Virus record (IMG/VR): IMGVR_UViG_3300028549_001457
Span: 192,001-256,000 of that record
Direction: 5' to 3' (one strand)
From: a virus
Taxonomy: Duplodnaviria; Caudoviricetes
DNA: 64,000 nucleotides
Part shown: piece after piece, positions 1-64,000 of the stretch
Position numbering within the stretch: position 1 is the first letter of the stretch
How the letters are laid out: each line of letters begins with the position of its first letter
Made by a program: the position numbers and the translations under genes
The notes under the pieces: model-generated
Databases searched by the model: none
The model's input: the letters and a program-made list of their open reading frames with translations, nothing else
Told to the model about the DNA's origin: nothing

Positions 1-30
1 AAGTCTGCAAAATCAGTTAGCTTAATTGAG

Positions 31-375
31 ATGTATTGCCTATTAGCCCAGACAATGCAATCTAATGGTGACGTAAAGACTTTTTGTAAACGGCTTTCTC
101 TTGCATGGGATCGGGAAATGGCGCTGTGGCGTAATATCCACGCCTGCTCTTTTACCTCCCCTAAAGATTTCTTGATGGTGTATAAAGGTGGGCGTCAAGG
201 AAGGCTCCCATTTGATAGTATTTACAGACTTTTAGAGATTAATGGGGATACTTCAAGCCAAACCTCCCTTAAGAAAGCGGTGGCTGCTCTTCAAAATCTA
301 AAGCTCCAAGAGGTCCCACCGTCCGAAATTCCTGCTTTGATGCTTAAAACAGTTTCTTCAGCGTTAGGGATGTGA
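31..375 (+). CDS. hypothetical protein
   Basis: 114-aa ORF abutting the hemerythrin gene; no recognised motif; start uncertain. Confidence 0.45.
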   Translation: MYCLLAQTMQSNGDVKTFCKRLSLAWDREMALWRNIHACSFTSPKDFLMVYKGGRQGRLPFDSIYRLLEINGDTSSQTSLKKAVAALQNLKLQEVPPSEIPALMLKTVSSALGM

Positions 376-376
376 C

Positions 377-772
377 ATGCCCGATTTTAACCTGGGGGTC
401 CCAGATATTGATGAGGACCACCGCAAACTTTTTGAATCGTTTACACATCTAAGTAGCCCTGAGGTTTATCGTGATACTGTTCTTAGGGTTCAAGCCGTGG
501 GGGACTTTATAGACTACGCAACCTCTCATTTAGGTCGTGAGGAACAGCTCATGCGTAAACTAAAATACCCAGGCTATTCAGAACATAGGTCTTCTCACAG
601 AGACTTACAGGACGCTTTCACTGCCCTTGTGCGTGATGTCCTTAAAGGTGTTTTGGAACAACGAGAGGCTATTAATAAGTTGCAGAGTATCTTCCTTGAA
701 CATACTCTTACGGTAGATTCCTTATTTGCCCAGTGGATGCTCACAAAAATACCTAATAGGTCCCGTAGCTGA
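377..772 (+). CDS. bacteriohemerythrin (single-domain di-iron O2-binding protein)
   Basis: GVPDIDEDH, H-x3-EE (HLGREE), H-x3-H (HRSSH) and H-x4-D (HTLTVD) iron ligands all present. Confidence 0.9.
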   Translation: MPDFNLGVPDIDEDHRKLFESFTHLSSPEVYRDTVLRVQAVGDFIDYATSHLGREEQLMRKLKYPGYSEHRSSHRDLQDAFTALVRDVLKGVLEQREAINKLQSIFLEHTLTVDSLFAQWMLTKIPNRSRS

Positions 773-834
773 GTGGATTTAGCACCCGTCTTCTAAACGG
801 GTTTACGTCAGTTCGAATCTGACCGGGACCACCA
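759..834 (+). tRNA. trnR: tRNA-Arg(UCU)
   Basis: acceptor GGTCCCG/CGGGACC, anticodon arm CCCGT-CTTCTAA-ACGGG, TTCGAAT T-loop, encoded CCA. Confidence 0.95.
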
Positions 835-836
835 GT

Positions 837-910
837 GCCGATATAGCTCAATGGTAGAGTTCTGGTTTCGTAAACCAGAGATATGGGTTCAATTCCCTTT
901 ATCGGCTCCA
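837..910 (+). tRNA. trnT: tRNA-Thr(CGU)
   Basis: acceptor GCCGATA/TATCGGC, CTGGT-TTCGTAA-ACCAG, encoded CCA. Confidence 0.92.
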
Positions 911-933
911 CTTTCCTTTAGGTAGGACAGGTT

Positions 934-1401
934 ATGCTAAAAGTATCTAGAATTCTATCTGCCACAGTCTTCTATCATGGGAGGGGCCTAACCCGCCCAT
1001 ATACTGGCAAGTATATATTCTTGACCGCAGATCCGGCCTATGCTTCCGGGTATTCAGATGGTAAGACAATCCAAGTCTATAAGCTTAAAATTCATGAAAA
1101 TGAATTGTTTTCACTGCGAAAGGCTGGGGATCTATCTGCTTTAACCACTGCCATGAACAACCCGGAAGCCACCCAATCTATAATGAAAGCCTCTTCTCAT
1201 GGTGAAATGGACTGGGCAGCTTACTCTAATATAGCTAGTGATGACCATGATGATGGTGAAAGTCTTTTAAAATCTTTAGGGTTTAAAGGGATTTGGTTAA
1301 GCGAACGCACCGGGATTAACTCAATCCTTCTTTTCGACCAAAATGATGCTGATTATGTTAAAGATATTCCTGCAGTTTTTAGAAAGCCAATGGACACATA
1401 G
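934..1401 (+). CDS. ADP-ribosyltransferase-like protein (ART-PolyVal-like) with N-terminal MLKVSRILSA leader
   Basis: YHG...YIFLT..PAYASGY and LKSLGFKGI...ILLFD pattern typical of phage ART-like domains. Confidence 0.55.
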   Translation: MLKVSRILSATVFYHGRGLTRPYTGKYIFLTADPAYASGYSDGKTIQVYKLKIHENELFSLRKAGDLSALTTAMNNPEATQSIMKASSHGEMDWAAYSNIASDDHDDGESLLKSLGFKGIWLSERTGINSILLFDQNDADYVKDIPAVFRKPMDT

Positions 1402-1469
1402 CTCAGTCTGGTATGAGCGCTTGCTCGACACGCAAGAGGTCAGTGGTTCGAATCCACTTGTGTCCACCA
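1392..1469 (+). tRNA. trnV: tRNA-Val(GAC), C at position 33
   Basis: acceptor GGACACA/TGTGTCC, CTTGC-TCGACAC-GCAAG, encoded CCA. Confidence 0.92.
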
Positions 1470-1530
1470 GTAGTTTTCCCTTTTATATACACAGTGCGGT
1501 TCACTCCTACTGGCAATATAAGGGTCTCAA

Positions 1531-1857
1531 ATGCATGCTAAGCGACTTGCACAAATGGATCTGTGGTATTCAGGTGAGTCAGGCATAGCCCCCAGTTATG
1601 ATAGAATTAGAAAGTATCTCATACAGAAACGTGGTCCAGCCTGTTCTGAATGTGATTGGATTGGTCAAAACCCTTTTACTGGTAGGTATATAATTGAGGT
1701 AGATCATATAGATGGTAATCGTAAGAATAACCATCCCAGCAATCTTAGACTTCTTTGCCCAAACTGTCATGCTATGACTCAGAATTATAAGGCCCTTAAT
1801 CGTGCAGGTGAACGTGATTCTTACGGAGTATCTAGAGTGCTTGTTGAGGACTGGTGA
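1531..1857 (+). CDS. HNH endonuclease
   Basis: CxxC...EVDHIDGNRKNN..NLRLLCPNCH motif. Confidence 0.92.
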   Translation: MHAKRLAQMDLWYSGESGIAPSYDRIRKYLIQKRGPACSECDWIGQNPFTGRYIIEVDHIDGNRKNNHPSNLRLLCPNCHAMTQNYKALNRAGERDSYGVSRVLVEDW

Positions 1858-1860
1858 GTT

Positions 1861-2043
1861 ATGCTGAGAGTCTCGCAGATACTTGTAGCGTATATTGCAG
1901 AAGTGCCTGGGCACACAGATAGTAAAGGTGAAGCTGCCCCCTTTGTTATTCGCTCTCACGAGACGGATAAGATTTTAAGTAGCCACCCCACAAGGGAAGA
2001 GGCTAAAAAACATCTCAAGCAGATGCATATATTTGGGGACTGA
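1861..2043 (+). CDS. small hypothetical protein with MLRVSQILVA leader
   Basis: 60-aa ORF; N-terminus matches those of ORFs 934 and 27700. Confidence 0.65.
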   Translation: MLRVSQILVAYIAEVPGHTDSKGEAAPFVIRSHETDKILSSHPTREEAKKHLKQMHIFGD

Positions 2044-2047
2044 TTTT

Positions 2048-2076
2048 TTGGATTTTAAAAAAATCAGTCCGTATCT
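2048..2076 (+). promoter_or_regulatory. bipartite phage promoter motif YTG(G/A/T)A-N17/18-CGTAT(C/T)T, copy 1 of 11
   Basis: TTGGA-N17-CGTATCT; other copies start at 5923, 7234, 10011, 12086, 18466, 54940, 57059, 59623, 61861, 63276. Confidence 0.7.
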
Positions 2077-2102
2077 ATACTGTTGGTCTTCTTCGAGTTC
2101 TC

Positions 2103-2330
2103 ATGTCAAGAATCAAAGCTCCTCTCAGAACCTTAAATGGGTATCTGTGTGTGTATCTGCCAGATCACCCATGTGCTATGACTTCCCTGAATTGGATGGG
2201 GTATATATATGAGCATATTGTAATTGCTGAGGAGTTTCTAAAACGAAAATTAACTCCCACAGAAGTGGTCCATCACCTTGATAGTAAGCCTCCACGAGGC
2301 TATTGGTCTAAGCATTCCTCCGCTGTATAA
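2103..2330 (+). pseudogene. internally deleted HNH endonuclease
   Basis: GY..VYLPDHP...YEH.VIAE..L.R.L...EVVHHLD stops before the N/H residues and jumps to KPPRGYW. Confidence 0.65.
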
Positions 2331-2338
2331 CTCTTATT

Positions 2339-2428
2339 GCTCCTGTAACTCAGCGTTCAGAGTCCCCGGCTCATAACCGGGTCGCCCTAAGAAGGTTTAC
2401 GCAGGTTAGAATCCTGCCGGGAGCACCA
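2339..2428 (+). tRNA. tRNA with CAU anticodon (probably Ile2, possibly Met), 19-nt variable region
   Basis: acceptor GCTCCTG/CGGGAGC + ACCA, CCCGG-CTCATAA-CCGGG, T-arm GCAGG-TTAGAAT-CCTGC. Confidence 0.85.
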
Positions 2429-2458
2429 AATTTTCCTTTAATCTAGGAGCATTCTAAT

Positions 2459-2764
2459 ATGCAAGAAGTTACTACCGCAAACGATTTCACAGCCCTCACA
2501 GCCTCCAGTAAAGTCCTAGTAGACTTCTGGGCTCCCTGGTGTGGACCCTGTAAGGCGCTCTCCCCTACACTGGAAGGGCTCGAAGGAGCCTATCCAGATG
2601 TTAAGTTTGTCAAGGTGAATATTGATACGGAGGAAGGTCAGACTATATCATCTAAGTTTGGTATCCAGAGTATTCCTACGGTAATTTACTTCGAAGGTGG
2701 GCGTAAGGTTGGGCATGTGATGGGAAATGTCCCCTCTGCCAAGATTCGTTCCCTTCTTGATTAA
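2459..2764 (+). CDS. trxA: thioredoxin
   Basis: VDFWAPWCGPC active site, SIPT cis-Pro motif. Confidence 0.95.
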   Translation: MQEVTTANDFTALTASSKVLVDFWAPWCGPCKALSPTLEGLEGAYPDVKFVKVNIDTEEGQTISSKFGIQSIPTVIYFEGGRKVGHVMGNVPSAKIRSLLD

Positions 2765-2782
2765 CCTCTTTCCGGAGAGATC

Positions 2783-3193
2783 GTGATGTATTCTAAAATG
2801 AATGTCCTGGACTTTAATTCTAAGCTATACGAGGACTTCCCTAAATTTTTTAATGATAATTTCTGGGGGGTTGAGTGCAGCCCAGGTTGGTTCAATATAA
2901 TTTACACCATGTGTGAACGCTTGAGTCTGCTAGAGCACTTGCCCGAAGACTTCTCAATTACCCAGATTAAAGAAAAATTTGGTGACTTGAGAGTCTACAC
3001 ATCTGCAAACACAATCTTTATTAATAGTATCATTAGTGATGCTGAGAAGCAGTCCGCAGTAGTGTGCGAGATTTGTGGGGCAACCCCAGCGGGGCATTCG
3101 ACCATTAATGGGTATCTTCGGACTCTTTGTGATACGTGTCATAAAGCCAAGGTGCAGGAGAGACGTACCCAAGAAGAAGCCTGGGCTAGGTAA
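2783..3193 (+). CDS. conserved phage hypothetical protein with Zn-ribbon
   Basis: GW..II...QIKEKFG.LRVY...CEICG...TLCDTC pattern seen in many phage ORFs. Confidence 0.7.
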   Translation: MMYSKMNVLDFNSKLYEDFPKFFNDNFWGVECSPGWFNIIYTMCERLSLLEHLPEDFSITQIKEKFGDLRVYTSANTIFINSIISDAEKQSAVVCEICGATPAGHSTINGYLRTLCDTCHKAKVQERRTQEEAWAR

Positions 3194-3528
3194 TGGCTTT
3201 TAATGTAGTTAAGTCAAAGTGGTCTAAAAAAGATAAGGCCCTAGCTCACCAGTCTCTGCTTGCAATACTGCGTCCAGCCCAATCCGTAGTTTTCGCGCAG
3301 ACTCCAACAAATGAGTATAGTTGGCAGATTCTCCTATTAGACTCTTCTTCTCCAGAAGCTAATGTTATAGATATATCCCACGCTGTGGCCTGTGTTCTAG
3401 GTAGAAGGTTTGGTGGGTCTACCCTTCTGGGTGTTACTTACGACAGTCCCCATATTCTGCTAGCTGAACTCCAAGAAGTTCTGGGTTTTTCCGAACCTTT
3501 TTTATTGGGCACCTTTATATGGCTTTGA
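3193..3528 (+). CDS. hypothetical protein
   Basis: start overlaps the previous stop. Confidence 0.6.
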   Translation: MAFNVVKSKWSKKDKALAHQSLLAILRPAQSVVFAQTPTNEYSWQILLLDSSSPEANVIDISHAVACVLGRRFGGSTLLGVTYDSPHILLAELQEVLGFSEPFLLGTFIWL

Positions 3529-3779
3529 TTGAAAAAGAAACAGCCACTCATCGAATTCAAATTGAATTTAATGAAGAGGGTATGGTTGATAGTAAAGAAT
3601 TTTTAGACTCGATTACTAGCCTTGGTCTACTTATTCGTCCCCGTGAGACTAAAATTAAGGCCGGAAATAACTTTAGGATTGTAATGCAAGCTCACTCAGG
3701 GTATTCCGCCGAAGATTTCTTTGAAGAACACCGGGAATTTATGGACTCGTTTTCTGGTGGTCCTTCTAGCGAGAATTAA
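3519..3779 (+). CDS. hypothetical protein
   Basis: ORF coupled to its neighbours. Confidence 0.6.
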   Translation: MALIEKETATHRIQIEFNEEGMVDSKEFLDSITSLGLLIRPRETKIKAGNNFRIVMQAHSGYSAEDFFEEHREFMDSFSGGPSSEN

Positions 3780-3780
3780 T

Positions 3781-4017
3781 ATGACTAACTCCCCTAGCTA
3801 TAAACATAATTTCCATGATTGTATTTTTCTAGATGAACATGCAAATGAACCTTGCTGGGGCACCGTTCATTTAGTTGATGTTGATGATATCTGTAATGAA
3901 TATGGCGATGTTGTTGATGAAGCCCTTTATTATGCGTGTGAAGGTCACGCAGAGTTTTTTCCAATGAGTCTTCTACACCCACCCCCCGGTAAATATATTC
4001 CTGAGAATTCAGATTGA
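3781..4017 (+). CDS. small acidic Cys/His-containing hypothetical protein
   Basis: ATG at 3781 directly after the previous stop, in the frame of track ORF 3721. Confidence 0.55.
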   Translation: MTNSPSYKHNFHDCIFLDEHANEPCWGTVHLVDVDDICNEYGDVVDEALYYACEGHAEFFPMSLLHPPPGKYIPENSD

Positions 4018-4043
4018 CCTTTGTTACGTGTATCTGTTACAAT
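4014..4043 (+). promoter_or_regulatory. sigma70-like promoter upstream of tRNA-Gly
   Basis: TTGACC-N18-TACAAT, 9 nt before the tRNA. Confidence 0.45.
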
Positions 4044-4052
4044 TATACTTCT

Positions 4053-4134
4053 GCGGGTGTTCCCTAATGGTATGGGATCAGCCTTCCAAGCTGACGCGCA
4101 AGCATTGAGGGTTCGAGTCCCTTCACCCGCTCCA
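4053..4134 (+). tRNA. trnG: tRNA-Gly(UCC) with 12-nt variable region
   Basis: GCGGGTG/CACCCGC + TCCA, TCAGC-CTTCCAA-GCTGA, variable region CGCGCAAGCATT. Confidence 0.9.
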
Positions 4135-4155
4135 ATATTTCCTCTAGGATGACCC

Positions 4156-4770
4156 ATGCGCTTATATACTAGCCAAAGTCTAGAGGTCATAAGTCTTCTC
4201 AAACAATATAAGATTTACTTCCCCACCTATGAGAAAGCCGATATGCTTCAAGGTGACGGGATGGAGTGGTTTGAATACCTCTACCATTGGATGATGGAGC
4301 AATATAATAAGCGGAAGGGTCACGAGTTTTCCTCGGCTCCGGTTTGGTGGTATACTGATAAAAAAGAGGCCCAGCGGAACTTTCTTAGAGAAGATCACCA
4401 ATTAGGGTATGAAGAAAGGGATTCTACCGCTACTGTTTTGATTAAGGCGGAGGTTCCCGATAAATGGGTTCTTTTACATGATTCTGAGCGATGGTATTGC
4501 CCTCTGAATAATGCGTCCTGTGGTTGGGGCGCACACCCCTTGTTCTCATCTAATACTTGGACCCCTGAATTTGACGTTCTTTGGGATAAGCTGCATAATC
4601 TCTATGAGAATAATCAAGAAGCTAAGGAAGAAACCTGGAAAGAAATTTTTAATATCTCAAAAGATGGTCATCAGAATCTTCATGCTGTGACTCCATTTAT
4701 TGATCTTTACTGGATTGAAGCAAAAAAAGTTCCCGATGAAAATTATGCTAGACTTGAGCAGGAAATGTGA
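4156..4770 (+). CDS. DUF3841-like protein
   Basis: LYTSQ...YHWMMEQYNKR...PVWWY...IKAEVP...VLLHD..W pattern. Confidence 0.65.
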   Translation: MRLYTSQSLEVISLLKQYKIYFPTYEKADMLQGDGMEWFEYLYHWMMEQYNKRKGHEFSSAPVWWYTDKKEAQRNFLREDHQLGYEERDSTATVLIKAEVPDKWVLLHDSERWYCPLNNASCGWGAHPLFSSNTWTPEFDVLWDKLHNLYENNQEAKEETWKEIFNISKDGHQNLHAVTPFIDLYWIEAKKVPDENYARLEQEM

Positions 4771-4785
4771 TACACTCTTTTTGTC

Positions 4786-4858
4786 GCCACTTTAGCTCAT
4801 CTGGTAGAGCACAGCTTCGGTAAAGCTGAGGTAGTCAGTTCAAGTCTGACAAGTGGCT
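4786..4858 (+). tRNA. trnT: tRNA-Thr(GGU), C at position 33, no encoded CCA
   Basis: GCCACTT/AAGTGGC, CAGCT-TCGGTAA-AGCTG, T-arm GTCAG-TTCAAGT-CTGAC. Confidence 0.88.
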
Positions 4859-5628
4859 AACTTCCTGATCGCACACCGTTTTGACTGCATTAATACAGCA
4901 CGAACTGCATGTCTACTATTAAATTTGAGGATACTAGCTATTTTTTCATATGTGTATCCCTTTTCCCTAAGGTTTTGAATGGCTTGTTTTTGTTTTGAAC
5001 AAAAGCAAAATAAACAAAGCCCCTCATGTTGCTTCCTGCGTATATTTCCACAGCTAGCGCATCCTGTTTTTTGCGGACTTCGGCTCGGGTATGGTTCTAA
5101 TGGGGTCATACTAGGGTGCTCTTTGTGCCATTTACGTTCTTCCTTCATGTGGCAGGAATTGCAAAGGCATACTAGGTTATCTATTTCATGCGAGTGACTA
5201 TACATCCATGGCGTTTTATGGTGAATCGCGGGAGTCCAGGAGGGGCCTTCCGTGACCCTGGACACTCCACAGCCTTGACACGTATAATTATCTCGTTGCA
5301 GACAGAGCTTACGCTGTGATTTCCAAGTTAAACCGTTTGAGTCAGAACAAAATCGCCCCCTTGAATAATACCTATGCCCACCCTTCCACTGTAAATTTTC
5401 CGATCCAGACTTAAAAGTCGGGTGCCCTTTATGGGATGCTTTCGCACACTTTAGGCATAGATGGGCATTGCAGGCGTTCCATCGCTTGACATATTTTATA
5501 TCTCCACATAAATTGCAAATACGTTGGAAAGATCGCTGTGCAGCGTCATTGCATTTCTTTGAACAATATTTCCTTGCCTTAGTTTTTGCTTCAAATTCTT
5601 TTTCACATGTGATACATACTGTCAACAT
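4840..5628 (-). CDS. HNH homing endonuclease with N-terminal Zn-finger repeats
   Basis: RDNYTCQGCG...IHHKTP...NLVCLCNSCH; inverted relative to the tRNA cluster. Confidence 0.88.
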   Translation of the reverse strand: MLTVCITCEKEFEAKTKARKYCSKKCNDAAQRSFQRICNLCGDIKYVKRWNACNAHLCLKCAKASHKGHPTFKSGSENLQWKGGHRYYSRGRFCSDSNGLTWKSQRKLCLQRDNYTCQGCGVSRVTEGPSWTPAIHHKTPWMYSHSHEIDNLVCLCNSCHMKEERKWHKEHPSMTPLEPYPSRSPQKTGCASCGNIRRKQHEGLCLFCFCSKQKQAIQNLREKGYTYEKIASILKFNSRHAVRAVLMQSKRCAIRKLATCQT

Positions 5629-6029
5629 TTTGGAGCCCCTCTAAAGGGAACTCCATGCTTACCGAAGAATATCTTTGGAATGTAGATGCTTGTATGATAT
5701 ACTCTTTAGTTAGAAGCCCTCAAAGCCTCTACACACCTAATCTCATAATGGAGTAGTTATGAACTACGAAACAGATATTTCCTTTACCTCGGATTCTTTT
5801 TCGAGTGGGCCACCTGGAATGTTTCCAGAAATCCTCCGAACCCCACATAAAATCTATGACATTACGGACCTTTTCAAGGGTTTTGTCGAAATAGATGCTC
5901 CCGAGTTACAATTTTAAGTTTCCTGGATATTTTAGAAATACCATCCGTATCTTACCTTGTTGGCCCCGATGGTTCGACTCCCACTGGGGCCAGTTTCTTT
6001 GAAAATGCTATATTGCATAGAATGATACT

Positions 6030-6331
6030 GCGCTCATGGCGGAATCGGTAGACGCCTTGGACTTCACGTAAGTATTACATGTAGAGCACTTAGTAGGAAA
6101 CTGCTGATGTGAATCCCATCAAATTCGGTGAATACCCCAAGTGGACAACGCCGAGCCAAGCCTGGAGACAGGAAGGTGTAGAGACTAGACGGTGGGGGCC
6201 TAAGGATACTAAATATCTATGGTCAAGGCATAGTCCAGCGCACAACAGGAAACTGGCCATAGCAATATGGAGTGTGATGAAAATCCAATGCCCGTAAGGG
6301 CGTCCCGGTTCGAGTCCGGGTGGGCGCACCA
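6030..6331 (+). tRNA. trnL: tRNA-Leu(UAA) interrupted by a group I intron (exons 6030-6064 and 6280-6331)
   Basis: GCGCTCA/TGGGCGC + ACCA; spliced loop CTT^AAAA in stem TTGGA/TCCAA; Leu-type D-arm and long variable arm; mature length 87 nt. Confidence 0.9.
6065..6279 (+). mobile_element. ORF-less self-splicing group I intron (trnL-UAA/IC3-like), 215 nt
   Basis: P TCAAATTCGGTGAA, Q AACGCCGAGCCAAG, R GGTGTAGAGACTAGACGG, S AAGGCATAGTCC; P3 CCCATC/GGTGGG, P7 GACTA/TAGTC, P1 CTT/GAG with U.G, terminal G at 6279. Confidence 0.9.
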
Positions 6332-6673
6332 AATCTTCCGAGTATTCTCATGAGGGACTAACTATGAAAATCTGGAAAATTATTTTATGTAGTCTCTTGT
6401 CGCTGGGCATTCAAGCCTGCCAGCCAACGTTTATTCTGGAAGATACCTACCAGCAGCAAGAGATTAAAACGGGGAAACGCTAGTCAAACGGGAAGAAAGC
6501 AGTCACCTGAGTCCATTGCAAAGACGGTTGCGTTCCATACGGGAAGAAAACGCTCACCGGAAACAGGTAAACGCATATCTGAGACTAAAATGCGAAAACA
6601 TATGTTTTGGGGGTCTTAACAGTTTACAAACGGTAGATTCCCTGTTAGGATACTTATTGGAAAGGAGACTAAA

Positions 6674-7216
6674 ATGGGACACTCAAAAAGATTTCAGAAC
6701 AGAAACACGGTTTTAGCTTTATCGTGTCATTTCATCCCAATGGCTGAAATTTCACGCAGAAAAGCAATCAAGGCCATCGTCACTCGTAAGGCTGACATCA
6801 TCACTAATCCTAAGACGCTGGAGACTTCTTCTTGGATTGAGCCTGGACAACCTATTAAGATGATTATCTATAAGATGGTTTCCAAGTCTCCCGGAGAGCC
6901 CCGTTTGCACTCAGGCAACAAGGGCCTAAAGGCGATTATTCGTCGTGACGGTCATAGGTGTTGCTATTGTGGGGCTAAGCTAAAGGGTACCAACTGCACC
7001 GTGGACCACATTGTCCCACGAAGTAAGGGCGGTCAAACTAACTGGAAAAACCTCGTGGCTTGTTGTTTCCGATGCAACCAGATGAAGGGCAGCAAGCTTC
7101 TGGAAGAAAGCGGTATGACCTTACTCCGTAGGCCTACCACCCCCACCATGGTTCTCATGGAGCGCTTCCATAAGTTGGTTGATTTTGATATGTTTGAAAA
7201 AACATACGCAGACTGA
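6674..7216 (+). CDS. HNH endonuclease (HNH_5/McrA-like)
   Basis: RRDGHRCCYCG...TVDHIVPRSKGG...WKNLVACCFRCNQMKG. Confidence 0.92.
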   Translation: MGHSKRFQNRNTVLALSCHFIPMAEISRRKAIKAIVTRKADIITNPKTLETSSWIEPGQPIKMIIYKMVSKSPGEPRLHSGNKGLKAIIRRDGHRCCYCGAKLKGTNCTVDHIVPRSKGGQTNWKNLVACCFRCNQMKGSKLLEESGMTLLRRPTTPTMVLMERFHKLVDFDMFEKTYAD

Positions 7217-7331
7217 TTTTACGGCACATTTTTCTGAACCTTTTTGAAATTTGTGCCGTATCTTAAACTAGTCCCCTGAGGGGGCGTTGAATCCTTGAAA
7301 ATTTGGCAACATATTTAAGTAAACTAACTAT

Positions 7332-7670
7332 GGCCTGACTAGGCACTTCGGTGCCGTAGCGCTCCAGCGTTGGTCGGGCCTCCAATCAAAACCCCGTCCT
7401 AGTAGCTTCCTAGGCTGTAATTCAAACGGCCATGAGGGGCAGTAACCCTTCGTGCAGTAAAGAGTCTCCTGGAGGCATTAACCTCTAAGGTCTGAATAGA
7501 ACGCGGCTTTTAGCTGTGAATCCAGTGAGCCAAACTGGTAGAATGAGTAGTTGCGACACTCCGGGGAATCATCAAACCCAAGGGGCAGTAAGTCAAAATG
7601 GGTTACTTCGAGAGCCTTCACAAGCTCACCATATGCAAAGACACCCACTGACGATTCCCTCCCCTTGGTT
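7332..7670 (+). ncRNA. candidate large structured ncRNA A (family unassigned)
   Basis: ORF-free, own promoter at 7234-7263, stems GGCCTGACT/GGTCGGGCC, GGCAC-TTCG-GTGCC, CCTAG/CTAGG, CCAGT/ACTGG; boundaries approximate. Confidence 0.6.
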
Positions 7671-7700
7671 TTTATAACCTAATTAACTTAGGAGGCTTAT

Positions 7701-7808
7701 ATGCCTGACTCAACTGGTTACTGGGGCGATGACGATGACAACAAGGTTCTTGATGCCATCGATGACGAATTTGATCGCTACGAGCGAGAAAATCCTGACG
7801 AAGATTAA
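7701..7808 (+). CDS. 35-aa acidic peptide MPDSTGYWGDDDD...
   Basis: GGAGG RBS, below the ORF-track cutoff. Confidence 0.55.
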   Translation: MPDSTGYWGDDDDNKVLDAIDDEFDRYERENPDED

Positions 7809-7844
7809 TTAGTCTGTATTGTTTTTATATATGATGGAGCAAGC

Positions 7845-8240
7845 ATGAATTTTACTGCAAATACCCTTTCCGAAATCTGCACGATGACTGCAACCTCGCT
7901 AAAGATTGTGTTTCCGGATCAGGATTGGACTGTGCTTCCCGAAATAAGTCCTGATAAGGGGCAAGTGGGTCTTTTCATCGCTACAATGAAGCCAGGGACC
8001 GAAAATGTTGTGGTTTCTCGTCCCATGGTTAGTATTCTGACCCCTTGGGAACTCAACAAGCATGAATTGCTTGTTGAGCTTGTGGGTGCGTTCCAGAAGG
8101 AACTCAGCGCACTAAATACCCCTGCTAGCGAAGAGGCCGCAGGAAGCCCACCCAATCCCCTGGTTCCCAGGGAATTTGTTGAGGGGGCTCCTAAGCGAAA
8201 GGGTAGGCCAGTAGGTTCAAAGAATACCCCAAAATCTTAA
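7845..8240 (+). CDS. hypothetical protein with C-terminal AT-hook-like KRKGRP
   Basis: 131-aa ORF followed by a GC hairpin at 8253-8275. Confidence 0.6.
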   Translation: MNFTANTLSEICTMTATSLKIVFPDQDWTVLPEISPDKGQVGLFIATMKPGTENVVVSRPMVSILTPWELNKHELLVELVGAFQKELSALNTPASEEAAGSPPNPLVPREFVEGAPKRKGRPVGSKNTPKS

Positions 8241-8293
8241 CTCATCAAACCGTGGGGGGAGTCATGACCCCCCCAGCCTCTTACCTGTAGTAT

Positions 8294-8669
8294 GGGGGTG
8301 CCATGGTTTTGACAGGTTGTTTATTTGAAGAGTAGTGCAGGTAGGGGTGGGCTGGCCCCTTTAATAAGCCCAAAAGCTATAACTGCCGAAGACACAATGC
8401 TTCTTCAGGCTGCGTAAGCAGCAACCTCTTAGTGAGCGTTTGGTAACTAAGTTGTATGTTCTTCAGAGGGTGGATTCGTCCTACTGATGGGGGATAACAG
8501 ACTGGACTCCGGTGACGCTTTCCTAGCCTGAGTTAAGAGCGTAGAGAGCAAGTCCTTGAATAGGGTTAGCCCAACTCCCTATAGAGGTCACGAAAAATGG
8601 GCTAAACCTGTGAATGAATTACCTTTAGAGGCTTCTTGGACATCGGTTCGATTCCGATCACCTCCACCA
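8294..8669 (+). ncRNA. ssrA: tmRNA, tag AEDTMLLQAA* (8385-8417)
   Basis: GGGGGTG/CACCTCC + ACCA with G3.U70, GGTTTTGAC, resume context ATAACT-GCC, T-arm TCGGTTCGATTCCGA. Confidence 0.93.
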
Positions 8670-8694
8670 TTTGGGTTTAACCGCCCACGGGGAA

Positions 8695-8851
8695 TGCTAG
8701 TGCCCCGCCGTAGTCACGATGTACCCCTAACAGTGGAAACACTGGGCCTGGAAGCGAGTCCCTTCGGAAAAGCTACTAACTGAGAATAAATCCTACTGTA
8801 ACCAATCAGGTGGACGAAAACAGTCACCCTGTAGCACTAGCAACCTTTTTT
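8695..8851 (+). ncRNA. candidate ~150-nt structured RNA C
   Basis: 9-bp closing stem TGCTAGTGC/GCACTAGCA, internal CAGTG-GAAA-CACTG and GGTGGAC/GTCACC hairpins, T-tract. Confidence 0.45.
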
Positions 8852-8853
8852 AT

Positions 8854-8881
8854 GTCTCCCGTAAAGGGAGTGGATTGAAAC
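8854..8881 (+). repeat. solitary CRISPR-repeat-like unit 1
   Basis: GTCTCCCGTAAAGGGAGTGGATTGAAAC: hairpin plus the type I 3' handle TGGATTGAAAC; no array. Confidence 0.6.
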
Positions 8882-8981
8882 AAGCACGTTTCTTCGTGTT
8901 ACCCTATATGTGGGTTTCGGGGGATTGCCGTGGGCGGCACAGCACCGCAACGAGTAAGGCTGCGTTAGTGCCTTTTATTAA

Positions 8982-9056
8982 GCCGTAGTAGCTCAGGGGT
9001 AGAGCCCTGGTTTTGTAAACCAGTTGTCGGGGGTTCAAATCCCTCCTACGGCTCCA
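8982..9056 (+). tRNA. trnT: tRNA-Thr(UGU)
   Basis: GCCGTAG/CTACGGC + TCCA, CTGGT-TTTGTAA-ACCAG. Confidence 0.95.
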
Positions 9057-9071
9057 AGTTTAAGGACACAA

Positions 9072-9509
9072 ATGAAAACCATCATAGCAGGGTCCAGGGA
9101 AATTGAAGATTACTCTCTAGTAGAAGCCGCTGTCGCTCAATCTGGTTTTACCATTACAGAAGTAGTTTCTGGAACCGCTAGGGGTGTAGATAGATTAGGT
9201 GAAGAGTGGGCTGCGCGACACGGGGTTCCAGTCAAGCGTTTCCCAGCTAACTGGGATGCTTACAAGAAAGAGGCTGGTTTTATTCGTAATGAAGAAATGG
9301 GTCTTTATGCGGAAGCTCTTGTAGCGGTTACAAATGGTTCCAGAGGAACCCAGCATATGATCGACTATGCAACAAAACGTGGGCTAAAGGTTTTTATTTT
9401 TGAAGATCCCACACCGTCATTAATCGCTGCTTTTAACGCAAGTCCAGAAGCGAAAAAATCGTTGCTAAATGCTAACATACACATCCGAAGATCGTCTGAC
9501 TTTGAATGA
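9072..9509 (+). CDS. SLOG-family (DUF2493/YspA-like) protein
   Basis: MKTIIAGSR...VVSGTARGVDRLGEEWA...AGFIRNEEM...GSRGTQHMI; ATG 9072 lies after the tRNA. Confidence 0.85.
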   Translation: MKTIIAGSREIEDYSLVEAAVAQSGFTITEVVSGTARGVDRLGEEWAARHGVPVKRFPANWDAYKKEAGFIRNEEMGLYAEALVAVTNGSRGTQHMIDYATKRGLKVFIFEDPTPSLIAAFNASPEAKKSLLNANIHIRRSSDFE

Positions 9510-9577
9510 GGCTGTCATGAACGCACCCACTGAAAGTCCTCCTGCTTAGGTCAAATTGACCAAGTTGGAGGTGCCAA

Positions 9578-9721
9578 ATGGCGCTAAGTGCAAAGCACAG
9601 TAAGTCTGTGCAGAAGATGTCCACCGAGCAGTTGCAGTCGGTGGTCCAGGCTGGGACCCTTCTTTCCGCAGCGGCGAAGGCCGAGTTGCAGAAGCGGGGG
9701 GTGTCAGTCAGGAAAAAGTAG
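9578..9721 (+). CDS. 47-aa basic protein MALSAKHSKS...
   Basis: GGAGGT RBS; followed by a GCCGGGG/CCCCGGC hairpin. Confidence 0.6.
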   Translation: MALSAKHSKSVQKMSTEQLQSVVQAGTLLSAAAKAELQKRGVSVRKK

Positions 9722-9788
9722 GTCTGGATCGGTAAGCCGGGGGCCGAGTAATTCCCCGGCAGTTTTACGGATGGAGGATTAATTTCCT

Positions 9789-9998
9789 ATGAAGTGCGTA
9801 CAGAATACCGTTACAAAGGAAATCCGGCGCGTGAGTGAAGATCGCGCCCTTGAATTGACCCAGAAGGATTGGGCCTTTGTTTCCAAGGAAACTTGGAAGA
9901 AGGGGGAAGGGACTTCCTGGGTGAAGAACACCACCCCTGCTAATCCGATGTCGGAGAGCAAGAAGCATCGAATTTCCAAAAAGAATGCTAGGGGGTAA
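9789..9998 (+). CDS. small basic hypothetical protein
   Basis: GGAGG RBS, 69 aa. Confidence 0.65.
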   Translation: MKCVQNTVTKEIRRVSEDRALELTQKDWAFVSKETWKKGEGTSWVKNTTPANPMSESKKHRISKKNARG

Positions 9999-10058
9999 TA
10001 GTTACTAGGGCTGGATTTATCGGGAATTTCTACCGTATCTTTCATTGAGGAGACTCGC

Positions 10059-10226
10059 ATGAAAAACGGTAGTCATTCACGCCATACTTATCCCTACGAT
10101 AAGTCGCTTCCTGTTGAACTGGCGCATCAAACAGCAGGGCATCCAGCGCAAAAGCAGACCATGAAAAAGCTGCAAAAGCGTAAGGCAAGGCAGCATACTA
10201 AATTGGTCTGTAAGGAAGTTGAGTAA
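10059..10226 (+). CDS. 55-aa hypothetical protein
   Basis: GAGGAG RBS, downstream of the promoter copy at 10011-10040. Confidence 0.55.
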   Translation: MKNGSHSRHTYPYDKSLPVELAHQTAGHPAQKQTMKKLQKRKARQHTKLVCKEVE

Positions 10227-10227
10227 T

Positions 10228-10301
10228 GCGGGTGTAACTCAGTGGTAGAGTGCTAGCTTCCAAGCTGGAAGTCGAGGGTTCAAATCCCTTCACCCGCTCC
10301 A
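10228..10301 (+). tRNA. trnG: tRNA-Gly(UCC)-like gene with 6-nt anticodon loop
   Basis: GCGGGTG/CACCCGC + TCCA; CTAGC-TTCCAA-GCTGG; total 74 nt. Confidence 0.8.
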
Positions 10302-10322
10302 TAACCTCTTTCACGGTGCAAG

Positions 10323-10586
10323 ATGTCTACGTGTTCCTACAATTATGTTTGTTTCTCTTGCCGCACACACTATCGTCGGAAGGCGTGGGGGGGTGGGACT
10401 GCAATTTGTGGGATATGCCAGAAGCCCTGTGTTTGTGTGGGTCATAAGTGGCGTGTGCCACCTAAGACAGACCTGAAAGCTTGGGATATCATGCTTGAAA
10501 AGTTCAGGCATTGCCTTCCAGCCGAGATCCTAGTAGGTAAATTAGAGCAAAACACACCCGGTACGCCTCTGGTTCGTAAGAATTAA
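10323..10586 (+). CDS. Zn-ribbon hypothetical protein
   Basis: CFSC...CGIC...VGHKWRVPPK.D.KAW. Confidence 0.65.
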   Translation: MSTCSYNYVCFSCRTHYRRKAWGGGTAICGICQKPCVCVGHKWRVPPKTDLKAWDIMLEKFRHCLPAEILVGKLEQNTPGTPLVRKN

Positions 10587-10731
10587 GCGCACCATCTGAC
10601 CTGGATTTACAGGCCCCCTCGGGATGCGGGTGATAGGCTGGGACAACCGGAAAGGGGTAGGTAGGCAAGTGGCTTAAGACGCTTGTTTATTGCGGCCCTC
10701 CAATGGAGTAGATAACGTAGGGCTCCTCAAT

Positions 10732-10818
10732 GCGAATGTGGCGTAACTGGTAGCCGCCCAGGTCTTAGAAGCCTGTGTCCGAAAGGGCGTGTCGGTTCGA
10801 TTCCGACCATTCGCACCA
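10732..10818 (+). tRNA. trnL: tRNA-Leu(UAG)
   Basis: GCGAATG/CATTCGC + ACCA, CAGGT-CTTAGAA-GCCTG, long variable arm. Confidence 0.95.
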
Positions 10819-10856
10819 ATCTTGTTTAGGAGATATCCTTTTAGGTAGAGGATATC

Positions 10857-11159
10857 ATGATTCACACTACTTCCCTAACAATCCATCATGATGCAGCGGG
10901 TCTGGTAAAACCTGTGCAGTCAAAATATGTTCTCATTCAGGTTATGCTGAAAGGTGCCAATATAGACCTGACGGGCTTGATCGAGCGTGAGAATGGTGGT
11001 TATGTAGGTAAAGTTAGCGTTATGGGTAAGACTATTGAATCTGAGTGGGAAGTTAGTCTTAAGTCAGCTCATAGCGGTCTTCAAAAAAGTGCTCAAAAAT
11101 TCATTGATAAACTGGGTTTGCGTGAGAAGCAGCACGAACATGAGTTTGCTCACGCTTAA
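10857..11159 (+). CDS. hypothetical protein
   Basis: GAGG RBS, 100 aa. Confidence 0.65.
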   Translation: MIHTTSLTIHHDAAGLVKPVQSKYVLIQVMLKGANIDLTGLIERENGGYVGKVSVMGKTIESEWEVSLKSAHSGLQKSAQKFIDKLGLREKQHEHEFAHA

Positions 11160-11161
11160 AT

Positions 11162-11300
11162 AAAACACACGGGAATGCGTAGCTACGATGCGGTAATACC
11201 CCGTTGATCTGCATAACCTGTATCAGGGAATCTCACCTCAAGCGTGACTGATCTGTGTGCCTCGGGAGAGGCCAACATGAGGAAGGTGGGAGTGTGTTTT
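11162..11300 (+). ncRNA. candidate ~140-nt structured RNA D
   Basis: closing stem AAAACACAC/GTGTGTTTT, CTCACCT/AGGTGGG, GCCTC-GGGA-GAGGC. Confidence 0.45.
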
Positions 11301-11331
11301 TATTAGTTGTATCTGTAGCATGGGAGGCCTT

Positions 11332-11499
11332 ATGGCTAAGGTTGATTATAGACTGGCATTGGAAAATGCTCATAAATCTCTCGCCCAGGATGAGTTTTTT
11401 AGGAGACTGAGCAAGATGGGTCCCGAGGAGCAGTCCGAGTTTCTGAAGAAATTGTCGGTTCCCGATGACGCAGTTATTGAAGTTGGAGAAGAATCCTAA
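11332..11499 (+). CDS. 55-aa acidic hypothetical protein
   Basis: GGGAGG RBS, MAKVDYRLALEN... Confidence 0.6.
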   Translation: MAKVDYRLALENAHKSLAQDEFFRRLSKMGPEEQSEFLKKLSVPDDAVIEVGEES

Positions 11500-11610
11500 T
11501 TTTTTCTTTTAATGAAATTAATTCCTGGTATCTCTCTTAGGTAAGATCCTTGACAATTTGTCCAGTAGCGAGTATCCGGTTACTTCGTTAATATGACTCA
11601 GTGTTATATT

Positions 11611-11876
11611 TACCTTGGATGTAAGGTCCCGAAGGAACCACCTGAAGGTAGGGGGGTTAGCGTAAAAACTAACCTTGAGATACATGAGTAACTTCCCTCA
11701 TGGCATCTCTTATCGGGTGGGCATCCCACAGATGCTTAAAAAGTGAACCCCGTATACGTTAATCTCTGGACAGCACTTTCACGGTAGCAAGTAAAGAGTT
11801 CCTTCGGCTATGAAACTCTATACAACAAACCTCCGTGTTCTTTCCGGCCCCTCCTACTCCGAGGGGCTTTTTCTTT
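11611..11876 (+). ncRNA. candidate large structured ncRNA B
   Basis: serial hairpins (TACCTT/AAGGTA, GGTTAG/CTAACC, CATGAG/CTCATG, GCATC/GATGC) ending in the terminator GCCCCTC/GAGGGGC-TTTTT. Confidence 0.55.
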
Positions 11877-11891
11877 AGGTGAGGAACTGTC

Positions 11892-12077
11892 ATGTACATA
11901 ACATCTACACAGTATTCAACTTATTTGGATTCTTACGAAAAGCAGGGCCACCTAATACAAGGCAACCCTTTGGGGAGACTCTTCTGTTCTGATTTTAATA
12001 TATCAGATCCTGACCTCTTTCGAGAAAACGATAATAAGGTGGCCGCAGCCTTAATCAGAAAAAGATATGTAGCCTAA
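11892..12077 (+). CDS. hypothetical protein
   Basis: GAGGA RBS, 61 aa. Confidence 0.5.
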   Translation: MYITSTQYSTYLDSYEKQGHLIQGNPLGRLFCSDFNISDPDLFRENDNKVAAALIRKRYVA

Positions 12078-12190
12078 AAAATTTTCTGGACTTTTGAATA
12101 ACTTTCTGCGTATTATATCTATGGCGACCAAATAGATGGTCCCCGCATCTCCCTGGCGCACTAGGGTAGCACATAGAAGGACGGTGCCCC

Positions 12191-13657
12191 ATGGCTCGTT
12201 TCGCTAAGACGGAAGTCTCTACTGTTAACACTCCTACTACTGTTAACTTGGCTGGAGGGGAAGCTTTTGCTATGTCCCCTAAGCTTGAGTTTGCTTCGGC
12301 GCTGTTGACTTGCTTCACCACGGATACTTATTACAAGTCCGGTGAGGGTCAGGTTAGTCGCATTGCCGATTTGTCCAAGACTGTTGACCCTTTGTTTGCA
12401 GCAAAGGCAGCTATCTTTACTCGTAAGAAGAATGGCCTCCGGTCTGTAAGCCACATTGTGGCCGGGGAACTCTCTCAGCGTGTGGATATCAAGGGCTTGG
12501 AGTGGACTCGTAAGTTCTACGAGCGGGTTGTCAATCGTCCTGATGACATCACCGAGACTCTTGCATATATCAAGTCCACGAGTGGTCAGAACCTCCGTAA
12601 GTTGAGCAACGCTATGAAGAAGGGTTTCGGCGCGGCTCTCGGTAAGTTTGATTCTTATCAGCTTGCCAAGTATCGTGGAGAGGGTAAGGATCTGAATCTG
12701 TATGATGCGGTCAATTTGCTGCACCCTAAGGCTACTGCTGCATTGACCGAGCTGATGACCGGGACTCTTAAGCCAGCCGAAACTTGGGAGACCAAGCTTA
12801 CTCAGGCTGGTCAGAAGGCATCTTCGGATACCGAGAAGGCCGAAATGAAGGGTCAGGCATGGCGTGAGCTTTTGACTGCTAACAAGCTGGGCTTCATGGC
12901 TTGCATCCGCAATCTTCGCAACATTGCGGAACAGGCTCCTGATGTAATGCCTTTGGCTCTGGAGTTCATTACGGACCCTCATCAGGTTAAGAAGTCCCTG
13001 ATGTTCCCCTTCCAGATTTATACTGCTACCGAAGCAATTCGTGGCACTAAGGCTGATACCCGTGAGGTTAAGCTGGCTCTGGAAAAGGCGATGGAGTTGA
13101 GCCTTGTCAATGTTCCCAAGTTTTCAGGTAAGACCCTGATTGCTGTTGATACCAGTGGATCTATGGCTGGTCGCCCCGTTCAGATTGCTGCGTTGTTTGC
13201 GGCTGTGCTGTTTAAGTCTAACGATGCAGACGTTCTGCGTTTTGCTTCGGGCGCTACCTACCTGGACCTCCACCCAGCGGATAGTCTTACCACGCTCACC
13301 GAGAAGATTCACCGCGCTTCCGGGGGTGGGACCGATTTCCACAGTATCTTCGAAACTGCTAATAAGGTCTATGACCGAATTATCATCCTTTCGGACATGC
13401 AAGCTTGGGTAACTCGTCAGGTTAGTTCTTATTGCGCTGGGACCCCTCATGCCGCACATAAGGCTTACAAGCAGAAATTTGGAGCGGATCCTCGGATCTT
13501 CTCTTTCGATCTGACGGGTCAGGGGACCCTCCAGTTCCCCGAGAGCAAGGTTTTCGCTTTGGCGGGTTTTAGTGACGCCGTTTTGAAGACCATGCAGAAC
13601 CTCGAAATGGACCCTAATGCCCTCGTGCATGAAATCGAGTCTATTAGCTTGACCTGA
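12191..13657 (+). CDS. rsr: Ro60-related TROVE-domain RNA-binding protein
   Basis: N.AGG.AF, TROVE core (KFDSYQLAKY, TWET, LRN..N), vWA MIDAS DTSGSM, GGGTD, DRIIILSD. Confidence 0.93.
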   Translation: MARFAKTEVSTVNTPTTVNLAGGEAFAMSPKLEFASALLTCFTTDTYYKSGEGQVSRIADLSKTVDPLFAAKAAIFTRKKNGLRSVSHIVAGELSQRVDIKGLEWTRKFYERVVNRPDDITETLAYIKSTSGQNLRKLSNAMKKGFGAALGKFDSYQLAKYRGEGKDLNLYDAVNLLHPKATAALTELMTGTLKPAETWETKLTQAGQKASSDTEKAEMKGQAWRELLTANKLGFMACIRNLRNIAEQAPDVMPLALEFITDPHQVKKSLMFPFQIYTATEAIRGTKADTREVKLALEKAMELSLVNVPKFSGKTLIAVDTSGSMAGRPVQIAALFAAVLFKSNDADVLRFASGATYLDLHPADSLTTLTEKIHRASGGGTDFHSIFETANKVYDRIIILSDMQAWVTRQVSSYCAGTPHAAHKAYKQKFGADPRIFSFDLTGQGTLQFPESKVFALAGFSDAVLKTMQNLEMDPNALVHEIESISLT

Positions 13658-13674
13658 CAACTCAGGTCATTCCC

Positions 13675-13704
13675 AAAAAGCCCCTTTCATCGGGGGCTTT
13701 TTTA
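13675..13704 (+). terminator. intrinsic terminator after Ro60
   Basis: AAAAAGCCCC-TTTCATC-GGGGGCTTTTTT. Confidence 0.85.
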
Positions 13705-13761
13705 TTGCTTTTATTTAGAGGGGTTCTTATCTAACGATACTTAAATACATGAGACCTAAAT

Positions 13762-14253
13762 ATGCTTCTTAAATGGTTTTTCCTCTTGCACATAGTATTT
13801 CTACTCCCTATGTATAGCCAAGAGCTAACTGATCCCGAGGCCAAGGTCGCGGCAGTTAGTATCATATCTACCTTTACAACATGGCCCACGTATAAATGTG
13901 GGGAGCTTAGGGTTGGTTTTGTAGGGTCACCCTCTAAGTATTTTATGGATGCAATTGGTTCTAGATCTAAAAAGTATCCCGTAAAGTGGATACCGCTTCG
14001 ATGGAGTGAGGTTGATGCTGCAAAAATTGATGTTTTATATGTTTGTGATGATATTTTCTTTCCACAGGTAGTTCCACCGGGTGTCTTAACTATTTCGGAT
14101 GCACCCCTGTTTGCTGAACGTGGGGGTATGGTTCATATTTTTCTAAACGAACATCAACACCTTAGGTTATCTATTAATCTACGAGTAGTCTTAAAGAGTG
14201 GGCTTAAAATTGACTCAAAAGTCCTTAAACTGGCTAAAATTGTTGAGATATAA
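13762..14253 (+). CDS. yfiR: YfiR/HmsC-family (DUF4154) periplasmic regulator
   Basis: signal-like N-terminus; VLTISD...FAERGGMV...LRLSINL...GLKIDSKVLKLA C-terminal signature. Confidence 0.85.
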   Translation: MLLKWFFLLHIVFLLPMYSQELTDPEAKVAAVSIISTFTTWPTYKCGELRVGFVGSPSKYFMDAIGSRSKKYPVKWIPLRWSEVDAAKIDVLYVCDDIFFPQVVPPGVLTISDAPLFAERGGMVHIFLNEHQHLRLSINLRVVLKSGLKIDSKVLKLAKIVEI

Positions 14254-14258
14254 CCTAT

Positions 14259-15740
14259 ATGGCAATTAAGATTAGAAGTATCAAATATCAAGTTACTGCT
14301 GCGGTGGCTACGTCAGCTATTGCCTCAGCCTGCGTAACTCTCCTGTCATTTTATGGGTATACCTATTATACGGTTCGAAAGAATCTAATCCAAGATACCC
14401 AGTCTCAAGCCTCCGTTACAGTTAAAAACTTAGAGGCCTCGCTTATCTTTAACGATACTAAAGATGCCACGGACACACTATCCGCACTAAGTGAAAACCC
14501 AAGTATAAAGAGAGCTATTATTTATAAGAATGGGGCCGTATTTGCTAAGTTCCCTGAAGATCTTCATGTTCAGGATGGCCTCATAAACCACAAACCATAC
14601 TATTTTGACAAACACCTTGAAACTTGCACAAGTATACGTTTAGGTGAACGAGATAAAGCTGAACTACATCTTTCAGTATCCCTAGATACACTTAATTCAC
14701 GCCTAAACCTAGCGATGTTAACCCTGTTAAGTTTATCCGTAGTCTCCACTTTTATAGCTAGCTATTTGGCATACAGAGCTGCTAAAGCTATGATCACACC
14801 TATTCTTGTTTTAGCGGAGACTGCAAACTACGTTAAAACTACACAAGATTATAGTATTAGAGTTCCTGAGTCCAGGCACTCCCACGAAGTTACCCTTCTT
14901 GAGGTATCTTGCAATAATCTATTTGAAGAACTCCAAAGAAGAGAGACACATATTTCTAGTCAAAGAGGTCTTCTAGAGACGCTTGTGCAAGAGAGGACCG
15001 TTGAGTTAGAAGCTGCCAAACTAAAAGCTGAATTTGCGTCTAAAACTAAGTCATCCTTCCTTGCAAATATGAGTCATGAACTAAGAACCCCATTAACATC
15101 TATTATGATGTATTCTGAAATTGTTAAAGAAGACCTTGAATCTGGTAGTATTACACAGTCAAGTATTAAGGACGTAGATAAGGTCATTGCAGCTAGTGAG
15201 CACCTGCTTAGTCTAATTGATGATATTTTAGATCTAGCTAAAGTGGAGACAGGTAAGTTTGAACTTTACCTTGAAGATACCACCTTAGGGGATCTTCTGG
15301 AAGAAGTTACGAGTCAGGCTACTGTTTTAATGGAAGTAAATGATAACACGTTTACAGTTCATAATAACGCAACACCAAATTTGAGTTTATATACAGATGG
15401 TAAGCGAGTTAAGCAAATACTGTTAAATTTATTAAGCAATGCTGCAAAGTTTACTCATTCTGGATCAGTATCGCTGGTAATCCAAGATGTTGATAGTTCA
15501 ATACTCTTTACAGTATTGGATACAGGGATAGGGATGAGTGAAGAACAAGCTATACGTGTATGGGGTGAATTTGAGCAGGCTGACCAAGCTACTTCAAAGA
15601 AATTTGGGGGGACTGGGTTAGGGCTCTCTTTAACTAAAAAATTCACAGAAATGCTTGGTGGATCCATTGTTTTACAATCTACTTTAACGGTAGGCTCCTC
15701 GTTTACCGTGGCGCTCCCTCTCAGGAGTGCTTATGTGTAA
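14259..15740 (+). CDS. membrane sensor histidine kinase (CHASE8-like/HAMP/HisKA/HATPase)
   Basis: 2 TM segments, FLANMSHELRTPL H-box, NLLSNAAKFT N-box, DTGIGM, FEQAD, GGTGLGL. Confidence 0.95.
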   Translation: MAIKIRSIKYQVTAAVATSAIASACVTLLSFYGYTYYTVRKNLIQDTQSQASVTVKNLEASLIFNDTKDATDTLSALSENPSIKRAIIYKNGAVFAKFPEDLHVQDGLINHKPYYFDKHLETCTSIRLGERDKAELHLSVSLDTLNSRLNLAMLTLLSLSVVSTFIASYLAYRAAKAMITPILVLAETANYVKTTQDYSIRVPESRHSHEVTLLEVSCNNLFEELQRRETHISSQRGLLETLVQERTVELEAAKLKAEFASKTKSSFLANMSHELRTPLTSIMMYSEIVKEDLESGSITQSSIKDVDKVIAASEHLLSLIDDILDLAKVETGKFELYLEDTTLGDLLEEVTSQATVLMEVNDNTFTVHNNATPNLSLYTDGKRVKQILLNLLSNAAKFTHSGSVSLVIQDVDSSILFTVLDTGIGMSEEQAIRVWGEFEQADQATSKKFGGTGLGLSLTKKFTEMLGGSIVLQSTLTVGSSFTVALPLRSAYV

Positions 15741-16089
15741 TGTATTACTAGTTGAAGATAACGCGGTTAATACCGAGTGTTTTGAGCGGGTGTTAACGCA
15801 AGATGGGCATAAAGTTCAATCAGCTCAATCTGGTGAAGAGGCGCTAGATAAATTTGTTAGGGACACGTTTGATTTAATCCTAATGGATATTGGGCTCCCT
15901 GGGATTGATGGCTTTGAGACTACACAACGAATAAGATCTATGGGGTTTTTAGGTCCAGTGATAGCAATAACTGCATATACTTCGAATGAAGTTAGAGCTA
16001 AAGCCACCCATGTAGGGTGTACATGTTTCAGATCTAAACCGATTTCCCTCAAGGATCTCCGGGCAATCGTTAAGAATTACTTTCAATGA
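15733..16089 (+). CDS. single-domain response regulator (CheY/DivK-like receiver)
   Basis: VLLVEDN, LILMDIGLPGIDG (phospho-Asp), AITAY, SKP; AGGAG RBS before ATG 15733. Confidence 0.93.
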   Translation: MCNVLLVEDNAVNTECFERVLTQDGHKVQSAQSGEEALDKFVRDTFDLILMDIGLPGIDGFETTQRIRSMGFLGPVIAITAYTSNEVRAKATHVGCTCFRSKPISLKDLRAIVKNYFQ

Positions 16090-16116
16090 AGCTTGTCTTT
16101 TTGAAGAGGTCCTACC

Positions 16117-17751
16117 TTGGCTACAAATGAGAATGCGCTCTCGTCCCCATCTGGTTTGATTGCTTTTACAGTCCACCAGCCAATTCCATCTGGGTATCTA
16201 AATTCTGTAAATACATGTATTACTACATTAGATACGGCGAAGCATAATCGTGGGACCGCTTTATTGGCTGCGGATGAACTTCACTATGGTAAATTCACGG
16301 CAACGGATTCATTTTCAGTATCACATCCAACATCTACCTCTACCGTTATTATTAATAGTATAGCTGGGCAGGTATCTTCGTTAGACTTAACAAAAGATGG
16401 TGCTGTCCGTGGGGCTATTCAAGTTGATTCATTAGGGGACTCCACTAACTGGGCTTCCTATGCTGCATTTACGGGGTCTTTTATTGATTTCCCTATCTCA
16501 GTGGCTAACACTTCCGGAGGGGCCATCACTTTAGTTAGACCCCTAAGTGGGTCATCCGCCTCTTTTACGGGCAACCTAGCAGCAGGCTCATTTGATGCCG
16601 CCACGCTGAATCTAGGGACATCTTTAGCTTCAACCATTAATATGGGGACTGCCGCAGGTACCCAGATTATCAATATAGGCACTGGTTCTGGCGTTACCTC
16701 CATTAACCTTGGGGGTGCCGGGGATACTGTCAACGTGGCGGGGACTCTAACCTACATCAATACCACTAACTTAACGGTTACAGATAAACTAATAACCCTC
16801 AATAAGGGTGGCTTGGTATCATCTGGGGACGCCTGTGGCCTTGAAGTTGAAGAGAATAACTTACCAGAGGGTTTCTTAAAAGTAGGGAATGTAAGGAATT
16901 CGTGGCTTCTTAAAGCTCCTGGGAGACCTGGGACGTTCTCGTTTACTCCTGGGGACTCTGCATTTAACTCAGAAATACGTTCGACAGCAACCGCTGCAAG
17001 ATCTTTTACGTTGCCAGATACATCCGGAACTCTTGCTCTTACGTCTGATATTGCTTCTGCGGTGGGTGGTTTGTCTCTGAATGGTATTAATGACGTCACT
17101 ATAGCCTCCCCTGCCACGGGTGAACTACTGATGAAGAGTTCTGGTGATTGGGTTAATGCTAATATATCCGAGATTCCACTTACAGGATACTCAGTAGGGT
17201 CGAACACCCTCCTGGCAGCTACAGATACCTTTGGGTCAGCTTTTGGTAAACTCCAGGGGCAGATAACGGCCCGTATGACATCCGTATCCGTAACCGCCCC
17301 CCTTGTTAGGAGTGTGTCTGCGGGAGAGGCTGCGGGAGGTTCATATCTAACCTACAGTTTATCTATGCCTGCTGCAACCGTGGCAGGTGCTGGGCATATG
17401 ACAGCAACCCAAGTAACTGATTTGTCTAACTGTGTGTCTAAACTGGCAGGTATTTCCGCTGGGGCCTCGGTTTCAACGGTTACTGGGACCGCTCCTATCT
17501 CAGTTGTAAACAATACAACTACCCCAGCTATCTCGATTGCCAAGGCAACATCAACCACTGCCGGGTATTTATCCGCTGCTGACTGGAACACGTTTAATAA
17601 CAAACAAAATGCATTAGGTGGCAACTCATATGTCCCCATTGATGCAAATAGTCGTGCGGATCTTCCTGCCAATGGTTTAAGATTTGGTGTAGCGGGATCT
17701 TATTACAGTCTTAACATTGTAAATGGTATCTTAATTCAGACAGCCCTTTAA
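16117..17751 (+). CDS. putative tail-fibre/virion structural protein
   Basis: Gly/Ser/Thr-rich; LTVTDKLITLNKGG and FTLPDTSGTLALTSD motifs common in phage fibres. Confidence 0.6.
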   Translation: MATNENALSSPSGLIAFTVHQPIPSGYLNSVNTCITTLDTAKHNRGTALLAADELHYGKFTATDSFSVSHPTSTSTVIINSIAGQVSSLDLTKDGAVRGAIQVDSLGDSTNWASYAAFTGSFIDFPISVANTSGGAITLVRPLSGSSASFTGNLAAGSFDAATLNLGTSLASTINMGTAAGTQIINIGTGSGVTSINLGGAGDTVNVAGTLTYINTTNLTVTDKLITLNKGGLVSSGDACGLEVEENNLPEGFLKVGNVRNSWLLKAPGRPGTFSFTPGDSAFNSEIRSTATAARSFTLPDTSGTLALTSDIASAVGGLSLNGINDVTIASPATGELLMKSSGDWVNANISEIPLTGYSVGSNTLLAATDTFGSAFGKLQGQITARMTSVSVTAPLVRSVSAGEAAGGSYLTYSLSMPAATVAGAGHMTATQVTDLSNCVSKLAGISAGASVSTVTGTAPISVVNNTTTPAISIAKATSTTAGYLSAADWNTFNNKQNALGGNSYVPIDANSRADLPANGLRFGVAGSYYSLNIVNGILIQTAL

Positions 17752-17771
17752 GGTCTGAGCCATAAGGTCCC

Positions 17772-18422
17772 ATGGATACCCACACCCACAAATTTATATC
17801 AAACTTGGCACTGGATCTAACTTTATTTGAAACAATGGAGTTAGCCCCATCCCCTGTGGTGTGGGAATCCATAAGTGTTGATGAAGACCTGGAAACTGAG
17901 ACTGAGAGAGTTTTTCATTTTCAGGCTCAGGGACATGCCAGCCTGGGGGCTTGGCTTACAAAAGCCTACCTGGGGGTCCCGTCTAAAAGTCTTAAAACAC
18001 CCCCAGATGGTCAGCTAGAGCTGGCCTGGGAGGGGATAGGGAGACTCCTAACATCTTTTACTAGGTCAATTCTAGTTCCAACGGCTGAGCTAGAAGTATC
18101 CATAAATTCGTCAATCACATCAGCCTATTCTGCGAGGAGGCTCGTAGCCTATATTGGATCTGACGCAGATTTGTTAAATAAAATGAGGTTTAGGGTGGCA
18201 TTAAATACCTATATGTATGTGTATTCTATGATGCTTATGTATCGTAATCACCCCACTTTTGCAGATAAAGTCGCATCCCATCGACTTGACAAAATTGCAA
18301 TCCAGACAAAACGTGTAATTGAAGCGTCTTTCCTGAGAGGGGCCGCTTTTGATATACTTGAACAGGCTATGACACTAGCTGGGGCTAGCTTCAATCAACT
18401 TTTACAGCGAACTCAAAAGTGA
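17772..18422 (+). CDS. hypothetical protein
   Basis: 216-aa ORF. Confidence 0.65.
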   Translation: MDTHTHKFISNLALDLTLFETMELAPSPVVWESISVDEDLETETERVFHFQAQGHASLGAWLTKAYLGVPSKSLKTPPDGQLELAWEGIGRLLTSFTRSILVPTAELEVSINSSITSAYSARRLVAYIGSDADLLNKMRFRVALNTYMYVYSMMLMYRNHPTFADKVASHRLDKIAIQTKRVIEASFLRGAAFDILEQAMTLAGASFNQLLQRTQK

Positions 18423-18533
18423 CTTTTAAACTTTTCTTTTAAGAGTGGGGTCTTGAGGGACCCCACTGAATTTTTGACAGATGCATAGCGTATTTAAATT
18501 TACGGCCAAGCGCCACTAACCAAAGGAGGACTC

Positions 18534-19136
18534 GTGCTATTTAGATCTCGCACGACCATCGAGGCTAACCACGCCCAAACCGCACGACAACCAAGGCTGG
18601 GGATTAGGAGGAACCAGCTAATCAAGAAAGCTTTCTCACTTAGAAAGTGGGTCATCAGAAGTTGTTCTACCCTGGGGGTTCTCAGTGTATTGGGGGGAAT
18701 CCTGATGGTAGGTCTGTATATCCATCACCTAAAAGCAGAGAGCCAAAGGCTCCGGGGGCACATTTCATATCTTCAACAGGTAGGGGATGATAATGCAAAA
18801 ATTGCAAACTGGTTCAACAAGGCGTTTTCAAAGACCCGAATTACCGCGTATGTCCCCTATCTAGGTGGAATTAATGGCGGCGGGAAAAATTACGCAAATG
18901 GCGAACCCGTATTACCGCTGGCAGCTTCAAGACAAGCACTTAAAAATGGGTCTGTTGCCATGGGGGACTATGTTATTTTGATTGGGCAAATCAAGGACAA
19001 AAAAGGTCCTTCTATTGAGAACCATTCATTTGACATCCATGTCCCAGATGCTGAAACAGCAGCACTAATTGGAAATAGACCATATTTCTATTCAAAGGTT
19101 GCACCAGGGGGATTCCCAATACATAGAACCCCCTAA
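18534..19136 (+). CDS. membrane-anchored 3D-domain-like cell-wall hydrolase
   Basis: TM helix, coiled coil, then TRITAY...NYANG...LAAS...IKD...SFDIHV resembling 3D/RlpA-type domains. Confidence 0.6.
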   Translation: MLFRSRTTIEANHAQTARQPRLGIRRNQLIKKAFSLRKWVIRSCSTLGVLSVLGGILMVGLYIHHLKAESQRLRGHISYLQQVGDDNAKIANWFNKAFSKTRITAYVPYLGGINGGGKNYANGEPVLPLAASRQALKNGSVAMGDYVILIGQIKDKKGPSIENHSFDIHVPDAETAALIGNRPYFYSKVAPGGFPIHRTP

Positions 19137-19172
19137 TAAAAATAGGCCGCTCTCGCGGCCTATTTTTATTTT
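19137..19172 (+). terminator. intrinsic terminator
   Basis: AAAAATAGGCCGC-TCTC-GCGGCCTATTTTT. Confidence 0.85.
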
Positions 19173-19189
19173 TATATAGGGGAACTATT

Positions 19190-20311
19190 GTGGCTAAAAT
19201 ATCTGCAGACCAAGTTGAGTTTAACCAACTGTATAACTCGGTAGGACAGCCTGGAACGGTGTTCGGAACGTCTATGGACCATAGCATTAAGAGTCCATTT
19301 GCTCGTATTAACTCGCTAACTGGAGGCCCCTCTGATGCGTCCTCTGTAGGTGCTTCTTATTCTTTACAGGCTTTCTGCAACAGAAGTTCTTGCTATGCTA
19401 ATGAATATGTCACTGTATCGCTTATCGCAACCAGCAAGGTTGTAGTACCCTTTGACGTAGACTTATCTTCTGATCTAATTATGACTCTAAATGGGGTCCC
19501 TTGGGGGTTCTCATATACTAAATCATGGGTAAACAACAGTGCCACCATACAGTTTAGATCGCCAGATACTGCGGGTCTTTACAAGATTGCTTTTACAACC
19601 GCATTTGAAATACAGACTTCAACTGCGGTTGCAACTATACGAGTCTCATCCTCACTTCTAAATGACTTTGTGTTAACCTCGTTAACTAAACTGTTTCTTG
19701 ATAGTCAGGACGTAACTGTTATTTGTGTTACAGCCCAGAGTCGTGGAACTGGTCTCCCCATAACAACTTTTGGGAATAATTCTTCGTTGACCACAGCCCA
19801 AGTGGTTAACATAGTTCCCCCAGTATCTAATGATATGCAGGTTGTCTCACTTGCAGGCCCTACCCCTCCATCGCTTCCTCTGGTAGACCCCTGGTTCTCT
19901 TTCTCACTTGACGCATCCTGCACAAACTTTGAGGGAATTACCGCTGAAGTGGCCTTTAAGGATGCTTTGGGGGTGCCTCAATGGAGAATGCCTGTCAGTC
20001 TCCCAGCTAATCAGACTTCCATATCCATGACGTTCCCCTTCCCGGATTGGGAGGATCAATATACTTTGCTCCTTGGACTCATTAAGGACGTTGGCTGGGT
20101 AGAAGGCACATTTGAGTTAACGTTTGACCATTCACATGGCCTAGGATTTCCTGTTACAGTATCTAAGTTTAGTGTATCTGCAGCAGACTCATCAAACCAA
20201 CCCATTTCGTTCACTAATTTAGATACAAATACTCCTATTGACGCTCTATTTCCAATTGTATGGGTTCAGGGCTCAACCTACTTAGTGTTCTGGGCTGATG
20301 AGGATATTTAA
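19190..20311 (+). CDS. putative virion structural protein
   Basis: beta-rich 373-aa ORF in the structural block. Confidence 0.55.
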   Translation: MAKISADQVEFNQLYNSVGQPGTVFGTSMDHSIKSPFARINSLTGGPSDASSVGASYSLQAFCNRSSCYANEYVTVSLIATSKVVVPFDVDLSSDLIMTLNGVPWGFSYTKSWVNNSATIQFRSPDTAGLYKIAFTTAFEIQTSTAVATIRVSSSLLNDFVLTSLTKLFLDSQDVTVICVTAQSRGTGLPITTFGNNSSLTTAQVVNIVPPVSNDMQVVSLAGPTPPSLPLVDPWFSFSLDASCTNFEGITAEVAFKDALGVPQWRMPVSLPANQTSISMTFPFPDWEDQYTLLLGLIKDVGWVEGTFELTFDHSHGLGFPVTVSKFSVSAADSSNQPISFTNLDTNTPIDALFPIVWVQGSTYLVFWADEDI

Positions 20312-21238
20312 ATGGCAACTTATAGATTAGGTGCAAGTATCTCTGGTACCGCTATTCCCTTCATTACTGGAACCGAGTTTCAGTTTGAGTCGAACCATAC
20401 TCTTCAATTGCAAGTAGCCTGCACCCCTACGCACCCTGGGACAATTGGATGGTTCCCAGGGATTACTGCTTCTGGGTATTGTCTTCCGGGGGCAGCGCTA
20501 CCTACCTGCAGTTTGACAATCCTAAATAATAATCTTGAACCTATCCCTAATTTACCCCTCCCAGAAGTTTCTCTTATTGAGGATCCTCTATATGGGCGCT
20601 TTACACTCGGGTATGCCGACACCACGTTGAGAACGCTGTCAGTAGCGTCTCTAGGCTCTGGGGTATACCAAATCACGGGGACTCTTCCACAAGCTCCTAC
20701 ATGGGTTAGACTAAGGGTTACGGTGTATGAGAATACGTTTGAGCTACCTCTCTGGCCAGTGGGTTGCCCGGTATACCTTCTAGAATCTCTGCCAACTTTA
20801 ACGGGTGCTCCCTATAGCTCTGATTCATTTATATCCAACCTTGTATTAACTCCATATTTATCCAAGTTCCCTCACACTCAATCCTGTGTTAAAAGTGCTG
20901 GATGCACCCCTAGTTTTATGGACTTGAGTGATCCCGTTGACCCAGCTTCATTTTTTATTCAAACGGCGATTCCTAGATCCCGTTATAATGCCATAACCCT
21001 GAAGGAAGGGGGGGCTACAAAGTGCTTCCTGGAGCCAGTGTGGGACCCAGCTACTTCATCGTATGCTCTGTCAGTGCTCTCAGGCCTCCAAGAAACTATT
21101 GGAGACGATACTCTGTCTCTAGGGATAACTGCCTCAGCTCCTATCTTATATATCCAGGGTTCCGCTATATCAAATGCGTTTGATACAACCCCTGATGCTA
21201 CCCATTTGGGTTGGTCTTCGAATATTTTCTTTGGATAA
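20312..21238 (+). CDS. putative virion structural protein
   Basis: 308 aa, directly coupled to the previous ORF. Confidence 0.55.
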   Translation: MATYRLGASISGTAIPFITGTEFQFESNHTLQLQVACTPTHPGTIGWFPGITASGYCLPGAALPTCSLTILNNNLEPIPNLPLPEVSLIEDPLYGRFTLGYADTTLRTLSVASLGSGVYQITGTLPQAPTWVRLRVTVYENTFELPLWPVGCPVYLLESLPTLTGAPYSSDSFISNLVLTPYLSKFPHTQSCVKSAGCTPSFMDLSDPVDPASFFIQTAIPRSRYNAITLKEGGATKCFLEPVWDPATSSYALSVLSGLQETIGDDTLSLGITASAPILYIQGSAISNAFDTTPDATHLGWSSNIFFG

Positions 21239-21260
21239 TATATAGACTTGGTATATTATA

Positions 21261-21443
21261 ATGAACTCGCAGCGGCAGTTGGTTCACGACCTACGAAATG
21301 CGCTCACTACATCGTCTTTTGCGATAGATTTTTTATTATCCGTGGATTTCTCAGACGCTAAGAATGTTGAACAGGCAATTAAAGCTCTTGATAGGTCTAC
21401 CCAAGAGGCTATTGGGTTAGTTAAAAAATTACGCATTGAATAA
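21261..21443 (+). CDS. stand-alone HisKA/DHp-like helical hairpin
   Basis: LVHDLRNALT H-box motif in a 60-aa protein with no ATPase domain. Confidence 0.6.
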   Translation: MNSQRQLVHDLRNALTTSSFAIDFLLSVDFSDAKNVEQAIKALDRSTQEAIGLVKKLRIE

Positions 21444-21497
21444 TGTTGTGTAATAGTTTTATTGCTGTATTATCATATACATGAGTGGAGTTCGACT

Positions 21498-22490
21498 ATG
21501 GCGGATGCTATTTCTTTTGACGAGAGTTTCTGGGTTGAAGAAATAGACCCCACAGACCCCGAATCGCTAAGTTCAGTTTCTGTGGATTATACACCAGCTT
21601 TCAATTTAGGGGTGTGTTTTAAAGACAACTTTGAGGTTTACTTAAAGTATCTAGCATTGTTGGATCCCCTTGAGGCAGACCTCCTTATCCTTTATTACTA
21701 TTGTGATAAGAAGGTTAAGGAAATAGCCAAGATTCTGAAGACTACACCTGTTAAAGTGTCAGGACTCATTAGTCAGGCTGAACAGCGTCTAGCTCTGTTA
21801 TTGCACATTAATTTACTCCTTACAACATCTGTTTTACAAGAGATAAACAAAGTAATAACTGCTGAGTATGATAGAGTTATCTTCAGGACCTTTCTGCGTG
21901 AGGTATCCCGCAGGCGCACCTCCCATGTTTTGGGATTGACATTTCACCAAGTTAGTTCCTCAATTAAACGTATCGTGGAAACTCTCTCTAAGAGTGAGTT
22001 GTCGCTTGAATTAAGGGATCTTATTAAGATTATATCCCCTAGTGTGGCATCCCCCCGAGAAACTCGCCAATTAGACCCTTCGGAGCGGGTTTGTGTTTTT
22101 GATGTTATCAGTTGCCCTCAACAAGTCTACGCTATTAGCACCCTCGCAAATCCTAAATTATCCTTGGGTAACTTTGGGGATTCCAGCACATCTCTTCTCC
22201 AAGAGTTCTCTGAGTTAGCTAACCAAGCATCCTATTTTTCAGTTAATCAAGCTATCCTGGCGCATCAACTTGGGGACTCTTCCGTAGATCTATGGGATTA
22301 CCTAGTGCCATCATTCATATCTAGACTTATTAGTGCCGATCAATTTGCGTATGTAACGCTCACAGAATCCGTTGAAATCCCTATTAATCCAGCTAAAACT
22401 GTTGTTTCTATCGTTAAGAAATCCCCTCCTCAAAAGGCCAGAAAAATAACCGTATCAAGACACTCCAAGGAAGTTTCCGCAGTAGTATAG
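21498..22490 (+). CDS. protein with sigma-region-4-like tandem HTH (putative transcription factor)
   Basis: LDPLEADLLILYYYCDKKVKEIAKILKTTPVKVSGLISQA, second HTH-like SRRRTSHVLGLTFHQV; GGAG RBS before ATG 21498. Confidence 0.55.
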   Translation: MADAISFDESFWVEEIDPTDPESLSSVSVDYTPAFNLGVCFKDNFEVYLKYLALLDPLEADLLILYYYCDKKVKEIAKILKTTPVKVSGLISQAEQRLALLLHINLLLTTSVLQEINKVITAEYDRVIFRTFLREVSRRRTSHVLGLTFHQVSSSIKRIVETLSKSELSLELRDLIKIISPSVASPRETRQLDPSERVCVFDVISCPQQVYAISTLANPKLSLGNFGDSSTSLLQEFSELANQASYFSVNQAILAHQLGDSSVDLWDYLVPSFISRLISADQFAYVTLTESVEIPINPAKTVVSIVKKSPPQKARKITVSRHSKEVSAVV

Positions 22491-22587
22491 ATTTCTTTTT
22501 AGTGAAGGCTTTAAATCCTTCCAACTGCCTAAATTTCCTTATCTAGAGTGTGGTCCTGAGTACCAGGAGTCTTGACACGAGGCCTTT

Positions 22588-22989
22588 ATGAAATTCTCTA
22601 ATGACATTATTGAGATCCCTAAGACTAGTCTCAGCCCAAATTTACGGGCAGAGATTATGTGCAATCCAGATTCCATCAATGGATTAGTGTCAGCTCATAC
22701 ATCTTCTGCGGTGGCTCAGGAGTTAGGTAATTTTGCTAGACACCTATCCAGTAAGGCAAAGTCATTTTTATCTAGAATGGGGCTCCGACGAATCACCGCG
22801 TCACTTTTTGTGAGTGCCGCTACAAACGAATATTGGGGCTTCAACAACGAGGGGAACCTCTGTCGTATGGTTGGCGATGGTGCAGATGGCGCATTTGCTG
22901 ATGGTACTATTGATGCTTTTGACCCTAAGATCCACTCCGACCTTGCAAGTGCCTACAGCATGGGTCGCCTTGAAGCTTCTCTATACTAA
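22588..22989 (+). CDS. hypothetical (probable head-associated) protein
   Basis: 133-aa ORF with GAGG RBS. Confidence 0.6.
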   Translation: MKFSNDIIEIPKTSLSPNLRAEIMCNPDSINGLVSAHTSSAVAQELGNFARHLSSKAKSFLSRMGLRRITASLFVSAATNEYWGFNNEGNLCRMVGDGADGAFADGTIDAFDPKIHSDLASAYSMGRLEASLY

Positions 22990-23022
22990 TCCTTTAAATA
23001 GACACTTTAGGAAGGTCCCCCC

Positions 23023-26000
23023 ATGAGTAAAACAGAAGTAGTTCTCGCTTTTTCCCAACTTCCTGAGGACTGCCAGAACCCATTCAAGAGCCTCTACCCT
23101 GAGATTGTCCCTGAGACCCCTGTAGCTATTGTTATAGACCCAGAAGGTCGATCTCTTGACTTTACCGTGGGTGCTCGTGAAATGACCTTCGGCCCTTCAA
23201 ATGAGAACTACTCAGTATTCTTACAGGGTTGCTATAGGATGCTATTTTCAGCAGCCCAAAAACAGGGTTGGATGAATCAGTTTCCCACAGACGGTCCAGC
23301 AGCTACGGTTGCTGAAGAGGCCGCTCCCGTGGTAGCGTCCTCCCCTGCTCCACCAGCCCCTAAGCAGGCTTCTAATGTCGATATGGAAGCTAGGGTTGCC
23401 GCTCTGACAGCCAAACTTGCGAGTCTACCTAAGAGTCCCGAGGTAGAATCTATGAAGGCTAAACTAGCCTCTGTGTCAGGTAAGGTTAAAACTGCCTCCT
23501 CTGACCCCAGCCCCAAACCAGAGGACAAACTGTATGTTCGCCCTCTTGATTTTGTTAATACGCTACGAGATGACTGGAACTCCTGGGCCGATGAGCATGG
23601 TGGGCAGGAGTCTATGAATAAGCAGGGGGGAATTGATATCCTCGCAAAACATCAGGCTTCCAAGGAAGCCTCTGAGCAATTTGGGTTTACCCATGAAGCT
23701 TCTGCCCCTTGGGTAAACCCTAAGGGTCTACTAGTAGCTGATGATAGCAAGCTGGTAGCACAACTTCGAGTCAGGACCGCTGGCCTTACCACAGACTCCA
23801 ACGTTAACGGTGAGGCTCAGCTAATGGGGACTACCGAAAATCCCGTGCAAGATGTCGCAAACGGGTCCGTAAAGGAGGTGGCTACCGCGAAGTCTGCGAG
23901 TAGCCTGGACTTTCGACCTGACGTCACTACTTCTTCGGTAAAAAAAGCATACTCACCCGTAATAGCTCAGGCTGTCAATAAGTATGTTGCTGAACATGCT
24001 GGGTCCGAGGTTACTCTCCCCGAGTTAAAACAGCAGGTTAAAAGCATTACGTCCTCCTGGAAGGAAATGCTACACTACATGCAGGATTTCAGTCTCTTAA
24101 AGGCTGTTGGAACTGATAGGGTTGTTATTCTTAATCGTGACTTGGTGGCCGACTTACAAGTTCTTCCCACTAAAATGGCCGCTGCCAAGACCGCAGAGAG
24201 TTTTTATGCTAGAGTTTGGGTCAAACCGGATGGATCTCTTGTTGAAGTTAAAGGTTCTGTTAATGATGGGGTTTATCATTCCACCGTTGCCTTAGAACAG
24301 GGGTTTAATACTCAGGAAGATGCTTTTCTGGCTGGCTGGGTTAGGGCTGGATTCGTGTTTGGAACCAATGGATACATGGAGTTTAATGCAGATAAACTGC
24401 GTGATGCTCAAGTTCATGCGCTTCAAACTCATTTTAGTTTGAATGGTGCCACTGAGGTGACATTAGAAGACTACAGAGGTGGGACTTCTAGTGTATACAT
24501 TAAGGATTTCTATGAAATGAATGCACAAGCCTGTGTTAAGGAAGTTACCCGAAGAAATGCGTATGCGTCCGTGAAAAAAGCCCGTAACTGTAATGCCGAG
24601 CCTGTCACGACTACATTTGGAACTTTCCCAATTCGTATAGATTGTCCCGCTGGGTGCAAGGTCTCAGGGGTAGACCCCCAGGGGAATGCCTGGGAGAGCA
24701 TTCAGAGTGTTGATTATGGTGAGATCATCGATACCGTTGGTGGAGACGGTGAAGCCATTGACGTCTTCCTAGGGCCTGATACTAACGCACCATGGGTATT
24801 TATTGTAAACCAGACTAAATATGATGATTCCCAGGATAAGGTTGTCCCCGATGAAATTAAAGTTGGGTTAGGCTTCTGGTCATTAGAAGATGCTAGGGAT
24901 GCCTATTTAAGCATGTTTGAGAATGGATGGACTAACTATGACTCAAACATAGTCACTACCTCCACTGATTCACTGCGTGAGTGGCTTGAGTCTACCCATG
25001 GGGCTAAGAATGTAACTGCGGATGACTTTACGCTTACCACAGGAACCCCTGAAGTAGTTCAACCAACTCCTGTTGTGGCTCCGGAAGTTTTCAGAAGTAT
25101 CAGCAATGCCCCTATTACTTCTTACGTGGCCTCCGTTGATCATGACATCCCTGCACCTCATCAGGCTGATGTTCTCACCATGTTCCAAGACCCCTCTGTT
25201 AGGCCCATGGATGCTACTTCGGCTAAGGTTGCCACCTTGTTTGCTAAACAGACTGTGGATCATACCAGAGGTCATCAGGCCAGTTTTGATGCCCATACTC
25301 GCGCCTCAATTGAATCTGCTGTTAAGGTTTCCGTGGAGTCTCATAAGGCTAATTTGACTCCTGCTCGGACTTCTTCTAGTCGGATTGCTGAGATTATTAC
25401 CGCTGAACTCAATCTAGGGTATAGCCCTGAAGAGTGCGATCATAGGGCTTCTTTGGTGAGCTACTTTGGGTCCGATCAAAAGACCTTTAGGCGCACCCTG
25501 GCTAAATTGGCTGGTATTGCAGGGAATCTGGTGTTGCAGCCTAACTTCATTAAGAATTCCTGCACGGTTACCCATGCCGCTTTAAATGGTCAGCATAAAG
25601 CTACTAGGTCCAAGACCCCCTATCATGCAGTGGCTTCTACATCTGCTTGCGCTGGATGCACCAATTATAAGTGCAATTCACAAGGTGTTAAACATTGTGC
25701 TCTTTACAGTAAGCCCATAGTTGCGTCTGTTGAAGAAATGCATAAATTAGCCAATTCTGTCTGGGGTGTTTCCCAGGAAGCTATGACTCCTACTGGATTG
25801 AGTAAGAGGGCCGCTGCACACCTTGCGTCAAAGAATTCTACGGCTTCCAAGTCTCCACTCCCCACTATAACGGCTGCAGTTGATTTTGGGGATGGGGCAG
25901 AGAGTCGCCCAAGCCCTTCTTTGAAGGCATCGATTCCAACAGCTTCAGTAGCACCCAAGACATATATTGTAGCGGCTTTATCACAGGGTCAGACCCCCGC

Positions 26001-26952
26001 TAGAATTGCCGAAATCCTAGACAGATCTACTGTCCATAGTGCTTCGTTTAAGGAAGCTGCCATGGCTGAGTTGAACGCTCAGAAGGGTCTAATGGGCTTC
26101 CTAACTGTTATGCCTCATTTTGCTGGGTCGTGCAGTGTCACTCATGGGAAACATTTTGCGGCAAATGCTAAGGATAAACGCAAGTTTCCATTCCATTCTG
26201 TAACCAAGATTGCTGCTTGCTCAAAGTGTCAGAATTGCGTTAAGAATGTCTCCGGTGGGGAGCGTTGCTCTCTTTATGGAAAACCTTTGGTATCCACCCT
26301 AGCTGATATGAAGCTGGTTGCAGCGACTGCCTTCCCTGCAATGATTCCCAAGTTGGCCGCTGCCACTAAGGAAGATTTAGCCAAGGAAGCTCTTCCGTAT
26401 CTAGCTCAGAGTATTGGTGTCTCCGAGGATCACCCCTCCCTCAAGGCTTTTAACATGCCTTCTGAAAAGGTTGAACCAGAGGAAACGGAACTAGAGAATG
26501 CTGCGGTAGAAACTGAGAAGGATGTTGTTGAGGGCACTTCCAAGAATGTAATGGATATTGCAATGGAAGCCTCCAAACCTAAGACTCAGGATCTCGAAGC
26601 CATTACAACCAAGATTAAGGAAGCTTTCGTAGCTAAGAAGACCCCACAGCAAGTCTATGACAGTATGAAGATAGCTTTCAGAGCTGCCGATAGGCCTCAA
26701 CTGCAACGTTTAGTTAGTAGAATTGCTGGGCAGACCAATCTAACTCAGAGTCAATCATCTGCAAATGGTGAAGTCTATACCGAAATAACTACAAATGACA
26801 ATGTTTTTGGTGATACCCTTAAGCAATTAGCCGAAGAGCAAATAGCTAAAGAACAGCCCACCTTGACTGATGGGATCGTAGATATCAATGAAATGTCGGT
26901 TCAGTCAGATACCCCTGAAGAATTCGGCATCCTGCAAGATTACATTAGGTAG
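23023..26952 (+). CDS. large polyvalent protein with inorganic-pyrophosphatase-like (InPase) domain and two Cys-rich repeats
   Basis: G.DPQGNAW.....DYGEI.DTVGGDGEAIDVFLGP...DEIKVGLGF..LEDARDAYLS; repeats SC.VTH...(Y/F)H.V...AC..C.N...C.LY.KP.V. Confidence 0.7.
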   Translation: MSKTEVVLAFSQLPEDCQNPFKSLYPEIVPETPVAIVIDPEGRSLDFTVGAREMTFGPSNENYSVFLQGCYRMLFSAAQKQGWMNQFPTDGPAATVAEEAAPVVASSPAPPAPKQASNVDMEARVAALTAKLASLPKSPEVESMKAKLASVSGKVKTASSDPSPKPEDKLYVRPLDFVNTLRDDWNSWADEHGGQESMNKQGGIDILAKHQASKEASEQFGFTHEASAPWVNPKGLLVADDSKLVAQLRVRTAGLTTDSNVNGEAQLMGTTENPVQDVANGSVKEVATAKSASSLDFRPDVTTSSVKKAYSPVIAQAVNKYVAEHAGSEVTLPELKQQVKSITSSWKEMLHYMQDFSLLKAVGTDRVVILNRDLVADLQVLPTKMAAAKTAESFYARVWVKPDGSLVEVKGSVNDGVYHSTVALEQGFNTQEDAFLAGWVRAGFVFGTNGYMEFNADKLRDAQVHALQTHFSLNGATEVTLEDYRGGTSSVYIKDFYEMNAQACVKEVTRRNAYASVKKARNCNAEPVTTTFGTFPIRIDCPAGCKVSGVDPQGNAWESIQSVDYGEIIDTVGGDGEAIDVFLGPDTNAPWVFIVNQTKYDDSQDKVVPDEIKVGLGFWSLEDARDAYLSMFENGWTNYDSNIVTTSTDSLREWLESTHGAKNVTADDFTLTTGTPEVVQPTPVVAPEVFRSISNAPITSYVASVDHDIPAPHQADVLTMFQDPSVRPMDATSAKVATLFAKQTVDHTRGHQASFDAHTRASIESAVKVSVESHKANLTPARTSSSRIAEIITAELNLGYSPEECDHRASLVSYFGSDQKTFRRTLAKLAGIAGNLVLQPNFIKNSCTVTHAALNGQHKATRSKTPYHAVASTSACAGCTNYKCNSQGVKHCALYSKPIVASVEEMHKLANSVWGVSQEAMTPTGLSKRAAAHLASKNSTASKSPLPTITAAVDFGDGAESRPSPSLKASIPTASVAPKTYIVAALSQGQTPARIAEILDRSTVHSASFKEAAMAELNAQKGLMGFLTVMPHFAGSCSVTHGKHFAANAKDKRKFPFHSVTKIAACSKCQNCVKNVSGGERCSLYGKPLVSTLADMKLVAATAFPAMIPKLAAATKEDLAKEALPYLAQSIGVSEDHPSLKAFNMPSEKVEPEETELENAAVETEKDVVEGTSKNVMDIAMEASKPKTQDLEAITTKIKEAFVAKKTPQQVYDSMKIAFRAADRPQLQRLVSRIAGQTNLTQSQSSANGEVYTEITTNDNVFGDTLKQLAEEQIAKEQPTLTDGIVDINEMSVQSDTPEEFGILQDYIR

Positions 26953-26970
26953 CCCTCCGTAAGGACTCAA

Positions 26971-27690
26971 ATGGATGACCCGGCTCTTCCTCAATCGTCT
27001 CTCTCTAGAGTGCTGCCATTAGCTTTAAACGGCCCCTCTAGAGAGAGCTATTCTTCTGCCCCAGGAGTTTCTTTATCTGGGATACCCCCAGCTTCCTCAC
27101 AACCCCCCGAGGTTCATACAAAGTATGCCCTTCCGGATATTGTTGGGTTCCAAGCGTTATTAGATGACCCGAGTGCTGATATCAAGGATCTCCATGCTCA
27201 GTTAACTCGAATGATGGGGGTAATGGCCCTCATTCTAATGCAAGAAGCTGCTGCTAAGGCCCCGTCTTTTAATAGAGCCCAGACGGGATCCAGAGCGGTG
27301 GAAGCTCTTCGCGCTCTATCCATGACGCTGCAAGAGCGTGAAAAATCCCTCTATAAAGATCGGCTCGACTTTGATAGCCCTCGCTTGCAAGCCTTTATTG
27401 ATGCTCTTTGGGACCTCATTGAGAATGTCATGAAGGATTGTGGTTTCTCGGAAGATCAAGTTAATAATTTCTTTCTCGTTCTGCAAAGTAGACTACCTGC
27501 ATTTGAAGAGAAACAAAAGAAGTTTGTTAACTCAGTTTCTTTTAATGCTTCAAAACACGGTGCGGGTATTGAGCGTTCGGAAGATGCAAATCTCATGAAT
27601 AAAAAACGCGAAAAGGCTATTAAGCATGAAGACCTTGAAGGCGTTGCCATTAAGATTCCGCCCCTCCCCACCGCCGATGATCACGCCTAG
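26971..27690 (+). CDS. hypothetical helical protein (possible terminase small subunit by position)
   Basis: upstream of terL; no motif proof. Confidence 0.45.
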   Translation: MDDPALPQSSLSRVLPLALNGPSRESYSSAPGVSLSGIPPASSQPPEVHTKYALPDIVGFQALLDDPSADIKDLHAQLTRMMGVMALILMQEAAAKAPSFNRAQTGSRAVEALRALSMTLQEREKSLYKDRLDFDSPRLQAFIDALWDLIENVMKDCGFSEDQVNNFFLVLQSRLPAFEEKQKKFVNSVSFNASKHGAGIERSEDANLMNKKREKAIKHEDLEGVAIKIPPLPTADDHA

Positions 27691-27699
27691 GTAAAGTGT

Positions 27700-28377
27700 A
27701 TGTTAAGAGTGTCTCGCCTGTTTTTAGCTGATTCTAACCCAAGATATAAGTATCCTAGAACGTTTCATATTCCGGGGAGCCCTGGGGCTACCTCAGATGA
27801 TAAAATATTAAGTAGTATGGATCATTTTAAAGGACAAGAGGTCGTAATAACTGAGAAAATGGATGGGGAAAATACAACCATTTACCCTGACTATTTGCAT
27901 TCTCGATCACTAGATAGTAATAACCATCCCTCAAGGAATTGGGTGAAACGACTCCAGAGTGAGATTGGTTATAAGATACCTGATGGAATGCGGATCTGTG
28001 GGGAGAATGTTTTCGCCCAGCATTCACTCGGGTATGATAAGCTTCCCAGTTATTTCTTAGTGTTTAGTGTATGGGAGGGAGATACGTGTTTGTCCTGGGA
28101 TGACACGGTTCTAATTTGCAATGAACTCAATTTAAAAACAGTTCCAATTCTCTATAAAGGACCCTTTGTGGAGGATAACCTAGAGAAGAAATTTTTCTCG
28201 GGGACCTCTTCTTTTGGGGGTGGGCAGGAGGGTTTTGTAGTTAGGTTGGCTAGGGCGTTTAACCGTGCGGAATTCTCAAAAGCACTCGCTAAATGGGTGC
28301 GGCCAAATCATGTCCAAACTGAGACACACTGGACACAACAGCCAATAGTTCCTAATAAGCTAGAAGAGGGGGACTAG
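27700..28377 (+). CDS. ATP-dependent RNA ligase (nucleotidyltransferase domain) with MLRVSRLFLA leader
   Basis: KYPRTFH, ITEKMDGEN (motif I), ICGEN, FLVF, EGFVVR, AKWVR. Confidence 0.88.
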   Translation: MLRVSRLFLADSNPRYKYPRTFHIPGSPGATSDDKILSSMDHFKGQEVVITEKMDGENTTIYPDYLHSRSLDSNNHPSRNWVKRLQSEIGYKIPDGMRICGENVFAQHSLGYDKLPSYFLVFSVWEGDTCLSWDDTVLICNELNLKTVPILYKGPFVEDNLEKKFFSGTSSFGGGQEGFVVRLARAFNRAEFSKALAKWVRPNHVQTETHWTQQPIVPNKLEEGD

Positions 28378-28424
28378 GTTTTCCTTTTAGTGATGCCCCT
28401 GGAGCATCCAAATGGAGTTCATAA

Positions 28425-31400
28425 ATGTCTTTACTTGCTAATTCACTAAATAAGCGTGTTAAGCGTAATCTGGTTTCAATTTTAGACTTTGCAGAAGCAG
28501 CGTGGGGGCCTCAAATTGAGCTAACCCCGGCACAAAGATTCTCGGTCAAGTTAATTTATAAGATACCCTTGGATGACAAGGCAAAAGTCATCCGAGTATG
28601 GGATAAGTTCAAAGAGAACTTGCTCTACACCCTTACTGAGACTGAATATCGAAAATATTTAAACGAAGAAGTTGGTAGATTAAATCTCACCCATGATATG
28701 GCTCACATAGAGGGTAACTTCAGCACTTTCATTCGCTGTTGGGGCAGGAGGTCGGGCAAAACGTGCCTACATTCCACGCTAATTAATACACACGATAATG
28801 GACTAGTTAAAATAAGTGATCTTTGGCCTCTAGAGGATAAGGTTAAGGATAACTATATGCCTCTAATTTCCCCGACTTTTGTCATGACTGATCGAGGATG
28901 GAAACAGGCTACTGAGATTTACTACGGAGGGGTTAAGAAACTCTTAAAACTGAAGCTAAGCAACGGAATCTCAGTGGAGCCTTCCCCAGAACATAAATTC
29001 AGGACCCTTGATCTTGAAGGGGCCTATGTCTGGAAATTGGCTGGGGATTTCGTGGTGGGGGATACGTTTTGTTTACTGGCTGAAACACCTATAAGTGAAG
29101 CTCCCACTTCTAAGGACACACTAGAATCAGCTCTTTTCCTTGGGATGCTCTATGGGGATGGTTGGTGGGGTGATGAGTATTCCCTGGGTTTATGCAGTCA
29201 TAAATCTGAGTGGGGGTTGGTTAACTTTGTGGATAGTTTTTTAACAACGCATGAACTTTCTCACCGTAAAAGTGTCTACACAACAAATAGCAACGTATGG
29301 GCTTGGACTATCCATGCATCTTCAGGAAGACCCTTCAAAAGGACGTGGGGTCTCACGTCATACCAGGAGAGTCAAAAAAGAGTTTCTGAAAAAATATTGG
29401 CCTTTCCCCCTGAAGCCCGTAAAGCCTTCCTCTCAGGATTGCTTGCAACAGATGGGCATGTAACTAAAGATTTAGGTCATTTTGAAATTACCCTAAAGCC
29501 TAAAGGCCTCATCGAGGATATTCAGCAGTTATTTCTCTCATTAGGTGTGCATTCAACCATCCACCAGAAAGTTGTAAAGCCTAAGCCAGGGAACCAGGGT
29601 GGAACCTATTGGAAACTTACCACGGTAGGCGCAAACACAAATAAGCTTCTGGACATCTTTAAGTATTGCCCACTAAAGCGTAAGACAGAAGAGCTATTGA
29701 CCAAGCAAGCCAAGCATTCTTATAAGTCTTCTTTCGGCGCTTACGACAATCTGCTGCCTAGATTCGAACGTATTTTCTCACAGCATTCCTTCGGCTATCA
29801 CACTGATCGCACCAAGTCATTTAAAATCACCCCTAAGGGCTTCAATGATTACTATGCCTATTATCAAAAATATCTTGAAGTCTATGCTCATGCACATACA
29901 CTGAGTGCTAGTGACCTCCTTCATTTCCAAAAAGCTAATAACCGCAGAACTACAGGGCTTGAGATTGGCAGAGCTATTTCTAAGGCTATTGCTGATTATA
30001 GGAAGGATTCTCAAGACTCTCAGATTGGACAATCACTTCCTTCACCGGAGTTTACTAAAGAACTGGAAGAACTTAAGTGGATTTTTGATACAATAATCCC
30101 GCTTGAGATTGTCTCCATTGAAGAGTCCGAGGGAGAAGTTTACGACTTACATGTTCCTGATGGGAACACCTACCTAGCAAATGGTATAGTTTCTCATAAT
30201 TCTGAGATCACCGCATTGGATATGGCATATGGGATCTACTTACTCCTTGAGAAGTATAACCCCCATGATTATTACCATATGCCACCCAACACCGAAATCT
30301 TTATCCCTGTGCTGGGAACCTCTCAGGATTCATCTAAACGAACTTTCCGCAAAGTTCGCAATATGTTGTCAAGCTCTGGATACTTCACAAACTACTGCAA
30401 CAAAGAAGATCTGCAGGAACTATTCTGTAAAATATACACACCGTTCCAGCGTGAGCAAAATGCACAGTTCCCGTCTATTATTGTTCAAGCGTTCCCTCTA
30501 TCTGAATCCCAGGTTCGTGGCCCTGCATCTTACAGGTCTGTTTGCGATGAGATCGCTCACTGGCCGCATAGGGGTGCGGTATCAGATCTAGAGGTGCTGA
30601 AGGCTATTGAACCTTCGTTAGCCACATTTAAAACTTCAGAAGACTCCCACTCTGAAGCTATGATTTTCCTGATCTCTAACGCGGGGGTGCGCTCGGGCCA
30701 GTTCTTTGAAATGATTGAAAAGGCTAAAAAAGAGGGGGATAATGCATCAGCCATTGTGTATCAGGCACCTACCTGCGAATTAAACCCTACACGAATTAGT
30801 TCTCATGAACTTTTAGCTTACTTCAATAGGTATGGTGACACCGCTTACCGTACCGAGTATCAGTCTGAATTTGTGGATTCGATCTCTCAGTGGCTCTCCA
30901 TGGAAGAGTTAAATGAGATGTTCAATCAATCCAGATCCAATAATACTATTAGACAGAATAACCCCACACTTGCATACCAGTATTTCCCTAAAGCTATCTG
31001 GCCTCAATACTTTTATGGTTTCGACTTGGGGTTGAAGAATGACGCTGCTGCGGTAGCTATTTGCCATTGGGAAACTAATGAGTTGCTGGCAACCCGTAAA
31101 TTGGTCTTTGATTATGTAGATCGTAGAAAAGCTGGAGAAGGCCAGTATGCACATAAGAAAGAGCTAACCGGGGATGATATCGTTGAATGGCTCTACCAGT
31201 TATCTCAAGTATACCCCATTGCAGATGGTGTTTATGACCAATGGTCTGGGACTCTTTTTGGGCAAATGTTAGCCAAAAAGGGCATTAAGGGCCTTAGAAT
31301 GGAATCTTTCACTGAGTCAACCAATTCCCTCGTATACCTATCCTTTCGTGCATTATCATTAAATCAAGAGCTAAATATCCCCACGCTTAACAATAAAGAT

Positions 31401-31718
31401 CTTGAGAACGAAATTCAGCTTCTGCAATGTGAGTTGCGTCCTGGGAATCGAATTAAGGTTGAGGCCCCCCACGGAGACGAATACCACGATGATAGAGCTG
31501 ACGCTATCGCAAGAGCTTGCTGGGTGGCCATGGGCTTCCTAGAGTCACGAGGGTCAGGAAAGGCTCCAGCTCAGCAGGTAACTCGTATGGGGACCGTCTC
31601 GGGTAACCCTGGGTATATGACCGACAGGGGTGCAGTTTCTCGCTACCGAGCAAGTGCCGCTAGTGACCCTAGATCCTTTGCTCGGATGATGGCTATCAAG
31701 CAGAGTAAGAAGAGATAA
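28425..31718 (+). CDS. terL: terminase large subunit containing an intein
   Basis: Walker A GRRSGKT|S interrupted by the intein, Walker B VCDEIAH, C-terminal nuclease GFDLGLKND...DDRADA. Confidence 0.92.
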   Translation: MSLLANSLNKRVKRNLVSILDFAEAAWGPQIELTPAQRFSVKLIYKIPLDDKAKVIRVWDKFKENLLYTLTETEYRKYLNEEVGRLNLTHDMAHIEGNFSTFIRCWGRRSGKTCLHSTLINTHDNGLVKISDLWPLEDKVKDNYMPLISPTFVMTDRGWKQATEIYYGGVKKLLKLKLSNGISVEPSPEHKFRTLDLEGAYVWKLAGDFVVGDTFCLLAETPISEAPTSKDTLESALFLGMLYGDGWWGDEYSLGLCSHKSEWGLVNFVDSFLTTHELSHRKSVYTTNSNVWAWTIHASSGRPFKRTWGLTSYQESQKRVSEKILAFPPEARKAFLSGLLATDGHVTKDLGHFEITLKPKGLIEDIQQLFLSLGVHSTIHQKVVKPKPGNQGGTYWKLTTVGANTNKLLDIFKYCPLKRKTEELLTKQAKHSYKSSFGAYDNLLPRFERIFSQHSFGYHTDRTKSFKITPKGFNDYYAYYQKYLEVYAHAHTLSASDLLHFQKANNRRTTGLEIGRAISKAIADYRKDSQDSQIGQSLPSPEFTKELEELKWIFDTIIPLEIVSIEESEGEVYDLHVPDGNTYLANGIVSHNSEITALDMAYGIYLLLEKYNPHDYYHMPPNTEIFIPVLGTSQDSSKRTFRKVRNMLSSSGYFTNYCNKEDLQELFCKIYTPFQREQNAQFPSIIVQAFPLSESQVRGPASYRSVCDEIAHWPHRGAVSDLEVLKAIEPSLATFKTSEDSHSEAMIFLISNAGVRSGQFFEMIEKAKKEGDNASAIVYQAPTCELNPTRISSHELLAYFNRYGDTAYRTEYQSEFVDSISQWLSMEELNEMFNQSRSNNTIRQNNPTLAYQYFPKAIWPQYFYGFDLGLKNDAAAVAICHWETNELLATRKLVFDYVDRRKAGEGQYAHKKELTGDDIVEWLYQLSQVYPIADGVYDQWSGTLFGQMLAKKGIKGLRMESFTESTNSLVYLSFRALSLNQELNIPTLNNKDLENEIQLLQCELRPGNRIKVEAPHGDEYHDDRADAIARACWVAMGFLESRGSGKAPAQQVTRMGTVSGNPGYMTDRGAVSRYRASAASDPRSFARMMAIKQSKKR
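28764..30200 (+). mobile_element. 479-aa intein with LAGLIDADG homing endonuclease, in terL
   Basis: C1 after GKT, block B SPEH, LGMLYGDG and FLSGLLATDG motifs, VYDLHV...VSHN|S. Confidence 0.93.
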
Positions 31719-31720
31719 TC

Positions 31721-32218
31721 ATGGCGAACTGTGTGGCTGGGGGCACGTATATCATAACAGAGTCAGGATTCCATAAATTGAAGGATCTTTGGCCAGAGGA
31801 ACTTCCGCTTATTCCTGACACACTCCACACATTTCCCAAGCCTGTTAAAATAGCGACTGATTTGGGGCCTGGGGACGCTACCGAAATGTACTATGGAGGT
31901 CCCAGAAAAGTTCTTGTTATAAGCTTTTCAAGTGGGATAACTCTGTCCATGACGCCAGAGCACATCCTGAAAGTACCTTCTATTACAGAGGACCTCCATG
32001 AGGTTGCTGTCTGGAAGTATGGGTGTGACTTAAGGGAGGGCGATCAGGTTTACTGGGTTGGGTTGTATGATCTTAGCCAGGAAAATACTGATGAAATGTA
32101 TCTTGTTGACCATACTTCAATTGTATCTATTTCAGATGGCCTAGAGGATGTTTACGACATTAGAGTCCCAATAATTTGCACATATATAACCAATGGGGTT
32201 GTCTCTCATAACAGCTAA
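31721..32218 (+). CDS. free-standing mini-intein (Hint domain) flanked only by MAN and S
   Basis: MAN|CVAGGT...TPEH...VYDIRV...VVSHN|S*; clear paralog of the terL intein splicing domain. Confidence 0.88.
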   Translation: MANCVAGGTYIITESGFHKLKDLWPEELPLIPDTLHTFPKPVKIATDLGPGDATEMYYGGPRKVLVISFSSGITLSMTPEHILKVPSITEDLHEVAVWKYGCDLREGDQVYWVGLYDLSQENTDEMYLVDHTSIVSISDGLEDVYDIRVPIICTYITNGVVSHNS

Positions 32219-32268
32219 CCCCCAAAGTCACTTTAATTGGACTCTGATATATTTTAGAGGTAGCATAC

Positions 32269-34965
32269 ATGACAAAGAAAAAAGTTGCCGCAGCAAAGCC
32301 CACAAGTATCCCAGCTTCATTTAGTGGGAGTTCTGTGACTACCTCCGTTTCTCTAGGTGTCCCTAAGTATTCTCAATCCATGTCTTCTGTGGAGAGAATG
32401 GATAATCTGCGTCAGATGCGTAGCCAAAAAACAGCCTCGTCCCACACGGCTCTTTTTGGGGTTGGTGGTGGTATGGGTGGGGCTACTGGATCTCTCAATC
32501 CTTCAAATTACACTAACCCTTATACCCATAACTTCCCGGTAGATATTCTTGAACGTCCGCAAAGTAGGCAGGAGCAGATCGAGTGGAACGTCAGATGGTA
32601 CCGTGAGAACCCCATTGTTAGGCGGGTAATTGATCTTCATTCTCAGCTACCGCTGTCTAAAATGACTATCACAAAACCTGCTTCGTCTTCACAGGCATTT
32701 AGCAATTATGTCCATAAATTCTTCTTGGACATGGCTAAGAATATGAAGCTGATACCTAAATTGAGAAGCAACCTGGGGAAGGCATATTGGCTTCATGGGG
32801 ATGATTTCATCTTCCTAGAAGACCAGAAATTAGACCCTAATGCTACGAATGATAGTGAGTATCAAACAGTTCCAAGTGAATACGATAACCAAGCTAGAAC
32901 AAACTTCTTTGACGTCCACCGGCATATACATACGTCATCCCAAAAAGATTGGGACGTCAAATACGCGAAAATGCTAGCAAATCCCCTGTTTGCACTGGTC
33001 CCCCAATTGCGAGAGCAGGCCCTTCAGGGGTCAACCCCTCGTCCCTCGGGGCCTTTCTTAGATGAGTGTGAATTTAAAGATGTTTTTGGTAATGACGCAA
33101 ACTCGTTTCTACAAGTAATCCATACACTTAAAAATGCGGCTTACGAGTTGAAGAAATTTGCTGATACCATTAATGGTAAGCGTAAAGCGGATATTTCTCG
33201 TCTAAATCCCTTGGTGCTTGCTAAGTTAGGTCCTGAGTTTTTATCGTATAAACATCACAGTGCGTATGTAGCCTACAAAAGTGGATCTGTTAAGACTGCA
33301 GAAGTTAAGGTTGCGGCTGAGGATTCTGAGGGTCCCAATGATGTAGATATGGCACTTGATCCATCCAAACGTCCGGTGTTTAAGCTCATCGGGTTGGACC
33401 CCATTAATGTCCAGAATATCCCAAGAAATGAACGCTCTGTTAGCCCCACGCCAAACCTTGATTTTCAGAAGTTCTTGCAGGATAACCCGACTATTCAGAA
33501 GGCGCTTTCGGAGCTACCTAATCCAAATGAGCCCGTTCAAATCAATAAAACTGAGGAGGATGTCAGTGTAATGGTGTATGGACCCGATGGGGTTACGCCG
33601 TTGCGAGAGGATGATACTTTTGCGAAAACCCCAGAGGAAGATTCAGACATGGGTATGGGGGATATAGCCGACTTAGACATGGGGCCACTCCCAGATGACA
33701 TTATGGCCTCCCCCGAAAATGACCCTGAATATATTGAAAATCTTGAAATCTATAATAAAAACTTAGTTCGCAAGAAGGAGCTTCTTGAAAAACTAATAGA
33801 TGAATTAACGTCTAAAGCAACCGACTATAGATGCTTTGCTAATATTAAATATCCTAAATATAAGGGTTGGCAAGCTATGCGGTCCTTGCCTCCCCATCAA
33901 ATTGAGGTGGCAAGAAAATCCAATTCAGATGTTAAAGAAATATTTTATATCCCATCTGAAGAAGAAGCCGCAACTATCCAAGCCAATTTTGATGATTTAT
34001 CTGAGGAGGCTCAAGGCTACTGGAAGGCTAAAAAGCGGCTGTTGTTATCGTCTGAAACATCAAATGAGCCCAGTCTAACCAATAAGGACCTTCCCGCAGA
34101 CGGGTCTTACTGTGTCCAAGTATCTAACGCCCGTTCTGACTTTGAGTTGTATGGGCATGGATTAGTAGAGCCCTGTTTACGTGACTTGATTCACGATGAT
34201 AAAATTGGGCAGGTAAAGAGCCAAACTTTCGCTAGGAATATGCAGCCTAAGAGACTCGTGGTGGCGGAGGGAGTCGATGACGCTACGTTGGCCAAACTAC
34301 AGGATATGGTGGATGCTTCCACGGTAGACCCAGACGTCTCTATTATTACTAATTATCCAGTTACTTGGCAAGAAATGGGTGTTGGAGACCGCATTCAGAG
34401 TTTTGAAGGTGAGTATTCTCATATTCTTACCAATTTAACTGCTGGATTAGCGTTCTTCCAGGAGTTTATTACTGGACAGATCTCCTATGGTGGGTCTAAG
34501 ACTCCACAGGAAATCATGAACACTATGTATTTAGCCTTCAGAGAAGACATTTCATTTTTTATCCAGGAGTGCATCTTTAGACCTGTTGCAGAACGTAAAG
34601 GTTTTTATGATGTGGATGAATTTGGGCAGAAAATCCTTATATACCCAAATATATCATTCTCCAGATTGGCTATCCGTGATGCCGGTGATACCTATGACAT
34701 GCTAATAAATCTCTACCTTAAGGGTTCCGTATCTATTTCTAGAATTTATGAGATCCTGAATATTGATGAAGAAGAGGAAACCCAGAAACTTGAGGATGAA
34801 CTCTTTACTATTAAGGACCCCAAATTCACAGAGCTTCTTGCGGGTATCTACCAGAATGTTGCACAGACCCTCGTTGAACGAACTAACATAACTGAAATGT
34901 TAGCCAAGAATATGGGTTTGACATATGAAGAACCCTCAGATGATGGTGGAGGCCCTCCTCTATAA
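32269..34965 (+). CDS. portal protein with large central insertion
   Basis: follows terL; ENPIVRRVIDLH..LPLS, YW..GD.F, YGHGLV, terminal helical region typical of jumbo-phage portals. Confidence 0.72.
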   Translation: MTKKKVAAAKPTSIPASFSGSSVTTSVSLGVPKYSQSMSSVERMDNLRQMRSQKTASSHTALFGVGGGMGGATGSLNPSNYTNPYTHNFPVDILERPQSRQEQIEWNVRWYRENPIVRRVIDLHSQLPLSKMTITKPASSSQAFSNYVHKFFLDMAKNMKLIPKLRSNLGKAYWLHGDDFIFLEDQKLDPNATNDSEYQTVPSEYDNQARTNFFDVHRHIHTSSQKDWDVKYAKMLANPLFALVPQLREQALQGSTPRPSGPFLDECEFKDVFGNDANSFLQVIHTLKNAAYELKKFADTINGKRKADISRLNPLVLAKLGPEFLSYKHHSAYVAYKSGSVKTAEVKVAAEDSEGPNDVDMALDPSKRPVFKLIGLDPINVQNIPRNERSVSPTPNLDFQKFLQDNPTIQKALSELPNPNEPVQINKTEEDVSVMVYGPDGVTPLREDDTFAKTPEEDSDMGMGDIADLDMGPLPDDIMASPENDPEYIENLEIYNKNLVRKKELLEKLIDELTSKATDYRCFANIKYPKYKGWQAMRSLPPHQIEVARKSNSDVKEIFYIPSEEEAATIQANFDDLSEEAQGYWKAKKRLLLSSETSNEPSLTNKDLPADGSYCVQVSNARSDFELYGHGLVEPCLRDLIHDDKIGQVKSQTFARNMQPKRLVVAEGVDDATLAKLQDMVDASTVDPDVSIITNYPVTWQEMGVGDRIQSFEGEYSHILTNLTAGLAFFQEFITGQISYGGSKTPQEIMNTMYLAFREDISFFIQECIFRPVAERKGFYDVDEFGQKILIYPNISFSRLAIRDAGDTYDMLINLYLKGSVSISRIYEILNIDEEEETQKLEDELFTIKDPKFTELLAGIYQNVAQTLVERTNITEMLAKNMGLTYEEPSDDGGGPPL

Positions 34966-36365
34966 TGACCAAGTCTTGCCTTGATCTATTAAGGGATAAT
35001 TTTGAGACCCTCCGTAAGGGTGGGACCATCCCACTTGAGGGTCTTTCACCTGAGTGTAGTGAATTTGTCTCTATGCTAAATGATCTCGCAAAACCTTGGG
35101 ATTCTGAGCGTAAAAGACTAGCTAAAGATCGTCTTTTTATTAGCAGTATCCTGGATTCAATCCCCCAGGGGGTGTTTTGGAAGGACACAGATAGTGTGTT
35201 CCTGGGGTGCAACCGCCCTTTCGCGGATATGAATAAACTATCTATGGATAAAGTTATAGGAAAAACTGACTACGAACTGGTGGATAGTAGTTTAGCGCTA
35301 CACTTCAGATCAGAGGATCTTGAGGTGTTGACAACTTTGAAAAGAGTCTACTCCTTGAGTCCACCCTCGGATAGTAAACAACGCTACACACTTACCACAA
35401 AATGTCCTTTAATAGTTAATGATGTTCCTACTGGAGTTATCGGAGTTTCAGAAGATATCACGGATAGAAAAATTGCGGAGCTTCAGCTCAGCTTAAGTGA
35501 GGTTAAGTTTAGAACGCTAACAGAATCTCTAACTGACATTGTATGGATGATGGACCAATCTTTTAATATGTCTTATGTAAACCCTGCTGTGACTAGGTAT
35601 ACCGGGTTTACCGTGGATGAGATTTTAAAGCTACCTTTAGAAAAACGATACGCCCCTGGAACGGTTAAAACTATCCAAAAACGCCTTCGCTTTTTAGATG
35701 ACCCTACGTATATAGGGGACTCAGTAGAGGCAGAGGTCTACCGTAAGGATGGGTCTACGATTTGGATGCTGACTAGATATACTGTGCTGAGGGGTGCTAA
35801 GGGGGAGGTATTTGGGTTTGTCGGCGTGTCTACAGATATCACTGCTCAGAAGAAAAAAGAGTCTATCCTCACGGATTTTGCAACTCTGGATGGGCTTACT
35901 GGTGTGATTAACCGTAGATATTTTATGGAACGGTTGAATGATGAGATGGATCGAGCTTTTAAATATAAAATACCTCTATCCGTGGCTATGCTAGACATAG
36001 ATTACTTCAAGAAAATTAATGATACATATGGGCACCCAGCCGGGGACTCAGCTCTGCTCCAATTTGTGGGTGTCATTCAGGGGTGTCTACGCCAATCAGA
36101 TTTCCTAGGTAGATTGGGAGGTGAGGAGTTTGCAGTGGTTCTTCAGGGAACTTCTGTAGATGCCACAAAGATTCTCGTGGAGAGAATTAGACAATCTGTG
36201 TCTGAAACAGTTGTTTCACATGGGGCACTTTCGTTTAACATGACTGTCTCATCCGGTATTACTGGATTAAAAATGACTGATACGGCAGAGGCTATTATGG
36301 CTCGGGTAGATCAGGCCCTTTACGATGCTAAGGGATCCGGGCGAAATTGCTACCGAGTTATTTGA
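34965..36365 (+). CDS. PAS-PAS-GGDEF diguanylate cyclase
   Basis: two PAS/PAC domains, DGLTGVINRR, LDIDYFKKINDTYGHPAGD, I-site RQSD, GGEEF; TAATG overlap with the portal stop. Confidence 0.95.
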   Translation: MTKSCLDLLRDNFETLRKGGTIPLEGLSPECSEFVSMLNDLAKPWDSERKRLAKDRLFISSILDSIPQGVFWKDTDSVFLGCNRPFADMNKLSMDKVIGKTDYELVDSSLALHFRSEDLEVLTTLKRVYSLSPPSDSKQRYTLTTKCPLIVNDVPTGVIGVSEDITDRKIAELQLSLSEVKFRTLTESLTDIVWMMDQSFNMSYVNPAVTRYTGFTVDEILKLPLEKRYAPGTVKTIQKRLRFLDDPTYIGDSVEAEVYRKDGSTIWMLTRYTVLRGAKGEVFGFVGVSTDITAQKKKESILTDFATLDGLTGVINRRYFMERLNDEMDRAFKYKIPLSVAMLDIDYFKKINDTYGHPAGDSALLQFVGVIQGCLRQSDFLGRLGGEEFAVVLQGTSVDATKILVERIRQSVSETVVSHGALSFNMTVSSGITGLKMTDTAEAIMARVDQALYDAKGSGRNCYRVI

Positions 36366-36448
36366 ATTAAGTGCAATATCCATCTAGACTCTCACGCTAA
36401 GTTAGAGGTACTATTATAGGAATTCTCTTTCTATGAAGGAGTCTTGCA

Positions 36449-37276
36449 ATGGGCATATCTGATCGTATTAGGCGTCAACTTTTTGACGGGGTAAACTTCA
36501 CTCCGCAGTCTGAAATTATTGATACACCCTCGCATCTGTATATGGATTCAGATCAGCAGCTCCGCATGGGTTTAGACAGCGGTGTTGGTGTTGTCCCCAA
36601 TGTGGTGGCACCTCAGGATTCCCAGGTTCCTCTTTATGATGCTACCCTTAAACTTTGGAAGGCAACTGCCATCTCCAAGGCTAATGTTCTTTCCGGGTCG
36701 TTTCTAGCAGATGACTGGACGGTTGATGGTGACATCGCCTCTTTTACCATCTCGCATACTCTGAGCACACAGTCTGTTGATGTGACCGTTTTTGACATAT
36801 CCTCTGGAACCCCTACAGAAACATATGTAGAAGTTCAGCCCATTAACAATGGGACGGTAAAACTCAACGTAGCTGCCTCCGCTACTTTTCCAGGCATATT
36901 CCTTCTAACCTCCATTACAGGGGTGGGTGCCGTTGGATCTTTTGGTGGGAGCACTGCAGTTCTGATTACTACTATGGGCAATGTCTTTGGAGCAACCACA
37001 ATTAATTGGGGTCCTACGCGCTTTGCTTCAGTTATTCTCACGGGTGAAACTGTGTTATCCCTATCAGACCTAGGTAGCACGGTCTGTGATAAGGTTGTCG
37101 TTAAGGTATCTCAGGATGCCACTGGGGGCCGATACTTATACTGGGGGTCTAATGTAGCGTGGCCAAATGGTTATCAACCTGAGGGTTCTTTAACAGCAAA
37201 TGCTACTGACTACTTTGAGTTCCTGTGGGACGGGTCTATATATACCTGCACCAATCTCATTCAGAATGCCAGCTAA
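36449..37276 (+). CDS. putative tail/virion structural protein
   Basis: QDATGGR...WGSNV.WP.G..P..S.TANA.D C-terminal module seen in tail-fibre-associated proteins. Confidence 0.6.
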   Translation: MGISDRIRRQLFDGVNFTPQSEIIDTPSHLYMDSDQQLRMGLDSGVGVVPNVVAPQDSQVPLYDATLKLWKATAISKANVLSGSFLADDWTVDGDIASFTISHTLSTQSVDVTVFDISSGTPTETYVEVQPINNGTVKLNVAASATFPGIFLLTSITGVGAVGSFGGSTAVLITTMGNVFGATTINWGPTRFASVILTGETVLSLSDLGSTVCDKVVVKVSQDATGGRYLYWGSNVAWPNGYQPEGSLTANATDYFEFLWDGSIYTCTNLIQNAS

Positions 37277-37293
37277 CACCCGTTATTTAGGGT

Positions 37294-37554
37294 CCTTTCT
37301 TGTGAGAACTATATATGGCTAGTCCACTCATACCTACTACGGTTGATTCCCGTGCTTACAAAGCACCCATTTCAAATCCTACCAGACAATCCAAACTAAT
37401 TATTGCTGCAACAGCAGTAGGTCTCTGGGAAGGTAAAGACCATCACATCGCCACCTGGACAGGGTCCTCCTGGAAGTTTATTAAGCCTATCCAGGGGGTC
37501 TCTACCTGGATTGTTGATGAGGGAGTTGAGGCTACTTGGGATGGATCTGCATGG
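37294..37554 (+). repeat. 261-bp direct repeat, copy 1 (copy 2 at 38433-38693)
   Basis: nearly identical upstream region plus first ~80 codons of ORFs 37315 and 38454. Confidence 0.95.
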
Positions 37555-38352
37555 GTGGTTCCTTCTGGTGGAAGCGGCGGAGGTGAATCTCGTGAAATCC
37601 TTCATGCTGATCGGATCTATTACGTCAGGACAGACGGTAATGACAGCAATACCGGCCTAGTCAATGATGCTAGTGGAGCTTTCCTCACTATCCAGAAAGC
37701 AGTCAATGTTGTTAGCTTAGACATAGACATGAATATATTCCAGGTGACCATCAAGGTCGCAGATGGAACTTACAACACGAGCGGGACCAATTTGTTATTG
37801 GGTGAATATGTCGGGAACTGGAAGCCCCCAATCATTGAGGGGAACATCACAACACCATCAAACTGTATAATATCGAATACGTCCAGCCCGTTGGTTAATT
37901 GCATGAGATCACAGTGGACTATTCGAGGGTTTAGGGTTATCGCAAATGGCTCGCTAGCTTTGTTCGCGCAACTGGGAGCATACCTTACTATTTCGGATAT
38001 CTCTTTTGGATATGCACACGATCAGCATATGTGGGCTAGAAGCTCTGTAATCCAGATCATTGGGAATTACTCTATTGATGGCCCCGCTATCCATCACATT
38101 ATCGCGGAAGACGGGGGATACGTTGGCACCATGGGGTATTCGATAGCAGTATTTATTGCATCAGCCTATACGATAAGCATCATGGCCTATGCAATAAATG
38201 GGTCTACGATTAGGCTCAAACCAGCCACGTTCACTGGGGCACAGCCTGTTGGTATCAGGTATGTCGGTGAGGCTCTATCGGTGATTATTGCGAACAACGC
38301 AATACCCGGAACCGTTGGGGGTAATGTAACTGGCGGAAGTGTGAAACTATAA
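37315..38352 (+). CDS. DUF2793-type tail fibre/receptor-binding protein with beta-helix-like C-terminus
   Basis: A.G.WEGKDHHIA.W.GSSWKFI.P..G; YYVRTDGNDSN.G...AFLTIQKAV. Confidence 0.75.
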   Translation: MASPLIPTTVDSRAYKAPISNPTRQSKLIIAATAVGLWEGKDHHIATWTGSSWKFIKPIQGVSTWIVDEGVEATWDGSAWVVPSGGSGGGESREILHADRIYYVRTDGNDSNTGLVNDASGAFLTIQKAVNVVSLDIDMNIFQVTIKVADGTYNTSGTNLLLGEYVGNWKPPIIEGNITTPSNCIISNTSSPLVNCMRSQWTIRGFRVIANGSLALFAQLGAYLTISDISFGYAHDQHMWARSSVIQIIGNYSIDGPAIHHIIAEDGGYVGTMGYSIAVFIASAYTISIMAYAINGSTIRLKPATFTGAQPVGIRYVGEALSVIIANNAIPGTVGGNVTGGSVKL

Positions 38353-38453
38353 GGTGGTTTAGTTCCTAACAGCTCAAGAGCCCAAGATCATATCATAACA
38401 ACATACCCATCTACTACACTCCTCATGGACCCCCTTTCTTGTGAGAACTATAT

Positions 38454-39155
38454 ATGGCTAGCCCCCTCATTCCTACTACGGTTGATTCCCGTGCTTACAA
38501 AGCACCCGTTTCAAATCCTACCAGACAATCCAAACTGATTATTGCTGCAACAGCAGTAGGTCTCTGGGAAGGTAAAGACCATCACATCGCCACCTGGACA
38601 GGGTCCTCCTGGAAGTTTATTAAGCCCATCCAGGGGGTCTCTACCTGGATTGTTGACGAGGGAGTTGAGGTTACTTGGGATGGATCTGCATGGAATACCC
38701 CTGTTGTTACAGCTACCTACATTGGATTAGACAATGTAAATAATACTTCTGACATGGATAAACCCGTGTCAACAGCTACGCAGATTGCTCTGACGTCATT
38801 GGCACTACGGGCACCTTTTCGCTGGTTTTATGAAACTCCTCTTAATATCCTAGATCGCCAGCCTGTGTATCGCGTGGAAACACTATCGAATTTAAAGGCA
38901 ATTCGCTGGTTTAGAAATACCCTTACTGCTGTGTCCGGAGTGGCTTCCATAGCTATTTATAAAAATAGTAGCTCAACAGCACTCTACACAGTTACGATCC
39001 CAGATAATGCCTCCGGTAAATTGTGGGTTGATGCCCTTACGGGATTAAGTTCCCCTCTTGTAGTCGGTGATTATCTTGAGGTGGTTGTGACCGCAGGCAA
39101 CGCCACCCTAGATAATCTTACTGTTCAATTAGATATTGAGCAGGCTGTCTACTAG
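38454..39155 (+). CDS. DUF2793-type short tail-fibre protein
   Basis: same N-terminus as 37315; C-terminal domain shared with ORF 45936 (W(F/Y)(Y/F)ETPL...DRQPVY). Confidence 0.75.
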   Translation: MASPLIPTTVDSRAYKAPVSNPTRQSKLIIAATAVGLWEGKDHHIATWTGSSWKFIKPIQGVSTWIVDEGVEVTWDGSAWNTPVVTATYIGLDNVNNTSDMDKPVSTATQIALTSLALRAPFRWFYETPLNILDRQPVYRVETLSNLKAIRWFRNTLTAVSGVASIAIYKNSSSTALYTVTIPDNASGKLWVDALTGLSSPLVVGDYLEVVVTAGNATLDNLTVQLDIEQAVY

Positions 39156-39163
39156 GATCTTAA

Positions 39164-40435
39164 ATGGCCTTCAAAAGTCCGCATGTGTTAGTTGAACTCG
39201 ATGGAGTCGCATATAGATACTTCCCTTTACATCTTTGTCTTGTAGATGCTGGGGAGAGTCTTGTTGAGTTTGAAAGGCCCCCAAAAACACCTAGAGATTT
39301 CCAGGAATTTGACCCTAAGGATCTAAGGTCTATTAACATATCTTTAACATCCAAGTGTAACTTTGCCTGTAAATACTGTTATGCAGCAGACGCACACGCT
39401 AATAATGAGCCGGATATGTCCCCTGAGATGGTGTCCGCCATTATATCACTTGTATCCCAAGTTAATGGGACCGTAAAGGTCTCCTTCCTACCTCAGGGGG
39501 AGTCCCTCACAACTGAGAGTTCTCTCTTTGAACTCTGTGAAAAGCTTCTCGCTACGGGGAAGGTGCATTCATTCTCATTAACCACCAATTTATCTTTAAT
39601 AACTAATAGAAATATCCATCTTATTAAGAAGTATTTCTCTAGGGTTTCCGCATCATTTGATGGAAGTGAATATATCCAGAATTTCCAGAGACCTTTCTTA
39701 GGGGGACAGGATACCTTTGACATAGTTAAACAAGCTTTGTTGCTACTCATTGAGAATAGGATTCCCTTTGGGATTCGAGGGACTATTACTGATCCAATGC
39801 TAGATTATATAACAACAATTGCTGACTTTTTAGATACCCTCCAAGAACATCCGGGTTATACGGATATGTTTAAAGAACCTATTCGAGTTGTTTTACAGCC
39901 TTATGTAGGAAGTGTGTCCGACCCGTTAACATGTCAAGATCATCTGCGTTTTTTGGGAGCGTTTGAAAGGCTTAAACAACGACAGATGGGTAAGCTATGG
40001 CATGTTTCCTATGGGGATATGGAAGAGTCTGAATATCTTCCTATTAAGTTTGTTGGGTGTGGATTAACCAACCCACATACCTCTTTAACCTTCATGAATA
40101 ACGGGCTAGTGGCAACTTGCCATAGAAAGTCAACCCCAGAGAGTTCCGCGTTAGATCCTCTTTTTGTGGGTAGGTTTGATTCAACACAGGGCAACTATGT
40201 ATTTAACTTTGACAAGCTATCCAAATTTACTTCAGTTGTTGGAGATTGCGTTTCTTGTGTAGCTAGATTTTCTTGTGCTGGAGGTTGTTTTATAACTAAT
40301 CAGGATGCAGATGCCAAGAGATTTAGATGCAACTTGGTTAGACACGATCTTTTAAGTCACCTGAGAAAATCTAAGATAGCTTTACTTCAGCGAGGCTCCA
40401 CAATACCTTTTTTAGGAGTAGAAAATGGCGATTGA
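39164..40435 (+). CDS. radical SAM enzyme with SPASM domain
   Basis: CNFACKYC (CxxxCxxC), LTTNLSL, SASFDG, SPASM C...G...C...CVSCVARFSCAGGC...C. Confidence 0.92.
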   Translation: MAFKSPHVLVELDGVAYRYFPLHLCLVDAGESLVEFERPPKTPRDFQEFDPKDLRSINISLTSKCNFACKYCYAADAHANNEPDMSPEMVSAIISLVSQVNGTVKVSFLPQGESLTTESSLFELCEKLLATGKVHSFSLTTNLSLITNRNIHLIKKYFSRVSASFDGSEYIQNFQRPFLGGQDTFDIVKQALLLLIENRIPFGIRGTITDPMLDYITTIADFLDTLQEHPGYTDMFKEPIRVVLQPYVGSVSDPLTCQDHLRFLGAFERLKQRQMGKLWHVSYGDMEESEYLPIKFVGCGLTNPHTSLTFMNNGLVATCHRKSTPESSALDPLFVGRFDSTQGNYVFNFDKLSKFTSVVGDCVSCVARFSCAGGCFITNQDADAKRFRCNLVRHDLLSHLRKSKIALLQRGSTIPFLGVENGD

Positions 40436-40889
40436 TATATTAAGACCATCTTCATGGGACACTACCGCTAGCATATCCACCCCAGCATATGCTTATGATG
40501 GCAATACCACGACAGTAGCAACTGTAACCAACAATACTACGGGGCTTTCCATAACAAGGAATCTACAAGGATTCTCTGCGGCTCAACATACGTATACTAC
40601 GCTAACGCTAAAGATAGATCTGATGCCCGATGTCTTTACAGAGCAAGCTGGGTCCAGGGTTACTGTCCAAGTAAGCACCGATGCTACGAATTATGCCACC
40701 ATATTTATAGGAGACGATAGTAATAAAATGCTTCGTCAGACAATCTCCTATGCACTCCCTGTAGGTACTAACATGGCTAATGTTCGTGTTAAATTTATTC
40801 TTCTAGCTGACGAGTCTTTTGTGTGTAATGTAAAGGATGGAGTGTTGTGTTCCTTTGGTGACTGTATTTACCCTGATGCACCTGTGTAA
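40425..40889 (+). CDS. beta-sandwich virion-protein fragment ending in a C-x7-C-x4-C tail
   Basis: overlaps the rSAM stop; paralogous to an internal domain of ORF 41578 but lacks its last strand. Confidence 0.75.
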   Translation: MAIDILRPSSWDTTASISTPAYAYDGNTTTVATVTNNTTGLSITRNLQGFSAAQHTYTTLTLKIDLMPDVFTEQAGSRVTVQVSTDATNYATIFIGDDSNKMLRQTISYALPVGTNMANVRVKFILLADESFVCNVKDGVLCSFGDCIYPDAPV

Positions 40890-40938
40890 TACCTAATAAA
40901 TTGATATGTAATGACAAATATATAAATTGAGGTGATAC

Positions 40939-41565
40939 ATGAGTTATGCTATTGCATATGTATATGATGCGTGGATAGAGGGTAACTGGACCACCCCTCC
41001 CCCTACAGTTTCTTCATGGTCTGGGTCAGCCACAATTGGATCAACTATAACCGTAACAGGCGCTAATTTTACGGGAGCAACTGCGGTTAAGATAGGTTCT
41101 AATTCGGTATCCTCATACACCGTTGTATCTGCATCTTCCATTACATTTACGCTTACCACGGCTCACCAAGGGTGGTCGGGGGTTCTTTCAGTTACAACTG
41201 CTAGTGGGACTGGATCTGGGGGTTCAACGTTAACCGTCCCAACAATCTCCGTTGGGGCTCCTACTCCTGGTGGTCAGTATACTTCTGTGGGGTATACACG
41301 ACAGTTCACAAGCGGGGGGGTTTCGGGGGCTGTTAACACCTCCGTAACATGGTCAACCAACGGCGGGTCCATTACCGGATCTGGACTCTACACCGCCCCT
41401 GGTACCTCAGGCACATACACTATTTGGAATACTTCAGTTGCGGATTCTTCCAAGAGTAATAGCTGCACTGTGTATATAGTTGCTCTCCCAACAGCTAGCC
41501 TTTCCGCCACTAGGGGAACCATCACCGCTGGTCAATCCACTACAATAACACCAATATTTACTTAA
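40939..41565 (+). CDS. IPT/Ig-like repeat protein, second piece of the split adhesin
   Basis: starts with strand AYVYDAWIEG; IPT-like (GSTITVTGANFTGATAVKIG) and Ig repeats; GAGGTG RBS. Confidence 0.8.
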   Translation: MSYAIAYVYDAWIEGNWTTPPPTVSSWSGSATIGSTITVTGANFTGATAVKIGSNSVSSYTVVSASSITFTLTTAHQGWSGVLSVTTASGTGSGGSTLTVPTISVGAPTPGGQYTSVGYTRQFTSGGVSGAVNTSVTWSTNGGSITGSGLYTAPGTSGTYTIWNTSVADSSKSNSCTVYIVALPTASLSATRGTITAGQSTTITPIFT

Positions 41566-41577
41566 AGGGGACATGGA

Positions 41578-44500
41578 ATGAGCGGTTCAATTGATCAAGG
41601 TATTGGTGTAGTAACTAGCGGTCAAGCTTATAGCACTGGGGCACTCTCCGCCTCCAGAACGTATACCCTTACATCTACTAACGCTGCAGGGCAGAGTGCA
41701 ACTTCCCAGGTAACTGTGAATGTTGTCGCGGCTACCATTATTAATAGTTTTGTGGGGGCTACAACTGTAACTGCTGGAACTAGCACCACGCTATCCTGGA
41801 ATGTTTCTAATGCTACTTCTGTAAATATCTCCCCTACAGTAGGTGGGGTGATGGCGTCTGGTAGCACCTCAGTAACTCCCTCGGCTTCTCAGACATACAC
41901 TCTTACAGCAACAAATGCAGCGGGGGATTCCACCACCTCTTCCCAAACAGTTACTGTAGTCCCAGCGCCAATCATCTCAAGTTTTACTGGCCAGAAGACA
42001 ATCACTGCTGGACTCTCGACAACTTTATCTTGGGTAGCTTCTAATGGAACTAGTTATTCTATTTCACCTACCGTTGGGTCTGTAGCTGCTTCTGGAACAA
42101 CTGGGGCACTGTCTCCAGGGGCCTCTCAGACGTATACATTAACAGTAACTAACGCTGCAGGAACTTCCGTAACGGCTACGCAAACGATCTATGTAGTAGC
42201 GGCACCTTCTATTACATCGTTCACGGCTTCTAATACAAATCCGTTATATGGTGCATCCGTTACAATTACACCAACGTTCTCAAATGGATCCGGTAGTATT
42301 ACCGGAGTGGGAGCTGTTGCAAGTGGCACCGCTTATGGGACGGGAGCTGTCACCTCTACGCTAGCGTATACTTTAACGGTGTCCAATGGGGCCACAACCC
42401 CTGCGACTACAACCGCAGGGGTCTCAATCACACCCCAGACTGTATCGGTTTCAGCGATTTCTCCCGCAGCGCCTACAAAGTCTGTAAATACCCAGACTAC
42501 ATTTAGTTCCTCTGTAAGTGGAGCGATTAATTCCACAATCAACTGGACTTGCACAGGTGGATCTATCACATCCGGGGGTATATGGACTGCACCAGCAACT
42601 CCTGGTAATTACACCATTACAGCAACATCTGCCGCTGATGGGTCTAAATTTACATCTACTGCAGTTAACTTAGTTGCCCTTCCAATTGCTACTAGTTTAG
42701 TTCCAGCCACTTCTAATCCTCTATACGGAGCTACGGTAGACATTACTGCCACCTTCTCAGATGGGTCTGCTATCGTTGATAATGGCGTGGGCGGTATCGG
42801 TTCTTCACCCAAAGCTTTTACTACTTCAGCTATTACTTCAGCTCAAACCTATACTTTGACCGTAACAAATTTGGCTGGGGCTACGGCCACTACTTCTACA
42901 ACTGTGATTCCCCAGACTGTGTCTGTTTCGGCTATTTCTCCAGCGGCTCCTACAAAGTCTATAAATACCCAGACTACATTTAGTTCCTCTGTAAGTGGAG
43001 CGCTTAATTCCACAATTAATTGGACTTGCACAGGAGGGTCCATTACCGCAGGAGGGGTTTGGACTGCTCCTGCAACTCCTGGAAATTACACCATTACAGC
43101 AACATCTGCCGCTGATGCAACAAAGGTGGCAACTACATCTGTAACGTTAGTAGCTTTACCAACCATTTCTAATTTTGTAACTGCGCTAGCAAATATCACC
43201 ACTGGGGATTCTACAACAATTACCCCCACATTTACAGGCACTTCTGCCAGGATTGGCACCACTGGGTCGGGTTCTTCGGATATTAACCCTTCCGTGTCTA
43301 GTGGAACTGGTGTTCTAGTAACACCTAACTCCAATAAAACATACACATTAACCGTGTATAACACTGCGGGGGATTTTACTACTGCTAGTGTTGGTGTAAA
43401 TGTATACGCCGTTCCCACAATTTCCCTAGTTCTAACGGAAGCTAGTGGAACTTCCAATGATGGTATTATTACAGAGGGTGCCTCGGTAACACTTACCCCC
43501 ACGTTCACGGGTGGGACCGCTACCTTAGGAACTACCGGGTCCGGTTCATCTAATACGTCTGCAAGCTGCACTAGCGGTGTGGGGGTGGTCTCTACATTAG
43601 GTTCCTCACAGACTTATACCGCCACAGTTACAAATCCAGCGGGTAGGGTTGTAACAGCTACGGCCTCTGTCATTAGTTATGCCGCTCCTAGTATCTCCAG
43701 CTTTACAGTAGCTAGTAATCCCATTGATAGAGGCGCTATAGGGACACTGTCGTATGTGTTTGCAAACGGTGTCGGGGTCATTAACAACGGGATTGGTTCG
43801 GTTGCCAGTGGCCTCACTTCGGATACTCCAGCTCTTACCGTGGGCACTACTTACACACTTACCGTCACCAACCCCGCTGGGACATCAGCCCAGGCTACTG
43901 CAACGGTTAACGTAAATGCTGTTGCAGTCTCTCTAGCATCCCCAGGAAGTCCTGGCAACCAAACAACTTCTCGCTACAGAGCAACAAGCTACGCAGTTCC
44001 CCACACGGGGGGTTCCTTATTAGGGACTCCAGGTAATCTCATAGATGCAAACCCTAGCTCATATACCACCGGGACTGCCAATCCCGCTGGACTGTATGGG
44101 ATGCAGATTTATAATTTCCCCAGCATTTCAGATATAACCTCCTTATCAATCCCTTCTATAGCTTTTGCTGGTGGGTCTGGAGCACTCTCTACCTCATGTT
44201 GGATTAGCCTAGATAATGGTGCAAGTTGGATATCGTCTCCTACCCTTGTCCCCAATGGGGCAGGGTTAACTTTGACCCCTGCTCAAGTCCAAACTCTCGG
44301 GAACTTGAGTAATCTACGCCTATCAATTCAATTTAACATATCGGCCAATGGGTTCTTTTGGGTTTCTGATTTCCCCGTGGACGTAACCTACTTAAATGCT
44401 GCTAGCATTACGAAATCAGTTGGAAGTCAGGTTCAATACTACGCTACCGTTACAGGGGCTGTAAATACTGCAGTTACTTGGACATGCTCAGGTGGCTCCA

Positions 44501-45864
44501 TAACTTCTAGCGGGTTATATACCGCCCCAGCAACTATTGGGACATACACAGTTACTGCAACTAGCCAGTCAGATAATACCAAGTCACGTACACATACCGT
44601 AACAACTGTTGCGATGCCAACTGCTTCACTAACTGCTTCTTCGAATCCAGTCCCCTATGGATCTGCAGCATTTCTAACTCCAACCTTTACTAATGGAGTG
44701 GGGGTTCTCAGTGGGTTTGGGACCGTTACGTCAGGCCAAGCTAACTTGAGCACGGGGGCTATGGTAGGGACTCCAAAATCCTATACGCTAACAGTTACGA
44801 ACGCTGCAGGCGACTCCGCTATAGCTTCTATTACCATTACTAATACTGAAGTAACACTTACCCCCATTACGGTTTCAAACGCTATTACAACTGTAGGGAC
44901 TATTGAACAATTCTATGCAACTGCGGCTGGGGCGGCTTTCAATCTCATTACTTGGACAGCATCTGGCCCAGGTGGGGGTGGGTCCTGGACGGGGAGTTCC
45001 TGGACGTCCCCTGGGACCCCCGGAACCTATACTATTACAGCAACTGCTCAAGCTGATGGGGTCACCTCTCGGAGCTTTACGGAAACTGTGGTAGCTGCCG
45101 CCACCGCAAATCTAGTAGCTGATACCACAAACCCTCTTGTTGGAGCCACTGTAGCCCTAACTCCAACGTTCACGGGTGGGACTGCGATACTTGGGACTTC
45201 TGCAGGGTCCAATAATGTATCTGCGAGTGCTATCTCTGGTCAGGAGATCTTGGTATCCAGTGCTGCTAATACATACACGCTACGTGTGACCAATGCGGCG
45301 AGTGACTTTGTGGATAGCTCTGTTTTGGTAGCTCCACAGATAGTTGTAGTGAATACTCCATCGCAGGAGTTGGGATTTACATATCAGACCATTAACACCA
45401 GTAGAGCATATACCGCAGAAGTTACTGGGGCGGTAGACACCTCAGTTGCGTGGTCTACCACGGGGTCTGGTATTGGTATTTGGGATTCTAACTATTGGAC
45501 TTCTGAGGCAACAGGTGCCTTTACAATAACAGCAACGTCTGTGGTAGATCCCGCTAAGTCCAATTCAAGAGTTATACAAGTCTTAGCGGCCCCAAGCTTA
45601 AGTATTGAAGGGGACTCATCAGTACTTCATGGTGGCACTGTAGCTATCACTCCTACTTTCTCGGTAGACGGGGGTGCTGCTTCTGTGAGTTTAGATCACG
45701 GTATTGGGTTTGTAACTAATGGGCAGGCAATCCAAGTAACCCCCTCCGAAGACATTACTTATACATTAACGATAACCAATCTAGCAGGGGACACCTTTAC
45801 CGTAAGTAAGCTTATTACTGTTGATATCCCTAAGTCGGGTAAAAAATCTGCAGCAGCAAGTTAA
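41578..45864 (+). CDS. giant Ser/Thr/Gly-rich Ig-like repeat protein (fibre/adhesin)
   Basis: many TYTLT.TN.AG and V.W...GG.ITS.G.YTAP repeats; in frame with ORF 40939 across a TAA. Confidence 0.85.
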   Translation: MSGSIDQGIGVVTSGQAYSTGALSASRTYTLTSTNAAGQSATSQVTVNVVAATIINSFVGATTVTAGTSTTLSWNVSNATSVNISPTVGGVMASGSTSVTPSASQTYTLTATNAAGDSTTSSQTVTVVPAPIISSFTGQKTITAGLSTTLSWVASNGTSYSISPTVGSVAASGTTGALSPGASQTYTLTVTNAAGTSVTATQTIYVVAAPSITSFTASNTNPLYGASVTITPTFSNGSGSITGVGAVASGTAYGTGAVTSTLAYTLTVSNGATTPATTTAGVSITPQTVSVSAISPAAPTKSVNTQTTFSSSVSGAINSTINWTCTGGSITSGGIWTAPATPGNYTITATSAADGSKFTSTAVNLVALPIATSLVPATSNPLYGATVDITATFSDGSAIVDNGVGGIGSSPKAFTTSAITSAQTYTLTVTNLAGATATTSTTVIPQTVSVSAISPAAPTKSINTQTTFSSSVSGALNSTINWTCTGGSITAGGVWTAPATPGNYTITATSAADATKVATTSVTLVALPTISNFVTALANITTGDSTTITPTFTGTSARIGTTGSGSSDINPSVSSGTGVLVTPNSNKTYTLTVYNTAGDFTTASVGVNVYAVPTISLVLTEASGTSNDGIITEGASVTLTPTFTGGTATLGTTGSGSSNTSASCTSGVGVVSTLGSSQTYTATVTNPAGRVVTATASVISYAAPSISSFTVASNPIDRGAIGTLSYVFANGVGVINNGIGSVASGLTSDTPALTVGTTYTLTVTNPAGTSAQATATVNVNAVAVSLASPGSPGNQTTSRYRATSYAVPHTGGSLLGTPGNLIDANPSSYTTGTANPAGLYGMQIYNFPSISDITSLSIPSIAFAGGSGALSTSCWISLDNGASWISSPTLVPNGAGLTLTPAQVQTLGNLSNLRLSIQFNISANGFFWVSDFPVDVTYLNAASITKSVGSQVQYYATVTGAVNTAVTWTCSGGSITSSGLYTAPATIGTYTVTATSQSDNTKSRTHTVTTVAMPTASLTASSNPVPYGSAAFLTPTFTNGVGVLSGFGTVTSGQANLSTGAMVGTPKSYTLTVTNAAGDSAIASITITNTEVTLTPITVSNAITTVGTIEQFYATAAGAAFNLITWTASGPGGGGSWTGSSWTSPGTPGTYTITATAQADGVTSRSFTETVVAAATANLVADTTNPLVGATVALTPTFTGGTAILGTSAGSNNVSASAISGQEILVSSAANTYTLRVTNAASDFVDSSVLVAPQIVVVNTPSQELGFTYQTINTSRAYTAEVTGAVDTSVAWSTTGSGIGIWDSNYWTSEATGAFTITATSVVDPAKSNSRVIQVLAAPSLSIEGDSSVLHGGTVAITPTFSVDGGAASVSLDHGIGFVTNGQAIQVTPSEDITYTLTITNLAGDTFTVSKLITVDIPKSGKKSAAAS
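42433..43117 (+). repeat. recent intragenic duplication (42433-42640 vs 42910-43117)
   Basis: about 208 bp at offset 477, mostly synonymous differences. Confidence 0.9.
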
Positions 45865-45884
45865 TCATAGAAATAGCATAGTCT

Positions 45885-45918
45885 AAAAGAAAGAGGTCTT
45901 CTATGGCCTCTTTCTTTT
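45885..45918 (+). terminator. intrinsic (possibly bidirectional) terminator
   Basis: AAAAGAAAGAGG-TCTTCTATGG-CCTCTTTCTTTT. Confidence 0.75.
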
Positions 45919-45935
45919 AGTAGGTGGTCTAACCT

Positions 45936-48416
45936 ATGGCAACAATATATATCCCAACCACAGTTAACTCACGCAGTATCTCTGCCCCTCCAGAGACTCC
46001 TGTTCGTGGCTCTAGATACATCGTTGCTGAAAACCCTAGTGGGGTTTGGGCATCCCACGCCATGCAAATAACCACCTGGGATGGCAGTAGGTGGAAATTT
46101 ATCATCCCAACAATAGGTGTCTCAACTTGGGTGCTTGATGAGGCTCTTGAAGTCACGTTTGATGGATCTTTATGGAAAACCTCTGCGGATATAAACTCTG
46201 CTATATTTGACGAATCTTCTATAACTACCACATGCTTCCCCACATGGGTGCTTGGGAGTGGTCCCCAGGCGATTAGTATATCATCGTCAAAGTTGTCCTT
46301 TACCCCAAATACGGGCAACTTAGCCTCTAGTGTCTTTACAGGATCGGGGGCTGGGCTCACTGAGATCCCCAATGGTGCGCTAGTGAACTCATCCTTGCGC
46401 CTAGGGACGTCCATAGTAGCGTTGGGAGAAGAAACTCTCTCGCTGGCAGGCTTGGTGTCTATTGCAGCTACAACTTTTTTAGGGGCACTTTCCGGGAATG
46501 CTTCATCAGCCACGGTAGCTACTAACCTAGCGGGGGGCAACTCGGGGTATATCCCATATCAAACTGGGGTGGGAGGGACTAGTTTTATCCCGTCAGGGGT
46601 TGGGGTGCTAGTTGGGGGTGCGGTTCCAAGCTTCACACAAACCCCCTCTTTACAGGGGTTGCATTTCTCAGGGATTCCAGGGTCCGCTATTTCTAGTAGC
46701 GTAAGCTCTGCCATTGCCACAGGTATTACTGATTCTAATGAGTCATTCAATACGGTTTACCCAACATGGGTTTCTGAGGCTAATGGGGAATCCTCCCATA
46801 AGGTATCTAGCTCCAAACTTACATTTATCCCTGCTACTGGAGTGTTATACGCAACAGGTTTTAGTGGCTCAGGGGCGCTTCTAACAGATTTGCCGAATGG
46901 GTCCCTAAGCAACTCAAGTATTATGATAGGCTCTACCAGTATTTCTTTAGGTGAATCCACGAGTAGCCTGTCTAATTTAACCTCTGTTAGTGCGTCTACA
47001 TTTGTTGGAAATTTATCGGGAACGGCTTCTGCTGCTACCTCCACTATTAACTTAAGTGGGGGTAGCCCTGGAGCTGTTCCATTCCAAAGTTCCGAGGGGA
47101 TTACTTCATTTGCATCAGGCGCAGGGGTCCTAGTAGGTGGACTTGCCCCTAGTTTTTCAACGTCTCCAGCTATTCAAGGGTTCCACATTACGGATATTCC
47201 CGGTTCAGCTATTTCTAGCGCAGTTGCTTCTGCGGATACTGCCACTAAGTTAGTTATCTCCAGCGATACTTGGACGAGCACTCCTGTTTACCCTATCTGG
47301 GCGGGGGCTATTGGGGAGGCTCCTTTACGAGCAACCGAGTCATCTTTATCGTTTATACCTTCAACAGGGGTGCTCTCAGCTATACAATTTGAGGGGTCAG
47401 GGGCTGGTTTATCGGGTATCCCTAATAGTTCTCTTGTGAATTCCACTGTTAGTATTGGAACCACTACGTTATCTCTTGGGGGCTCCGTAGATACTCTTGA
47501 AGGATTGACGTCTGTGGCTGCTACCACCTTCGTTGGGGATCTTACCGGGAATGCCGCTACTGTATCTACAAACGCTAATTTATTAGGTGATGTATCCTCA
47601 CTGGGTAATGTCACACAGATAGGGGTTAATAAAGTCACCCTGCCTCATTTAGCTTTGGTGGGAAGTGCTACATTTTTGGGGAGGTCTTCTGAGTCTACTG
47701 GAAATGTTGAAGAGCTATCCGCAACTCAAGCAACTTCTCTATTAAACGTTTTTGGGACTTCAAAGGGCCTCGTTCCGGGGGTCACACCTAATGCGTCTCA
47801 ATTTTTATGTGCGGATGGGACTTTCTCAACTCCAACGGGGACGGGTGTTGCATCTATTTCAGCTACGCTCCCGATTCTTTCAAGTGGCGGGACTTCCCCT
47901 GTAATCTCAATACCCGCCGCAATAAGTGGGGTGGATGGGTATATGTCAGGGGACCAAGCAAGTAAGCTTGCCCTTTTAGAGGCCCACCCTTTAACGCACC
48001 CACCCTCCATAATTGAGCAGGACTCTCTAAATAGGTTTGTGACTGATGCTGAAAAGACTTCCTGGAATACCCAACAGTTTAGATTTAAATGGTTTTTTGA
48101 AACACCCCTAACTGTTGTAGATCGTCAGCCTGTCTATTTAATAGAAGTCGCATCTACGCTTAAAACTATTAAGTTATTTAGAAATAGTCTAACTATATTA
48201 TCTGGTGTAGCTCAGTTAGCTATCTATAAGAATAGCGAAACCACAGCTTTGTATACCTTAAACTTGGATGACACCCTTCCAGGCAACTCCTGGGTTACAC
48301 TTTTCTCAAATCTATCAGAGACTCTTCAGGCAGATGACTTTCTTCAAATAAAAGTTATCGAGGGGAACCCAACATTTGAAAACCTAACTTTTCAACTTAA
48401 TATTGACTCAAATTGA
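45936..48416 (+). CDS. long DUF2793-type tail-fibre protein
   Basis: DUF2793-like N-terminus, three YP/FPTWV...SKL.F.P.TG.L repeats, C-terminal domain shared with 38454. Confidence 0.8.
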   Translation: MATIYIPTTVNSRSISAPPETPVRGSRYIVAENPSGVWASHAMQITTWDGSRWKFIIPTIGVSTWVLDEALEVTFDGSLWKTSADINSAIFDESSITTTCFPTWVLGSGPQAISISSSKLSFTPNTGNLASSVFTGSGAGLTEIPNGALVNSSLRLGTSIVALGEETLSLAGLVSIAATTFLGALSGNASSATVATNLAGGNSGYIPYQTGVGGTSFIPSGVGVLVGGAVPSFTQTPSLQGLHFSGIPGSAISSSVSSAIATGITDSNESFNTVYPTWVSEANGESSHKVSSSKLTFIPATGVLYATGFSGSGALLTDLPNGSLSNSSIMIGSTSISLGESTSSLSNLTSVSASTFVGNLSGTASAATSTINLSGGSPGAVPFQSSEGITSFASGAGVLVGGLAPSFSTSPAIQGFHITDIPGSAISSAVASADTATKLVISSDTWTSTPVYPIWAGAIGEAPLRATESSLSFIPSTGVLSAIQFEGSGAGLSGIPNSSLVNSTVSIGTTTLSLGGSVDTLEGLTSVAATTFVGDLTGNAATVSTNANLLGDVSSLGNVTQIGVNKVTLPHLALVGSATFLGRSSESTGNVEELSATQATSLLNVFGTSKGLVPGVTPNASQFLCADGTFSTPTGTGVASISATLPILSSGGTSPVISIPAAISGVDGYMSGDQASKLALLEAHPLTHPPSIIEQDSLNRFVTDAEKTSWNTQQFRFKWFFETPLTVVDRQPVYLIEVASTLKTIKLFRNSLTILSGVAQLAIYKNSETTALYTLNLDDTLPGNSWVTLFSNLSETLQADDFLQIKVIEGNPTFENLTFQLNIDSN

Positions 48417-48512
48417 TGTAAACCGCATAATAACGTAGATACACGCAGTTCATACCAGAAAACATGGTTGTATTCCTTTTGGTGAGATGTAGTTCTTAGC
48501 TGAGGATTCGTT

Positions 48513-50813
48513 TTGATATATTCCGCTGGGCTTTTTAGACATACTGCGGCATCTACTAAGGTTTATGATCGCACAAGACCCAACCTAGATTTGGTTAGGA
48601 AACTTTTAGACCAAATTGAGCATACGTCCCTACACCCTCAGGTAGGGGCTCTAAAGGCTACCCTACAGGATTTCGTATCCGGTGCTCCAGCTAGGATGCT
48701 TGTTTTAGCTAAGGATTCTGGGGGTAAACTTCTTGGTGCGTTAACATATGTTGATGCCAAAGATGAGCAAGAAATAAAAAGCTTGGGGGTAGTTTCTGGG
48801 GATGCTACGGCCCGGTCTTTGATCAGGACCCTCAACCACCAAAAGACTCTCACGGTGTCCGCGCAAACGGCTGACCATGAATTATATGACCAAATGGGGT
48901 TCCAACATAGCGAGGAGCTTGAGGATGGAGAACCTTCCTTGATGGTAAAATTACCCCCAGGGCATCAAGCCTCCACGATTCTATCAAAGGCGAGGGAATT
49001 CGCAGCAAAAGCTCATGAAAATGCTGGACAACTACGGAAATATACGAATGAACCCTATATTATACATCCTGAGGGGGTTGTAAAGATTCTTCAGGAAAAT
49101 GGGGTGCTCTCTCCTAATGTATTGGCTGCTGCCTATCTACATGATACCGTTGAGGATACAGCGGTTACTTTGGAAGACATTAAGCAGGAATTCGGGGATG
49201 AGATTGCCGGGTTAGTTGCCATGCTTACGGATGTGGCAAAACCTGAGGATGGGAACCGTGCCGTTAGGATGTCTATTAATAAAGACCATGCTGCTCAGGC
49301 ATCTCCAGATGGTCAAAATATTAAACTAGCAGATTTAATCCATAATGTTCGAGACATAGCTACGAATGACCCGAAGTTTGCAGCCAGGGTCTACTTACCC
49401 GAAAAAGAGGCTGTCTTAAATGTATTAACCAATGCAGACCCAAAGTTGATAGCCCTGGCTTGGGAAGAACTCAATAAGGCAAAAGAAATGTCTTCGCATA
49501 AAAAAGCATTTAAATTAACCGAGTCCCACGCCTCAACTATTTTTTTTCATGGGACTGACTCAGAATCTTCCGCTCAGAGCATCATTCAAAATGGTATCCA
49601 ACCCAGGGATGTTGTGAACCCAGAGTATCGTGGACGCGGGTGGATGGCCCCTCCTAAGGGTAGGGTCTACATTACGCCAAGTCTTGGGTATGCAGCTATC
49701 TATGCTCTAGGTGGGGATATATTCGGGTCCTCAAGCATTACTAATTTTGTGGCTAACAAAGACCCCCATGGGTTCATATTTGAAGTGTCGGGGAAGGATC
49801 TTGCCGGGGATGTCCAGCCAGATGAGGATTATATTGGGAGAACCCTTTGGGTTGCTTGGACATATTCAGATGCATTGAAAAGATTAGCTAATATTGAAAA
49901 TGGGTCCCAACCAAGGTCTGGGAGTGAGTTGGATAATCTTAAAGATCGTGTGGATGAAATGGGTAGGGAACCCATTAATAACCCAGTTAATGAGTCGATT
50001 CGTCTTGAACTACTCGCCCTAGCCAAGAATAAGTTGACGGATGGGCAAATCAAACGAGTGAGGCATGGTGAATATGCTGAATGGGCGAGATCCGGTAAGA
50101 AACTACAAAAAGTCTTGCCAGATTCAATCACTCAAGCAATGCTAGCCTGGGGTGCCCACGTAAGCCATTCAGGGACCGTTATGCCTACAAGGGCTTGGAA
50201 ATTTAAGAAAGAAGATGCAATGTCAATAAAATCCGGGGCTGAGATCATGCAAATTTGCACTGAGGTATCGTTAAAACCTAAGATGAATGTGGCATCCAGA
50301 ATCCTCACTGCTCATTTTAAGCGTAAGGTAGCTACGGATATGTCCCAACTTTTTTGTCCAAACCCAGATTGTGCTGACTTTGAAAAGGTTGACCATGGTA
50401 ATCTCTCGCAGGAGTTTGCCTATGGAGTCAATTCAGATAGACATATGATTTACTGTTCAACCTGTAAAACTCGCTTTTCCGAGACCAAATGCACTGAATT
50501 CTTTGGGGCCAAGCTATCTGGAGAAGAAATTGGAGATATCTTAGATAAGACAGTTGAAGGCAAAAGTATTCGGGATATTGCTGACGAGCTTGACCTAAAT
50601 AAGGATTCTGTTAACAATGTTCTACTTAAGGCTAAGGAAATCTGTGAAGACTACATTGGGAATAAAGAAAATACCAAGGTGACCACGGAGATAATGACTG
50701 ATATGAAGCTTCCCAAGAGCCAGAAAAGCAGTGTGAGAGAGTTCATTGATGAGATTGTTATTCCTGGTATTCATGACGAAAAATCCGACGATAAAAAAGA
50801 CTCCGAAGCATAG
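48513..50813 (+). CDS. polyvalent protein: GNAT-like + RelA/SpoT-type HD hydrolase + ART-like + IS1-InsA-like Zn ribbon/HTH
   Basis: EPYIIHP...AAYLHDTVED...IKLADLIHN; FFHGT...VYITPSLGYAAIYA; CPNPDC...CSTCKTRFSE + SIRDIADEL; TTG start uncertain. Confidence 0.8.
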   Translation: MIYSAGLFRHTAASTKVYDRTRPNLDLVRKLLDQIEHTSLHPQVGALKATLQDFVSGAPARMLVLAKDSGGKLLGALTYVDAKDEQEIKSLGVVSGDATARSLIRTLNHQKTLTVSAQTADHELYDQMGFQHSEELEDGEPSLMVKLPPGHQASTILSKAREFAAKAHENAGQLRKYTNEPYIIHPEGVVKILQENGVLSPNVLAAAYLHDTVEDTAVTLEDIKQEFGDEIAGLVAMLTDVAKPEDGNRAVRMSINKDHAAQASPDGQNIKLADLIHNVRDIATNDPKFAARVYLPEKEAVLNVLTNADPKLIALAWEELNKAKEMSSHKKAFKLTESHASTIFFHGTDSESSAQSIIQNGIQPRDVVNPEYRGRGWMAPPKGRVYITPSLGYAAIYALGGDIFGSSSITNFVANKDPHGFIFEVSGKDLAGDVQPDEDYIGRTLWVAWTYSDALKRLANIENGSQPRSGSELDNLKDRVDEMGREPINNPVNESIRLELLALAKNKLTDGQIKRVRHGEYAEWARSGKKLQKVLPDSITQAMLAWGAHVSHSGTVMPTRAWKFKKEDAMSIKSGAEIMQICTEVSLKPKMNVASRILTAHFKRKVATDMSQLFCPNPDCADFEKVDHGNLSQEFAYGVNSDRHMIYCSTCKTRFSETKCTEFFGAKLSGEEIGDILDKTVEGKSIRDIADELDLNKDSVNNVLLKAKEICEDYIGNKENTKVTTEIMTDMKLPKSQKSSVREFIDEIVIPGIHDEKSDDKKDSEA

Positions 50814-50855
50814 CTTCATGTATCTAGTTTGCAACCTTTTGGTAAGGTTCCACCC

Positions 50856-51428
50856 ATGCGAGTTATGACCCCCTCTCAGCATAAAACTGCCCTCCGCCAT
50901 TTTGCGGATAGGGATTCCTCACGAGTTTTGTTTGATACGGAGTGGTTGCAACTCAAAGAAGTTGATGGGTATGTGTATAGCCACGAAATTAGGTGTAATG
51001 GGAGTATTGTAGTAGTGCTTCCATACCGTAGAGTTGGGAAGGACGCATGGGAGTTTCTTTTACGAGACGAAGTTACCCCTTGTTGGGGGGGTGATAAACC
51101 AACCAGAAGTGCTATCACAGGTGGCGTAGAAAACGGAGAACCCCTTGAGGATGCTGTTAGAGAACTAAAAGAGGAGGCTGGGTATACCATAGCTCCAGAT
51201 AAGTTCGAATTTTTAGGGAAATGTCGAGGGACAAAATCTTCAGATACATACTACTTCTTGTATGCGGTTGATCTTGCAGGGCAGACCCCTACGAAGGCTC
51301 TTGGAGATGGGTCAAAGGGAGATCTAGCCCCCGCTGTTTGGGTGTATGGGTCTGATGTTTGTGCCCTTGAGGATGCTCAGGCCATTACCGCATATAGTAA
51401 AGCTCGGCTTAAACTAGGGATCTACTGA
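50856..51428 (+). CDS. NUDIX hydrolase
   Basis: GGVENGEPLEDAVRELKEEAGY Nudix box. Confidence 0.9.
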   Translation: MRVMTPSQHKTALRHFADRDSSRVLFDTEWLQLKEVDGYVYSHEIRCNGSIVVVLPYRRVGKDAWEFLLRDEVTPCWGGDKPTRSAITGGVENGEPLEDAVRELKEEAGYTIAPDKFEFLGKCRGTKSSDTYYFLYAVDLAGQTPTKALGDGSKGDLAPAVWVYGSDVCALEDAQAITAYSKARLKLGIY

Positions 51429-52252
51429 TGGATTTAATTTTAACCAACGCACATCCTGGTGGGTTGAGCTTTACAATTGCTACGTTTAGTAGCACTGGGC
51501 TTAATGCAACCATATCCATTGGACTCATGCATTCCGTAAAAACTGGTGAGTTTTTTAAGGAACTCCCGTCTGAGACAGCTTCTGAAATAGAAGCGAGACG
51601 CAAGTATGGGTGGACTAGGGCGGAGGTAGCCCTCCTTGGAGATTATAGAGCTACCATGGCCGCGTTAACTCAAACGCATTTGGCCACTCTAGGACAACAA
51701 GGTCGCACCACAAATCTAACAAGTCAAAATTTATTTAACTGGCTTGTGTCTATCTGGCCATCTATTCGTACCTACTTTGTAAATAGTGTTAGACGAGGCG
51801 TTCCATACACGATATCTCTGGCCTGCCCAAACTTAGCCCCACCATCATTAGTAGCTGAGTTCTCGGATCTAACCGTCCCAGAGATTGCCCCTGCGTATAT
51901 ACCAGCGCTGCAGGTTCATGTACCCCCATCGATTCCGTTCTCTGAGTTAGAAATAGTTGACCTAAATCAGTTCCATAAAACACATGCTAAGGCAGCAATT
52001 CTTTACCCGACTCCTGGGACCCAGGTTTTATCTGGGAGCCCCGTAATGTTGAGTGCAGACCAGGGGCTTCAAGCCACAACTACGCACAGGTTCACTTGGT
52101 ATATACCTGATAATCCAGTGTTATCGGGTATCCAGGTTGTGACCACGTTTACCTCTACCGTTAGTATGGTTGTCCCGGTTACCTTAATGGTAACCAATAT
52201 TGCTACGGGTATCTCTGATGCTATTGTTACTTACGTAAATGTAGAGCCTTAA
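51428..52252 (+). CDS. hypothetical protein with C-terminal Ig/PKD-like segment
   Basis: coupled ORF, 274 aa. Confidence 0.6.
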   Translation: MDLILTNAHPGGLSFTIATFSSTGLNATISIGLMHSVKTGEFFKELPSETASEIEARRKYGWTRAEVALLGDYRATMAALTQTHLATLGQQGRTTNLTSQNLFNWLVSIWPSIRTYFVNSVRRGVPYTISLACPNLAPPSLVAEFSDLTVPEIAPAYIPALQVHVPPSIPFSELEIVDLNQFHKTHAKAAILYPTPGTQVLSGSPVMLSADQGLQATTTHRFTWYIPDNPVLSGIQVVTTFTSTVSMVVPVTLMVTNIATGISDAIVTYVNVEP

Positions 52253-54103
52253 ATGACACACACATTTGGATCAACTCATTCAACCCCTCTTTGGGTCACT
52301 ACTCGTGAGACTAACGGGACCTTGATGGGGGCACCATCCTTTGAGGTGGATCTGTCTCTAAAAATAGGCGGTGGGCCATCTGTGTCGGTTGTCTGGGATG
52401 AAGGCCCTGGATTGGGTGTGTGTAGCTACCCTCTTACCACTGAAATTTGCGGTATGCCCATGTCCTTAAGTATCGAGGCAGATGGGTTCGTATCCCCAGA
52501 GGGCCTCCCCCTATCCCCAGCTTCAACACACCCTTCATCTATTCTAGGGATCCTACCTAATACCATAGTCCCCCTGAGCAATTTTGTGACTAGTCAAACA
52601 TGTTTCCATTTTATTAGCTTGCATCCTATCACGAAGCTATTAGCTCTGGGATCATATGCTCCTATGGACCCATCACTCCTAACATGGTCTATGTTGCCTT
52701 CGGTGGTCGCAGACGCATTGAGTTTCCAAATAACCTTGGCAGAGAATAAACTCCTTGTAAATGCTCGACTTGAATCCGATATCCTGTCGTTTGTATGCCC
52801 CATCCCTGATGTTACCAATAGCTCTTTAGCATCTGTTAGTTTTACTCAGTTTGCAGGGGGGACACCAGGGTACTCCAGGGATATTTTAGCTTCCTCGCTA
52901 TTAAACGGGAGGCCTTTGCTTGTATGCAAAGAGCTTTATGGTGCGTCCGTGTGGCTCCCATCCCAAGGTTCTCTCCTAGGTGTCAATGAGGTCATTAACG
53001 GATTAGAGAGTGATGTTGATATTTCAAAAGCAGTAGTAATTGGGAACCCAACAACTATATGGCTTTTAGGCATTACAAGTGGACTCCCAGAATTAATAAA
53101 ATATGACCTTTTAGACACCCCTCACTATTATGGATGCGCCAATTATTCTGATCTAGAGTGGTCAGATATATCTGTAACCCCCAGTGGCGTGTTTCTAACC
53201 TCGCAATCTGGCTTGTGGAAGTTTAACGGAAGTGGATCTGATGGGGGTAGCACCTGGGAAGGTTTCGGGGGGCCTCCTGCACTGGGGGTGTTGCCTGTTG
53301 TTTGGTCGGATGGTGACCCTCTCGACCCCTCAACCAATACGTCTATTATTGGGGTCCATGTTCTTACAAATACTCAGTATCCCCTAGAAGCTTCTTCAGA
53401 GACTCTCAGCCTAATTACAACTGAGTTCTTTAGGTTTGCTAGTCTAGAAGAAACTCCTTCGTGGGCTTCTTCTATTAATATCCAACCCGTGGCCTTAGAT
53501 ACCCCTAGGTGGGATGATAGAATTGTATATAATGCCCCGGAGGTTGTGAAACCCACCCCCGGAAACACTAACCTAAGGTTGTTAGCAACCCCCCCATTCA
53601 CTACGTCAGGTCCTTTGAACAGACTAGACCCCACCGGGTCCTACATTGTTAGTCAGAATGTTCCCCCCACCCCCAACCCAGTATCGGTCCAGGGGCTCTT
53701 AGTTGCTACCTCATCTCAGATATATCAGGCCCCTCACCCTGATGTTAAATTGGGGTATTCTTTATTGAAAATATCAGCCCCCGAACCTGCCTTGGCTAAG
53801 TTGGAAGCTACCTACTTCCCTTTGCAGCTACCTCAGTCAGAGCTAGGAGTCATAATAGATCCCGCGTTAGTTACTACTTTTAAGGCTATTCTAACCACAT
53901 CCAATACTCTCAAAGTAAGCCTGATTGCGCTAAACACTGCATTTATTCATTTGGGTTCTGACAAGACTGAGCTGCCCCCCGTTCTAATTGACTATGAAAT
54001 CCCCTACCCCAGTGGTCTCGAAGAACTCTCAGCAACCCTACATAATACTGACCATGTAACGACTGTTTTTACATCTGTTTACAATAGTTTAGGTGCCTTT
54101 TAA
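52253..54103 (+). CDS. putative virion structural protein
   Basis: 616-aa beta/Pro-rich ORF followed by the hairpin AATCCTAGG/CCTAGGATT-T. Confidence 0.6.
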   Translation: MTHTFGSTHSTPLWVTTRETNGTLMGAPSFEVDLSLKIGGGPSVSVVWDEGPGLGVCSYPLTTEICGMPMSLSIEADGFVSPEGLPLSPASTHPSSILGILPNTIVPLSNFVTSQTCFHFISLHPITKLLALGSYAPMDPSLLTWSMLPSVVADALSFQITLAENKLLVNARLESDILSFVCPIPDVTNSSLASVSFTQFAGGTPGYSRDILASSLLNGRPLLVCKELYGASVWLPSQGSLLGVNEVINGLESDVDISKAVVIGNPTTIWLLGITSGLPELIKYDLLDTPHYYGCANYSDLEWSDISVTPSGVFLTSQSGLWKFNGSGSDGGSTWEGFGGPPALGVLPVVWSDGDPLDPSTNTSIIGVHVLTNTQYPLEASSETLSLITTEFFRFASLEETPSWASSINIQPVALDTPRWDDRIVYNAPEVVKPTPGNTNLRLLATPPFTTSGPLNRLDPTGSYIVSQNVPPTPNPVSVQGLLVATSSQIYQAPHPDVKLGYSLLKISAPEPALAKLEATYFPLQLPQSELGVIIDPALVTTFKAILTTSNTLKVSLIALNTAFIHLGSDKTELPPVLIDYEIPYPSGLEELSATLHNTDHVTTVFTSVYNSLGAF

Positions 54104-54267
54104 GGCTAGATCTATTGTATAGCTTCACCTAATCCTAGGGACGTTCTTAATTGAGCCGACCTAGGATTTTTTCTATAGGTGAACTGACTTAAGGTAGACC
54201 TCTGATTAATACTCTCTTTTAGTAGTGTAGGACTTCTGATTAGACTTGCACACTCCCAGGCCATATT

Positions 54268-54939
54268 ATGGAGCAACTCATGCCACAAAACCTATGGACT
54301 TCCGACATTTTAAAGCGTTCTGGCCACCAAATGAATCAGGACATTTTACGAGCCTTTCATGAATACTGTTCTGGGGGTAAAAAACCCCTCCCTATAAACC
54401 TCTTATCAGCGGCAACCTTCTCTGCATTAGTGTTAGCCAACTTAAATCCAGACACGAAGAAGAGGGATCTTATGTATTATCTTCTTCAGCAAGCCGCCCA
54501 TCCCAAAACGTATAAGAAACTTAAAGTTTTTAAATGGACCCCGGTTCAGTCTATTCTGGGTGCCTACGCCGATTTGAAAACTAAGGACTATAACCCATCT
54601 TTGTCTAGACTAGTGGATCTTCAAAAAGAGCGCCTATCTTTAGTTAGCCCATCATGGGGGTCTCTGGTTCCGGATAAAATTTATGCCCTAGCTCAGTTTG
54701 GAGGACTACCTACAGCACATCTAGACAAGCTTATTCTACCGTTTAGTCGCCAAACTCAGCTTGCATTTGCTGTGTATACAGGTGTTGAGATTAAGGGTCA
54801 GCCCAAGCTTATACATCATGAGTATCTCCGTCAGTTCTGTGCTTCGTGGGGCCATAATACGGGAACGCCAGATGCCAGCCCTCTCGACGTCAATTCAGGC
54901 CTGCATATCTATGGGGAGTCCGAGTTACGGGAAGAATAG
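54268..54939 (+). CDS. hypothetical protein
   Basis: 223-aa ORF. Confidence 0.6.
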   Translation: MEQLMPQNLWTSDILKRSGHQMNQDILRAFHEYCSGGKKPLPINLLSAATFSALVLANLNPDTKKRDLMYYLLQQAAHPKTYKKLKVFKWTPVQSILGAYADLKTKDYNPSLSRLVDLQKERLSLVSPSWGSLVPDKIYALAQFGGLPTAHLDKLILPFSRQTQLAFAVYTGVEIKGQPKLIHHEYLRQFCASWGHNTGTPDASPLDVNSGLHIYGESELREE

Positions 54940-54996
54940 TTAGATTTTTCCATTAAACCCAACGTATCTTGGGTGTCCACAGTTTTGGAGATTCCA

Positions 54997-55256
54997 TGAA
55001 GCATCATCCTGATTGTTTTTCTACTGATGAAGATGGTCCACCCTGCACCTGTGGGTTGGATAGCCTCCACCTCCGTATTGCAGAACTTGAGGCGGCTGGG
55101 ACACAAACCGCAATCAACCTGATCTCCCAACTTGAAACCAATAACCAGGAACTCATCGCTCACAACGCTAAGTTGGAGTCTTTGCTTCTTACTATTCAGC
55201 GAAATTGTGCGCTACCTTCACCACTTTCGGCTCAAATCTACAAGCTAATACCTTAA
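54997..55256 (+). CDS. coiled-coil hypothetical protein (MKHHPDC...CTCG)
   Basis: GGAG RBS; downstream of the promoter copy at 54940; start approximate. Confidence 0.55.
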
Positions 55257-55421
55257 GTCCTAAATTTATAATATCTACCCGGTGACGAACCGCATGTCAT
55301 CCATAGCCGCAGAGCCGGGGTCGAACAGATTGAGCGGGGGGTGTGACGGGCGGGAACAGACCGCCGAACGTTTCTGGGCAAAAGCCAGAGTCCCCACCAT
55401 TTTCATAAGTTTGGAGTTCTC

Positions 55422-56090
55422 ATGAGTGTAATCTGTCCAGTTTGCCTAGGCAACATTGATTCTCCAGGGGTAGATCTCCCCCAAGATCGCTGCACCTGTG
55501 GCCCTAAAGTAGTCGCCCTGATTAGGGAGAAGGACGCAGCCATTAAGAGGCATGATGAACTAGTTGAAATTATGCAGAAAACACATAATAAAAATGAATC
55601 AATTCGTAGAAAACTCATGGAACTGCAAGCATACACACCCATCCAAAAGTTTAATATTGGTATAATTAGACAGGGAGCCCCTATAGTCAATACGAATAAT
55701 GTTGATATTATCCGCCAAGGGGCTGGGTTCATTGCCGTAGAAATTGATATGCATACCAAGTGGTGTTTTATAGACTCGACTTTTTCAGGCAGCGAAGGTC
55801 AATTGGGGTTTTCTATCAGTGCAACAGATAGAAGCTGCCATCTTCAAGAAAATACAGATAAAGAGGATTGGACTGAAGTGGTCATTGAAGACTTCAAATC
55901 CAGTGAATGGGCCATCTTCACTGTAGATTGTTGTAGGTATACTGTTAGATTGGTCCTTCTCCAATACCCTCAAGTGGTGAAACCAGAACTAGAAGACATT
56001 CGCAAAATATTCAATACATCAATGGATTCGGCTGTTGATTCAGTCCGAAGAATATTCGATATTATCCATCAACCAGAGGGGGAACTGTGA
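55422..56090 (+). CDS. hypothetical protein
   Basis: 222 aa with CPVC...CTCG N-terminus. Confidence 0.65.
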   Translation: MSVICPVCLGNIDSPGVDLPQDRCTCGPKVVALIREKDAAIKRHDELVEIMQKTHNKNESIRRKLMELQAYTPIQKFNIGIIRQGAPIVNTNNVDIIRQGAGFIAVEIDMHTKWCFIDSTFSGSEGQLGFSISATDRSCHLQENTDKEDWTEVVIEDFKSSEWAIFTVDCCRYTVRLVLLQYPQVVKPELEDIRKIFNTSMDSAVDSVRRIFDIIHQPEGEL

Positions 56091-56422
56091 GTATCTCAAG
56101 TTCTAGTTATGCAAGTTACTCAGAGAGCGTCCGTGTTAAATGGGCTAAAGAATTGCGTGATGCATACATTTTGCGAGATTGGGCTGCTGTTGAAGCGCTC
56201 CTCACCAAACTTGAAACCCCGACATTTAGTGAATAAATACCCATAGTAGGGACTTATAATGAAACGCATCTGGCAATGGATTCTGTTCGGGACGATCACG
56301 GAACACATCACAGCCCACGTAGCTGATCACGTTGTCTCTGAAATCGAATACCGAGGACGCGGAGGGAAGGTGGTGGGCTATTGGGCTTACGGATCTTTCG
56401 ATCCTAATTATCCGTATCAAGG

Positions 56423-56719
56423 ATGACCATGACTACGAAACGATATAGACCCCACCCATTTAAACCCGGCGTCCTGGAGGTCTATTGGGGCGTGATGAAA
56501 TATGAACCTGAGCCCACCATCATATACCATCGGGGGGATGGGTGTGCAAGACCAGACGGGCACCTTCTAGCTTCTGTGTTTGGGTGCAAGCGAGAGCGCA
56601 TGGATTGGGGGCTTGGGCATACCGTCCATGATCCCAGCTTCCTGGAGGAACTAGAAGCGAGGGGCTATGACTTGACTACACTTAAATTCAGCATTAAGAA
56701 GAAGCAATCCCCCGAGTGA
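56423..56719 (+). CDS. conserved phage hypothetical protein
   Basis: 98 aa, ELEARGYDLTTLKFSI. Confidence 0.65.
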   Translation: MTMTTKRYRPHPFKPGVLEVYWGVMKYEPEPTIIYHRGDGCARPDGHLLASVFGCKRERMDWGLGHTVHDPSFLEELEARGYDLTTLKFSIKKKQSPE

Positions 56720-56896
56720 GGCCATGATAGCTGCATATATCTACCAGACCACTGTGCCAATTCGGATCACTCCAGAGGATGCCTTCCGCGCAGGTAAACT
56801 ATTGGGGAAATCCCCTCTATATTTCTTACACTTACTTGAACATTACCCCATCACCACGACACCCTTACCCTATTATGGTGCCTAGGGAGGTAGCTA

Positions 56897-57112
56897 ATGA
56901 TTGCTAAAGAGTCCTGTCCAAATGAATCCTGTAGAGGAACTTTGCACAAGTTCCATACTACTGATTGGTGGGAGTGTGATCACTGTCATTGGAAGGGGAC
57001 CACTTCCGAAATTTTGGTTGTGAAAGCTCCCCCAATTTCTAAGCAGAAGCCATTGTCATTGGATTTTTTGGATAGCCCACCCGTATCTAGGGCATGGGGG
57101 ACCAGTGACTAA
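56897..57112 (+). CDS. small Zn-ribbon protein
   Basis: CPNESC...CDHC, GGAGGT RBS. Confidence 0.6.
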   Translation: MIAKESCPNESCRGTLHKFHTTDWWECDHCHWKGTTSEILVVKAPPISKQKPLSLDFLDSPPVSRAWGTSD

Positions 57113-59654
57113 CTCCGTAGAACGTATCCTGGCTGTGACCGATATGATGGCATCAGTTCAGGCGGCTTCCCCTGGGGAGAAGGATGCAACGGGTTTCAGT
57201 AATGCTGATTTTCCGCTTGGAATGGTTCTATCCGTGACAGGGGACGTAGAGAAATCTGCGGCCCTGCTTTGGCTCTACACGGGTCAGGCTGAGGGGCACG
57301 GGATCTTGAAAGCGGATCTTTTGGAGCATTTGCCGGAAGATTTCGATGGGAGTAGGGCTTCCGCTAGAACCATTCTCAATGATGCCCGAACTAATCTTGA
57401 GGGCAAGCTAGGCTTCGTTGCTACTGAGTCTGGGGTGATTTTTAATGGGGTTCGTCTTGGCCTTGAGACCACTCGTTCCTTGAAACGGCTGGGTGCTACC
57501 AGAACCTCTACGGGATGGTTGCTAGCTAACTCTCGGGTGCAGGAGGCTACCCGTGTCCTTGGTGCAACCATTCTCCATGCTGAAGCTCTGGAATCAATTA
57601 TTGAGTCTTGCCCTCAGATGGTTATCCCTACTGGATCTCTTCCAGAAAAACAGAAGAATGGTATCACCTTTACTGTCTCAGAGAATACTGTCAGTTGGAC
57701 GTATTCTAGTGCCAACCCCCTGTTTGGACAGATTAAGGATATCGTGAAGAGTATTGGAGCGCGATACAATGGTGCGGGGGGTTGGGAAATGAAACCCGAG
57801 AATCTTTCCGTGCTAGCTCTGACCATGCTTGACCTCAACCTGGATAAGGTGGACACCTCTGCTCTGGAACCTTTTGTCACTTCGGACCCTGAAATTCAGG
57901 CTCTGAAAGAAGAAATTGCAACTAACTCTTTGCGCGTCAAGCTTACCAAGGTTGGTGAGAACAAGGTTAAGCTCTCCATTCGTAAGTATCAGGAGAATTT
58001 CATCAGCGTTTGTCGCAACGCACAGGGACGTTATGATGGTGCGGGTGGATGGGTGGTTGATCAAACCTCTATCCCAGCTATTGCGGCGTCTCTCGCAACC
58101 AATCCTCAGTTTGATACCTCTGCGCTGGATGCTTTCCTGCCTTCGGAAGCTGATCTTGAGCATCGCCTTGCTTCGGATTCTGCCATCCCCACCAAGACTC
58201 CCACAGGGTTTAGTCTTTTCCCCCATCAGGTTGATGATGTGGCCTTTTTGATCAAACCTGCGGCTGATGCCAAGGGCTGTTCCAAGTTGCTTGGCAATGA
58301 CATGGGGACGGGCAAGACCCTGTCAAGTCTAGTGGCTGCAAACTTTAAATGCCCAACCGGGCGTTTCCTGGTGGTCGTTCCTGCTGTAGCCAAGCTTAAC
58401 TGGGCTAAGGAAATCAAGAAGTGGATTGGTGCAGAGGAGAAGATTCAGGTGGTCGTTGGTCGCAGTGCGACACTGGACCCTGCGGCTCGTTGGACCATCA
58501 TCAATTATGACATCATCAGCTATTACAAAGACGCTCTTATGAGCGCAAAGTTTGATATCGCTATCCTTGATGAGTGCCATCAGATTAAGACCTATTCAAC
58601 CCAGAGAGCGGCTGCACTGATTCCTACGTTTAATCGCACCACGCAGACCATGGATAAGGCAATTCTTTCGAATATTCCTAATGTCTGGACGATGACCGGA
58701 ACCTTCATTATGAATAGAATGAAGGAACTCTTTACCACCCTTCGTGCTGTTGACCACCGATTGGGTCGGTCTAAGCGTCAATTTGAAGAACGCTACTGTG
58801 GCGGTGAGTCTCGCTATGTTGGTCATGGGCGCACGGTTTGGATGGCTAATGGTGCCTCCAACCTTCCCGAGTTGGCTTCTAAGTTGGCCCCCATCTATCG
58901 TAAAGTTATGAAGGTGGATGTTCTTAAGGACCTCCCCAATAAAATGCGTGATGACTTCCAGGTCGAAGTTTCCAACAAGGATTTGATGGAAATCCGTAGA
59001 CTGGAACGGGCTATTGAACTGGCCTTGGAAGGTGCTGACGAAGAGGACGAGGCTCCCTGCATCCTGCCTTACATTACGGAAATGAAGATTGCTACAGCTA
59101 GAATGAAGGTGGAAGCTACTCTGGCTGAGGCTGATGCTGTAGTTGACGCTGGGAACAAGGTGATTATTTTCACTGAGTATACTGATGTTTTGCAGAGTAT
59201 CCTTGAGCACTTCGGTGAAAAAGCTGTATATATTGATGGCTCCATCACGGGGGCTAAGCGGGAAGCTTCGGTAGAAGCCTTCCAAGACAACCCGGAAATC
59301 CGTGTTCTAGTAGGTAATATCAAGGCTTGCGGTGTGGCTATTACTCTGACTGCTGCCAGCCATGTTATCTTCAATGATAAGCCTTGGAACCCTGCTTTGG
59401 CTGCTCAGGCTGAAGATAGGGCCTACCGCATTGGTCAAACTAAGAGTGTTAACATCATTTATATGACCGCTCCTGGAACCTACGATGAGCAACTCTCTGC
59501 CAAACTCCTCGAAAAGTCCACTCTAGTCACTAACTGGGAGTCCATGACCGAGGCGGAAGTTCAAGCTTTGAACCCTCGCTCTGAAATGGAAGAGATTATT
59601 ACTTATATTCGTAGTAAGAGAGTTGGACTTCCTATATATTCTCACCGTATCTAG
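57105..59654 (+). CDS. SNF2/SWI2-family (HARP-like) helicase/translocase
   Basis: DMGTGKT, ILDECH, MTGT, KVIIF, HVIFND.PWNP...QAEDRAYRIGQ; three N-terminal G(A/Q)R(Y/T)..GGW repeats. Confidence 0.93.
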   Translation: MTNSVERILAVTDMMASVQAASPGEKDATGFSNADFPLGMVLSVTGDVEKSAALLWLYTGQAEGHGILKADLLEHLPEDFDGSRASARTILNDARTNLEGKLGFVATESGVIFNGVRLGLETTRSLKRLGATRTSTGWLLANSRVQEATRVLGATILHAEALESIIESCPQMVIPTGSLPEKQKNGITFTVSENTVSWTYSSANPLFGQIKDIVKSIGARYNGAGGWEMKPENLSVLALTMLDLNLDKVDTSALEPFVTSDPEIQALKEEIATNSLRVKLTKVGENKVKLSIRKYQENFISVCRNAQGRYDGAGGWVVDQTSIPAIAASLATNPQFDTSALDAFLPSEADLEHRLASDSAIPTKTPTGFSLFPHQVDDVAFLIKPAADAKGCSKLLGNDMGTGKTLSSLVAANFKCPTGRFLVVVPAVAKLNWAKEIKKWIGAEEKIQVVVGRSATLDPAARWTIINYDIISYYKDALMSAKFDIAILDECHQIKTYSTQRAAALIPTFNRTTQTMDKAILSNIPNVWTMTGTFIMNRMKELFTTLRAVDHRLGRSKRQFEERYCGGESRYVGHGRTVWMANGASNLPELASKLAPIYRKVMKVDVLKDLPNKMRDDFQVEVSNKDLMEIRRLERAIELALEGADEEDEAPCILPYITEMKIATARMKVEATLAEADAVVDAGNKVIIFTEYTDVLQSILEHFGEKAVYIDGSITGAKREASVEAFQDNPEIRVLVGNIKACGVAITLTAASHVIFNDKPWNPALAAQAEDRAYRIGQTKSVNIIYMTAPGTYDEQLSAKLLEKSTLVTNWESMTEAEVQALNPRSEMEEIITYIRSKRVGLPIYSHRI

Positions 59655-59688
59655 GTTAACGTAGAATTTGGCGGTAAAAGGAACTAGG

Positions 59689-60048
59689 ATGAAACTTAGG
59701 TATGTATCAAAATTCAAAAATATGCGCCGACCTTACTATGGGGTGGTTAGGCTGAATGGTCCTAGTGCCACCCTCTTCCTATTCAGTCTGCGGGTATCTC
59801 GACAATTGGATCGCGGAAAGATTGATCCCTCTACCCTCATGAACTTTCGCCGGGCTCTCATGCGAATTGTGGGTGCTGAAAAAGAATATGACGGGTATAT
59901 CTATTATCCTCTAGATTCTTTCAAGACTCTTGAGGATCTCGCGGGTCAGATCCATTATTGTTCTGACAGATGGTGCGCGGGGAGGGCTGCTTCGGTTATT
60001 GCAGCCATCAACCACCTTCTCGAAAAGGGGGCGTTTAGTGCTAATTGA
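59689..60048 (+). CDS. hypothetical protein
   Basis: ATG 59689 downstream of the promoter copy at 59623. Confidence 0.55.
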   Translation: MKLRYVSKFKNMRRPYYGVVRLNGPSATLFLFSLRVSRQLDRGKIDPSTLMNFRRALMRIVGAEKEYDGYIYYPLDSFKTLEDLAGQIHYCSDRWCAGRAASVIAAINHLLEKGAFSAN

Positions 60049-60161
60049 GGGTCTATGTCCTTCCGTGGAGATTTTTGGGGGTGGATCTATTCAAAGTGGT
60101 CGGGTAGACCCCTGGAGATTCCCCCCGCAAACCCACTTCCGCACACTCACCCTGTGCGCGG

Positions 60162-60197
60162 GTCTCACCACCTAAACAGTGGTGAGTGGATTGAAAC
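60162..60197 (+). repeat. solitary CRISPR-repeat-like unit 2, followed by (AAAC)5
   Basis: GTCTCACCACCTAAACAGTGGTGAGTGGATTGAAAC, 36 nt, 8-bp stem CTCACCAC/GTGGTGAG. Confidence 0.65.
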
Positions 60198-60253
60198 AAA
60201 CAAACAAACAAACAAACAAGCATCTTGAAACTACCCTCTAACAGGGAGGATCT

Positions 60254-60571
60254 GTGAATTCAATTACAACTCCAACGCTCAAGGATCTACCCCCACCTCC
60301 TGAAAAGAAACACCTCAGACAGTTCTCGATCTGGTCTGAAGGGTATATGGCTTCAGGGGATAGAGCCACCGCTCAATACCTTGGCACCTCCTGGGGAGAA
60401 ACTTTTGAGGAAGCTTGTCAAAATTTTGCAACTCCAGAAGTCCAAAAACACTATGGGAGCTTCACCCCAAATCCCCCTGCACTTTGGGGGTGTAGGCTCT
60501 ATGATAATGAAGTAGATGCTAGGCGATTTGAGCATCGGTATGGGTTCTCAGAAGATAAATCTGGCTGGTAG
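60254..60571 (+). CDS. conserved phage hypothetical protein
   Basis: GGGAGG RBS; IWSEGY.ASG...WGCRLYDNE.DAR. Confidence 0.7.
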   Translation: MNSITTPTLKDLPPPPEKKHLRQFSIWSEGYMASGDRATAQYLGTSWGETFEEACQNFATPEVQKHYGSFTPNPPALWGCRLYDNEVDARRFEHRYGFSEDKSGW

Positions 60572-60594
60572 GTGGCTCAAAAAAAGGAGACCTG

Positions 60595-60921
60595 ATGACA
60601 CTGTTTATTAGAGATTCCAAGAACAAAACTCTAATAGAGTTCGAAGCTATCAAGAGGGAAGGAGAACTCGAACCCTCTGCCTGTTTGGACGTTACAGGTT
60701 ATTCCCGCTTCCTAATCCTCCATTCTCCTAGGGAGCAAGATAAGATTATAGAAATATTTAATAACCTAGATGAAATTCGAGGATGGTATTACGAATGGTA
60801 TCTTACAAATAGATCCAGACCGAGACCAGAAAACAAAGACGAAATGAAAATCCTTATTAGTTCTTTCCTCCTAGATTCTGGAGTATATGAACTAGACGGT
60901 GTACACTTAGTAGAAGATTAG
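60595..60921 (+). CDS. hypothetical protein flanked by 22-bp direct repeats
   Basis: GATAAATCTGGCTGGTAGGTGG at 60554-60575 and 60922-60943; AAGGAG RBS. Confidence 0.7.
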   Translation: MTLFIRDSKNKTLIEFEAIKREGELEPSACLDVTGYSRFLILHSPREQDKIIEIFNNLDEIRGWYYEWYLTNRSRPRPENKDEMKILISSFLLDSGVYELDGVHLVED

Positions 60922-60956
60922 GATAAATCTGGCTGGTAGGTGGATCTTTTTCTGAG

Positions 60957-61829
60957 TTAGGTAGAATGCTTTTGTGTGCATCCTAGGGACCAACCCTCTT
61001 GTATGGCTTTTTTACTTTCGGAAATAGTTACCATCCTGTTCTGGATCCCGTTAGTGACCCATACCCTCCCTTTACTATGAACATTTGTAATAAAATTCCC
61101 TTTAAGCCTTCCGGGGGACCATCCCAGAGTCACCATTTCCTCAACTTGATCAGGCGGTATTAATTTATCTTTTCCATTAAAGTTCATCCATTGATGACCT
61201 TTAGAAGAACTAAACTTAAAAATACGGCCAAGGGACCATCCTAAACTTAAATACTTGGGGACATCCCCCTCAGGGACCCCTTTCTCAACCCCGTCCTTAT
61301 TAATTCTAACTTTATTCACCATATTTTTTGGCCCTGCACCCACAGGTTTAAGCTCTTTCCGGAGTAACCTAGGATCATTACTTTGGACTCTCATACAGTT
61401 ATTAGTAGCATCACGGACCACTAGTGTGCCTTTTATACTAGGATTCGGGCTACCCACTGATTTTTTGAGAATCTCAGTTCTTATATCCGCATACTTACTT
61501 GAAAAAATACGCGCTTCTGCTTCGGATAACGTAACTGAGTGTCGGGATAACATAAACCATAATCCATATGCGACTCCTCTATTAGTCGGGAATGCCCTGT
61601 AAAGATAGTAATGTGCCATGAAATGATTTTGTAGAGATAAACAAACCCTATTCCAAGGATTCTTACTTAATTTAGAAAACTCGGGCCACATACATCGTGG
61701 GAGAATATGGTGTTGTTCCCCCCCAGTTTCATAGTGTAGTTGAGTGGTAACTAAATTAATATATTTAGCCACCCAAACTACCTCATCTGAAGTATTAAGC
61801 AATAAGGCCTCTAATTCCTGATTTGTCAT
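60957..61829 (-). CDS. free-standing HNH homing endonuclease (MobE-like) with C-terminal W.(T/N)NG...GW..GR repeats
   Basis: EQHHILPR...NRVCLSLQNHFMAHYYL; inverted orientation. Confidence 0.75.
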   Translation of the reverse strand: MTNQELEALLLNTSDEVVWVAKYINLVTTQLHYETGGEQHHILPRCMWPEFSKLSKNPWNRVCLSLQNHFMAHYYLYRAFPTNRGVAYGLWFMLSRHSVTLSEAEARIFSSKYADIRTEILKKSVGSPNPSIKGTLVVRDATNNCMRVQSNDPRLLRKELKPVGAGPKNMVNKVRINKDGVEKGVPEGDVPKYLSLGWSLGRIFKFSSSKGHQWMNFNGKDKLIPPDQVEEMVTLGWSPGRLKGNFITNVHSKGRVWVTNGIQNRMVTISESKKAIQEGWSLGCTQKHST

Positions 61830-61907
61830 GAAGCACCCCCTAAAGGGAAAATGGGACTTGCTGTATCTTTGTGGGGATCTGATCGTATCTTAACTTTGGA
61901 GGTTACT

Positions 61908-62564
61908 ATGAACCCTACGATCAAGATTCCTTATGAATCCTGGCAATTTTTGTATCCCCCTCGTCCAGAAACAGCCGTATCTCCCGATGTTTTAACTGAT
62001 ATGGAACTCAAGGGTTGGATTGGGACCTATAAGATGAACGGAACTTGTAGTTTGATTGGGGTTAGCCCAACGGGTACTGTTCATACGCTCACGCGACATA
62101 ACACTCCCCATAAGATGTGGAGCCTTGGGAACAAGACCAAGGCTATTGCTGAGTTTGGGACCAGGGGCAAGTGGACCGTTTTTCTGGCTGAACTCCTGAA
62201 TGACAAGACCCCGCTTATCAAGGATACTCTGTATATTTTTGATATCCTGGTCAGTGATTCCATTCAACTCATCGGGACTACGTTTGATGAACGGCAGGAG
62301 TTCCTTAGGTCTATTCTCCCCCCTATGGAGAATAACGCACCCTCTCATACTGTGGTGGCCCCTGGGATCTGGCTTGCTAAAACTCTTAATGAAGGGTTCG
62401 CGGAGACATTTAGAGGCATCAAAGAGGCTGGGGATAAAGCTGTTGAGGGCCTCGTTTTGAAAAATCCCAAGGGCGCTCTTGACCTAATGTTTAGGACAGG
62501 GAATAATCAAGGTTGGAATCTTAAGGTGAGGGTTCCCTTACCACATAGCCATCAAGGTTTCTAA
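61908..62564 (+). CDS. minimal ATP-dependent ligase (adenylation domain only)
   Basis: YKMNG (I), AEL (III), YIFDIL (IIIa), EGLVLK (IV), LKVR (V); no OB-fold; GGAGGT RBS. Confidence 0.8.
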   Translation: MNPTIKIPYESWQFLYPPRPETAVSPDVLTDMELKGWIGTYKMNGTCSLIGVSPTGTVHTLTRHNTPHKMWSLGNKTKAIAEFGTRGKWTVFLAELLNDKTPLIKDTLYIFDILVSDSIQLIGTTFDERQEFLRSILPPMENNAPSHTVVAPGIWLAKTLNEGFAETFRGIKEAGDKAVEGLVLKNPKGALDLMFRTGNNQGWNLKVRVPLPHSHQGF

Positions 62565-62597
62565 AATTTAGTTTGTATATATTATCTGAGGAAGTAA

Positions 62598-62855
62598 ATG
62601 TGTAGCGTAAAAAAAGAATCGTGGGTAATCGTTCCGTCTGAGTGGGTCATTGCTAAGCCCACTAGAGGGCCTGATTTTGACACTGGGGATGAAGTTATTT
62701 TCCCATATACCCGAGAGCGTGGATACTTCTTGTGTGGATTCAGTGATGCAACTAAGGCTAAGTTGCATGAATATGGCCCCTTTAACTCTCTAAAAGACGT
62801 TGAAATTTTTGCAAGTTCCCATAATATATCTATCCAGGCAACTAGATGTTATTAA
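62598..62855 (+). CDS. hypothetical protein
   Basis: GAGG RBS, 85 aa. Confidence 0.55.
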   Translation: MCSVKKESWVIVPSEWVIAKPTRGPDFDTGDEVIFPYTRERGYFLCGFSDATKAKLHEYGPFNSLKDVEIFASSHNISIQATRCY

Positions 62856-63045
62856 CCCACAAATGGTAGCAGGAGTCCCTATGTTTCTTTGGGTCATCGA
62901 AATGTTTAATGCAGACAAGGCGCAATGGGAGCCCACTAACTGGGTTCATTGTAGTAGGACCCTGGCTAGGGAAGATAAGATAACTATTGATAACGAGAAC
63001 CCAAGATTTAAGTTCCGTATTCGAAAGTATATCGCAGAGTAGCCT

Positions 63046-63270
63046 ATGGACCCCCAGGAAAAAGCCATTTTTACTGAGTATTTCCTTACACATCCCTATG
63101 ACTGTGCCTTTGATTGCCAATATGAGGGCAGGCATCCTAGTTGTAAAGAATGCCAATTAATGGATAAAATCGTCCAAATTTTGGAGTTGCCACCTGAAGT
63201 GGTGCATGGGTATAAGTATCCCAACGTTTCAAGTGGAACTCCCGTTATCACAAAACTACACAAAATTTAA
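63046..63270 (+). CDS. hypothetical protein
   Basis: 74-aa Cys-containing ORF. Confidence 0.5.
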   Translation: MDPQEKAIFTEYFLTHPYDCAFDCQYEGRHPSCKECQLMDKIVQILELPPEVVHGYKYPNVSSGTPVITKLHKI

Positions 63271-63338
63271 GAGTCCTGTATTTTTATCTTTGAGGGGCCG
63301 TATTTAGATTAGGCCAATTGCCTGATCTTGGAGCCCCG

Positions 63339-64000
63339 ATGATTATTAACACCCATCTGCATAAGGTTGAGTCTGCTGGAGTTCTTGATAAGTCTAGTTT
63401 TAGCATGGCTAATAATGCACATGCTTTCCAGACTATGTCTGATAGGCTCTACAGCGATAAGGTTACGGCTGTAATCAGGGAAGTTACCATTAATGCAGTG
63501 GACGCTCATATTGAATCAGGTGAGCCTGACCGCCCGGTAGAACTGCACCTTCCAACTGCCCTTGAACCCTATTTTCATGTCCGTGACTTTGGCCCTGGCC
63601 TTTGTCATGAGGATATGATGTATCTATATACAACGTATTTTGCGTCCACCAAGACTGGGGATAACTCTAATACGGGTGGATTTGGCTTGGGGTGTAAAGC
63701 ACCTTTTGCGTATACTTCAACCTTTTCAGTTGAGTCTACGCATCTAGGTGTCACTAGGGTTTATAGCGCCCTTAAAGGTGAAGATGGTAAACCTGAAATG
63801 AACCTTCTTCTGGAAGAAGACCTTGGGAATGCAGATGGCCTTCTTGTTTCTTTGCCTGTAAGGTCTTGGGACCATTCGGAATTTTATCGAAAAGCTGCTA
63901 AAGTTCTTGAGTTGATTCCAGCCTTCACGACTAACCTTTCTGAGTTTACTGCCGCCAAAACTACATATGTGTCTAAGAATTCTACGTGGGGTCTGCGGGA
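63339..64000 (+). CDS. rIIA: rIIA-like GHKL-ATPase protein (5' part; runs off the window)
   Basis: not in the track; MIINT...LYSDKVTAVIREVTINAVDAH...VRDFGPGL...YTTYFASTK...GGFGLGCKAPFAY. Confidence 0.88.
   Translation, partial: MIINTHLHKVESAGVLDKSSFSMANNAHAFQTMSDRLYSDKVTAVIREVTINAVDAHIESGEPDRPVELHLPTALEPYFHVRDFGPGLCHEDMMYLYTTYFASTKTGDNSNTGGFGLGCKAPFAYTSTFSVESTHLGVTRVYSALKGEDGKPEMNLLLEEDLGNADGLLVSLPVRSWDHSEFYRKAAKVLELIPAFTTNLSEFTAAKTTYVSKNSTWGLR

What the first reader, a model, noticed from the sequence alone, without database searches (positions are those of the whole stretch)
7264..7690. Unassigned ~350-nt ornate ncRNA candidate with its own promoter
Seen: an ORF-free stretch downstream of promoter copy 7234-7263, a short hairpin and ATCCTTGAAAATTTG. 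It has many nested stems, a UUCG tetraloop and an 11-nt motif AGGGGCAGTAA repeated at 7435 and 7581. Known: large ornate RNAs such as GOLLD and ROOL occur in phage tRNA clusters, but this one is shorter and I cannot match it to a family. Inference: a new structured RNA class, possibly linked to the upstream HNH gene or to Ro60.
Basis: partly seen in the sequence, partly recalled or inferred. Interest (0 to 1): 0.68.

Follow-up and report, generated by a model that had tools for sequence, protein, structure and literature searches.

The report
Phage Y-RNA unit with long leader
The last 90 bases of this gene-free stretch are a partner RNA (Y RNA) for the phage's own Ro60 protein, a known kind of RNA, while the 270 bases before it are a phage-specific leader built partly from Y-RNA pieces, and I could not show that this leader is a new RNA class.

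Summary
The stretch has no credible ORF. It follows a copy of a phage promoter-like box, carries a 5' hairpin and a UUCG loop, and holds AGGGGCAGTAA twice. Rfam gives no match even at E<=10.

It is not one uniform new "ornate" RNA. The 3' part, 7578-7668, is a Y-RNA-type "handle" unit. A covariance model built only from Y-RNA arrays beside Ro60 in related metagenomic phages has its best hit in the whole window there (31.7 bits, E 4e-5, all 14 modelled pairs standard). The unit's signature (GCAGTAAG, a short gap, GGGTTACTTCG) also marks RNAs next to Ro60 genes in bacterial genome assemblies. It has no tRNA-like body, so it fails the YrlA definition.

The 5' part, about 7306-7577, folds only moderately better than shuffles (z -2.3). 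No homologue turned up in any collection I could reach, so covariation could not be tested. It does carry two more GCAGTAA half-sites. It also shares a 15-mer and a 32-nt stretch with the two Y-like RNAs beside Ro60 at 11.5 kb.

The most likely reading is a rearranged paralogue of that Y-RNA locus, lying at the start of the unit that appears to run on to the tmRNA. This scan has already noted phage Ro60 handle RNAs on other DNA.

The parts
7234..7263 (+). Promoter-like box: CTGAAC (7234-7239), a 16-nt spacer, CCGTATCT (7256-7263)
   Evidence: About 15 copies of YTGRAY-N16-CCGTATCT(T) in the 279-kb genome, all on the + strand and upstream of genes or tRNA clusters. Function as a promoter is inferred.
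7271..7285 (+). 5' hairpin GUCCCC-UGA-GGGGGC close to the expected transcript start
   Evidence: Read from the sequence. Several other boxes are followed by similar small G+C hairpins.
7291..7305 (+). Leader 15-mer ATCCTTGAAAATTTG, shared with the Y-RNA locus beside Ro60
   Evidence: The only other copy with at most 1 mismatch in the genome is at 11546-11560, ending 1 nt before stem S1 of the long Y-like RNA.
7332..7384 (+). Predicted domain I: a 10-bp stem carrying two hairpins (one with the UUCG loop), followed by UCCA
   Evidence: MFE and centroid structures agree; z -2.3 for 7328-7432. No homologues, so no covariation test. Not tRNA-like by ARAGORN or Rfam.
7392..7567 (+). Predicted domain II: a multi-branched region closed by CCCCG/CGGGG
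   Evidence: Prediction only (z -2.3 for 7306-7578). Its sub-parts 7425-7500 and 7490-7580 are not better than shuffles.
7434..7451 (+). Hairpin GAGGGG-CAGUAA-CCCUUC, holding the first AGGGGCAGTAA copy; it reads like a handle 5' strand with its middle removed
   Evidence: Both copies read AGGGGCAGUAA ... CUUCG. The same GGG-CAGUAA half-site lies 23 nt before the Ro60 start codon in relatives L048, L052 and L053.
7451..7505 (+). Possible decayed second unit: CGUG/CGCG stem, CAGUAAAG, AGAG/CUCU helix
   Evidence: 7456-7487 aligns with the short Y-like RNA at 11790-11820 (score 25 against a shuffle mean of 18.6, sd 2.2). The handle model does not accept it (4.5 bits, E 0.34). Tentative.
7578..7668 (+). 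Y-RNA-type handle unit. S1 7578-7585/7661-7668; loop CAGUAA (7586-7591) facing GAUUCCCU (7653-7660); S2 7592-7595/7649-7652 and 7599-7603/7643-7647; GGGUUACUUCG 7600-7610; a small hairpin as body
   Evidence: Model R1, built from 20 units of related phages and none from this window: 31.7 bits, E 4e-5 in the window and 1.7e-4 in the whole genome, the full model matched, no non-standard pair. MFE z -3.0. Its signature lies beside Ro60 genes in bacterial assemblies.
7669..7673 (+). U5 run directly after S1: a possible 3' end or partial terminator
   Evidence: Read from the sequence. The minimal handle unit at genome 174664-174734 is also followed by a U5 run. Termination is inferred.
7690..7808 (+). 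Context, not part of the RNA: AGGAGG (7690-7695) and a 35-aa ORF (7701-7808); a 131-aa ORF and the tmRNA follow
   Evidence: A 5-bp hairpin (7678-7692) covers the first three bases of the ribosome-binding site.

Best explanation
The stretch is the non-coding first ~400 nt of a phage transcription unit, and it is made of Y-RNA material.

Shown:
- Its last 91 nt (7578-7668) fold into the same two-helix handle as the RNAs arrayed beside Ro60 in related phages and in bacterial assemblies. The handle is stem S1, an internal loop of CAGUAA facing GAUUCCCU, stem S2, then GGGUUACUUCG.
- The unit's body is a small hairpin, not a tRNA mimic.

Inferred:
- The unit docks the phage's own Ro60, whose gene starts at 12191, about 4.5 kb downstream on the same strand. 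In known systems such docking lets the RNA gate Ro60 or tether it to a nuclease such as PNPase.
- S1 followed by U5 sets the 3' end.
- The unit is cut out at the A/U-rich linker AAUCAUCAAACC, giving a Y RNA of about 95 nt.
- The ~270 nt upstream are a rearranged and partly decayed paralogue of the Y-RNA locus at 11.5 kb. They share the leader 15-mer and a stretch like the short Y RNA, and carry two more GCAGUAA half-sites. They may still offer weak extra Ro60 sites, but probably act mainly as a processed leader.
For: - The handle family is real. In 20 units from relatives, S1 and S2 are 87.8% paired, 12 of 17 pairs change on both sides, and 0 of 500 shuffles reach this.
- The model built from those units has its best hit in the 64-kb window at 7579-7667 (E 4e-5; 3.4e-7 on the local stretch). 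The next handle hit is the short Y-like RNA beside Ro60.
- In the whole phage genome the same model finds six full-length units. These include a canonical tRNA-like array, one unit of which also matches Rfam YrlA below threshold (43.6 bits).
- A relatives' unit matches YrlA over its full length at 35.4 bits.
- GGTTACTTCG occurs exactly twice in the window: here and in the long Y-like RNA.
- GCAGTAAG-N4-10-GGGTTACTTCG found 15 places in prokaryote genome assemblies. Five lie within 5 kb of a Ro60 gene, and four of the five that I searched with the model carry arrays of handle units.
- Paralogy with the 11.5-kb locus.
- Published background. Ro60 contacts mainly the 5' strand of the Y-RNA stem, and bacterial and phage Y RNAs share a short 5' motif (PMC4201824). 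A Thermus phage Ro60 binds two phage Y-like RNAs and host PNPase (PMC12135203).
Against: - No binding, expression or processing data exist.
- The unit lies 4.5 kb from the Ro60 gene, not beside it.
- It lacks the tRNA-like domain and is invisible to Rfam YrlA.
- Its half-site reads CAGUAAG, not the published GNCGAA(N)G motif.
- The long Y-like RNA used for comparison is itself not found by the model.
- The 'decayed paralogue' reading of the 5' part rests on three short similarities, each about 3 sd or less above shuffles, and they are not in the same order in the two loci.
- The 5' part does fold somewhat better than chance (5 of 200 shuffles), which a pure relic need not do.
Confidence: 0.55

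Rival explanations
1. It is a regulatory leader or attenuator for the genes behind it (35-aa ORF, 131-aa ORF, tmRNA, tRNA-Thr). S1 plus U5 is a terminator. The duplicated AGGGGCAGUAA, together with the two C-runs (7392-7395 and 7661-7664), would allow alternative pairings that switch read-through, perhaps set by Ro60 binding.
For: - No other box of the promoter family lies between 7256 and 10033, and no clear terminator was found in between, so downstream genes depend on read-through.
- The U5 run follows S1 directly.
- Two identical G-rich strands and two matching C-rich strands exist.
- A related half-site lies in the conserved leader of the Ro60 mRNA just before its ribosome-binding site, which hints that Ro60 can act on leaders.
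Against: - The terminator scan does not call the site.
- S1 encloses 75 nt, which is unusual for an intrinsic terminator.
- The conserved loop and S2 features of the handle are not needed for termination, yet they are kept.
- Alternative pairing is only my reading of the sequence. No ligand or sensor domain is recognisable.
Confidence: 0.15
2. The whole ~400 nt is one new large structured RNA. The Y handle would be only its docking end, so that a ~250-nt folded domain, or several Ro60 rings through three GCAGUAA sites, is assembled on it.
For: - The 5' part folds better than most shuffles (z -2.3).
- Three GCAGUAA sites lie in 150 nt, and there are none elsewhere on the + strand of the window.
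- The long Y-like RNA beside Ro60 shows that this phage does make handle RNAs with large bodies that are not tRNA-like.
- A phage Ro60 forms higher-order complexes with its Y-like RNAs (PMC12135203).
Against: - No homologue of the 5' part was found in eight scans of viral contigs, one metagenome scan, two genome scans, GenBank phages, or the phage's own genome.
- The handle closes on itself, so the 5' part lies outside it, unlike every other unit seen.
- Two of the three sub-windows tested in the 5' part are no more stable than shuffles.
Confidence: 0.12
3. Only the 3' unit is functional. The 5' 270 nt are neutral debris of duplications and rearrangements in a tRNA island that also holds gene remnants.
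For: - The island has several other ORF-free gaps of 300-700 nt.
- The closest relative with the long Y RNA (L046) does not keep the leader 15-mer.
- The similarities to the 11.5-kb locus are short and scrambled.
Against: - The two AGGGGCAGUAA copies are identical over 11 nt.
- Domain I is a clean, stable structure (z -2.3).
Confidence: 0.13

Closest known systems
YrlA-type bacterial and phage Y RNAs (Rfam RF02553; Chen et al. 2014, PMC4201824)
   Same: - The two strands of the closing stem (S1) pair, as the two ends of a Y RNA do.
- A short conserved purine-rich motif follows directly on the 5' strand.
- It is encoded in a genome that has Ro60.
- Sister units in the same phage and in its relatives match RF02553 weakly (43.6 and 35.4 bits).
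   Different: - No tRNA-like domain; the body is a hairpin of about 27 nt.
- No RF02553 hit at all for this unit.
- The motif is CAGUAAG, not GNCGAA(N)G.
- It lies 4.5 kb from Ro60 and is preceded by about 300 nt of extra RNA.
Yrl1 and Yrl2 of Thermus phage phiLo with phage Ro60 (PMC12135203)
   Same: A phage-encoded Ro60 with phage-encoded Y-like RNAs that are not classical YrlA. Several RNAs serve one protein, and complexes with more than one protein per RNA have been described.
   Different: Those RNAs lie directly upstream of the gene and were picked by a CGAA motif. No sequence relationship to them was tested here.
The phage's own Y-like RNAs at 11561-11773 and 11778-11839
   Same: Shared GGUUACUUCG, a shared leader 15-mer, a shared AGUAAAGAGU...CUCUA stretch, and bodies that are not tRNA-like.
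   Different: Those use UAGCRAG where this one has CAGUAAG. They lie beside Ro60 and end at a separate terminator hairpin.
Large ornate RNAs of phage tRNA regions (GOLLD, ROOL)
   Same: Location in a phage tRNA island, and no ORF.
   Different: No Rfam match at E<=10. The stretch is far smaller. No conserved multi-domain fold could be shown.

Membership tests
Ro60-adjacent Y-RNA handle units of this phage group (session model R1) | Stem S1 and stem S2 around an internal loop | tested here: met
   All 14 modelled pairs are standard pairs in 7579-7667. The helices covary in the 20 training units.
Ro60-adjacent Y-RNA handle units of this phage group (session model R1) | Conserved strands YAGYAAG ... 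GGKUNCUUCG on the 5' side and AYUYYCUC on the 3' side | tested here: met
   The unit has CAGUAAG, GGGUUACUUCG and GAUUCCCUC. The U-for-C variant also occurs in L067 and in bacterial units.
Ro60-adjacent Y-RNA handle units of this phage group (session model R1) | Significant score against a model that does not contain the sequence | tested here: met
   31.7 bits; E 4e-5 in the window and 1.7e-4 in the genome. The model's calibration is shortened, so E-values are rough.
Ro60-adjacent Y-RNA handle units of this phage group (session model R1) | Position in an array next to the Ro60 gene | tested here: not met
   It is a single unit about 4.5 kb upstream of Ro60, on the same strand. Other units of this phage also lie far from the gene.
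Ro60-adjacent Y-RNA handle units of this phage group (session model R1) | Binding to Ro60 | not testable with these tools
   Needs a gel-shift assay or a pull-down.
YrlA (Rfam RF02553) | Score at or above the family's gathering threshold (69 bits) | tested here: not met
   No hit even at E<=10.
YrlA (Rfam RF02553) | tRNA-like domain (D and T arms) | tested here: not met
   No tRNA or tRNA-like hit in 7264-7690 from ARAGORN or Rfam. The model skips the whole body.
YrlA (Rfam RF02553) | 5' motif GNCGAA(N)G (PMC4201824) | tested here: inconclusive
   The unit has GCAGUAAG in the same position: similar in place and purine content, but not the same sequence.
GOLLD, ROOL and other large ornate RNAs in Rfam | Match to the family covariance model | tested here: not met
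Intrinsic terminator | G+C-rich stem directly followed by a U run | tested here: inconclusive
   An 8-bp S1 is followed by U5, but the stem encloses 75 nt and the scan does not call it.

The most novel reading that the evidence does not exclude
The transcript is a composite Ro60 RNA. A canonical handle at the 3' end, plus two further GCAGUAA half-sites, would load several Ro60 rings, or would present a ~250-nt folded domain to Ro60 from outside the handle. One of the half-sites may sit in a 'capped' arrangement like the one in the conserved Ro60 mRNA leader. That would be a new architecture for Y RNAs. It would tie Ro60 to control of the unit that also makes the phage tmRNA.
Probability: 0.15. 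Interest if true: 0.65.

Novelty: new variant of a known kind. Interest (0 to 1): 0.4.

Why it matters
Y RNAs are the partners of Ro60, a ring-shaped protein of RNA quality control, and what the pair does in phages is still unknown. This jumbo phage carries Ro60, at least seven handle RNAs, a tmRNA and an RNase P RNA, so it appears to bring its own RNA-surveillance kit. A handle unit with no tRNA mimic, preceded by extra half-sites and placed ahead of the tmRNA, offers a small, testable construct. It can be used to ask what the minimal Ro60 docking element is, and whether Ro60 also acts on leaders, including the leader of its own mRNA.

Tried and rejected
Homologues of the 5' part: none were found by any route.
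- blastn against GenBank phages.
- Two scans for the doubled motif; these returned only coding tandem repeats.
- A scan for the tandem GCAGTAA arrangement.
- nhmmer and blastn against all fetched loci.
- The phage's own genome.

Synteny routes also failed.
- The 131-aa neighbour has one homologue, P0002, held only in ENA.
- No relative of the neighbour was found in viral or genome contigs.
- The closest syntenic relatives, L046 and L047, end just before the place where an orthologue would lie.

Readings rejected.
- A paralogue at 2513-2533: that stretch lies inside a thioredoxin gene, so the match is chance.
- A hidden coding gene.
- A - strand RNA: z -0.45, and no handle-model hit above chance on that strand.
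- Further canonical handles inside the 5' part.
- The 15-mer as a sigma-70 -35 element: at the Y-long locus it would start transcription inside the RNA.

Full report
**Setting.** The window is bases 192001-256000 of a 279-kb uncultured phage record. Its first 12 kb are an RNA island. It holds nine tRNAs, a tmRNA at 8294-8669, a group I intron inside a tRNA and a Ro60 gene at 12191-13657 with TROVE and vWA domains. The finding lies between an HNH gene (6674-7216) and a 35-aa ORF with a strong ribosome-binding site (7701-7808).

**Checking the observation.**
- No ORF longer than 56 aa on either strand, and none with a family match.
- AGGGGCAGTAA at 7435 and 7581, where 0.06 is expected by chance.
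- Three GCAGTAA on the + strand of the window, all inside the stretch.
- A UUCG-capped hairpin and a 5' hairpin.
- A promoter-like box. The box is one of about 15 copies of YTGRAY-N16-CCGTATCT(T), all on the + strand of the phage.
- No Rfam match at gathering score, and none at E<=10.
- Folding signal is moderate and strand-specific: z -1.9 on the + strand against -0.45 on the - strand.

**Finding relatives.** The stretch itself has no match in GenBank phages or elsewhere in its own genome. I therefore anchored on Ro60. Its relatives (60-74% identical) are numerous. One metagenome scan returned ten loci. In most of them three or four RNA units lie head to tail just upstream of Ro60.

**The handle.** Each unit has the same plan:
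- stem S1;
- CAGCAAGG;
- stem S2, ending in GGKUNCUUCG;
- a body, mostly tRNA-like and in one unit a permuted tRNA;
- the return strand of S2;
- CCAAYUYYCU;
- the return strand of S1.

In an alignment of 20 such units (A3), none from this window, S1 and S2 are 87.8% paired. Twelve of 17 pairs change on both sides, no shuffle out of 500 reaches this, and sliding the partner columns destroys the signal. One unit matches Rfam YrlA over its full length at 35.4 bits, below threshold. The family is therefore a branch of the YrlA-type Y RNAs.

**The 3' part is a handle unit.** A covariance model of A3 (R1) was run over the whole window.
- Its best hit is 7579-7667: 31.7 bits, E 4e-5. The full model is matched, the tRNA-like body is skipped, and no pair is non-standard.
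- The next handle hit is the short Y-like RNA beside Ro60 (11778-11839).
- Over the whole phage genome the model finds six full-length units. These include a canonical array at 173.36-173.88 kb, one unit of which hits YrlA at 43.6 bits, and a 71-nt minimal unit at 174664.
- GGTTACTTCG occurs exactly twice in the window: here and in the long Y-like RNA.
- The signature GCAGTAAG-N4-10-GGGTTACTTCG was scanned against one genome per prokaryote species and gave 15 places. Five lie within 5 kb of a Ro60 gene (Saprospiraceae, Neolewinella, Verrucomicrobiota and Aureispira assemblies, and a contig binned as Dehalococcoidia). The four of these five that I searched with the model, plus a sixth hit (L093) for which I found no Ro60 in the fetched DNA, carry arrays of R1 units.

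So 7578-7668 is a Y-RNA-type unit with a minimal body that is not tRNA-like. It fails the YrlA definition on the tRNA-like domain and on the Rfam score.

**The 5' part remains unassigned.**
- Region 7306-7577 folds better than 195 of 200 shuffles (z -2.3). Most of that signal comes from one clean forked stem at 7332-7380.
- With filters off, the handle model finds no second unit.

What can be said is that the 5' part is made of Y-like material.
- The first motif copy reads as a handle 5' strand with its middle removed: AGGGGCAGUAA-CC-CUUCG, against AGGGGCAGUAA-14 nt-CUUCG in the 3' unit.
- 7456-7487 aligns with the short Y-like RNA.
- The 15-mer at 7291-7305 has its only close copy directly in front of the long Y-like RNA.
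- Each similarity is about 3 sd or less above shuffles, and they are not in the same order in the two loci. I therefore read them as traces of an old duplication, not as proof of function.

**A side observation that bears on the half-sites.** The leader of the Ro60 mRNA is strongly conserved across the relatives. It consists of a pyrimidine run, a 4-bp hairpin CCCU/AGGG, then YAGYA (CAGUAA in three relatives), about ten bases before the ribosome-binding site. This looks like the handle's inner loop with S1 capped by a loop. It suggests that Ro60 may bind its own message. In the finding, CCAAUCAAAA-CCCC (7382-7395) and GGGG-CAGUAA (7436-7445) can be drawn the same way, and so can a stretch after tRNA-Asn at genome 174.6 kb. 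This is my own reading and I did not test it.

**Transcription unit.** No further box of the promoter family lies before 10033, and no clear terminator lies before the tmRNA. The promoter at 7234-7263 therefore probably serves the stretch, two small ORFs, the tmRNA and tRNA-Thr. S1 is followed directly by U5. The 71-nt unit at 174664 also ends in a U5 run, so these minimal units may double as 3'-end signals.

**Comparison with the literature.**
- Chen et al. 2014 (PMC4201824) describe YrlA RNAs beside Ro60 in more than 250 bacteria and phages. These have a tRNA-like domain and a 5' motif that Ro60 probably reads, mainly on the 5' strand.
- A 2025 study (PMC12135203) shows that a Thermus phage Ro60 binds two phage Y-like RNAs and host PNPase.
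- The present unit works like these but is not a YrlA member.
- Earlier notes of this scan describe similar handle RNAs in other phages, and two Y-like RNAs beside this phage's Ro60.

**Verdict.** The best-supported part is a new variant of a known kind. The claim of a new ornate RNA class is unproven and, on present evidence, unlikely (about 0.12).

Noticed in passing
L056:2869-3210 (= phage genome 174868-175209, about 17 kb before the window): The phage encodes a full-length bacterial class A RNase P RNA (Rfam RF00010, 268.5 bits, model 1-367).
   Followed up: partly
window 12140-12190, and the same place in L046 and L048-L055: The Ro60 mRNA leader is strongly conserved: a pyrimidine run, the hairpin CCCU/AGGG, then YAGYA (CAGUAA in L048, L052 and L053), about 10 nt before the ribosome-binding site. 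It looks like a capped version of the Y-RNA handle loop and could be a site where Ro60 controls its own mRNA.
   Followed up: partly
phage genome, about 15 sites including window 2069, 5945, 7256, 10033, 57081: A family of promoter-like boxes, YTGRAY-N16-CCGTATCT(T), all on the + strand. Several are followed by a small G+C hairpin.
   Followed up: partly
window 7569-7578 and 8242-8251: TCATCAAACC lies just before a G-rich stem at both places: before the handle unit, and before a hairpin ahead of the tmRNA. It may be a shared processing site. Only three exact copies occur on the + strand of the genome.
   Followed up: partly
L056:1359-1883 and L056:2665-2735 (phage genome 173358-173882 and 174664-174734): Three canonical tRNA-like Y units are interleaved with tRNA-Asp and tRNA-Phe, and there is a 71-nt minimal handle unit followed by U5. 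All lie about 30 kb from the Ro60 gene.
   Followed up: partly
L056:2598-2660: Directly after tRNA-Asn the sequence reads CCAAUCAU, a 5-bp hairpin, then GGCAGUAAGUCC...GCCAAUCUUUUCU. These are handle loop motifs without a normal S1, and they overlap the next unit's 5' strand.
   Followed up: no
window 11160-11300: An ORF-free stretch closed by AAAACACAC ... GUGUGUUUUU. It may be another structured RNA between a 100-aa ORF and a small ORF.
   Followed up: no
L046:3943-4147: The closest accessible relative has a 205-nt handle RNA with a body that is not tRNA-like, followed by a terminator. It lies after the same small ORF as the window's long Y-like RNA, so it is probably that RNA's orthologue.
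   Followed up: partly
L083, L090, L093, L095 (contigs of metagenome-assembled bacterial genomes): These loci carry arrays of three to five handle units. In L083, L090 and L095 a Ro60 gene (44-47% identical to the phage's) lies within 5 kb. L095 also holds many tRNAs and may be a phage contig binned with a bacterium.
   Followed up: partly

Follow-up and report, generated by a model that had tools for sequence, protein, structure and literature searches.

[quoted passage not shown] As kinds of phage element, SRUs and RNA anti-CRISPRs (Racrs) are already known (PMC10651486; PMC11656645). SRUs have been described in viruses, and the Racr mode of action has been demonstrated for RacrIF1 and RacrIC1, of which RacrIC1 is the experimentally active type I-C example (PMC10651486). 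Type I-C repeats have a 2-nt 5' overhang, a stem-loop and an 11-nt 3' overhang, with a canonical length of 32 nt and a 7-bp stem; Cas5c reads the base of the stem, the UGG and the rest of the handle, while the loop and the upper stem are tolerated (PMC8524198). Another phage-borne RNA element, the VIPR vrRNA, is made up of 9-16 YNNGG repeats with a structured 3' tail (bioRxiv 10.64898/2026.04.26.720920).

The locus described here belongs to a 279-kb jumbo phage from microbial mats, whose record (278,785 bp) is 95% complete. The stretch analysed, called the window, comprises 64,000 nucleotides and corresponds to bases 192001-256000 of that record; positions refer to the window unless they are marked as genome positions. 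A solitary type I-C-like repeat, unit B, lies between a tmRNA gene and a tRNA-Thr gene, and two further units, A and C, lie elsewhere in the same genome (Table 1). We interpret unit B, with somewhat better than even confidence, as an SRU and putative Racr-like RNA decoy for host Cas5c/Cascade that is carried within a stable-RNA transcript.

The solitary repeat and its surroundings

The initial annotation had placed a repeat of the form GTCTCCC-GTAAA-GGGAG at 8854, directly behind a T-tract and ahead of tRNA-Thr(UGU), and the unit and both neighbours were found there. Its end coordinate of 8935 overshoots the repeat, as homology to the other copies stops about 5 nt on either side of the unit. 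The hairpin of unit B is the predicted fold of its sequence at -8.4 kcal/mol, and two of 200 shuffled sequences folded equally well. From the biochemistry of Cas5c (PMC8524198), a cut would be expected between 8870 and 8871. The T6 tract in front of the unit is not a classical terminator, since no stable hairpin lies directly ahead of it.

Table 1. Features of the unit B locus and the two further units of the phage (window positions unless marked as genome)
Feature	Position	Strand	Description
Unit A	genome 174756-174786	+	31 nt; stem 6 bp; loop CUAAAC; ends ...GAAAT (one change); 17 kb upstream of the window
Nearest promoter-like motif upstream of unit B	7226-7264	+	matrix scan; 1.6 kb away; next site downstream at about 10035
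tmRNA gene	8294-8669	+	ARAGORN; Rfam RF00023, 124.5 bits; 3' end 184 nt before unit B
T6 tract	8846-8851	+	ends 2 nt upstream of unit B
Unit B, solitary type I-C-like repeat	8854-8881	+	GT / CTCCC / GTAAA / GGGAG / TGGATTGAAAC; 28 nt
Unit B 5' overhang GU	8854-8855	+	2 nt
Unit B stem	8856-8860 with 8866-8870	+	5 bp
Unit B loop GUAAA	8861-8865	+	5 nt
Unit B handle UGGAUUGAAAC	8871-8881	+	11-nt 3' overhang
Small hairpin	8883-8900	+	predicted fold; 6 bp and 6-nt loop; begins 2 nt past the unit B handle
Terminator-like hairpin, then UUUUAUUAA	8956-8981	+	predicted fold; weak; ends at the first base of tRNA-Thr; absent from the consensus scan
tRNA-Thr(UGU)	8982-9056	+	starts 100 nt downstream of unit B
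Unit C	60162-60197	+	36 nt; stem 8 bp; loop CUAAACA; overhang and handle as in unit B

The region around unit B also contains two nested pairs of perfect long-range complements, 8681-8690 with 8928-8937 (10 bp) and 8695-8703 with 8834-8842 (9 bp), which enclose the unit together with the 150 nt ahead of it. A single structured RNA spanning 8670-8981 was considered and rejected, its fold being no better than that of shuffled sequences (z = -0.78).

Relation to type I-C CRISPR repeats

Metagenomes were scanned with a pattern of repeat end, 30-40 nt and repeat start. The scan returned at least 71 arrays whose repeats start with GTCTC and end with GAGTGGATTGAAAC, and the handle of unit B is identical to theirs. 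Among the matches listed, arrays of the same kind also occur in two viral contigs and in one Marinacidobacterales genome. Scans of genomes and viral contigs with the bare 14-mer gave mostly single chance matches, and a hairpin filter left a few arrays and lone units among the matches listed. In one metagenome contig (L280), an array of GTCTC...GAGTGGATTGAAAC repeats is directly preceded by genes matching Cas3, Cas_Cas5d (1.7e-37), Cas_Csd1 (4.3e-106) and Cas_Cas7 (1.5e-82), a set that, as assigned by these family matches, is a type I-C operon (cas3-cas5d-csd1(cas8c)-cas7). The earlier assignment of the unit to a Cas5d-class repeat is thus upheld by array repeats with the same ends, one array of which adjoins cas3-cas5d-csd1-cas7.

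Folding of natural array repeats with these ends gave a 2-nt 5' overhang and an 11-nt 3' overhang in all 13 cases; these repeats are 32-37 nt long, with stems of 7-10 bp and GC-rich loops of 4-6 nt. Unit B has the same 2- and 11-nt overhangs, a U-G-G after the stem and the end ...AUUGAAAC, as in the type I-C layout, while its 28 nt and 5-bp stem fall short of the canonical size of about 32 nt and 7 bp. None of the Rfam CRISPR repeat families reached its threshold for unit B, the best being CRISPR-DR9 with 16.6 bits against 45 (E = 0.5). Judged by its ends and layout, unit B is a type I-C repeat mimic. Units A and B are both shorter than every one of the 13 natural repeats sampled, and with a stem of only 5 bp, recognition of unit B by Cas5c is not assured.

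The phage itself appears to carry no CRISPR machinery of this kind. The 95%-complete record contains no match to the Cas_Cas5d or Cas_Cas7 families; the Cas_Csd1 search of the record was also empty, but its control matched in no genome either, so that this result is uninformative. A genome scan for regularly spaced repeats found no CRISPR array, the only such repeats being collagen-like coding repeats near 149 kb. As a single repeat in a virus without a Cas5d or Cas7 match, unit B can be classed as a viral SRU.

A family of three units

Two exact matches to GAGTGGATTGAAAC lie in the window, one at 8868 and one at 60184, each on the + strand. A pattern search of the whole genome added unit A to these, with no matches for the reversed-pattern control, so that the two copies of the initial annotation became three, spaced 26 and 51 kb apart along the genome. 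The stems of units A, B and C measure 6, 5 and 8 bp, and all 19 of their pairs are Watson-Crick. In the alignment, unit C equals unit A with one additional internal A-U pair and one additional apical C-G pair, and unit B equals unit A without its apical A-U pair. The overhangs, the stem base CUC/GAG, the UGG and the rest of the handle are constant (with one change in the handle of unit A), and the variable parts are the loop and the upper stem. The loops themselves are A-rich and have UAAA in common (CUAAAC, GUAAA and CUAAACA).

This series bears on several earlier claims about the pair at 8854 and 60162. The description of unit B as having a different, shorter stem with preserved pairing holds, with 5 against 8 bp, paired insertions and Watson-Crick pairs throughout. 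A 19-nt end said to be common to both units agrees at 18 of 19 positions as aligned, and becomes one continuous stretch only when the (AAAC)5 run of unit C is collapsed. The view that the copies diverged independently is not favoured, as the three look like paralogues, with a common loop UAAA and a TAT directly upstream of both A and B; they are more likely to be duplicates that arose within the phage lineage than separate captures. Otherwise the copies are homologous for no more than about 5 nt beyond the unit on either side, which rules out a larger duplicated module around them.

Because the stems differ in length by paired changes, with pairing and handle retained, selection on an RNA hairpin rather than chance, as originally proposed, is also our conclusion. 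The parts kept in A, B and C are the published Cas5c determinants and the variable parts are those that Cas5c tolerates, and this counts in favour of a decoy. The principal competing explanation is that the units are functionless relics: a piece of a host array would have been captured by recombination, duplicated and left to drift without selection. The unusually short stem of unit B, shorter than in any natural repeat sampled, is in line with such decay, but the three copies keep an exact or nearly exact 11-nt handle, the 2-nt overhang and perfect pairing despite paired insertions in the stem, and all three stand in the transcribed orientation. Further evidence on this question comes from related phages and is taken up below.

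A fourth place in the genome, 266198-266211, contains TGAGTGGATTGAAA, which is the handle with one change; it has no hairpin and was not counted as a unit. It is followed immediately by the ATG of a gene that opens with a shared N-terminal tag.

Proposed transcription of the units

A recurring motif of the phage, composed of TGGAtTTTTt, about 13 nt and cCGTATCTa/t, was found in a matrix scan of the whole genome at 36 sites on the + strand and four on the - strand, mostly just ahead of genes or RNA genes. The sites include 5915-5953, 7226-7264, 10003-10041 and 59615-59653 in the window. With its strand bias, the motif appears to behave like a promoter of the phage's own. The site at 7226 is followed by an unassigned non-coding stretch and a small ORF, and then by the tmRNA; unit B comes 184 nt later, and a further 100 nt separate it from tRNA-Thr, behind which lies a YpsA-like gene ahead of the site near 10035. 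The only terminator-like call between the 7226 site and unit B is a weak one at 8158. Given this upstream motif and only a weak terminator call in between, unit B would most simply be part of a long stable-RNA transcript starting at 7226-7264, and the RNA with unit B would receive its 3' end through RNase P cleavage at 8982.

No recognised promoter lies directly upstream of unit B, the nearest motif being that at 1.6 kb, and this counts against a decoy; published SRUs are often promoter-proximal. One run labelled RNA-Seq, from wastewater, covers parts of the tmRNA and the tRNA and not unit B, and the stretch with unit B is covered by DNA contigs only, no RNA run being listed for 8294-9510.

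Unit A belongs to the same RNA island, where its handle ends exactly at the point at which a tRNA-like element (Rfam tRNA, 29.4 bits) begins, and it has only a -10-like GTATCTT, 4 nt upstream. Unit C lies 515 nt past a promoter motif site, in the leader of a gene starting near 60254, and is followed by (AAAC)5. All three units are on the transcribed strand in non-coding stretches, two of them inside the tRNA/tmRNA/RNase P RNA island. The RNase P RNA gene of this island is of the bacterial type A and full length (268.5 bits; genome 174868-175209, L003:1596-1937); it starts 80 nt after unit A and lies among tRNA genes and a YrlA-like match.

The initial annotation had named a promoter or recombination site as the alternative to an RNA element. 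Such a DNA-level site could be suspected from the upstream element of the promoter motif, which begins with TGGATT as the handle does, and from the T-rich stretch and TAT that precede units A and B. The promoter matrix built from the phage motif, however, gives no site at or near 8854-8881, where no -10 element stands at the right distance; a sigma-70 scan likewise found no site near unit B, and there are no paired inverted or direct repeats of the kind expected at a recombination site. Since paired changes preserve the hairpin, the unit is read as an RNA rather than a DNA site, and a function at the DNA level is highly improbable.

Search for targets and hosts

A repeat handle followed by further sequence formally equals a 5' handle with a 'spacer', and unit B and its downstream sequence could in this way form a crRNA-like RNA that steers the host Cascade at a competing phage or at a host gene, in the manner of viral mini-arrays and regulatory crRNA-like RNAs. 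The suggestion that the downstream 35 nt or so match a protospacer was checked with a negative outcome in the collections searched. Apart from the repeat itself, a comparison of the 100 nt downstream of unit B with 50,697 phage records gave no match; matches within the phage's own genome did not exceed 17 nt, and the related contigs had none. The flanks of units A and C likewise matched nothing. As the downstream sequence of unit B matched nothing searchable, a guide role is without support. There is, moreover, no second repeat, and the would-be spacers have an unsuitable appearance: that of unit B opens with the hairpin at 8883-8900, placed just where a spacer would begin, that of unit A is the tRNA-like element and that of unit C is (AAAC)5. 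A hijacked guide is accordingly an improbable explanation. In the reverse direction, 1473 spacers, drawn from the 71 arrays with such repeats among the matches listed, were compared with the whole phage without a match, the best agreeing at 17 of 35 positions.

A VIPR vrRNA was also considered for the units and rejected, no period-5 GGY run being present at or near A, B or C. The genome has a single run of this kind, on the minus strand at 180632-180681 (L376:433-482), with nine YNNGG units of which eight are perfect. A -10-like GTATCTA comes before it and a 7-bp hairpin after it, and it stands between tRNA genes in antisense orientation. This arrangement agrees with what has been published for VIPR guide RNAs, and the run would be a better candidate guide than unit B.

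Searches bearing on the host gave few leads. The nearest cultured relative by portal protein is an acidobacterial phage (36.6% identity), which carries no such unit. No close match to the phage tmRNA was found in two cyanobacteria or in 401 sampled Acidobacteriota, where the best reached 74% over 122 nt, and arrays with these repeat ends were found in one of 401 sampled cyanobacterial genomes. In the wastewater run labelled RNA-Seq, two contigs of 151 nt match the body of the phage tmRNA (window 8306-8625) without differences, and a third contig diverges after 8671. These contigs may come from the same tmRNA in another organism or from a relative of the phage in wastewater, and are a possible lead to the host.

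Distribution among related phages

Related contigs were found through a protein database, single-protein scans of viral contigs with terminase and with Ro60 having found no relative. In two other mat metagenomes there are contigs identical to the phage throughout 8676-8952; they are the same phage and offer no variation with which constraint could be tested. In all six related contigs, the unit is absent within 10 kb of the shared Ro60 gene. In the closest of them (Ro60 74% identical), a tmRNA-like stretch directly joins the YpsA-like gene, and neither the unit nor tRNA-Thr is present there. That stretch (L244:6396-6785, from GGGGTGAC... to ...CCACCTCCACCA) was not called by ARAGORN. Elsewhere in the same contig, a CCCC/GGGG hairpin with TGGGTTGAAAT behind it, in a gene leader, resembles a degenerate unit. 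In a relative at 67%, the homologous tRNA-Thr is preceded by a small ORF, and the remaining related contigs contain neither an exact handle nor one with a single change.

Three of the related contigs (L382, L383 and L384) have about 60% GC and mostly bacterial-type genes, and may not be phages. Their Ro60 genes are 64-68% identical to that of the phage and lie beside arrays of 19-35 tRNA genes; these contigs may represent large mobile elements of another sort, or host loci.

More distantly related is LR745208.1, a phage of 485 kb whose portal is 34.6% identical; it contains the exact handle five times and has at least four units in which a hairpin is joined to the handle, one of them 90.6% identical to unit B. 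The pattern across relatives is one of gain and loss in different places. Absence from relatives together with separate units in LR745208.1 points to a fast-turnover element of an arms race rather than a core processing signal. The same observations complete the case for and against a functionless relic: none of the related contigs examined has the unit and the identical mat copies provide no population variation that would show constraint, but another huge phage retains several such units. In view of the conserved hairpin and handle described above, we consider a drifting relic unlikely.

Three of the LR745208.1 units stand directly before start codons, being followed by ATG, AAAC-ATG or GTG, which hints at a link between the units and translation starts. 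This raises the question of a phage RNA signal independent of CRISPR, either a hairpin-plus-tail site for a phage factor or a leader element controlling processing or translation. Units that abut start codons, the handle-like stretch before the ATG at genome 266198 and a 3' arm GGGAG resembling a ribosome-binding site are all compatible with it. The match to the type I-C repeat, however, covers exactly the Cas5c determinants, no gene lies directly behind unit B, and relatives with the same RNA island lack the unit. A signal of this kind is given little probability, about as little as a hijacked guide.

Proposed mode of action

As a decoy, unit B would be transcribed in the sense orientation as part of an abundant stable-RNA transcript with the order ncRNA, tmRNA, unit B and tRNA-Thr, and the piece between tmRNA and tRNA would be freed by the enzymes that normally process tmRNA and tRNA ends. 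The host Cas5c would mistake the hairpin and UGG-AUUGAAAC for a pre-crRNA repeat, cut after the stem and stay on the 11-nt handle. Cas7 would then load on a non-guide RNA of about 100 nt that opens with a hairpin. In this way, Cas5c and Cas7 would be diverted from real crRNAs, as in the Racr mode. Transcription, processing, recognition by Cas5c and inhibitory effect are each inferred for unit B.

A bolder proposal, which we hold to be rather unlikely, is that the units are more than passive decoys. Located in a stable-RNA operon and in the leaders of genes, they would turn transcripts of the phage into substrates for the host Cas5c, and Cas5c together with RNase P would produce defined, very abundant handle-bearing RNAs only in type I-C hosts. 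The result would be a sponge built into tRNA processing, and possibly also a CRISPR-sensing switch for the genes behind the units.

If the simpler decoy works, unit B would add a type I-C member from a jumbo phage to the small set of RNA anti-CRISPRs. Its delivery route would be the highly expressed stable-RNA operon of the phage, in which tRNA-processing enzymes would define the ends. The stems of 5, 6 and 8 bp may serve as a natural deletion series that marks the minimal features of a Cas5c decoy, which could be useful for small RNA inhibitors of type I-C tools. Should the unit do nothing, it would still mark past contact of the phage lineage with type I-C hosts.

Comparison with known systems

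What the present locus adds to the known SRUs and Racrs is a third copy, a series of paired insertions, A-rich loops, a probable place in a transcription unit, assignment to the type I-C class, absence in relatives and negative guide and spacer tests. With natural type I-C repeats, unit B shares the overhangs, the UGGAUUGAAAC handle, the stem base and the U-G-G past the cut site. Natural repeats, however, stand in arrays with spacers and have GC-rich loops, whereas unit B stands alone and has an A-rich loop.

Viral CRISPR mini-arrays resemble unit B in being host-type repeats in viruses without cas genes; they differ in that two or more repeats flank a spacer directed against a related virus (PMC11656645), in contrast to the one repeat of unit B, whose downstream sequence had no match in the collections searched. 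Like the VIPR vrRNAs, which are tied to a RAMP-family protein, unit B is a phage-borne small-RNA element, but without YNNGG periodicity.

The closest described counterpart is RacrIC1. Its activity has been shown, and in a Bifidobacterium prophage it follows the acrIC5 gene at a distance of 11 nt, whereas unit B, a putative decoy without a known acr gene as neighbour, occupies the gap between a tmRNA and a tRNA in a jumbo phage; the paper on RacrIC1 makes no mention of tRNA (PMC10651486). The stem of unit B, at 5 bp, is also shorter. In common with RacrIC1 and other SRUs, unit B is a single repeat in a virus without cas genes, with a type I-C hairpin and handle in the sense orientation of a non-coding stretch that would be transcribed.

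What the first reader, a model, noticed from the sequence alone, without database searches (positions are those of the whole stretch)
31721..32218. Free-standing mini-intein gene with essentially no exteins (MAN|C...HN|S*), paralog of the terminase intein
Seen: 2 nt after the terL stop is a 165-aa ORF that is a complete Hint domain. C1, block-B TPEH, block-F Asp and terminal HN-S are all intact, flanked by only 3 N-terminal and 1 C-terminal residues. It aligns segment by segment with the splicing halves of the terL intein (DLWP, TD.G...ATE.YYGG, VWK..D...GD, IVSI...VYD..VP...TY..NG.VSHNS) but has lost the LAGLIDADG core. Known: inteins normally interrupt a host protein. Inference: keeping the catalytic residues without a host suggests a function, such as a trans-acting splicing helper or inhibitor of the TerL intein, a redox/metal sink, or a thioester-activated tag for ligation to other proteins. 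A recent duplication relic is the alternative.
Basis: partly seen in the sequence, partly recalled or inferred. Interest (0 to 1): 0.78.

Follow-up and report, generated by a model that had tools for sequence, protein, structure and literature searches.

The report
Free-standing intein gene kept by selection
Between the DNA-packaging enzyme gene and the portal gene of an uncultured 279-kb phage lies a small gene that encodes only a complete self-splicing protein element (a mini-intein) with no host protein around it. Selection has kept it intact in the phage's closest known relative, so it probably does something on its own.

Summary
Window 31721-32218 (+) is a 165-aa ORF, MAN|C...TPEH...VYD...SHN|S-stop, starting 2 nt after the terL stop. 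It lies in a different frame from terL and portal, and two public contig sets match it with no indels.

It models confidently as a HINT fold (pLDDT 89), and its best structural matches are all inteins. It keeps all 20 positions that are conserved in 75 related inteins.

One other free-standing copy is known (169 aa, 48% identical). It sits at the same terL-solo-portal-GGDEF position in the phage's closest relative (TerL 90%, portal 81% identical). Seven more distant lineages lack the gene, and six of those join terL directly to portal.

Synonymous sites between the two phages are saturated, yet the solo protein has pN 0.33 (dN/dS at most about 0.18, Fisher p 8e-13). It is therefore a maintained gene, not a decaying duplicate.

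"Paralog of the TerL intein" is only partly supported. The two share a P-loop-intein clade (about 38% identity) but are not resolved as sisters.

Function is untested. A stretch shared only by the two solo copies (W112-T132) sits where a homing endonuclease would normally be inserted and may be a new interaction surface.

No paper describing such a gene was found. This scan has recorded similar free-standing inteins on other DNA.

The parts
28425..31718 (+). terL (large terminase, 1097 aa) interrupted in its Walker A loop by an intein
   Evidence: The C-extein and an intein-less relative match the PHROG 'terminase large subunit' families phrog_2 and phrog_9. Pfam finds Intein_splicing, LAGLIDADG_3 and Hom_end.
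28761..30200 (+). TerL intein, Thr113 to Asn592 (480 aa), with a LAGLIDADG homing endonuclease. Its splicing halves are about 38% identical to the solo gene.
   Evidence: Intein-less relatives read GRRSGK|SEITALD, which sets the boundaries.
31716..31723 (+). Junction TAA-TC-ATG: terL stop and solo start 2 nt apart, with a purine-rich AAGAAGAGA just upstream. Probable translational coupling.
   Evidence: Sequence. No promoter-like or terminator-like site lies between terL and portal. Coupling is inferred.
31721..32218 (+). Free-standing mini-intein gene (165 aa plus stop): MAN | Cys4...Asn164 | Ser165
   Evidence: AF2 model has pLDDT 89.4 and pTM 0.84. The Foldseek top 29 are inteins, then Hedgehog and BIL Hint domains, all at prob 1.0. 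dN/dS is at most 0.18 against the L007 homolog.
31730..31732 (+). Codon of Cys4, intein position 1 (block A nucleophile)
   Evidence: Cys in 95% of related inteins and in both solo copies.
31952..31963 (+). Block B T78-P-E-H81
   Evidence: Thr 87% and His 100% in the family. Both are kept in both solo copies.
32054..32116 (+). Solo-specific conserved stretch W112-VGLYDLS...DHT132, at the place where related inteins carry the homing endonuclease or a variable linker
   Evidence: 14 of 20 residues are identical in 101-120, the best-conserved 20-residue block. These residues are rare or absent in 75 other inteins. Codons differ at synonymous sites between window and L007, so the conservation is at the protein level. 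AF2 confidence is lower here (block means 74 and 57).
32156..32158 (+). Codon of Asp146 (block F)
   Evidence: Asp in 100% of the family and in both solo copies.
32207..32218 (+). Block G His163-Asn164, then the +1 Ser165, then TAA
   Evidence: Of 92 related inteins, 91 end in HN. Only the L007 solo ends in YN.
32269..34965 (+). Portal gene (898 aa) with its own AGAGG ribosome-binding site, 50 nt after the solo stop
   Evidence: Matches phrog_16240 'portal protein', E 2.7e-10. Its N-terminus MTKKK... aligns with the portal starts of relatives that lack the solo gene.

Best explanation
This is a separately translated, selectively maintained gene for a class-1 mini-intein (Hint domain) that has no host protein: a domesticated, or at least retained, solitary intein.

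Shown:
- It is an independent ORF in the late terL-portal gene block.
- It has a HINT fold and the full catalytic set.
- It entered this junction in, or before, the common ancestor of the window phage and its closest known relative.
- Since then it has evolved under purifying selection on the protein. The constraint is roughly as strong as on the neighbouring PAS-GGDEF accessory gene and much weaker than on terL or portal.

Inferred mechanism:
- It is co-transcribed with terL and portal and translated by coupling to the terL stop.
- It folds like an ordinary intein and probably processes its own tiny termini: an N-S shift at Asn3-Cys4 and cyclisation of Asn164. That would release a 161-residue free Hint domain and a trivial peptide.
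- The selected product is the Hint domain itself, not the spliced 'exteins', because these are not conserved (MAN/S versus MDGLSYT/SLDLGVC).
- The stretch W112-T132, shared only by the two solo copies and lying where a homing endonuclease is normally inserted, is the best candidate for a newly acquired interaction surface.
- The partner is unknown. From gene position alone, the packaging proteins or the TerL precursor are the first candidates.
For: - ORF, frames and stops. Identical contigs in two runs.
- Fold: AF2 pLDDT 89.4. The Foldseek top 29 are inteins such as Mxe GyrA, Ssp DnaB and TvoVMA (TM 0.7-0.8), then Hedgehog and BIL Hint domains, all at prob 1.0. A PDB profile search also hits the DnaB, RadA and GyrA inteins.
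- Catalytic set: all 20 family-conserved columns are kept.
- Homolog: P0011 (169 aa, 48% identical) has the same terL-solo-portal-PAS/GGDEF order on L007 and L008.
- Relatedness: L007 is the closest relative, with TerL C-terminus 90% and portal 81% identical.
- Selection: pS is 0.72-0.85 in all four genes (saturated), while solo pN is 0.325 and dN is 0.43. Fisher test of synonymous against nonsynonymous differences gives p 8e-13. A random 165-codon frame of this composition stays open with p about 4e-5.
- Residence: GC and GC3 equal those of the neighbours, so the gene is not a recent import.
- Neighbours intact: terL C-termini and portal N-termini are complete and alignable in relatives with and without the solo gene, so it was not carved out of either.
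- Transcription: no promoter or terminator signal between the genes.
- Solo-specific motif with differing synonymous codons.
Against: - Only two sequences of the family are known: one representative hit among 1.84 billion clusters, singleton clusters, and no further copies in four collection scans. Site-wise tests of selection on the catalytic residues are therefore impossible.
- The L007 copy has lost three family-conserved residues, including the penultimate His (H163Y) that 91 of 92 relatives keep. C-terminal chemistry may therefore not be what is selected.
- The gene is absent from seven more distant related lineages, so it is dispensable for this phage type.
- dS is saturated, so dN/dS is only an upper-bound estimate.
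- No expression, splicing or binding data exist.
- The Pfam Intein_splicing score (21 bits) is below the curated cut-off of 35.8. Family assignment rests on pairwise hits, profile hits and fold.
Confidence: 0.62

Rival explanations
1. Trans-acting modulator of TerL maturation. The free Hint domain would bind the homologous TerL intein or precursor, or domain-swap with it. It would then help, delay or divert splicing of the terminase, tuning when packaging starts.
For: - It lies directly after terL and is probably co-expressed with it.
- It belongs to the same P-loop-intein clade as the TerL intein and is about 38% identical in both splicing halves.
- The TerL intein is unusual: it starts with Thr instead of Cys or Ser.
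- From my own knowledge, not checked here: related mini-inteins can domain-swap.
Against: - L009-L012 and L013 carry the orthologous Thr1 TerL intein (splicing halves 62-89% identical) with terL abutting portal and no solo gene there. The TerL intein therefore does not need a solo partner. Those contigs are partial, so a copy elsewhere in the genome cannot be excluded.
- No precedent was found in the literature searches.
- At 38% identity, cross-reaction between inteins is not expected as a rule (my own knowledge, not tested here).
Confidence: 0.1
2. Burnt-out selfish element. On this reading it is a remnant of a free-standing intein-endonuclease cassette that homed next to terL, as WHO elements home next to FBA1 in yeast. 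It later lost its endonuclease and now gives the phage no benefit.
For: - Patchy presence at a junction between two conserved genes. The same junction holds a different insert (672-aa DUF7487) in L016.
- Its relatives are endonuclease-bearing P-loop inteins.
- WHO/HO are a precedent for intein-derived genes beside, not inside, their target (PMC7282813).
- This may well describe the origin of the gene.
Against: - Both copies lack the endonuclease, and the sequence across the gap is conserved (WVGLYDLS). Any loss therefore predates their split.
- Since that split, synonymous sites have saturated while the protein stayed constrained and the frame stayed open.
- A functionless free-standing ORF can be removed by any deletion, unlike an embedded intein.
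Confidence: 0.15
3. Chemistry-based role. The N-terminal thioester, or the N-terminal Cys exposed after self-cleavage, would be used to tag, ligate to or trap another protein, or to make a small peptide.
For: - Cys1, T-x-x-H, the block F Asp, the terminal Asn and the +1 Ser are kept in both copies despite 52% overall divergence.
- The +1 Ser is kept even though it is the last residue in the window copy.
Against: - The would-be spliced peptides are unrelated (MAN-S versus MDGLSYT-SLDLGVC).
- The penultimate His is lost in L007.
- Two sequences cannot separate conservation of catalytic residues from conservation of the fold core.
- No acceptor is known.
Confidence: 0.1
4. Not an independent gene. 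On this reading an assembly error, programmed frameshift or stop-codon read-through joins it to terL or portal, so it would be an ordinary embedded or terminal intein.
For: - In L007, terL, the solo gene and portal happen to lie in one frame separated only by TAG and TAA. A run of seven A precedes the terL stop.
Against: - In the window the three genes are in three different frames with no slippery heptamer at the junction.
- Contigs of two runs agree with no indels.
- terL C-termini and portal N-termini are complete and match relatives that lack the insert.
- All large ORFs of the window are open in the standard code, so there is no sign of stop-codon recoding.
Confidence: 0.03

Closest known systems
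Class-1 mini-inteins embedded in P-loop NTPases and other replication proteins of phages and bacteria (TerL, DnaB, PIF1 helicase, RNR). Solved examples: Ssp DnaB mini-intein (1mi8), Pho RadA intein (2lqm/4e2t), Mxe GyrA intein (1am2).
   Same: Same fold, the same blocks A, B, F and G with all catalytic residues, and the same size. The nearest clade holds the TerL inteins of this phage group plus a DnaB and a PIF1 P-loop intein.
   Different: It interrupts no protein. The exteins are 3 and 1 residues (7 and 7 in L007) and are not conserved. The usual reason for keeping splicing residues, rescuing an essential host protein, is therefore absent. It also carries a solo-specific conserved stretch at the endonuclease insertion site.
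The TerL intein of the same phage (window 28761-30200)
   Same: Adjacent gene and the same wider clade. About 38% identical in both splicing halves, with shared motifs DLWP, ATE.YYGG, VWK, IVSI...VYD...NG.VSHN|S.
   Different: The TerL intein carries a LAGLIDADG endonuclease, starts with Thr rather than Cys, and is embedded in the Walker A loop. It is not resolved as the solo's sister. The embedded TerL intein is also the slower evolver: its splicing halves are 62-89% identical at 84% extein identity. The solo is 48% identical at 90% TerL identity.
HO endonuclease and WHO elements of yeasts (Coughlan et al. 2020, PMC7282813)
   Same: Intein-derived genes that stand alone instead of interrupting a protein. 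WHO genes lie just downstream of the gene they target, as the solo lies just downstream of terL.
   Different: HO and WHO keep the LAGLIDADG endonuclease and a zinc finger, and they act on DNA. The solo has no endonuclease domain, so it cannot work that way now.
Bacterial intein-like (BIL) and pretoxin-HINT domains; Hedgehog/Hog autoprocessing domains
   Same: Hint-fold autoprocessing modules used for something other than classical splicing. Hedgehog (1at0, 6tyy) and a BIL2 domain (6y75) appear among the weaker fold matches.
   Different: Those domains are parts of larger proteins whose N- or C-terminal cargo they release or modify. The solo has no cargo. By sequence it groups with true inteins, and Pfam gives no PT-HINT or Hint-module hit.

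Membership tests
Intein (class 1, mini-intein) | HINT fold | tested here: met
   AF2 model has pLDDT 89.4 and pTM 0.84 and is all-beta. The Foldseek top 29 hits are inteins, then Hedgehog and BIL Hint domains, at prob 1.0 and TM 0.7-0.8 for the best.
Intein (class 1, mini-intein) | Block A nucleophile at position 1 (Cys or Ser) | tested here: met
   Cys4 aligns with Cys1 of 95% of 75 related inteins. It is also Cys in the L007 copy.
Intein (class 1, mini-intein) | Block B T-x-x-H and block F Asp | tested here: met
   T78-P-E-H81 and D146 are present. The same holds in L007 (TPDH, D).
Intein (class 1, mini-intein) | Block G His-Asn followed by a +1 Cys, Ser or Thr | tested here: met
   H163-N164|S165 in the window. 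The L007 copy has Y-N|S, so it lacks the penultimate His that 91 of 92 relatives keep.
Intein (class 1, mini-intein) | Inserted in frame within a host protein (exteins) that it restores by splicing | tested here: not met
   Stops lie 4 codons upstream of the ATG and directly after Ser165. terL and portal are in other frames and have complete termini. No indel appears in two contig sets.
Intein (class 1, mini-intein) | Protein splicing or cleavage activity | not testable with these tools
   Needs expression and mass spectrometry.
Intein (class 1, mini-intein) | Match to Pfam Intein_splicing (PF14890) above the curated cut-off | tested here: not met
   21 bits against a cut-off of 35.8. Homology rests instead on 122 phmmer hits at E up to 1e-3 (the 124 listed, less the query itself and the other solo copy). 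The ones examined are intein-bearing proteins. A profile search also hits solved inteins.
Homing-endonuclease intein / HO-WHO type free-standing intein endonuclease | LAGLIDADG (or HNH) endonuclease domain between the splicing halves | tested here: not met
   No LAGLIDADG or Hom_end hit in the solo, whereas TerL has both. Only about 20 residues lie at the insertion site.
Split intein / 'fractured gene' half or bridge | Only an N-half or a C-half of the Hint domain, each fused to an extein (or a C-half followed by an N-half) | tested here: not met
   Blocks A, B, F and G are contiguous and in the normal order in one ORF. The genome scan with PF14890 finds only complete inteins.
BIL / pretoxin-HINT / Hedgehog-type Hint domains | Hint domain attached to an N- or C-terminal cargo domain, with family-specific profiles (PT-HINT PF07591, Hint PF01079) | tested here: not met
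   No cargo. No PF07591 or PF01079 hit at E up to 0.01. These appear only as weaker fold matches.

The most novel reading that the evidence does not exclude
A phage has recruited an extein-less intein as a working protein of its late (packaging) programme. On this reading the free Hint domain uses its retained splice-site chemistry and the new W112-T132 loop to act on another protein. The most interesting candidate is the intein-interrupted terminase precursor, which would make terminase maturation controllable in trans. More broadly, free-standing inteins kept by selection next to genes that host their relatives would be an undescribed class of domesticated Hint proteins.
Probability: 0.12. 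Interest if true: 0.85.

Novelty: new variant of a known kind. Interest (0 to 1): 0.6.

Why it matters
Inteins are taught as parasites that survive only because destroying their splicing would destroy the essential protein they interrupt. Here a complete intein has nothing to rescue. It could be lost by any deletion. Yet it has stayed open and constrained over a divergence long enough to randomise silent sites. That implies the Hint domain itself gives a benefit.

If the benefit can be identified, it would be a bacterial-virus counterpart to the domestication of HO in yeast. It could also reveal a natural trans-acting use of intein chemistry. The protein is small (165 aa) and easy to express, so the question can be tested directly.

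The adjacent TerL intein, which starts with Thr in three lineages, is a second testable oddity for the splicing field.

Tried and rejected
- Complex prediction of the solo with TerL residues 100-610 gave no verdict (score 0.00, below the mark). It says nothing either way.
- Searches for further family members all came back empty:
  - The word-indexed search with the protein found only itself.
  - A profile search limited to similar lengths found only fragments of DnaB and RNR inteins on tiny contigs, and it missed even P0011, so its sensitivity is low.
  - Scans with the two-sequence alignment found nothing in JGI metagenomes or IMG/VR.
  - A back-translated GD.V[YF]WVGLYDL pattern found nothing in either collection. 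The first attempt had too few fixed bases.
  - Both 90% clusters are singletons.
- The portal protein found no relatives in IMG/VR with single-sequence patterns. Megablast of 8 kb against GenBank phages found nothing.
- The one IMG/VR hit to the solo (L006, 43% over 36 residues) covers only the generic block F/G and was not pursued.
- No RNA holder is listed among the sequencing runs, so expression could not be examined. Runs X3 and X6 hold only short pieces of the region.
- Literature searches for 'free-standing intein', 'stand-alone intein', 'orphan intein', 'extein-less' and similar terms returned no paper. Searches combining intein, Hint domain and free-standing returned only papers on free-standing endonucleases.
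- PHROGs has no family for the window protein.
- Rejected: a -1 frameshift from terL into the solo frame. There is no slippery heptamer in the 9 nt available, and the frame relations differ in L007.
The blocks are in the normal order.
- Rejected: the ORF kept open only for translational coupling to portal. This would not constrain the amino-acid sequence.

Full report
**What is there.** The window is part of a 278,785-bp IMG/VR virus record that is about 95% complete and has 45.5% GC. It is a jumbo phage from microbial-mat metagenomes.

The region reads, all on the + strand:
- a 239-aa ORF
- an RNA ligase
- terL (28425-31718)
- the 165-aa ORF (31721-32218)
- portal (32269-34965)
- a PAS-PAS-GGDEF gene (34965-36365)

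TerL is confirmed by PHROG terminase families on its C-extein and on an intein-less relative. Portal is confirmed by phrog_16240.

It reads ATG GCG AAC TGT..., that is MAN|C, and starts 2 nt after the terL TAA. It ends ...GVVSHN|S followed by TAA. In its own frame a TAA lies four codons before the ATG. terL, the ORF and portal occupy three different frames.

**Is the frame real?** Logan contigs of two runs from different studies are letter-identical over 30800-33200, with no inserted or missing bases. They are one 27-kb contig, and three contigs that bridge both gene junctions. These runs may be the source samples, so this checks the assembly only.

All large ORFs of the window are open under the standard code. 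There is therefore no hint of stop-codon recoding. The terL C-terminus (...KQSKKR) and the portal N-terminus (MTKKK...) align with those of relatives in which the two genes abut. The ORF was not carved out of either neighbour.

**Is it an intein?** The Pfam Intein_splicing hit is weak: 21 bits against a cut-off of 35.8. The other evidence is stronger:
- phmmer against 1.84 billion cluster representatives finds 124 proteins at E up to 1e-3. Apart from the query itself and one 169-aa protein, these are long proteins matched in two stretches, as expected for an intein with an endonuclease insert. The seven best checked with Pfam are ribonucleotide reductase, DnaB, DNA polymerase A and PIF1 helicase proteins with inteins, plus one with intein domains only.
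- A profile of the two solo proteins hits the solved Ssp DnaB, Pho RadA and Mxe GyrA inteins.
- AlphaFold2 with a 12-sequence alignment gives pLDDT 89.4 and pTM 0.84, an all-beta model.
- The Foldseek top 29 PDB matches are inteins, followed by Hedgehog and BIL Hint domains, all at prob 1.0. TM is 0.7-0.8 for the best.
- Against 75 related inteins, the window protein keeps every one of the 20 columns that are at least 75% conserved. These include Cys1, T-x-x-H, the block F Asp and the terminal His-Asn.

It therefore has everything that defines a class-1 mini-intein except the thing an intein is defined by, a host protein.

**Relation to the TerL intein.** BLASTP gives 38% identity over the N-terminal splicing half (E 7e-14) and 38% over the C-terminal half (E 2e-8). 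There is no match to the LAGLIDADG part.

In a maximum-likelihood tree of 77 splicing domains the two solo proteins pair (SH-aLRT 91). They sit in a clade (SH-aLRT 81) with the three TerL inteins of this phage group, a DnaB intein and a PIF1-helicase intein. The DnaB and PIF1 inteins end where their host domains' Pfam profile matches resume near position 32-33, which is consistent with a P-loop insertion site. The solo pair is not resolved as sister to the TerL inteins. 'Paralog of the TerL intein' is therefore plausible but not demonstrated.

The genome holds two further, unrelated inteins. One is in an RNA-ligase-like ORF and one is in a metallophosphoesterase-like ORF.

**Relatives.** One other free-standing copy exists, P0011 (169 aa, 48% identical), reading MDGLSYT|C...SYN|SLDLGVC. 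It lies on a 7.8-kb ENA contig (L007) and a 1.9-kb Logan contig (L008). The order there is the same: terL, solo, portal, PAS/GGDEF.

L007 is the closest known relative of the window phage, with the TerL C-terminal 370 aa 90% identical and portal 81% identical. More distant lineages look like this:
- L009-L012: TerL C-extein 84% identical to the window. terL carries the intein. terL and portal are 3 nt apart.
- L013: TerL 71-72% identical, the same arrangement.
- The P0004 contig, L014, L015 and L017: intein-less terL abutting portal.
- L016: a different gene (672 aa, DUF7487) sits at this junction.

The simplest history is a single insertion of the solo gene at the terL-portal junction in, or before, the common ancestor of the window and L007 phages. 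That junction evidently accepts accessory genes.

**Selection.** Between the window and L007, synonymous sites are saturated in all four shared genes (pS 0.72-0.85; Nei-Gojobori). The solo gene has pN 0.325 (dN 0.43), which gives dN/dS of at most about 0.18. This is the same constraint as on the PAS-GGDEF gene (dN 0.45). It is weaker than on terL (0.08) or portal (0.13).
- The excess of synonymous over nonsynonymous change is significant (Fisher p 8e-13).
- A random frame of 165 codons with this composition would stay open with probability about 4e-5.
- GC and GC3 match the neighbours.

It also rules out an ORF kept open merely for translational coupling.

The constraint is looser than on an embedded intein. 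The TerL intein's splicing halves are 62-89% identical between the window and L009 at 84% extein identity. The solo is 48% identical at 90% TerL identity.

**What is conserved.** Both copies keep Cys1, T-x-x-H, the block F Asp, the terminal Asn and the +1 Ser. The flanking 'extein' residues are unrelated apart from that Ser. A spliced peptide therefore cannot be the selected product.

The L007 copy departs from the family consensus at G72D, W98C and H163Y. H163 is the penultimate His, which 91 of 92 relatives keep.

The best-conserved part of the protein is 101-120, with 14 of 20 residues identical. It contains W112-VGLYDLS-119, followed by E121, L128 and D130-H-T132. These residues are rare or absent in other inteins. 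They lie exactly where related inteins carry the endonuclease or a variable linker. The codons differ at synonymous positions, so it is the amino acids that are conserved. I read this as a candidate new interaction surface. That reading is inference.

**How it most likely works.**
- Shown: it is an independent, constrained gene for a complete Hint domain in the late packaging gene block.
- Inferred: it is co-transcribed with terL and portal, because no promoter or terminator signal lies between them. It is translated by coupling to the terL stop (TAA-TC-ATG here, TAG-GTGTTT-ATG in L007). It self-processes its minute termini and then acts as a free Hint domain through the solo-specific loop.
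- Not known: the target.

Relatives with the orthologous TerL intein have no solo gene at this position. A complex prediction gave no verdict and counts neither way.

A WHO/HO-like origin is an attractive origin story. In that scenario an intein-endonuclease gene homed beside terL rather than into it and later lost its endonuclease (PMC7282813). It cannot explain the continued constraint, because both copies already lack the endonuclease.

**Novelty.**
- Full-text searches for free-standing, stand-alone, orphan or extein-less inteins returned nothing.
- A recent review lists only full-length, mini and split configurations (PMC7765530).
- Earlier follow-ups in this scan describe free-standing inteins under selection on other DNA: beside nrdJ, beside a phage CHAP hydrolase, in Binatia, and in another jumbo phage. 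These are unchecked AI notes, but they suggest the kind recurs.
- The ESM Atlas holds clusters of 141-220-aa, mostly viral 'intein splicing domain' proteins. These may include more such genes. I could not retrieve them.

I class this as a new variant of a known kind. It is a real and unusual gene, supported by only two sequences, and its function is untested.

**Side observation.** Intein-less TerL relatives read GRRSGK|SEITALD. The TerL insert is therefore Thr113-Asn592. The first residue is Thr in all three intein-bearing lineages: TCLHSTLINT, TIGKDCLINT and TLSKSTIINT. The second residue is Cys, Ile or Leu. Counted from the Thr, block A aligns without a gap to the canonical C-[LIV]-x-x-[DGS]-[TS]-x-[IV] pattern.

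Tori et al. (PMC2807308) state that Thr1 had not been observed in natural inteins up to then, although an S1T mutant splices. The class-3 WCT triplet is absent: by eye from the sequence, the corresponding positions are F, D and S.

Noticed in passing
window 28761-28790 (TerL residues 113-122); L009 and L013 terL: The TerL intein begins with Thr, not Cys. Intein-less relatives read GRRSGK|SEITALD, and the insert starts TCLHST (window), TIGKDC (L009) and TLSKST (L013). Thr1 is conserved in three lineages, while position 2 is Cys, Ile or Leu. A 2010 paper (PMC2807308) says Thr1 had not been seen in natural inteins. There is no class-3 WCT triplet.
   Followed up: partly
G000:C1:262366-263484 (L001) and G000:C1:12640-14790 (L005), outside the window: Two more inteins in the same phage genome. 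One is a mini-intein (CLASEV...LVHN|S) in a 373-aa RNA-ligase-like ORF (KIDGTN motif). The other is a LAGLIDADG intein (CFPAGS...GVHN|S) in a 717-aa metallophosphoesterase-like ORF. Neither is close to the solo gene.
   Followed up: partly
L016:6829-8847: In a more distant relative the same terL-portal junction holds a different insert, a 672-aa DUF7487 protein. A second DUF7487 gene follows the portal. The junction seems to be a hot spot for accessory genes.
   Followed up: no
L007:1111-1632: In the closest relative, terL, the solo intein and portal all lie in one reading frame, separated only by TAG (+6 nt) and TAA (+0 nt). A run of seven A precedes the terL stop. This is probably chance (1 in 9), since the window has three different frames.
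   Followed up: partly
window 27700-28377: An RNA ligase gene (Pfam RNA_ligase, E 5e-35) sits between the 239-aa ORF and terL. In the relatives with gene tables (L009, L013, L014, L015, L017, the P0004 contig) a 204-242-aa ORF directly precedes terL, with no ligase between; in L016 it is a 146-aa ORF. The genome has a second, intein-interrupted RNA-ligase-like gene (L001).
   Followed up: no
window 34965-36365; L007:4348-5721; L013:14072-15475: The PAS-PAS-GGDEF gene directly after portal is shared by the window, L007 and L013 but is missing in L009-L012. It evolves fast (40-49% identity) while staying intact.
   Followed up: no
window 29100-30090 (TerL intein endonuclease part): The LAGLIDADG region of the TerL intein is 67-69% identical between lineages whose exteins are 72-84% identical. 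The endonuclease looks maintained rather than decaying. Intein-plus and intein-minus terL alleles coexist in this phage group.
   Followed up: partly

Follow-up and report, generated by a model that had tools for sequence, protein, structure and literature searches.

In a phage tail-fibre module, we found a radical SAM/SPASM gene that overlaps the start of a gene whose protein ends in a cysteine-bearing tail, and the phage probably uses Cys-Asp thioether chemistry to staple a component of its virion. The reading we favor, to which we give a probability of about 0.6, is that the enzyme puts RiPP-like Cys-to-Asp thioether rings on the tail of ORF 40425, a protein that would be fibre-associated through a strand of ORF 40939. 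The radical SAM/SPASM enzyme would have as its substrate the free tail at the C-terminus of the product of the overlapping next gene, joining each tail Cys to the Asp four residues downstream at the latter's beta-carbon, in the manner of PapB (freyrasin) and QhpD (QhpC). As many as three small rings closed by thioethers would result, with a mass shift of -2 Da per ring and about -6 Da overall, and they would be resistant to reduction and proteases. The modified protein is predicted to be a beta-sandwich unable to finish its fold alone, and the 19 N-terminal residues of the TIG/Ig-repeat fibre protein (ORF 40939) are predicted to insert as the missing interior strand. Since the fibre N-terminus would supply that strand, the tail would be placed on a virion fibre or appendage. 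The features of the locus are given in Table 1.

Table 1. Features of the locus, in positions of the window (the whole 64,000-nucleotide stretch of DNA that was analysed).
Feature	Position	Strand	Basis or remark
Two tail-fibre genes with near-identical DUF2793 N-termini	37315-38352 and 38454-39155 (feature 37315..39155)	+	Directly 5' of the enzyme gene
Radical SAM/SPASM enzyme, 423 aa	39164..40435	+	Pfam, NCBIfam, alignment, structure model
Overlap of enzyme stop and ORF 40425 start, 11 nt	40425..40435	+	Sequence; stop at 40433-40435, AGGAG upstream of ATG
ORF 40425 predicted beta-sandwich body (residues 1-128), without last strand, no Cys	40425..40808	+	Complex prediction, homologues P0166/P0167
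ORF 40425 C-terminal tail (residues 129-154) and stop; proposed cross-linking site	40809..40889	+	CX3D motifs
AT-rich spacer, 49 nt, with RBS GAGGTG at 40929-40934	40890..40938	+	Sequence; same in independent assembly
Donor strand (ORF 40939 residues 1-19), predicted to complete the ORF 40425 sandwich	40939..40995	+	Complex prediction
Remainder of ORF 40939: TIG/IPT domain and first Ig-like repeat	40996..41565	+	Pfam, L004 comparison
ORF 41578, 1428-aa Ig-repeat fibre or structural protein	41578..45864	+	PHROG 2155

The radical SAM/SPASM enzyme and its neighbours

The locus belongs to a giant phage from microbial mats with a genome of 279 kb. Genes flanking the unit formed by the enzyme and ORF 40425 encode DUF2793 or PHROG tail-fibre proteins (Pfam, PHROG), with DUF2793 fibre genes on both sides; the two upstream genes matched DUF2793 with E-values of 9e-16 and 7e-16 (Pfam) and also matched PHROG tail-fibre families. 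Downstream, residues 23-99 of ORF 40939 were identified as TIG (Pfam, E 2.7e-6), and ORF 41578 matched PHROG 2155, a virion structural protein (E 1e-24). These last two ORFs are in frame and separated by an in-frame TAA, and they form a single ORF in the related phage L004. No Pfam or PHROG family was matched by ORF 40425 or its homologue. The initial annotation had placed the enzyme among tail-fibre genes, overlapping the start of ORF 40425, and had described a Cys tail followed by an AT-rich gap with a GAGGTG site and then ORF 40939; both descriptions agreed with our analysis. The 11-nt overlap suggests translational coupling of the enzyme and ORF 40425. A 1627-nt contig from an independent run of another study covers 39692-41318 with 0 differences, so the stop and the gap after ORF 40425 are not assembly errors. 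No RNA run was among the sequencing runs listed for the stretch.

The enzyme gene is the sole radical SAM gene of the genome, and a gene caller chose an alternative GTG start for it at 39185. The gene was intact, as initially described. Its product passed the Pfam Radical_SAM model (PF04055), scoring 45.3 bits where 29.5 is the cut-off, and its motif, Pfam score and fold were all those of a radical SAM enzyme. The CX3CX2C motif (C65, C69, C72), which in this superfamily holds the 4Fe-4S cluster that cleaves SAM, was invariant in an alignment of 60 sequences. The SPASM pattern was complete (C299-x14-G314-x4-C319, C362-x2-C365-x5-C371-x3-C375, C389), providing the seven Cys for two auxiliary clusters, all of which aligned to those of CteB; the stand-alone Pfam SPASM model gave no match. 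Nine of the ten cluster Cys were invariant in the same 60-sequence alignment and C375 was nearly so.

The best NCBIfam match was PapB (NF047865; 4e-28, 98.6 bits, core residues 54-382), followed by QhpD (1.6e-21) and then by nif11, SCIFF and anSME maturases. Every NCBIfam family score was far below its cut-off; for PapB the equivalog cut-off is 340 bits, with relatives of the enzyme scoring 94-157 bits, and for the anSME family TIGR03942, of which the enzyme is not a member, the score was 60.9 bits against 349. Judged by its sequence, the enzyme is PapB-like and not a PapB equivalog, and because of this low score we infer the Cys-Asp chemistry from family resemblance and motif, not from orthology. 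The closest solved relatives, both by sequence and by fold, were CteB and anSME (E 9.5e-16 to CteB structure 5wgg; TM about 0.6-0.65 to CteB/anSME, using a structure model with pLDDT 88.9). By these comparisons the enzyme groups with the maturases that form thioethers in peptides and proteins (PapB, QhpD, SCIFF/CteB, anSME) and not with the cofactor or base-modification enzymes, the grouping that the initial annotation had named as fatal to its proposal.

The distance of all family scores from their cut-offs, the scores of SCIFF, anSME and sactipeptide maturases and the structural closeness to CteB and anSME would also fit the same enzyme and substrate pair with another chemistry, such as a sactionine (S to alpha-carbon), other acceptor residues or an anSME-like conversion of Cys to formylglycine. 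However, the two best families target Asp or Glu, and an Asp is found at +4 of every tail Cys. The substrate motif of anSME is C/S-x-P/A-x-R, and a check of the ORF 40425 tail sequence found no C-x-[PA]-x-R, which argues against the anSME type. We consider a different chemistry quite unlikely.

An RRE at the enzyme N-terminus, for which the initial annotation had proposed a check, was not found in full. The structure model contained three strands (8-12, 15-20 and 25-28) and a low-confidence linker (30-50) without helices, so that of a full RRE (three-stranded sheet and three helices) the sheet was there and the helical half was missing. The alignment to CteB begins at CteB residue 91, and the relatives P0016 and P0017 carry an insert of roughly 20 residues at the N-terminal linker region. 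The incomplete RRE, together with a substrate that has no recognisable leader, counts against our preferred explanation with respect to substrate recognition.

The cysteine tail and its conservation

ORF 40425 encodes 154 aa, and its tail holds three consecutive C-x3-D motifs (C134-D138, C142-D146, C147-D151; 40824-40877), all within the last 21 residues and preceded by a predicted folded domain in which no leader-like region was recognised. These are the only Cys of the protein. A tail of the form C-x7-C-x4-C had been reported initially; the Cys tail is indeed present, but it is better described as three CX3D, a motif that the earlier description missed. CX3D is the experimentally defined target motif of PapB, in which an S-C(beta) link to Asp is made (PMC9413430), and PapB also joins Cys to the C-terminal Gly in a leader-CSANG peptide (PMC12373016).

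In shuffles of the ORF 40425 composition, an Asp at +4 of all three Cys was obtained in 350 of 1,000,000 (3.5e-4), and confinement of the three Cys to the final 30 residues in 6,864 of 1,000,000. No second cluster of three C-x3-[DE] occurs in any of the six frames of the genome, and ORF 40425 was the only ORF with at least three Cys all in the last 30 residues (crude set of 304 ORFs of at least 60 aa). A cluster of three CX3D arose somewhere in the proteome in 158 of 2000 within-protein shuffles and is therefore not very rare at that scale, so what carries weight is that it falls in the very gene to which the genome's single radical SAM gene is coupled.

The nearest relative with a readable locus was phage L004, with an enzyme 39% identical to the one described here. 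The gene order was kept, consisting of the enzyme, a 156-aa homologue of ORF 40425 with its ATG directly after the enzyme stop, and a strand-first fibre protein whose N-terminus resembles the ORF 40939 donor strand. Residues 38-145 of ORF 40939 were 51% identical to residues 38-143 of this 1644-aa L004 protein. A YkgJ-type CxxCxxCC gene lies upstream of the L004 enzyme and is absent from the genome described here, so it is not a required part. The tail-protein family has three known members, with gene context for two. The homologues P0166 and P0167 both keep a three-Cys tail and end in C-x-R-G-D-x-C-C-I-x-L-G, in which Cys, Asp and the terminal Gly are fixed and x varies. These L004-type tails contain only one clear CX3D, the other two Cys having no Asp at +4, which counts against our preferred explanation.

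Among more distant viral loci with related enzymes, a clearly Cys-rich protein was observed beside the enzyme in 6 of 7 independent loci, several of which adjoin tail fibres. In L003, L007, L008, L010 and L012 a radical SAM/SPASM gene lies in a tail-fibre module and adjoins a protein with a Cys-rich C-terminus. Together with the Cys-tailed protein of L004, these loci bear out the expectation that homologous enzymes would be accompanied by a Cys-rich candidate substrate. Searches of other collections were less productive. No close relative was found by DNA among the INPHARED phage records, where protein identities were only 22-30%, nor among viral contigs searched with the single enzyme sequence; at high identity, a word-based protein search returned only the protein itself. 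The nearest bacterial match from that search (P0002) was uninformative: the four Cys of its neighbour, an ORF of 99 aa, are scattered and form no CX3D cluster. Enzyme relatives from a metagenome scan were at most 27% identical over most of the enzyme and were mostly QhpD-like by reading of their loci, and a species-genome scan for the ORF 40425 tail protein gave no match.

The pairing of tail and enzyme could be coincidental, with the tail forming disulfides or binding metal and the enzyme having another substrate or being a mere neighbour. The frequency of the CX3D triple in the proteome shuffles would allow for this, and the fibre proteins of some other phages do bind metals. Against it, the genes overlap and their order is kept in a second phage in which the enzyme has diverged to 39% identity, the genome has no other Cys-motif cluster, and Cys-rich proteins are also found beside related viral enzymes. 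Three Cys without His would be ill suited to binding a metal, and disulfide pairing sits badly with an odd Cys count. A chance association is very unlikely in our estimation.

The predicted split beta-sandwich and the proposed mechanism

Complex prediction with ORF 40425 and ORF 40939 gave a score of 0.91, while the best of three controls scored 0.00; of the solved complexes 51 of 78 attain that mark, and of the mismatched pairs 2 of 108. The runs shared at least 98% of contacts, with a partner pLDDT of 92. Residues 1-19 of ORF 40939 were predicted to pair, as a strand inside the sandwich, with residues 1-8 and 55-74 of ORF 40425, and ORF 40425 residues 126-129 to contact ORF 40939 residue 4, so that the tail would exit beside the N-terminus of the donor strand. 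The prediction was made from single sequences, and ORF 40425 residues 130-154 fall outside the confident interface, so the position of the tail itself is not given. An Atlas model of ORF 40425 (pTM 0.67) resembled beta-sandwich domains of F5/8-C and adhesin type with TM about 0.6-0.67, which we treat as a lead only; single-sequence AlphaFold2 gave a pLDDT of 42.6, too low for a fold search. The complex prediction supports ORF 40425 as a split domain whose missing strand is supplied by the N-terminus of ORF 40939, as had been proposed initially. From its gene context and this predicted complex, ORF 40425 would be a part of the virion.

An unsplit paralogue of ORF 40425 was found elsewhere in the genome, aligning up to the cut point and then continuing with a similar last strand (hhalign E 2.9e-4). 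The initial annotation had instead taken ORF 40425 to be paralogous to an internal domain of ORF 41578, a relationship that we rejected as unsupported (BLASTP E 5.8; hhalign probability 0.3%; z of about 2 by shuffling, where 47 of 1000 shuffled sequences did equally well). A phmmer search of ORF 40425 against all ORFs of the genome returned nothing significant.

We also set aside a bypass or frameshift that would join ORF 40425 to ORF 40939. The two ORFs are in different frames and each is preceded by an RBS of its own, and the ORF 40939 ATG has a TGA two codons upstream. In L004 the genes are likewise split, although the spacer there is another one.

With a body at its N-terminus, a Cys-rich core at its C-terminus and a maturase-type gene alongside, ORF 40425 has the layout of a RiPP precursor (PMC13692751) and could on that ground be a precursor with a very long leader, whose tail of 20-25 residues is cleaved and released as a bioactive ranthipeptide, with no part in the virion. 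By the complex prediction, however, the body is an incomplete sandwich whose missing strand comes from a fibre protein, the same arrangement occurs in the L004 fibre module, and no protease or exporter gene was seen among the scanned neighbours, which were fibre-type or structural genes (Pfam, PHROG). We therefore judge a secreted product highly improbable.

The exit of the tail beside the donor strand raises a further alternative, in which a tail Cys is linked to D10 or E14 of ORF 40939, or to an acidic residue of a neighbouring subunit, covalently locking the complemented domain as the isopeptide does in split CnaB. The donor strands of both phages contain Asp or Glu, and the two Cys of the L004-type tails without an Asp at +4 would be available for such a link. 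Yet all three Cys of the present tail have their own Asp at +4, fitting intramolecular rings of the PapB type (PMC9413430), and the thioether-forming radical SAM/SPASM examples PapB, QhpD and CrpC link within one chain (PMC9413430, PMC13692751). The initial annotation had left open whether the tail is cyclised or the two halves are stitched together; its RiPP-like reading was supported computationally, and the C-x3-D spacing speaks for intra-tail rings rather than stitching, which seems to us rather improbable.

For the preferred reading, rings within the tail, the split would have its own rationale. A cut in the loop before the last strand would free the C-terminal core, giving it the character of a RiPP precursor, and strand complementation would then restore the domain. 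It is also conceivable, though unlikely, that the gene fission and the enzyme are parts of one mechanism. In a docking version, the helix-less N-terminal beta-sheet of the enzyme would sit in the open groove of the sandwich like a pilus chaperone, modify the free tail and then be displaced by the fibre N-terminal strand (donor-strand exchange). In a covalent version, a tail Cys linked to an acidic donor-strand residue would form an enzyme-made lock between two virion proteins.

In the literature consulted, radical SAM thioether cross-links are known from secreted peptides and from a very small number of proteins (QhpC, CrpA), and our full-text literature search found no paper reporting them on a virus particle. 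If the proposal is true, phages turn RiPP chemistry to hardening or shaping part of a fibre, with possible effects on host recognition and particle stability. A conserved split sandwich repaired by the strand of the next protein would be a way for a folded structural protein to offer a free RiPP-like core, and to present it to an enzyme without a full recognition domain, which may be of use in engineering cross-linked protein tags. The case is especially testable because the tail carries the exact CX3D motif, for which the chemistry has already been worked out with PapB.

Comparison with known systems

PapB and its substrate PapA (freyrasin) are the nearest system by profile, and they share with the phage pair a substrate, putative in the phage, that carries Cys-X3-Asp at its C-terminal end and, as the expected phage product, S-C(beta) thioether rings. 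The L004-type tail, moreover, ends in C-x3-Gly-COOH, as does the leader-CSANG cyclised by PapB (PMC12373016). Differences include the score of the phage enzyme (98.6 vs 340 bits), three motifs instead of six, a substrate predicted to be a 154-aa folded domain without a recognisable leader, the lack of the helical part of the RRE, and a location in a phage fibre module instead of a bacterial gene cluster. QhpD and QhpC (quinohemoprotein amine dehydrogenase maturation) are the second-best profile match. QhpD forms thioethers from Cys to Asp and to Glu within a protein subunit, which is later incorporated into a larger complex (PMC13692751), and QhpD-like loci, judged from a conserved QhpC-like downstream ORF, were the nearest relatives on metagenome contigs. 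In contrast to the phage pair, QhpC comes with a leader and carries a quinone cofactor, while QhpD, an enzyme of the bacterial periplasm, uses an RRE and has no virion link or split domain.

CteB with CteA (SCIFF) and anSME are the closest solved structures, and all of the SPASM Cys align. CteB differs in making a Cys-Thr link in a short peptide and in having a complete RRE at its N-terminus (nothing in the phage enzyme corresponds to residues 1-90), and anSME differs in oxidising Cys or Ser in sulfatases. CrpC of Methanococcus voltae is likewise a radical SAM/SPASM enzyme and makes ranthionine links on a large Cys-rich protein, CrpA, rather than on a peptide (PMC13692751). The likeness is one of description, and the system differs from ours in being archaeal and cellular, in having an RRE and in having a substrate that is Cys-rich throughout.

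Chaperone-usher pili are assembled with donor-strand complementation, and split CnaB domains are those of the SpyTag/SpyCatcher type. As predicted for the phage proteins, an incomplete beta-sandwich has its last strand supplied by the next subunit's N-terminus. The parallel is no more than an analogy: there is no sequence relation, nor a chaperone or an usher, and the phage domain may or may not be locked covalently. The Cys-repeat fibre tails beside radical SAM/SPASM genes (L003, L007, L008, L010, L012; compare the CXXX-repeat system TIGR04115) also combine an enzyme in a fibre module with a Cys-rich C-terminus. Those tails consist of long repeats (CxCN, CXXX) in contrast to the short three-CX3D tail on a split domain observed here, and their enzymes are 22-32% identical to the phage enzyme. 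What stands out in the present locus is the canonical CX3D motif together with the split domain.

Enzyme and gene neighbourhood

The virus record spans 278,785 bp (~95% complete by estimate), of which the window represents bases 192001-256000, and the phage occurs in microbial-mat metagenomes. Only one radical SAM gene, ORF 39164, was found in the whole genome, and its module sits within a plus-strand run of structural genes.

Positions of the module, its surroundings and related features
Feature	Position	Strand	Remarks
466-aa ORF	34965-36365		starts at the last base of a preceding 898-aa ORF
DUF2793 tail-fibre gene	37315-38352	+	upstream of enzyme; shared N-terminus at 37315-37560
DUF2793 tail-fibre gene (ORF 38454)	38454-39155	+	upstream of enzyme; shared N-terminus at 38454-38700
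Radical SAM/SPASM enzyme (ORF 39164)	39164-40435	+	Pfam Radical_SAM above cut-off
Tail protein, 154 aa (ORF 40425)	40425-40889	+	
Fibre gene (ORF 40939)	40939-41565	+	
In-frame junction	41563-41580		TAA, AGGGGACATGGA and ATG only
Ig-repeat protein, 1428 aa (ORF 41578)	41578-45864	+	PHROG 2155, virion structural protein, E 1e-24
DUF2793 fibre, 826 aa (ORF 45936)	45936-48416	+	downstream of Ig-repeat protein
Unsplit Cys-free paralogue, 220 aa	genome 272,508-273,170 (L095:1509-2171)		outside the window; directly 3' of a fibre-like 416-aa gene
CxxCxxCC protein, 118 aa	L004:7652-8008		just upstream of radical SAM gene; 3' end overlaps tblastn match to the enzyme
Cys-rich protein, 206 aa	L007:4184-4804		between 1351-aa tail fibre and related radical SAM gene
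CXXX-repeat protein, 395 aa, then two tandem radical SAM genes	L010:3792-7149		also in L011

The radical SAM gene had been reported as intact with its SPASM region, and this was confirmed by the Pfam match and by the presence and conservation of all of its radical SAM and SPASM cysteines. These form the motif C65-x3-C69-x2-C72 and a complete SPASM pattern (C299-x14-G314-x4-C319, C362-x2-C365-x5-C371-x3-C375, C389), and they line up with the cysteines of CteB. Across a 60-sequence alignment C375 was nearly invariant and the other nine were invariant. The separate Pfam SPASM model gave no match on the enzyme; full-length NCBIfam maturase models aligned across its SPASM region, led by the PapB ranthipeptide maturase (4e-28) and QhpD (1.6e-21), then Nif11-type, SCIFF/CteB and anSME models, with all scores far under the equivalog cut-offs. 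CteB and anSME were the nearest solved structures by both sequence and fold. The AlphaFold2 model, built from 60 homologues, was confident (pLDDT 88.9, pTM 0.88). An RRE, which the initial annotation had considered for the N-terminus, was not borne out; three short strands (residues 8-12, 15-20 and 25-28) and a poorly defined linker preceded a core starting at residue 56, and RRE helices were absent from this part of the model.

The two upstream fibre genes share nearly identical N-termini of ~80 residues, and the C-terminal module of ORF 38454 is also found in ORF 45936, which suggests cassette-like shuffling of fibre parts. Further upstream, the 466-aa ORF contains a GGEEF motif, strongly matches PHROGs of unknown function and looks like a PAS-GGDEF diguanylate cyclase within the structural region; the 898-aa ORF before it has a weak PHROG portal match (E 2.7e-10).

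Cysteine tail and predicted split beta-sandwich

The enzyme gene overlaps the start of ORF 40425, as first noted, by 11 nt between its stop and the ATG, with an AGGAG upstream of that start. The C-x7-C-x4-C tail described for this protein is present, but the Asp at +4 of every Cys had been overlooked. All three cysteines of the protein fall within the last 21 residues, as C134-NVK-D138, C142-SFG-D146 and C147-IYP-D151, and CX3D is the motif where PapB forms S-C(beta) links (PMC9413430). Among 1,000,000 shuffles of the protein's own residues, each of the three Cys had Asp at +4 in 350, and the three Cys were confined to the 30 C-terminal residues in 6,864. Across all six reading frames of the genome, the tail was the sole cluster of three C-x3-[DE] within 25 residues, and ORF 40425 was alone among a crude set of 304 ORFs (at least 60 aa) in carrying at least three Cys with every one of them in its last 30 residues. 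Because 158 of 2000 within-protein shuffles also yielded a C-x3-[DE] cluster somewhere in the proteome, the case rests on the cluster being in the sole radical-SAM-coupled gene.

The 49-nt AT-rich spacer with GAGGTG between the ORF 40425 stop and ORF 40939 was found as described, and both stop and spacer are real, since a 1627-nt contig from a different study was identical across 39692-41318 (zero differences). The proposal that the start of ORF 40939 supplies the missing strand of ORF 40425 was supported by complex prediction. ORF 40425 with residues 1-105 of ORF 40939 scored 0.91 against 0.00 for the best of three controls. In calibration, 51 of 78 solved complexes attained this value, as did 2 of 108 mismatched pairs. 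The three runs showed at least 98% contact agreement, with a pLDDT of 92 for the ORF 40939 partner. In the predicted complex, residues 1-19 of ORF 40939 run antiparallel to both residues 55-74 and the N-terminal strand (1-8) of ORF 40425, which would make them an interior strand of the sheet. Just ahead of the tail, residues 126-129 contact residue 4 of ORF 40939 in the prediction, as expected if the gene had been cut within the loop that precedes the last strand; the tail itself is given no position. The predicted fold of ORF 40425 is a beta-sandwich, with an Atlas model at TM ~0.6-0.67 to F5/8-C and adhesin-type domains as a lead only.

An internal domain of ORF 41578, originally taken as the paralogue of ORF 40425, was not supported in that role. 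A better paralogue is present elsewhere in the genome, outside the window. This unsplit 220-aa protein showed a co-linear alignment as far as the cut (113 columns; hhalign, E 2.9e-4, probability 40%). Beyond that point its chain continues unbroken, with a Cys-free loop leading into a final strand that resembles the start of ORF 40939. It gives moderate, not strong, backing to the split-domain reading.

ORF 40939 and ORF 41578 share a frame, and a contig spanning 41345-41700 in an independent assembly carries the same TAA between them. Their counterparts in the related phage contig L004 are one ORF, and this stop either marks a site of readthrough or shows that the fibre gene has been split a second time.

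Conservation in other viruses

An exhaustive HMMER search with the enzyme returned one clearly closer relative, P0015 (41% identity, E 3e-87), followed by P0016 at 32%. A relative of P0015 (87%) is located on L004 (105 kb), where the enzyme is 39% identical to that of the window and, as anticipated, a Cys-tailed ORF lies downstream. Gene order is the same. A fibre resembling ORF 38454 at its C-terminus is followed by the enzyme, then by P0166, a 156-aa homologue of ORF 40425 that begins directly after the enzyme stop, and then, across a gap of 11 nt, by a 1644-aa strand-first fibre protein. This last protein has a similar N-terminal strand ahead of its TIG domain and Ig repeats, and corresponds to ORF 40939 and ORF 41578 as a single gene. 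P0166 and a third family member known without its contig (P0167) have three Cys only, all in the tail C-x-R-G-D-x-C-C-I-x-L-G-end, where Cys, Asp and the terminal Gly are fixed and x positions differ; therefore one CX3D motif is retained. Their last Cys lies four residues ahead of the C-terminal Gly, a suggestive parallel only to the leader-CSANG arrangement, with the same spacing, that PapB also cyclises (PMC12373016). The 118-aa CxxCxxCC protein of L004 is a putative zinc- or iron-chelating protein (PF03692, E 6e-12), for which no counterpart was found in the window's genome.

More distant viral contigs (L003, L007-L014) reduce to six independent loci besides L004, with enzymes 22-32% identical to that of the window over most of the length in L003, L007, L008 and L012 and over the N-terminal radical SAM core alone in L010 and L013. 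Five of the six had a clear Cys-rich protein beside the enzyme: Ig-like proteins with long Cys-rich tails (L003), the 206-aa protein (L007), a 166-aa CTCNQV-repeat protein 3' of a fibre-like gene (L008), the CXXX-repeat protein (L010; 56 Cys) and a 111-Cys protein (L012). L013 had an ambiguous candidate only, ~2 kb upstream. In the L007 protein, a short Cys-rich segment (CTCDLNCASDGGCC) precedes what appears by eye to be a Hint/intein-type domain with HN near the C-terminus.

Proposed maturation and comparison with known systems

At the sequence level, our analysis establishes an intact enzyme of the thioether type whose gene overlaps that of a three-CX3D protein, in a conserved three-gene module; strand complementation with the fibre protein is predicted. 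Most of the initial annotation held, apart from the ORF 41578 paralogy, and its interpretation of a phage modifying a structural protein in RiPP-like fashion was supported by the computational tests run. The enzyme would close as many as three thioether rings in the ORF 40425 tail, each joining a Cys to the beta-carbon of an Asp. The gene split may let an enzyme without a full RiPP recognition element (RRE) meet a free C-terminal core, and the modified tail would end up on a virion fibre. Candidate roles of the rings include rigidity, protease or redox resistance, a donor-strand lock and a binding surface.

Full-text literature searches found no paper reporting that a radical SAM enzyme modifies a protein of the phage particle. 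Among known maturases, PapB (PMC9413430) and QhpD (PMC13692751) both link the sulfur of Cys to an Asp or Glu side chain at its methylene carbon. The enzyme is not a PapB equivalog, scoring far below the cut-off. The system is best described from its sequence as a putative new PapB- and QhpD-like variant of radical SAM/SPASM thioether maturation that would act on a phage structural protein and is unusual in its split-domain substrate.
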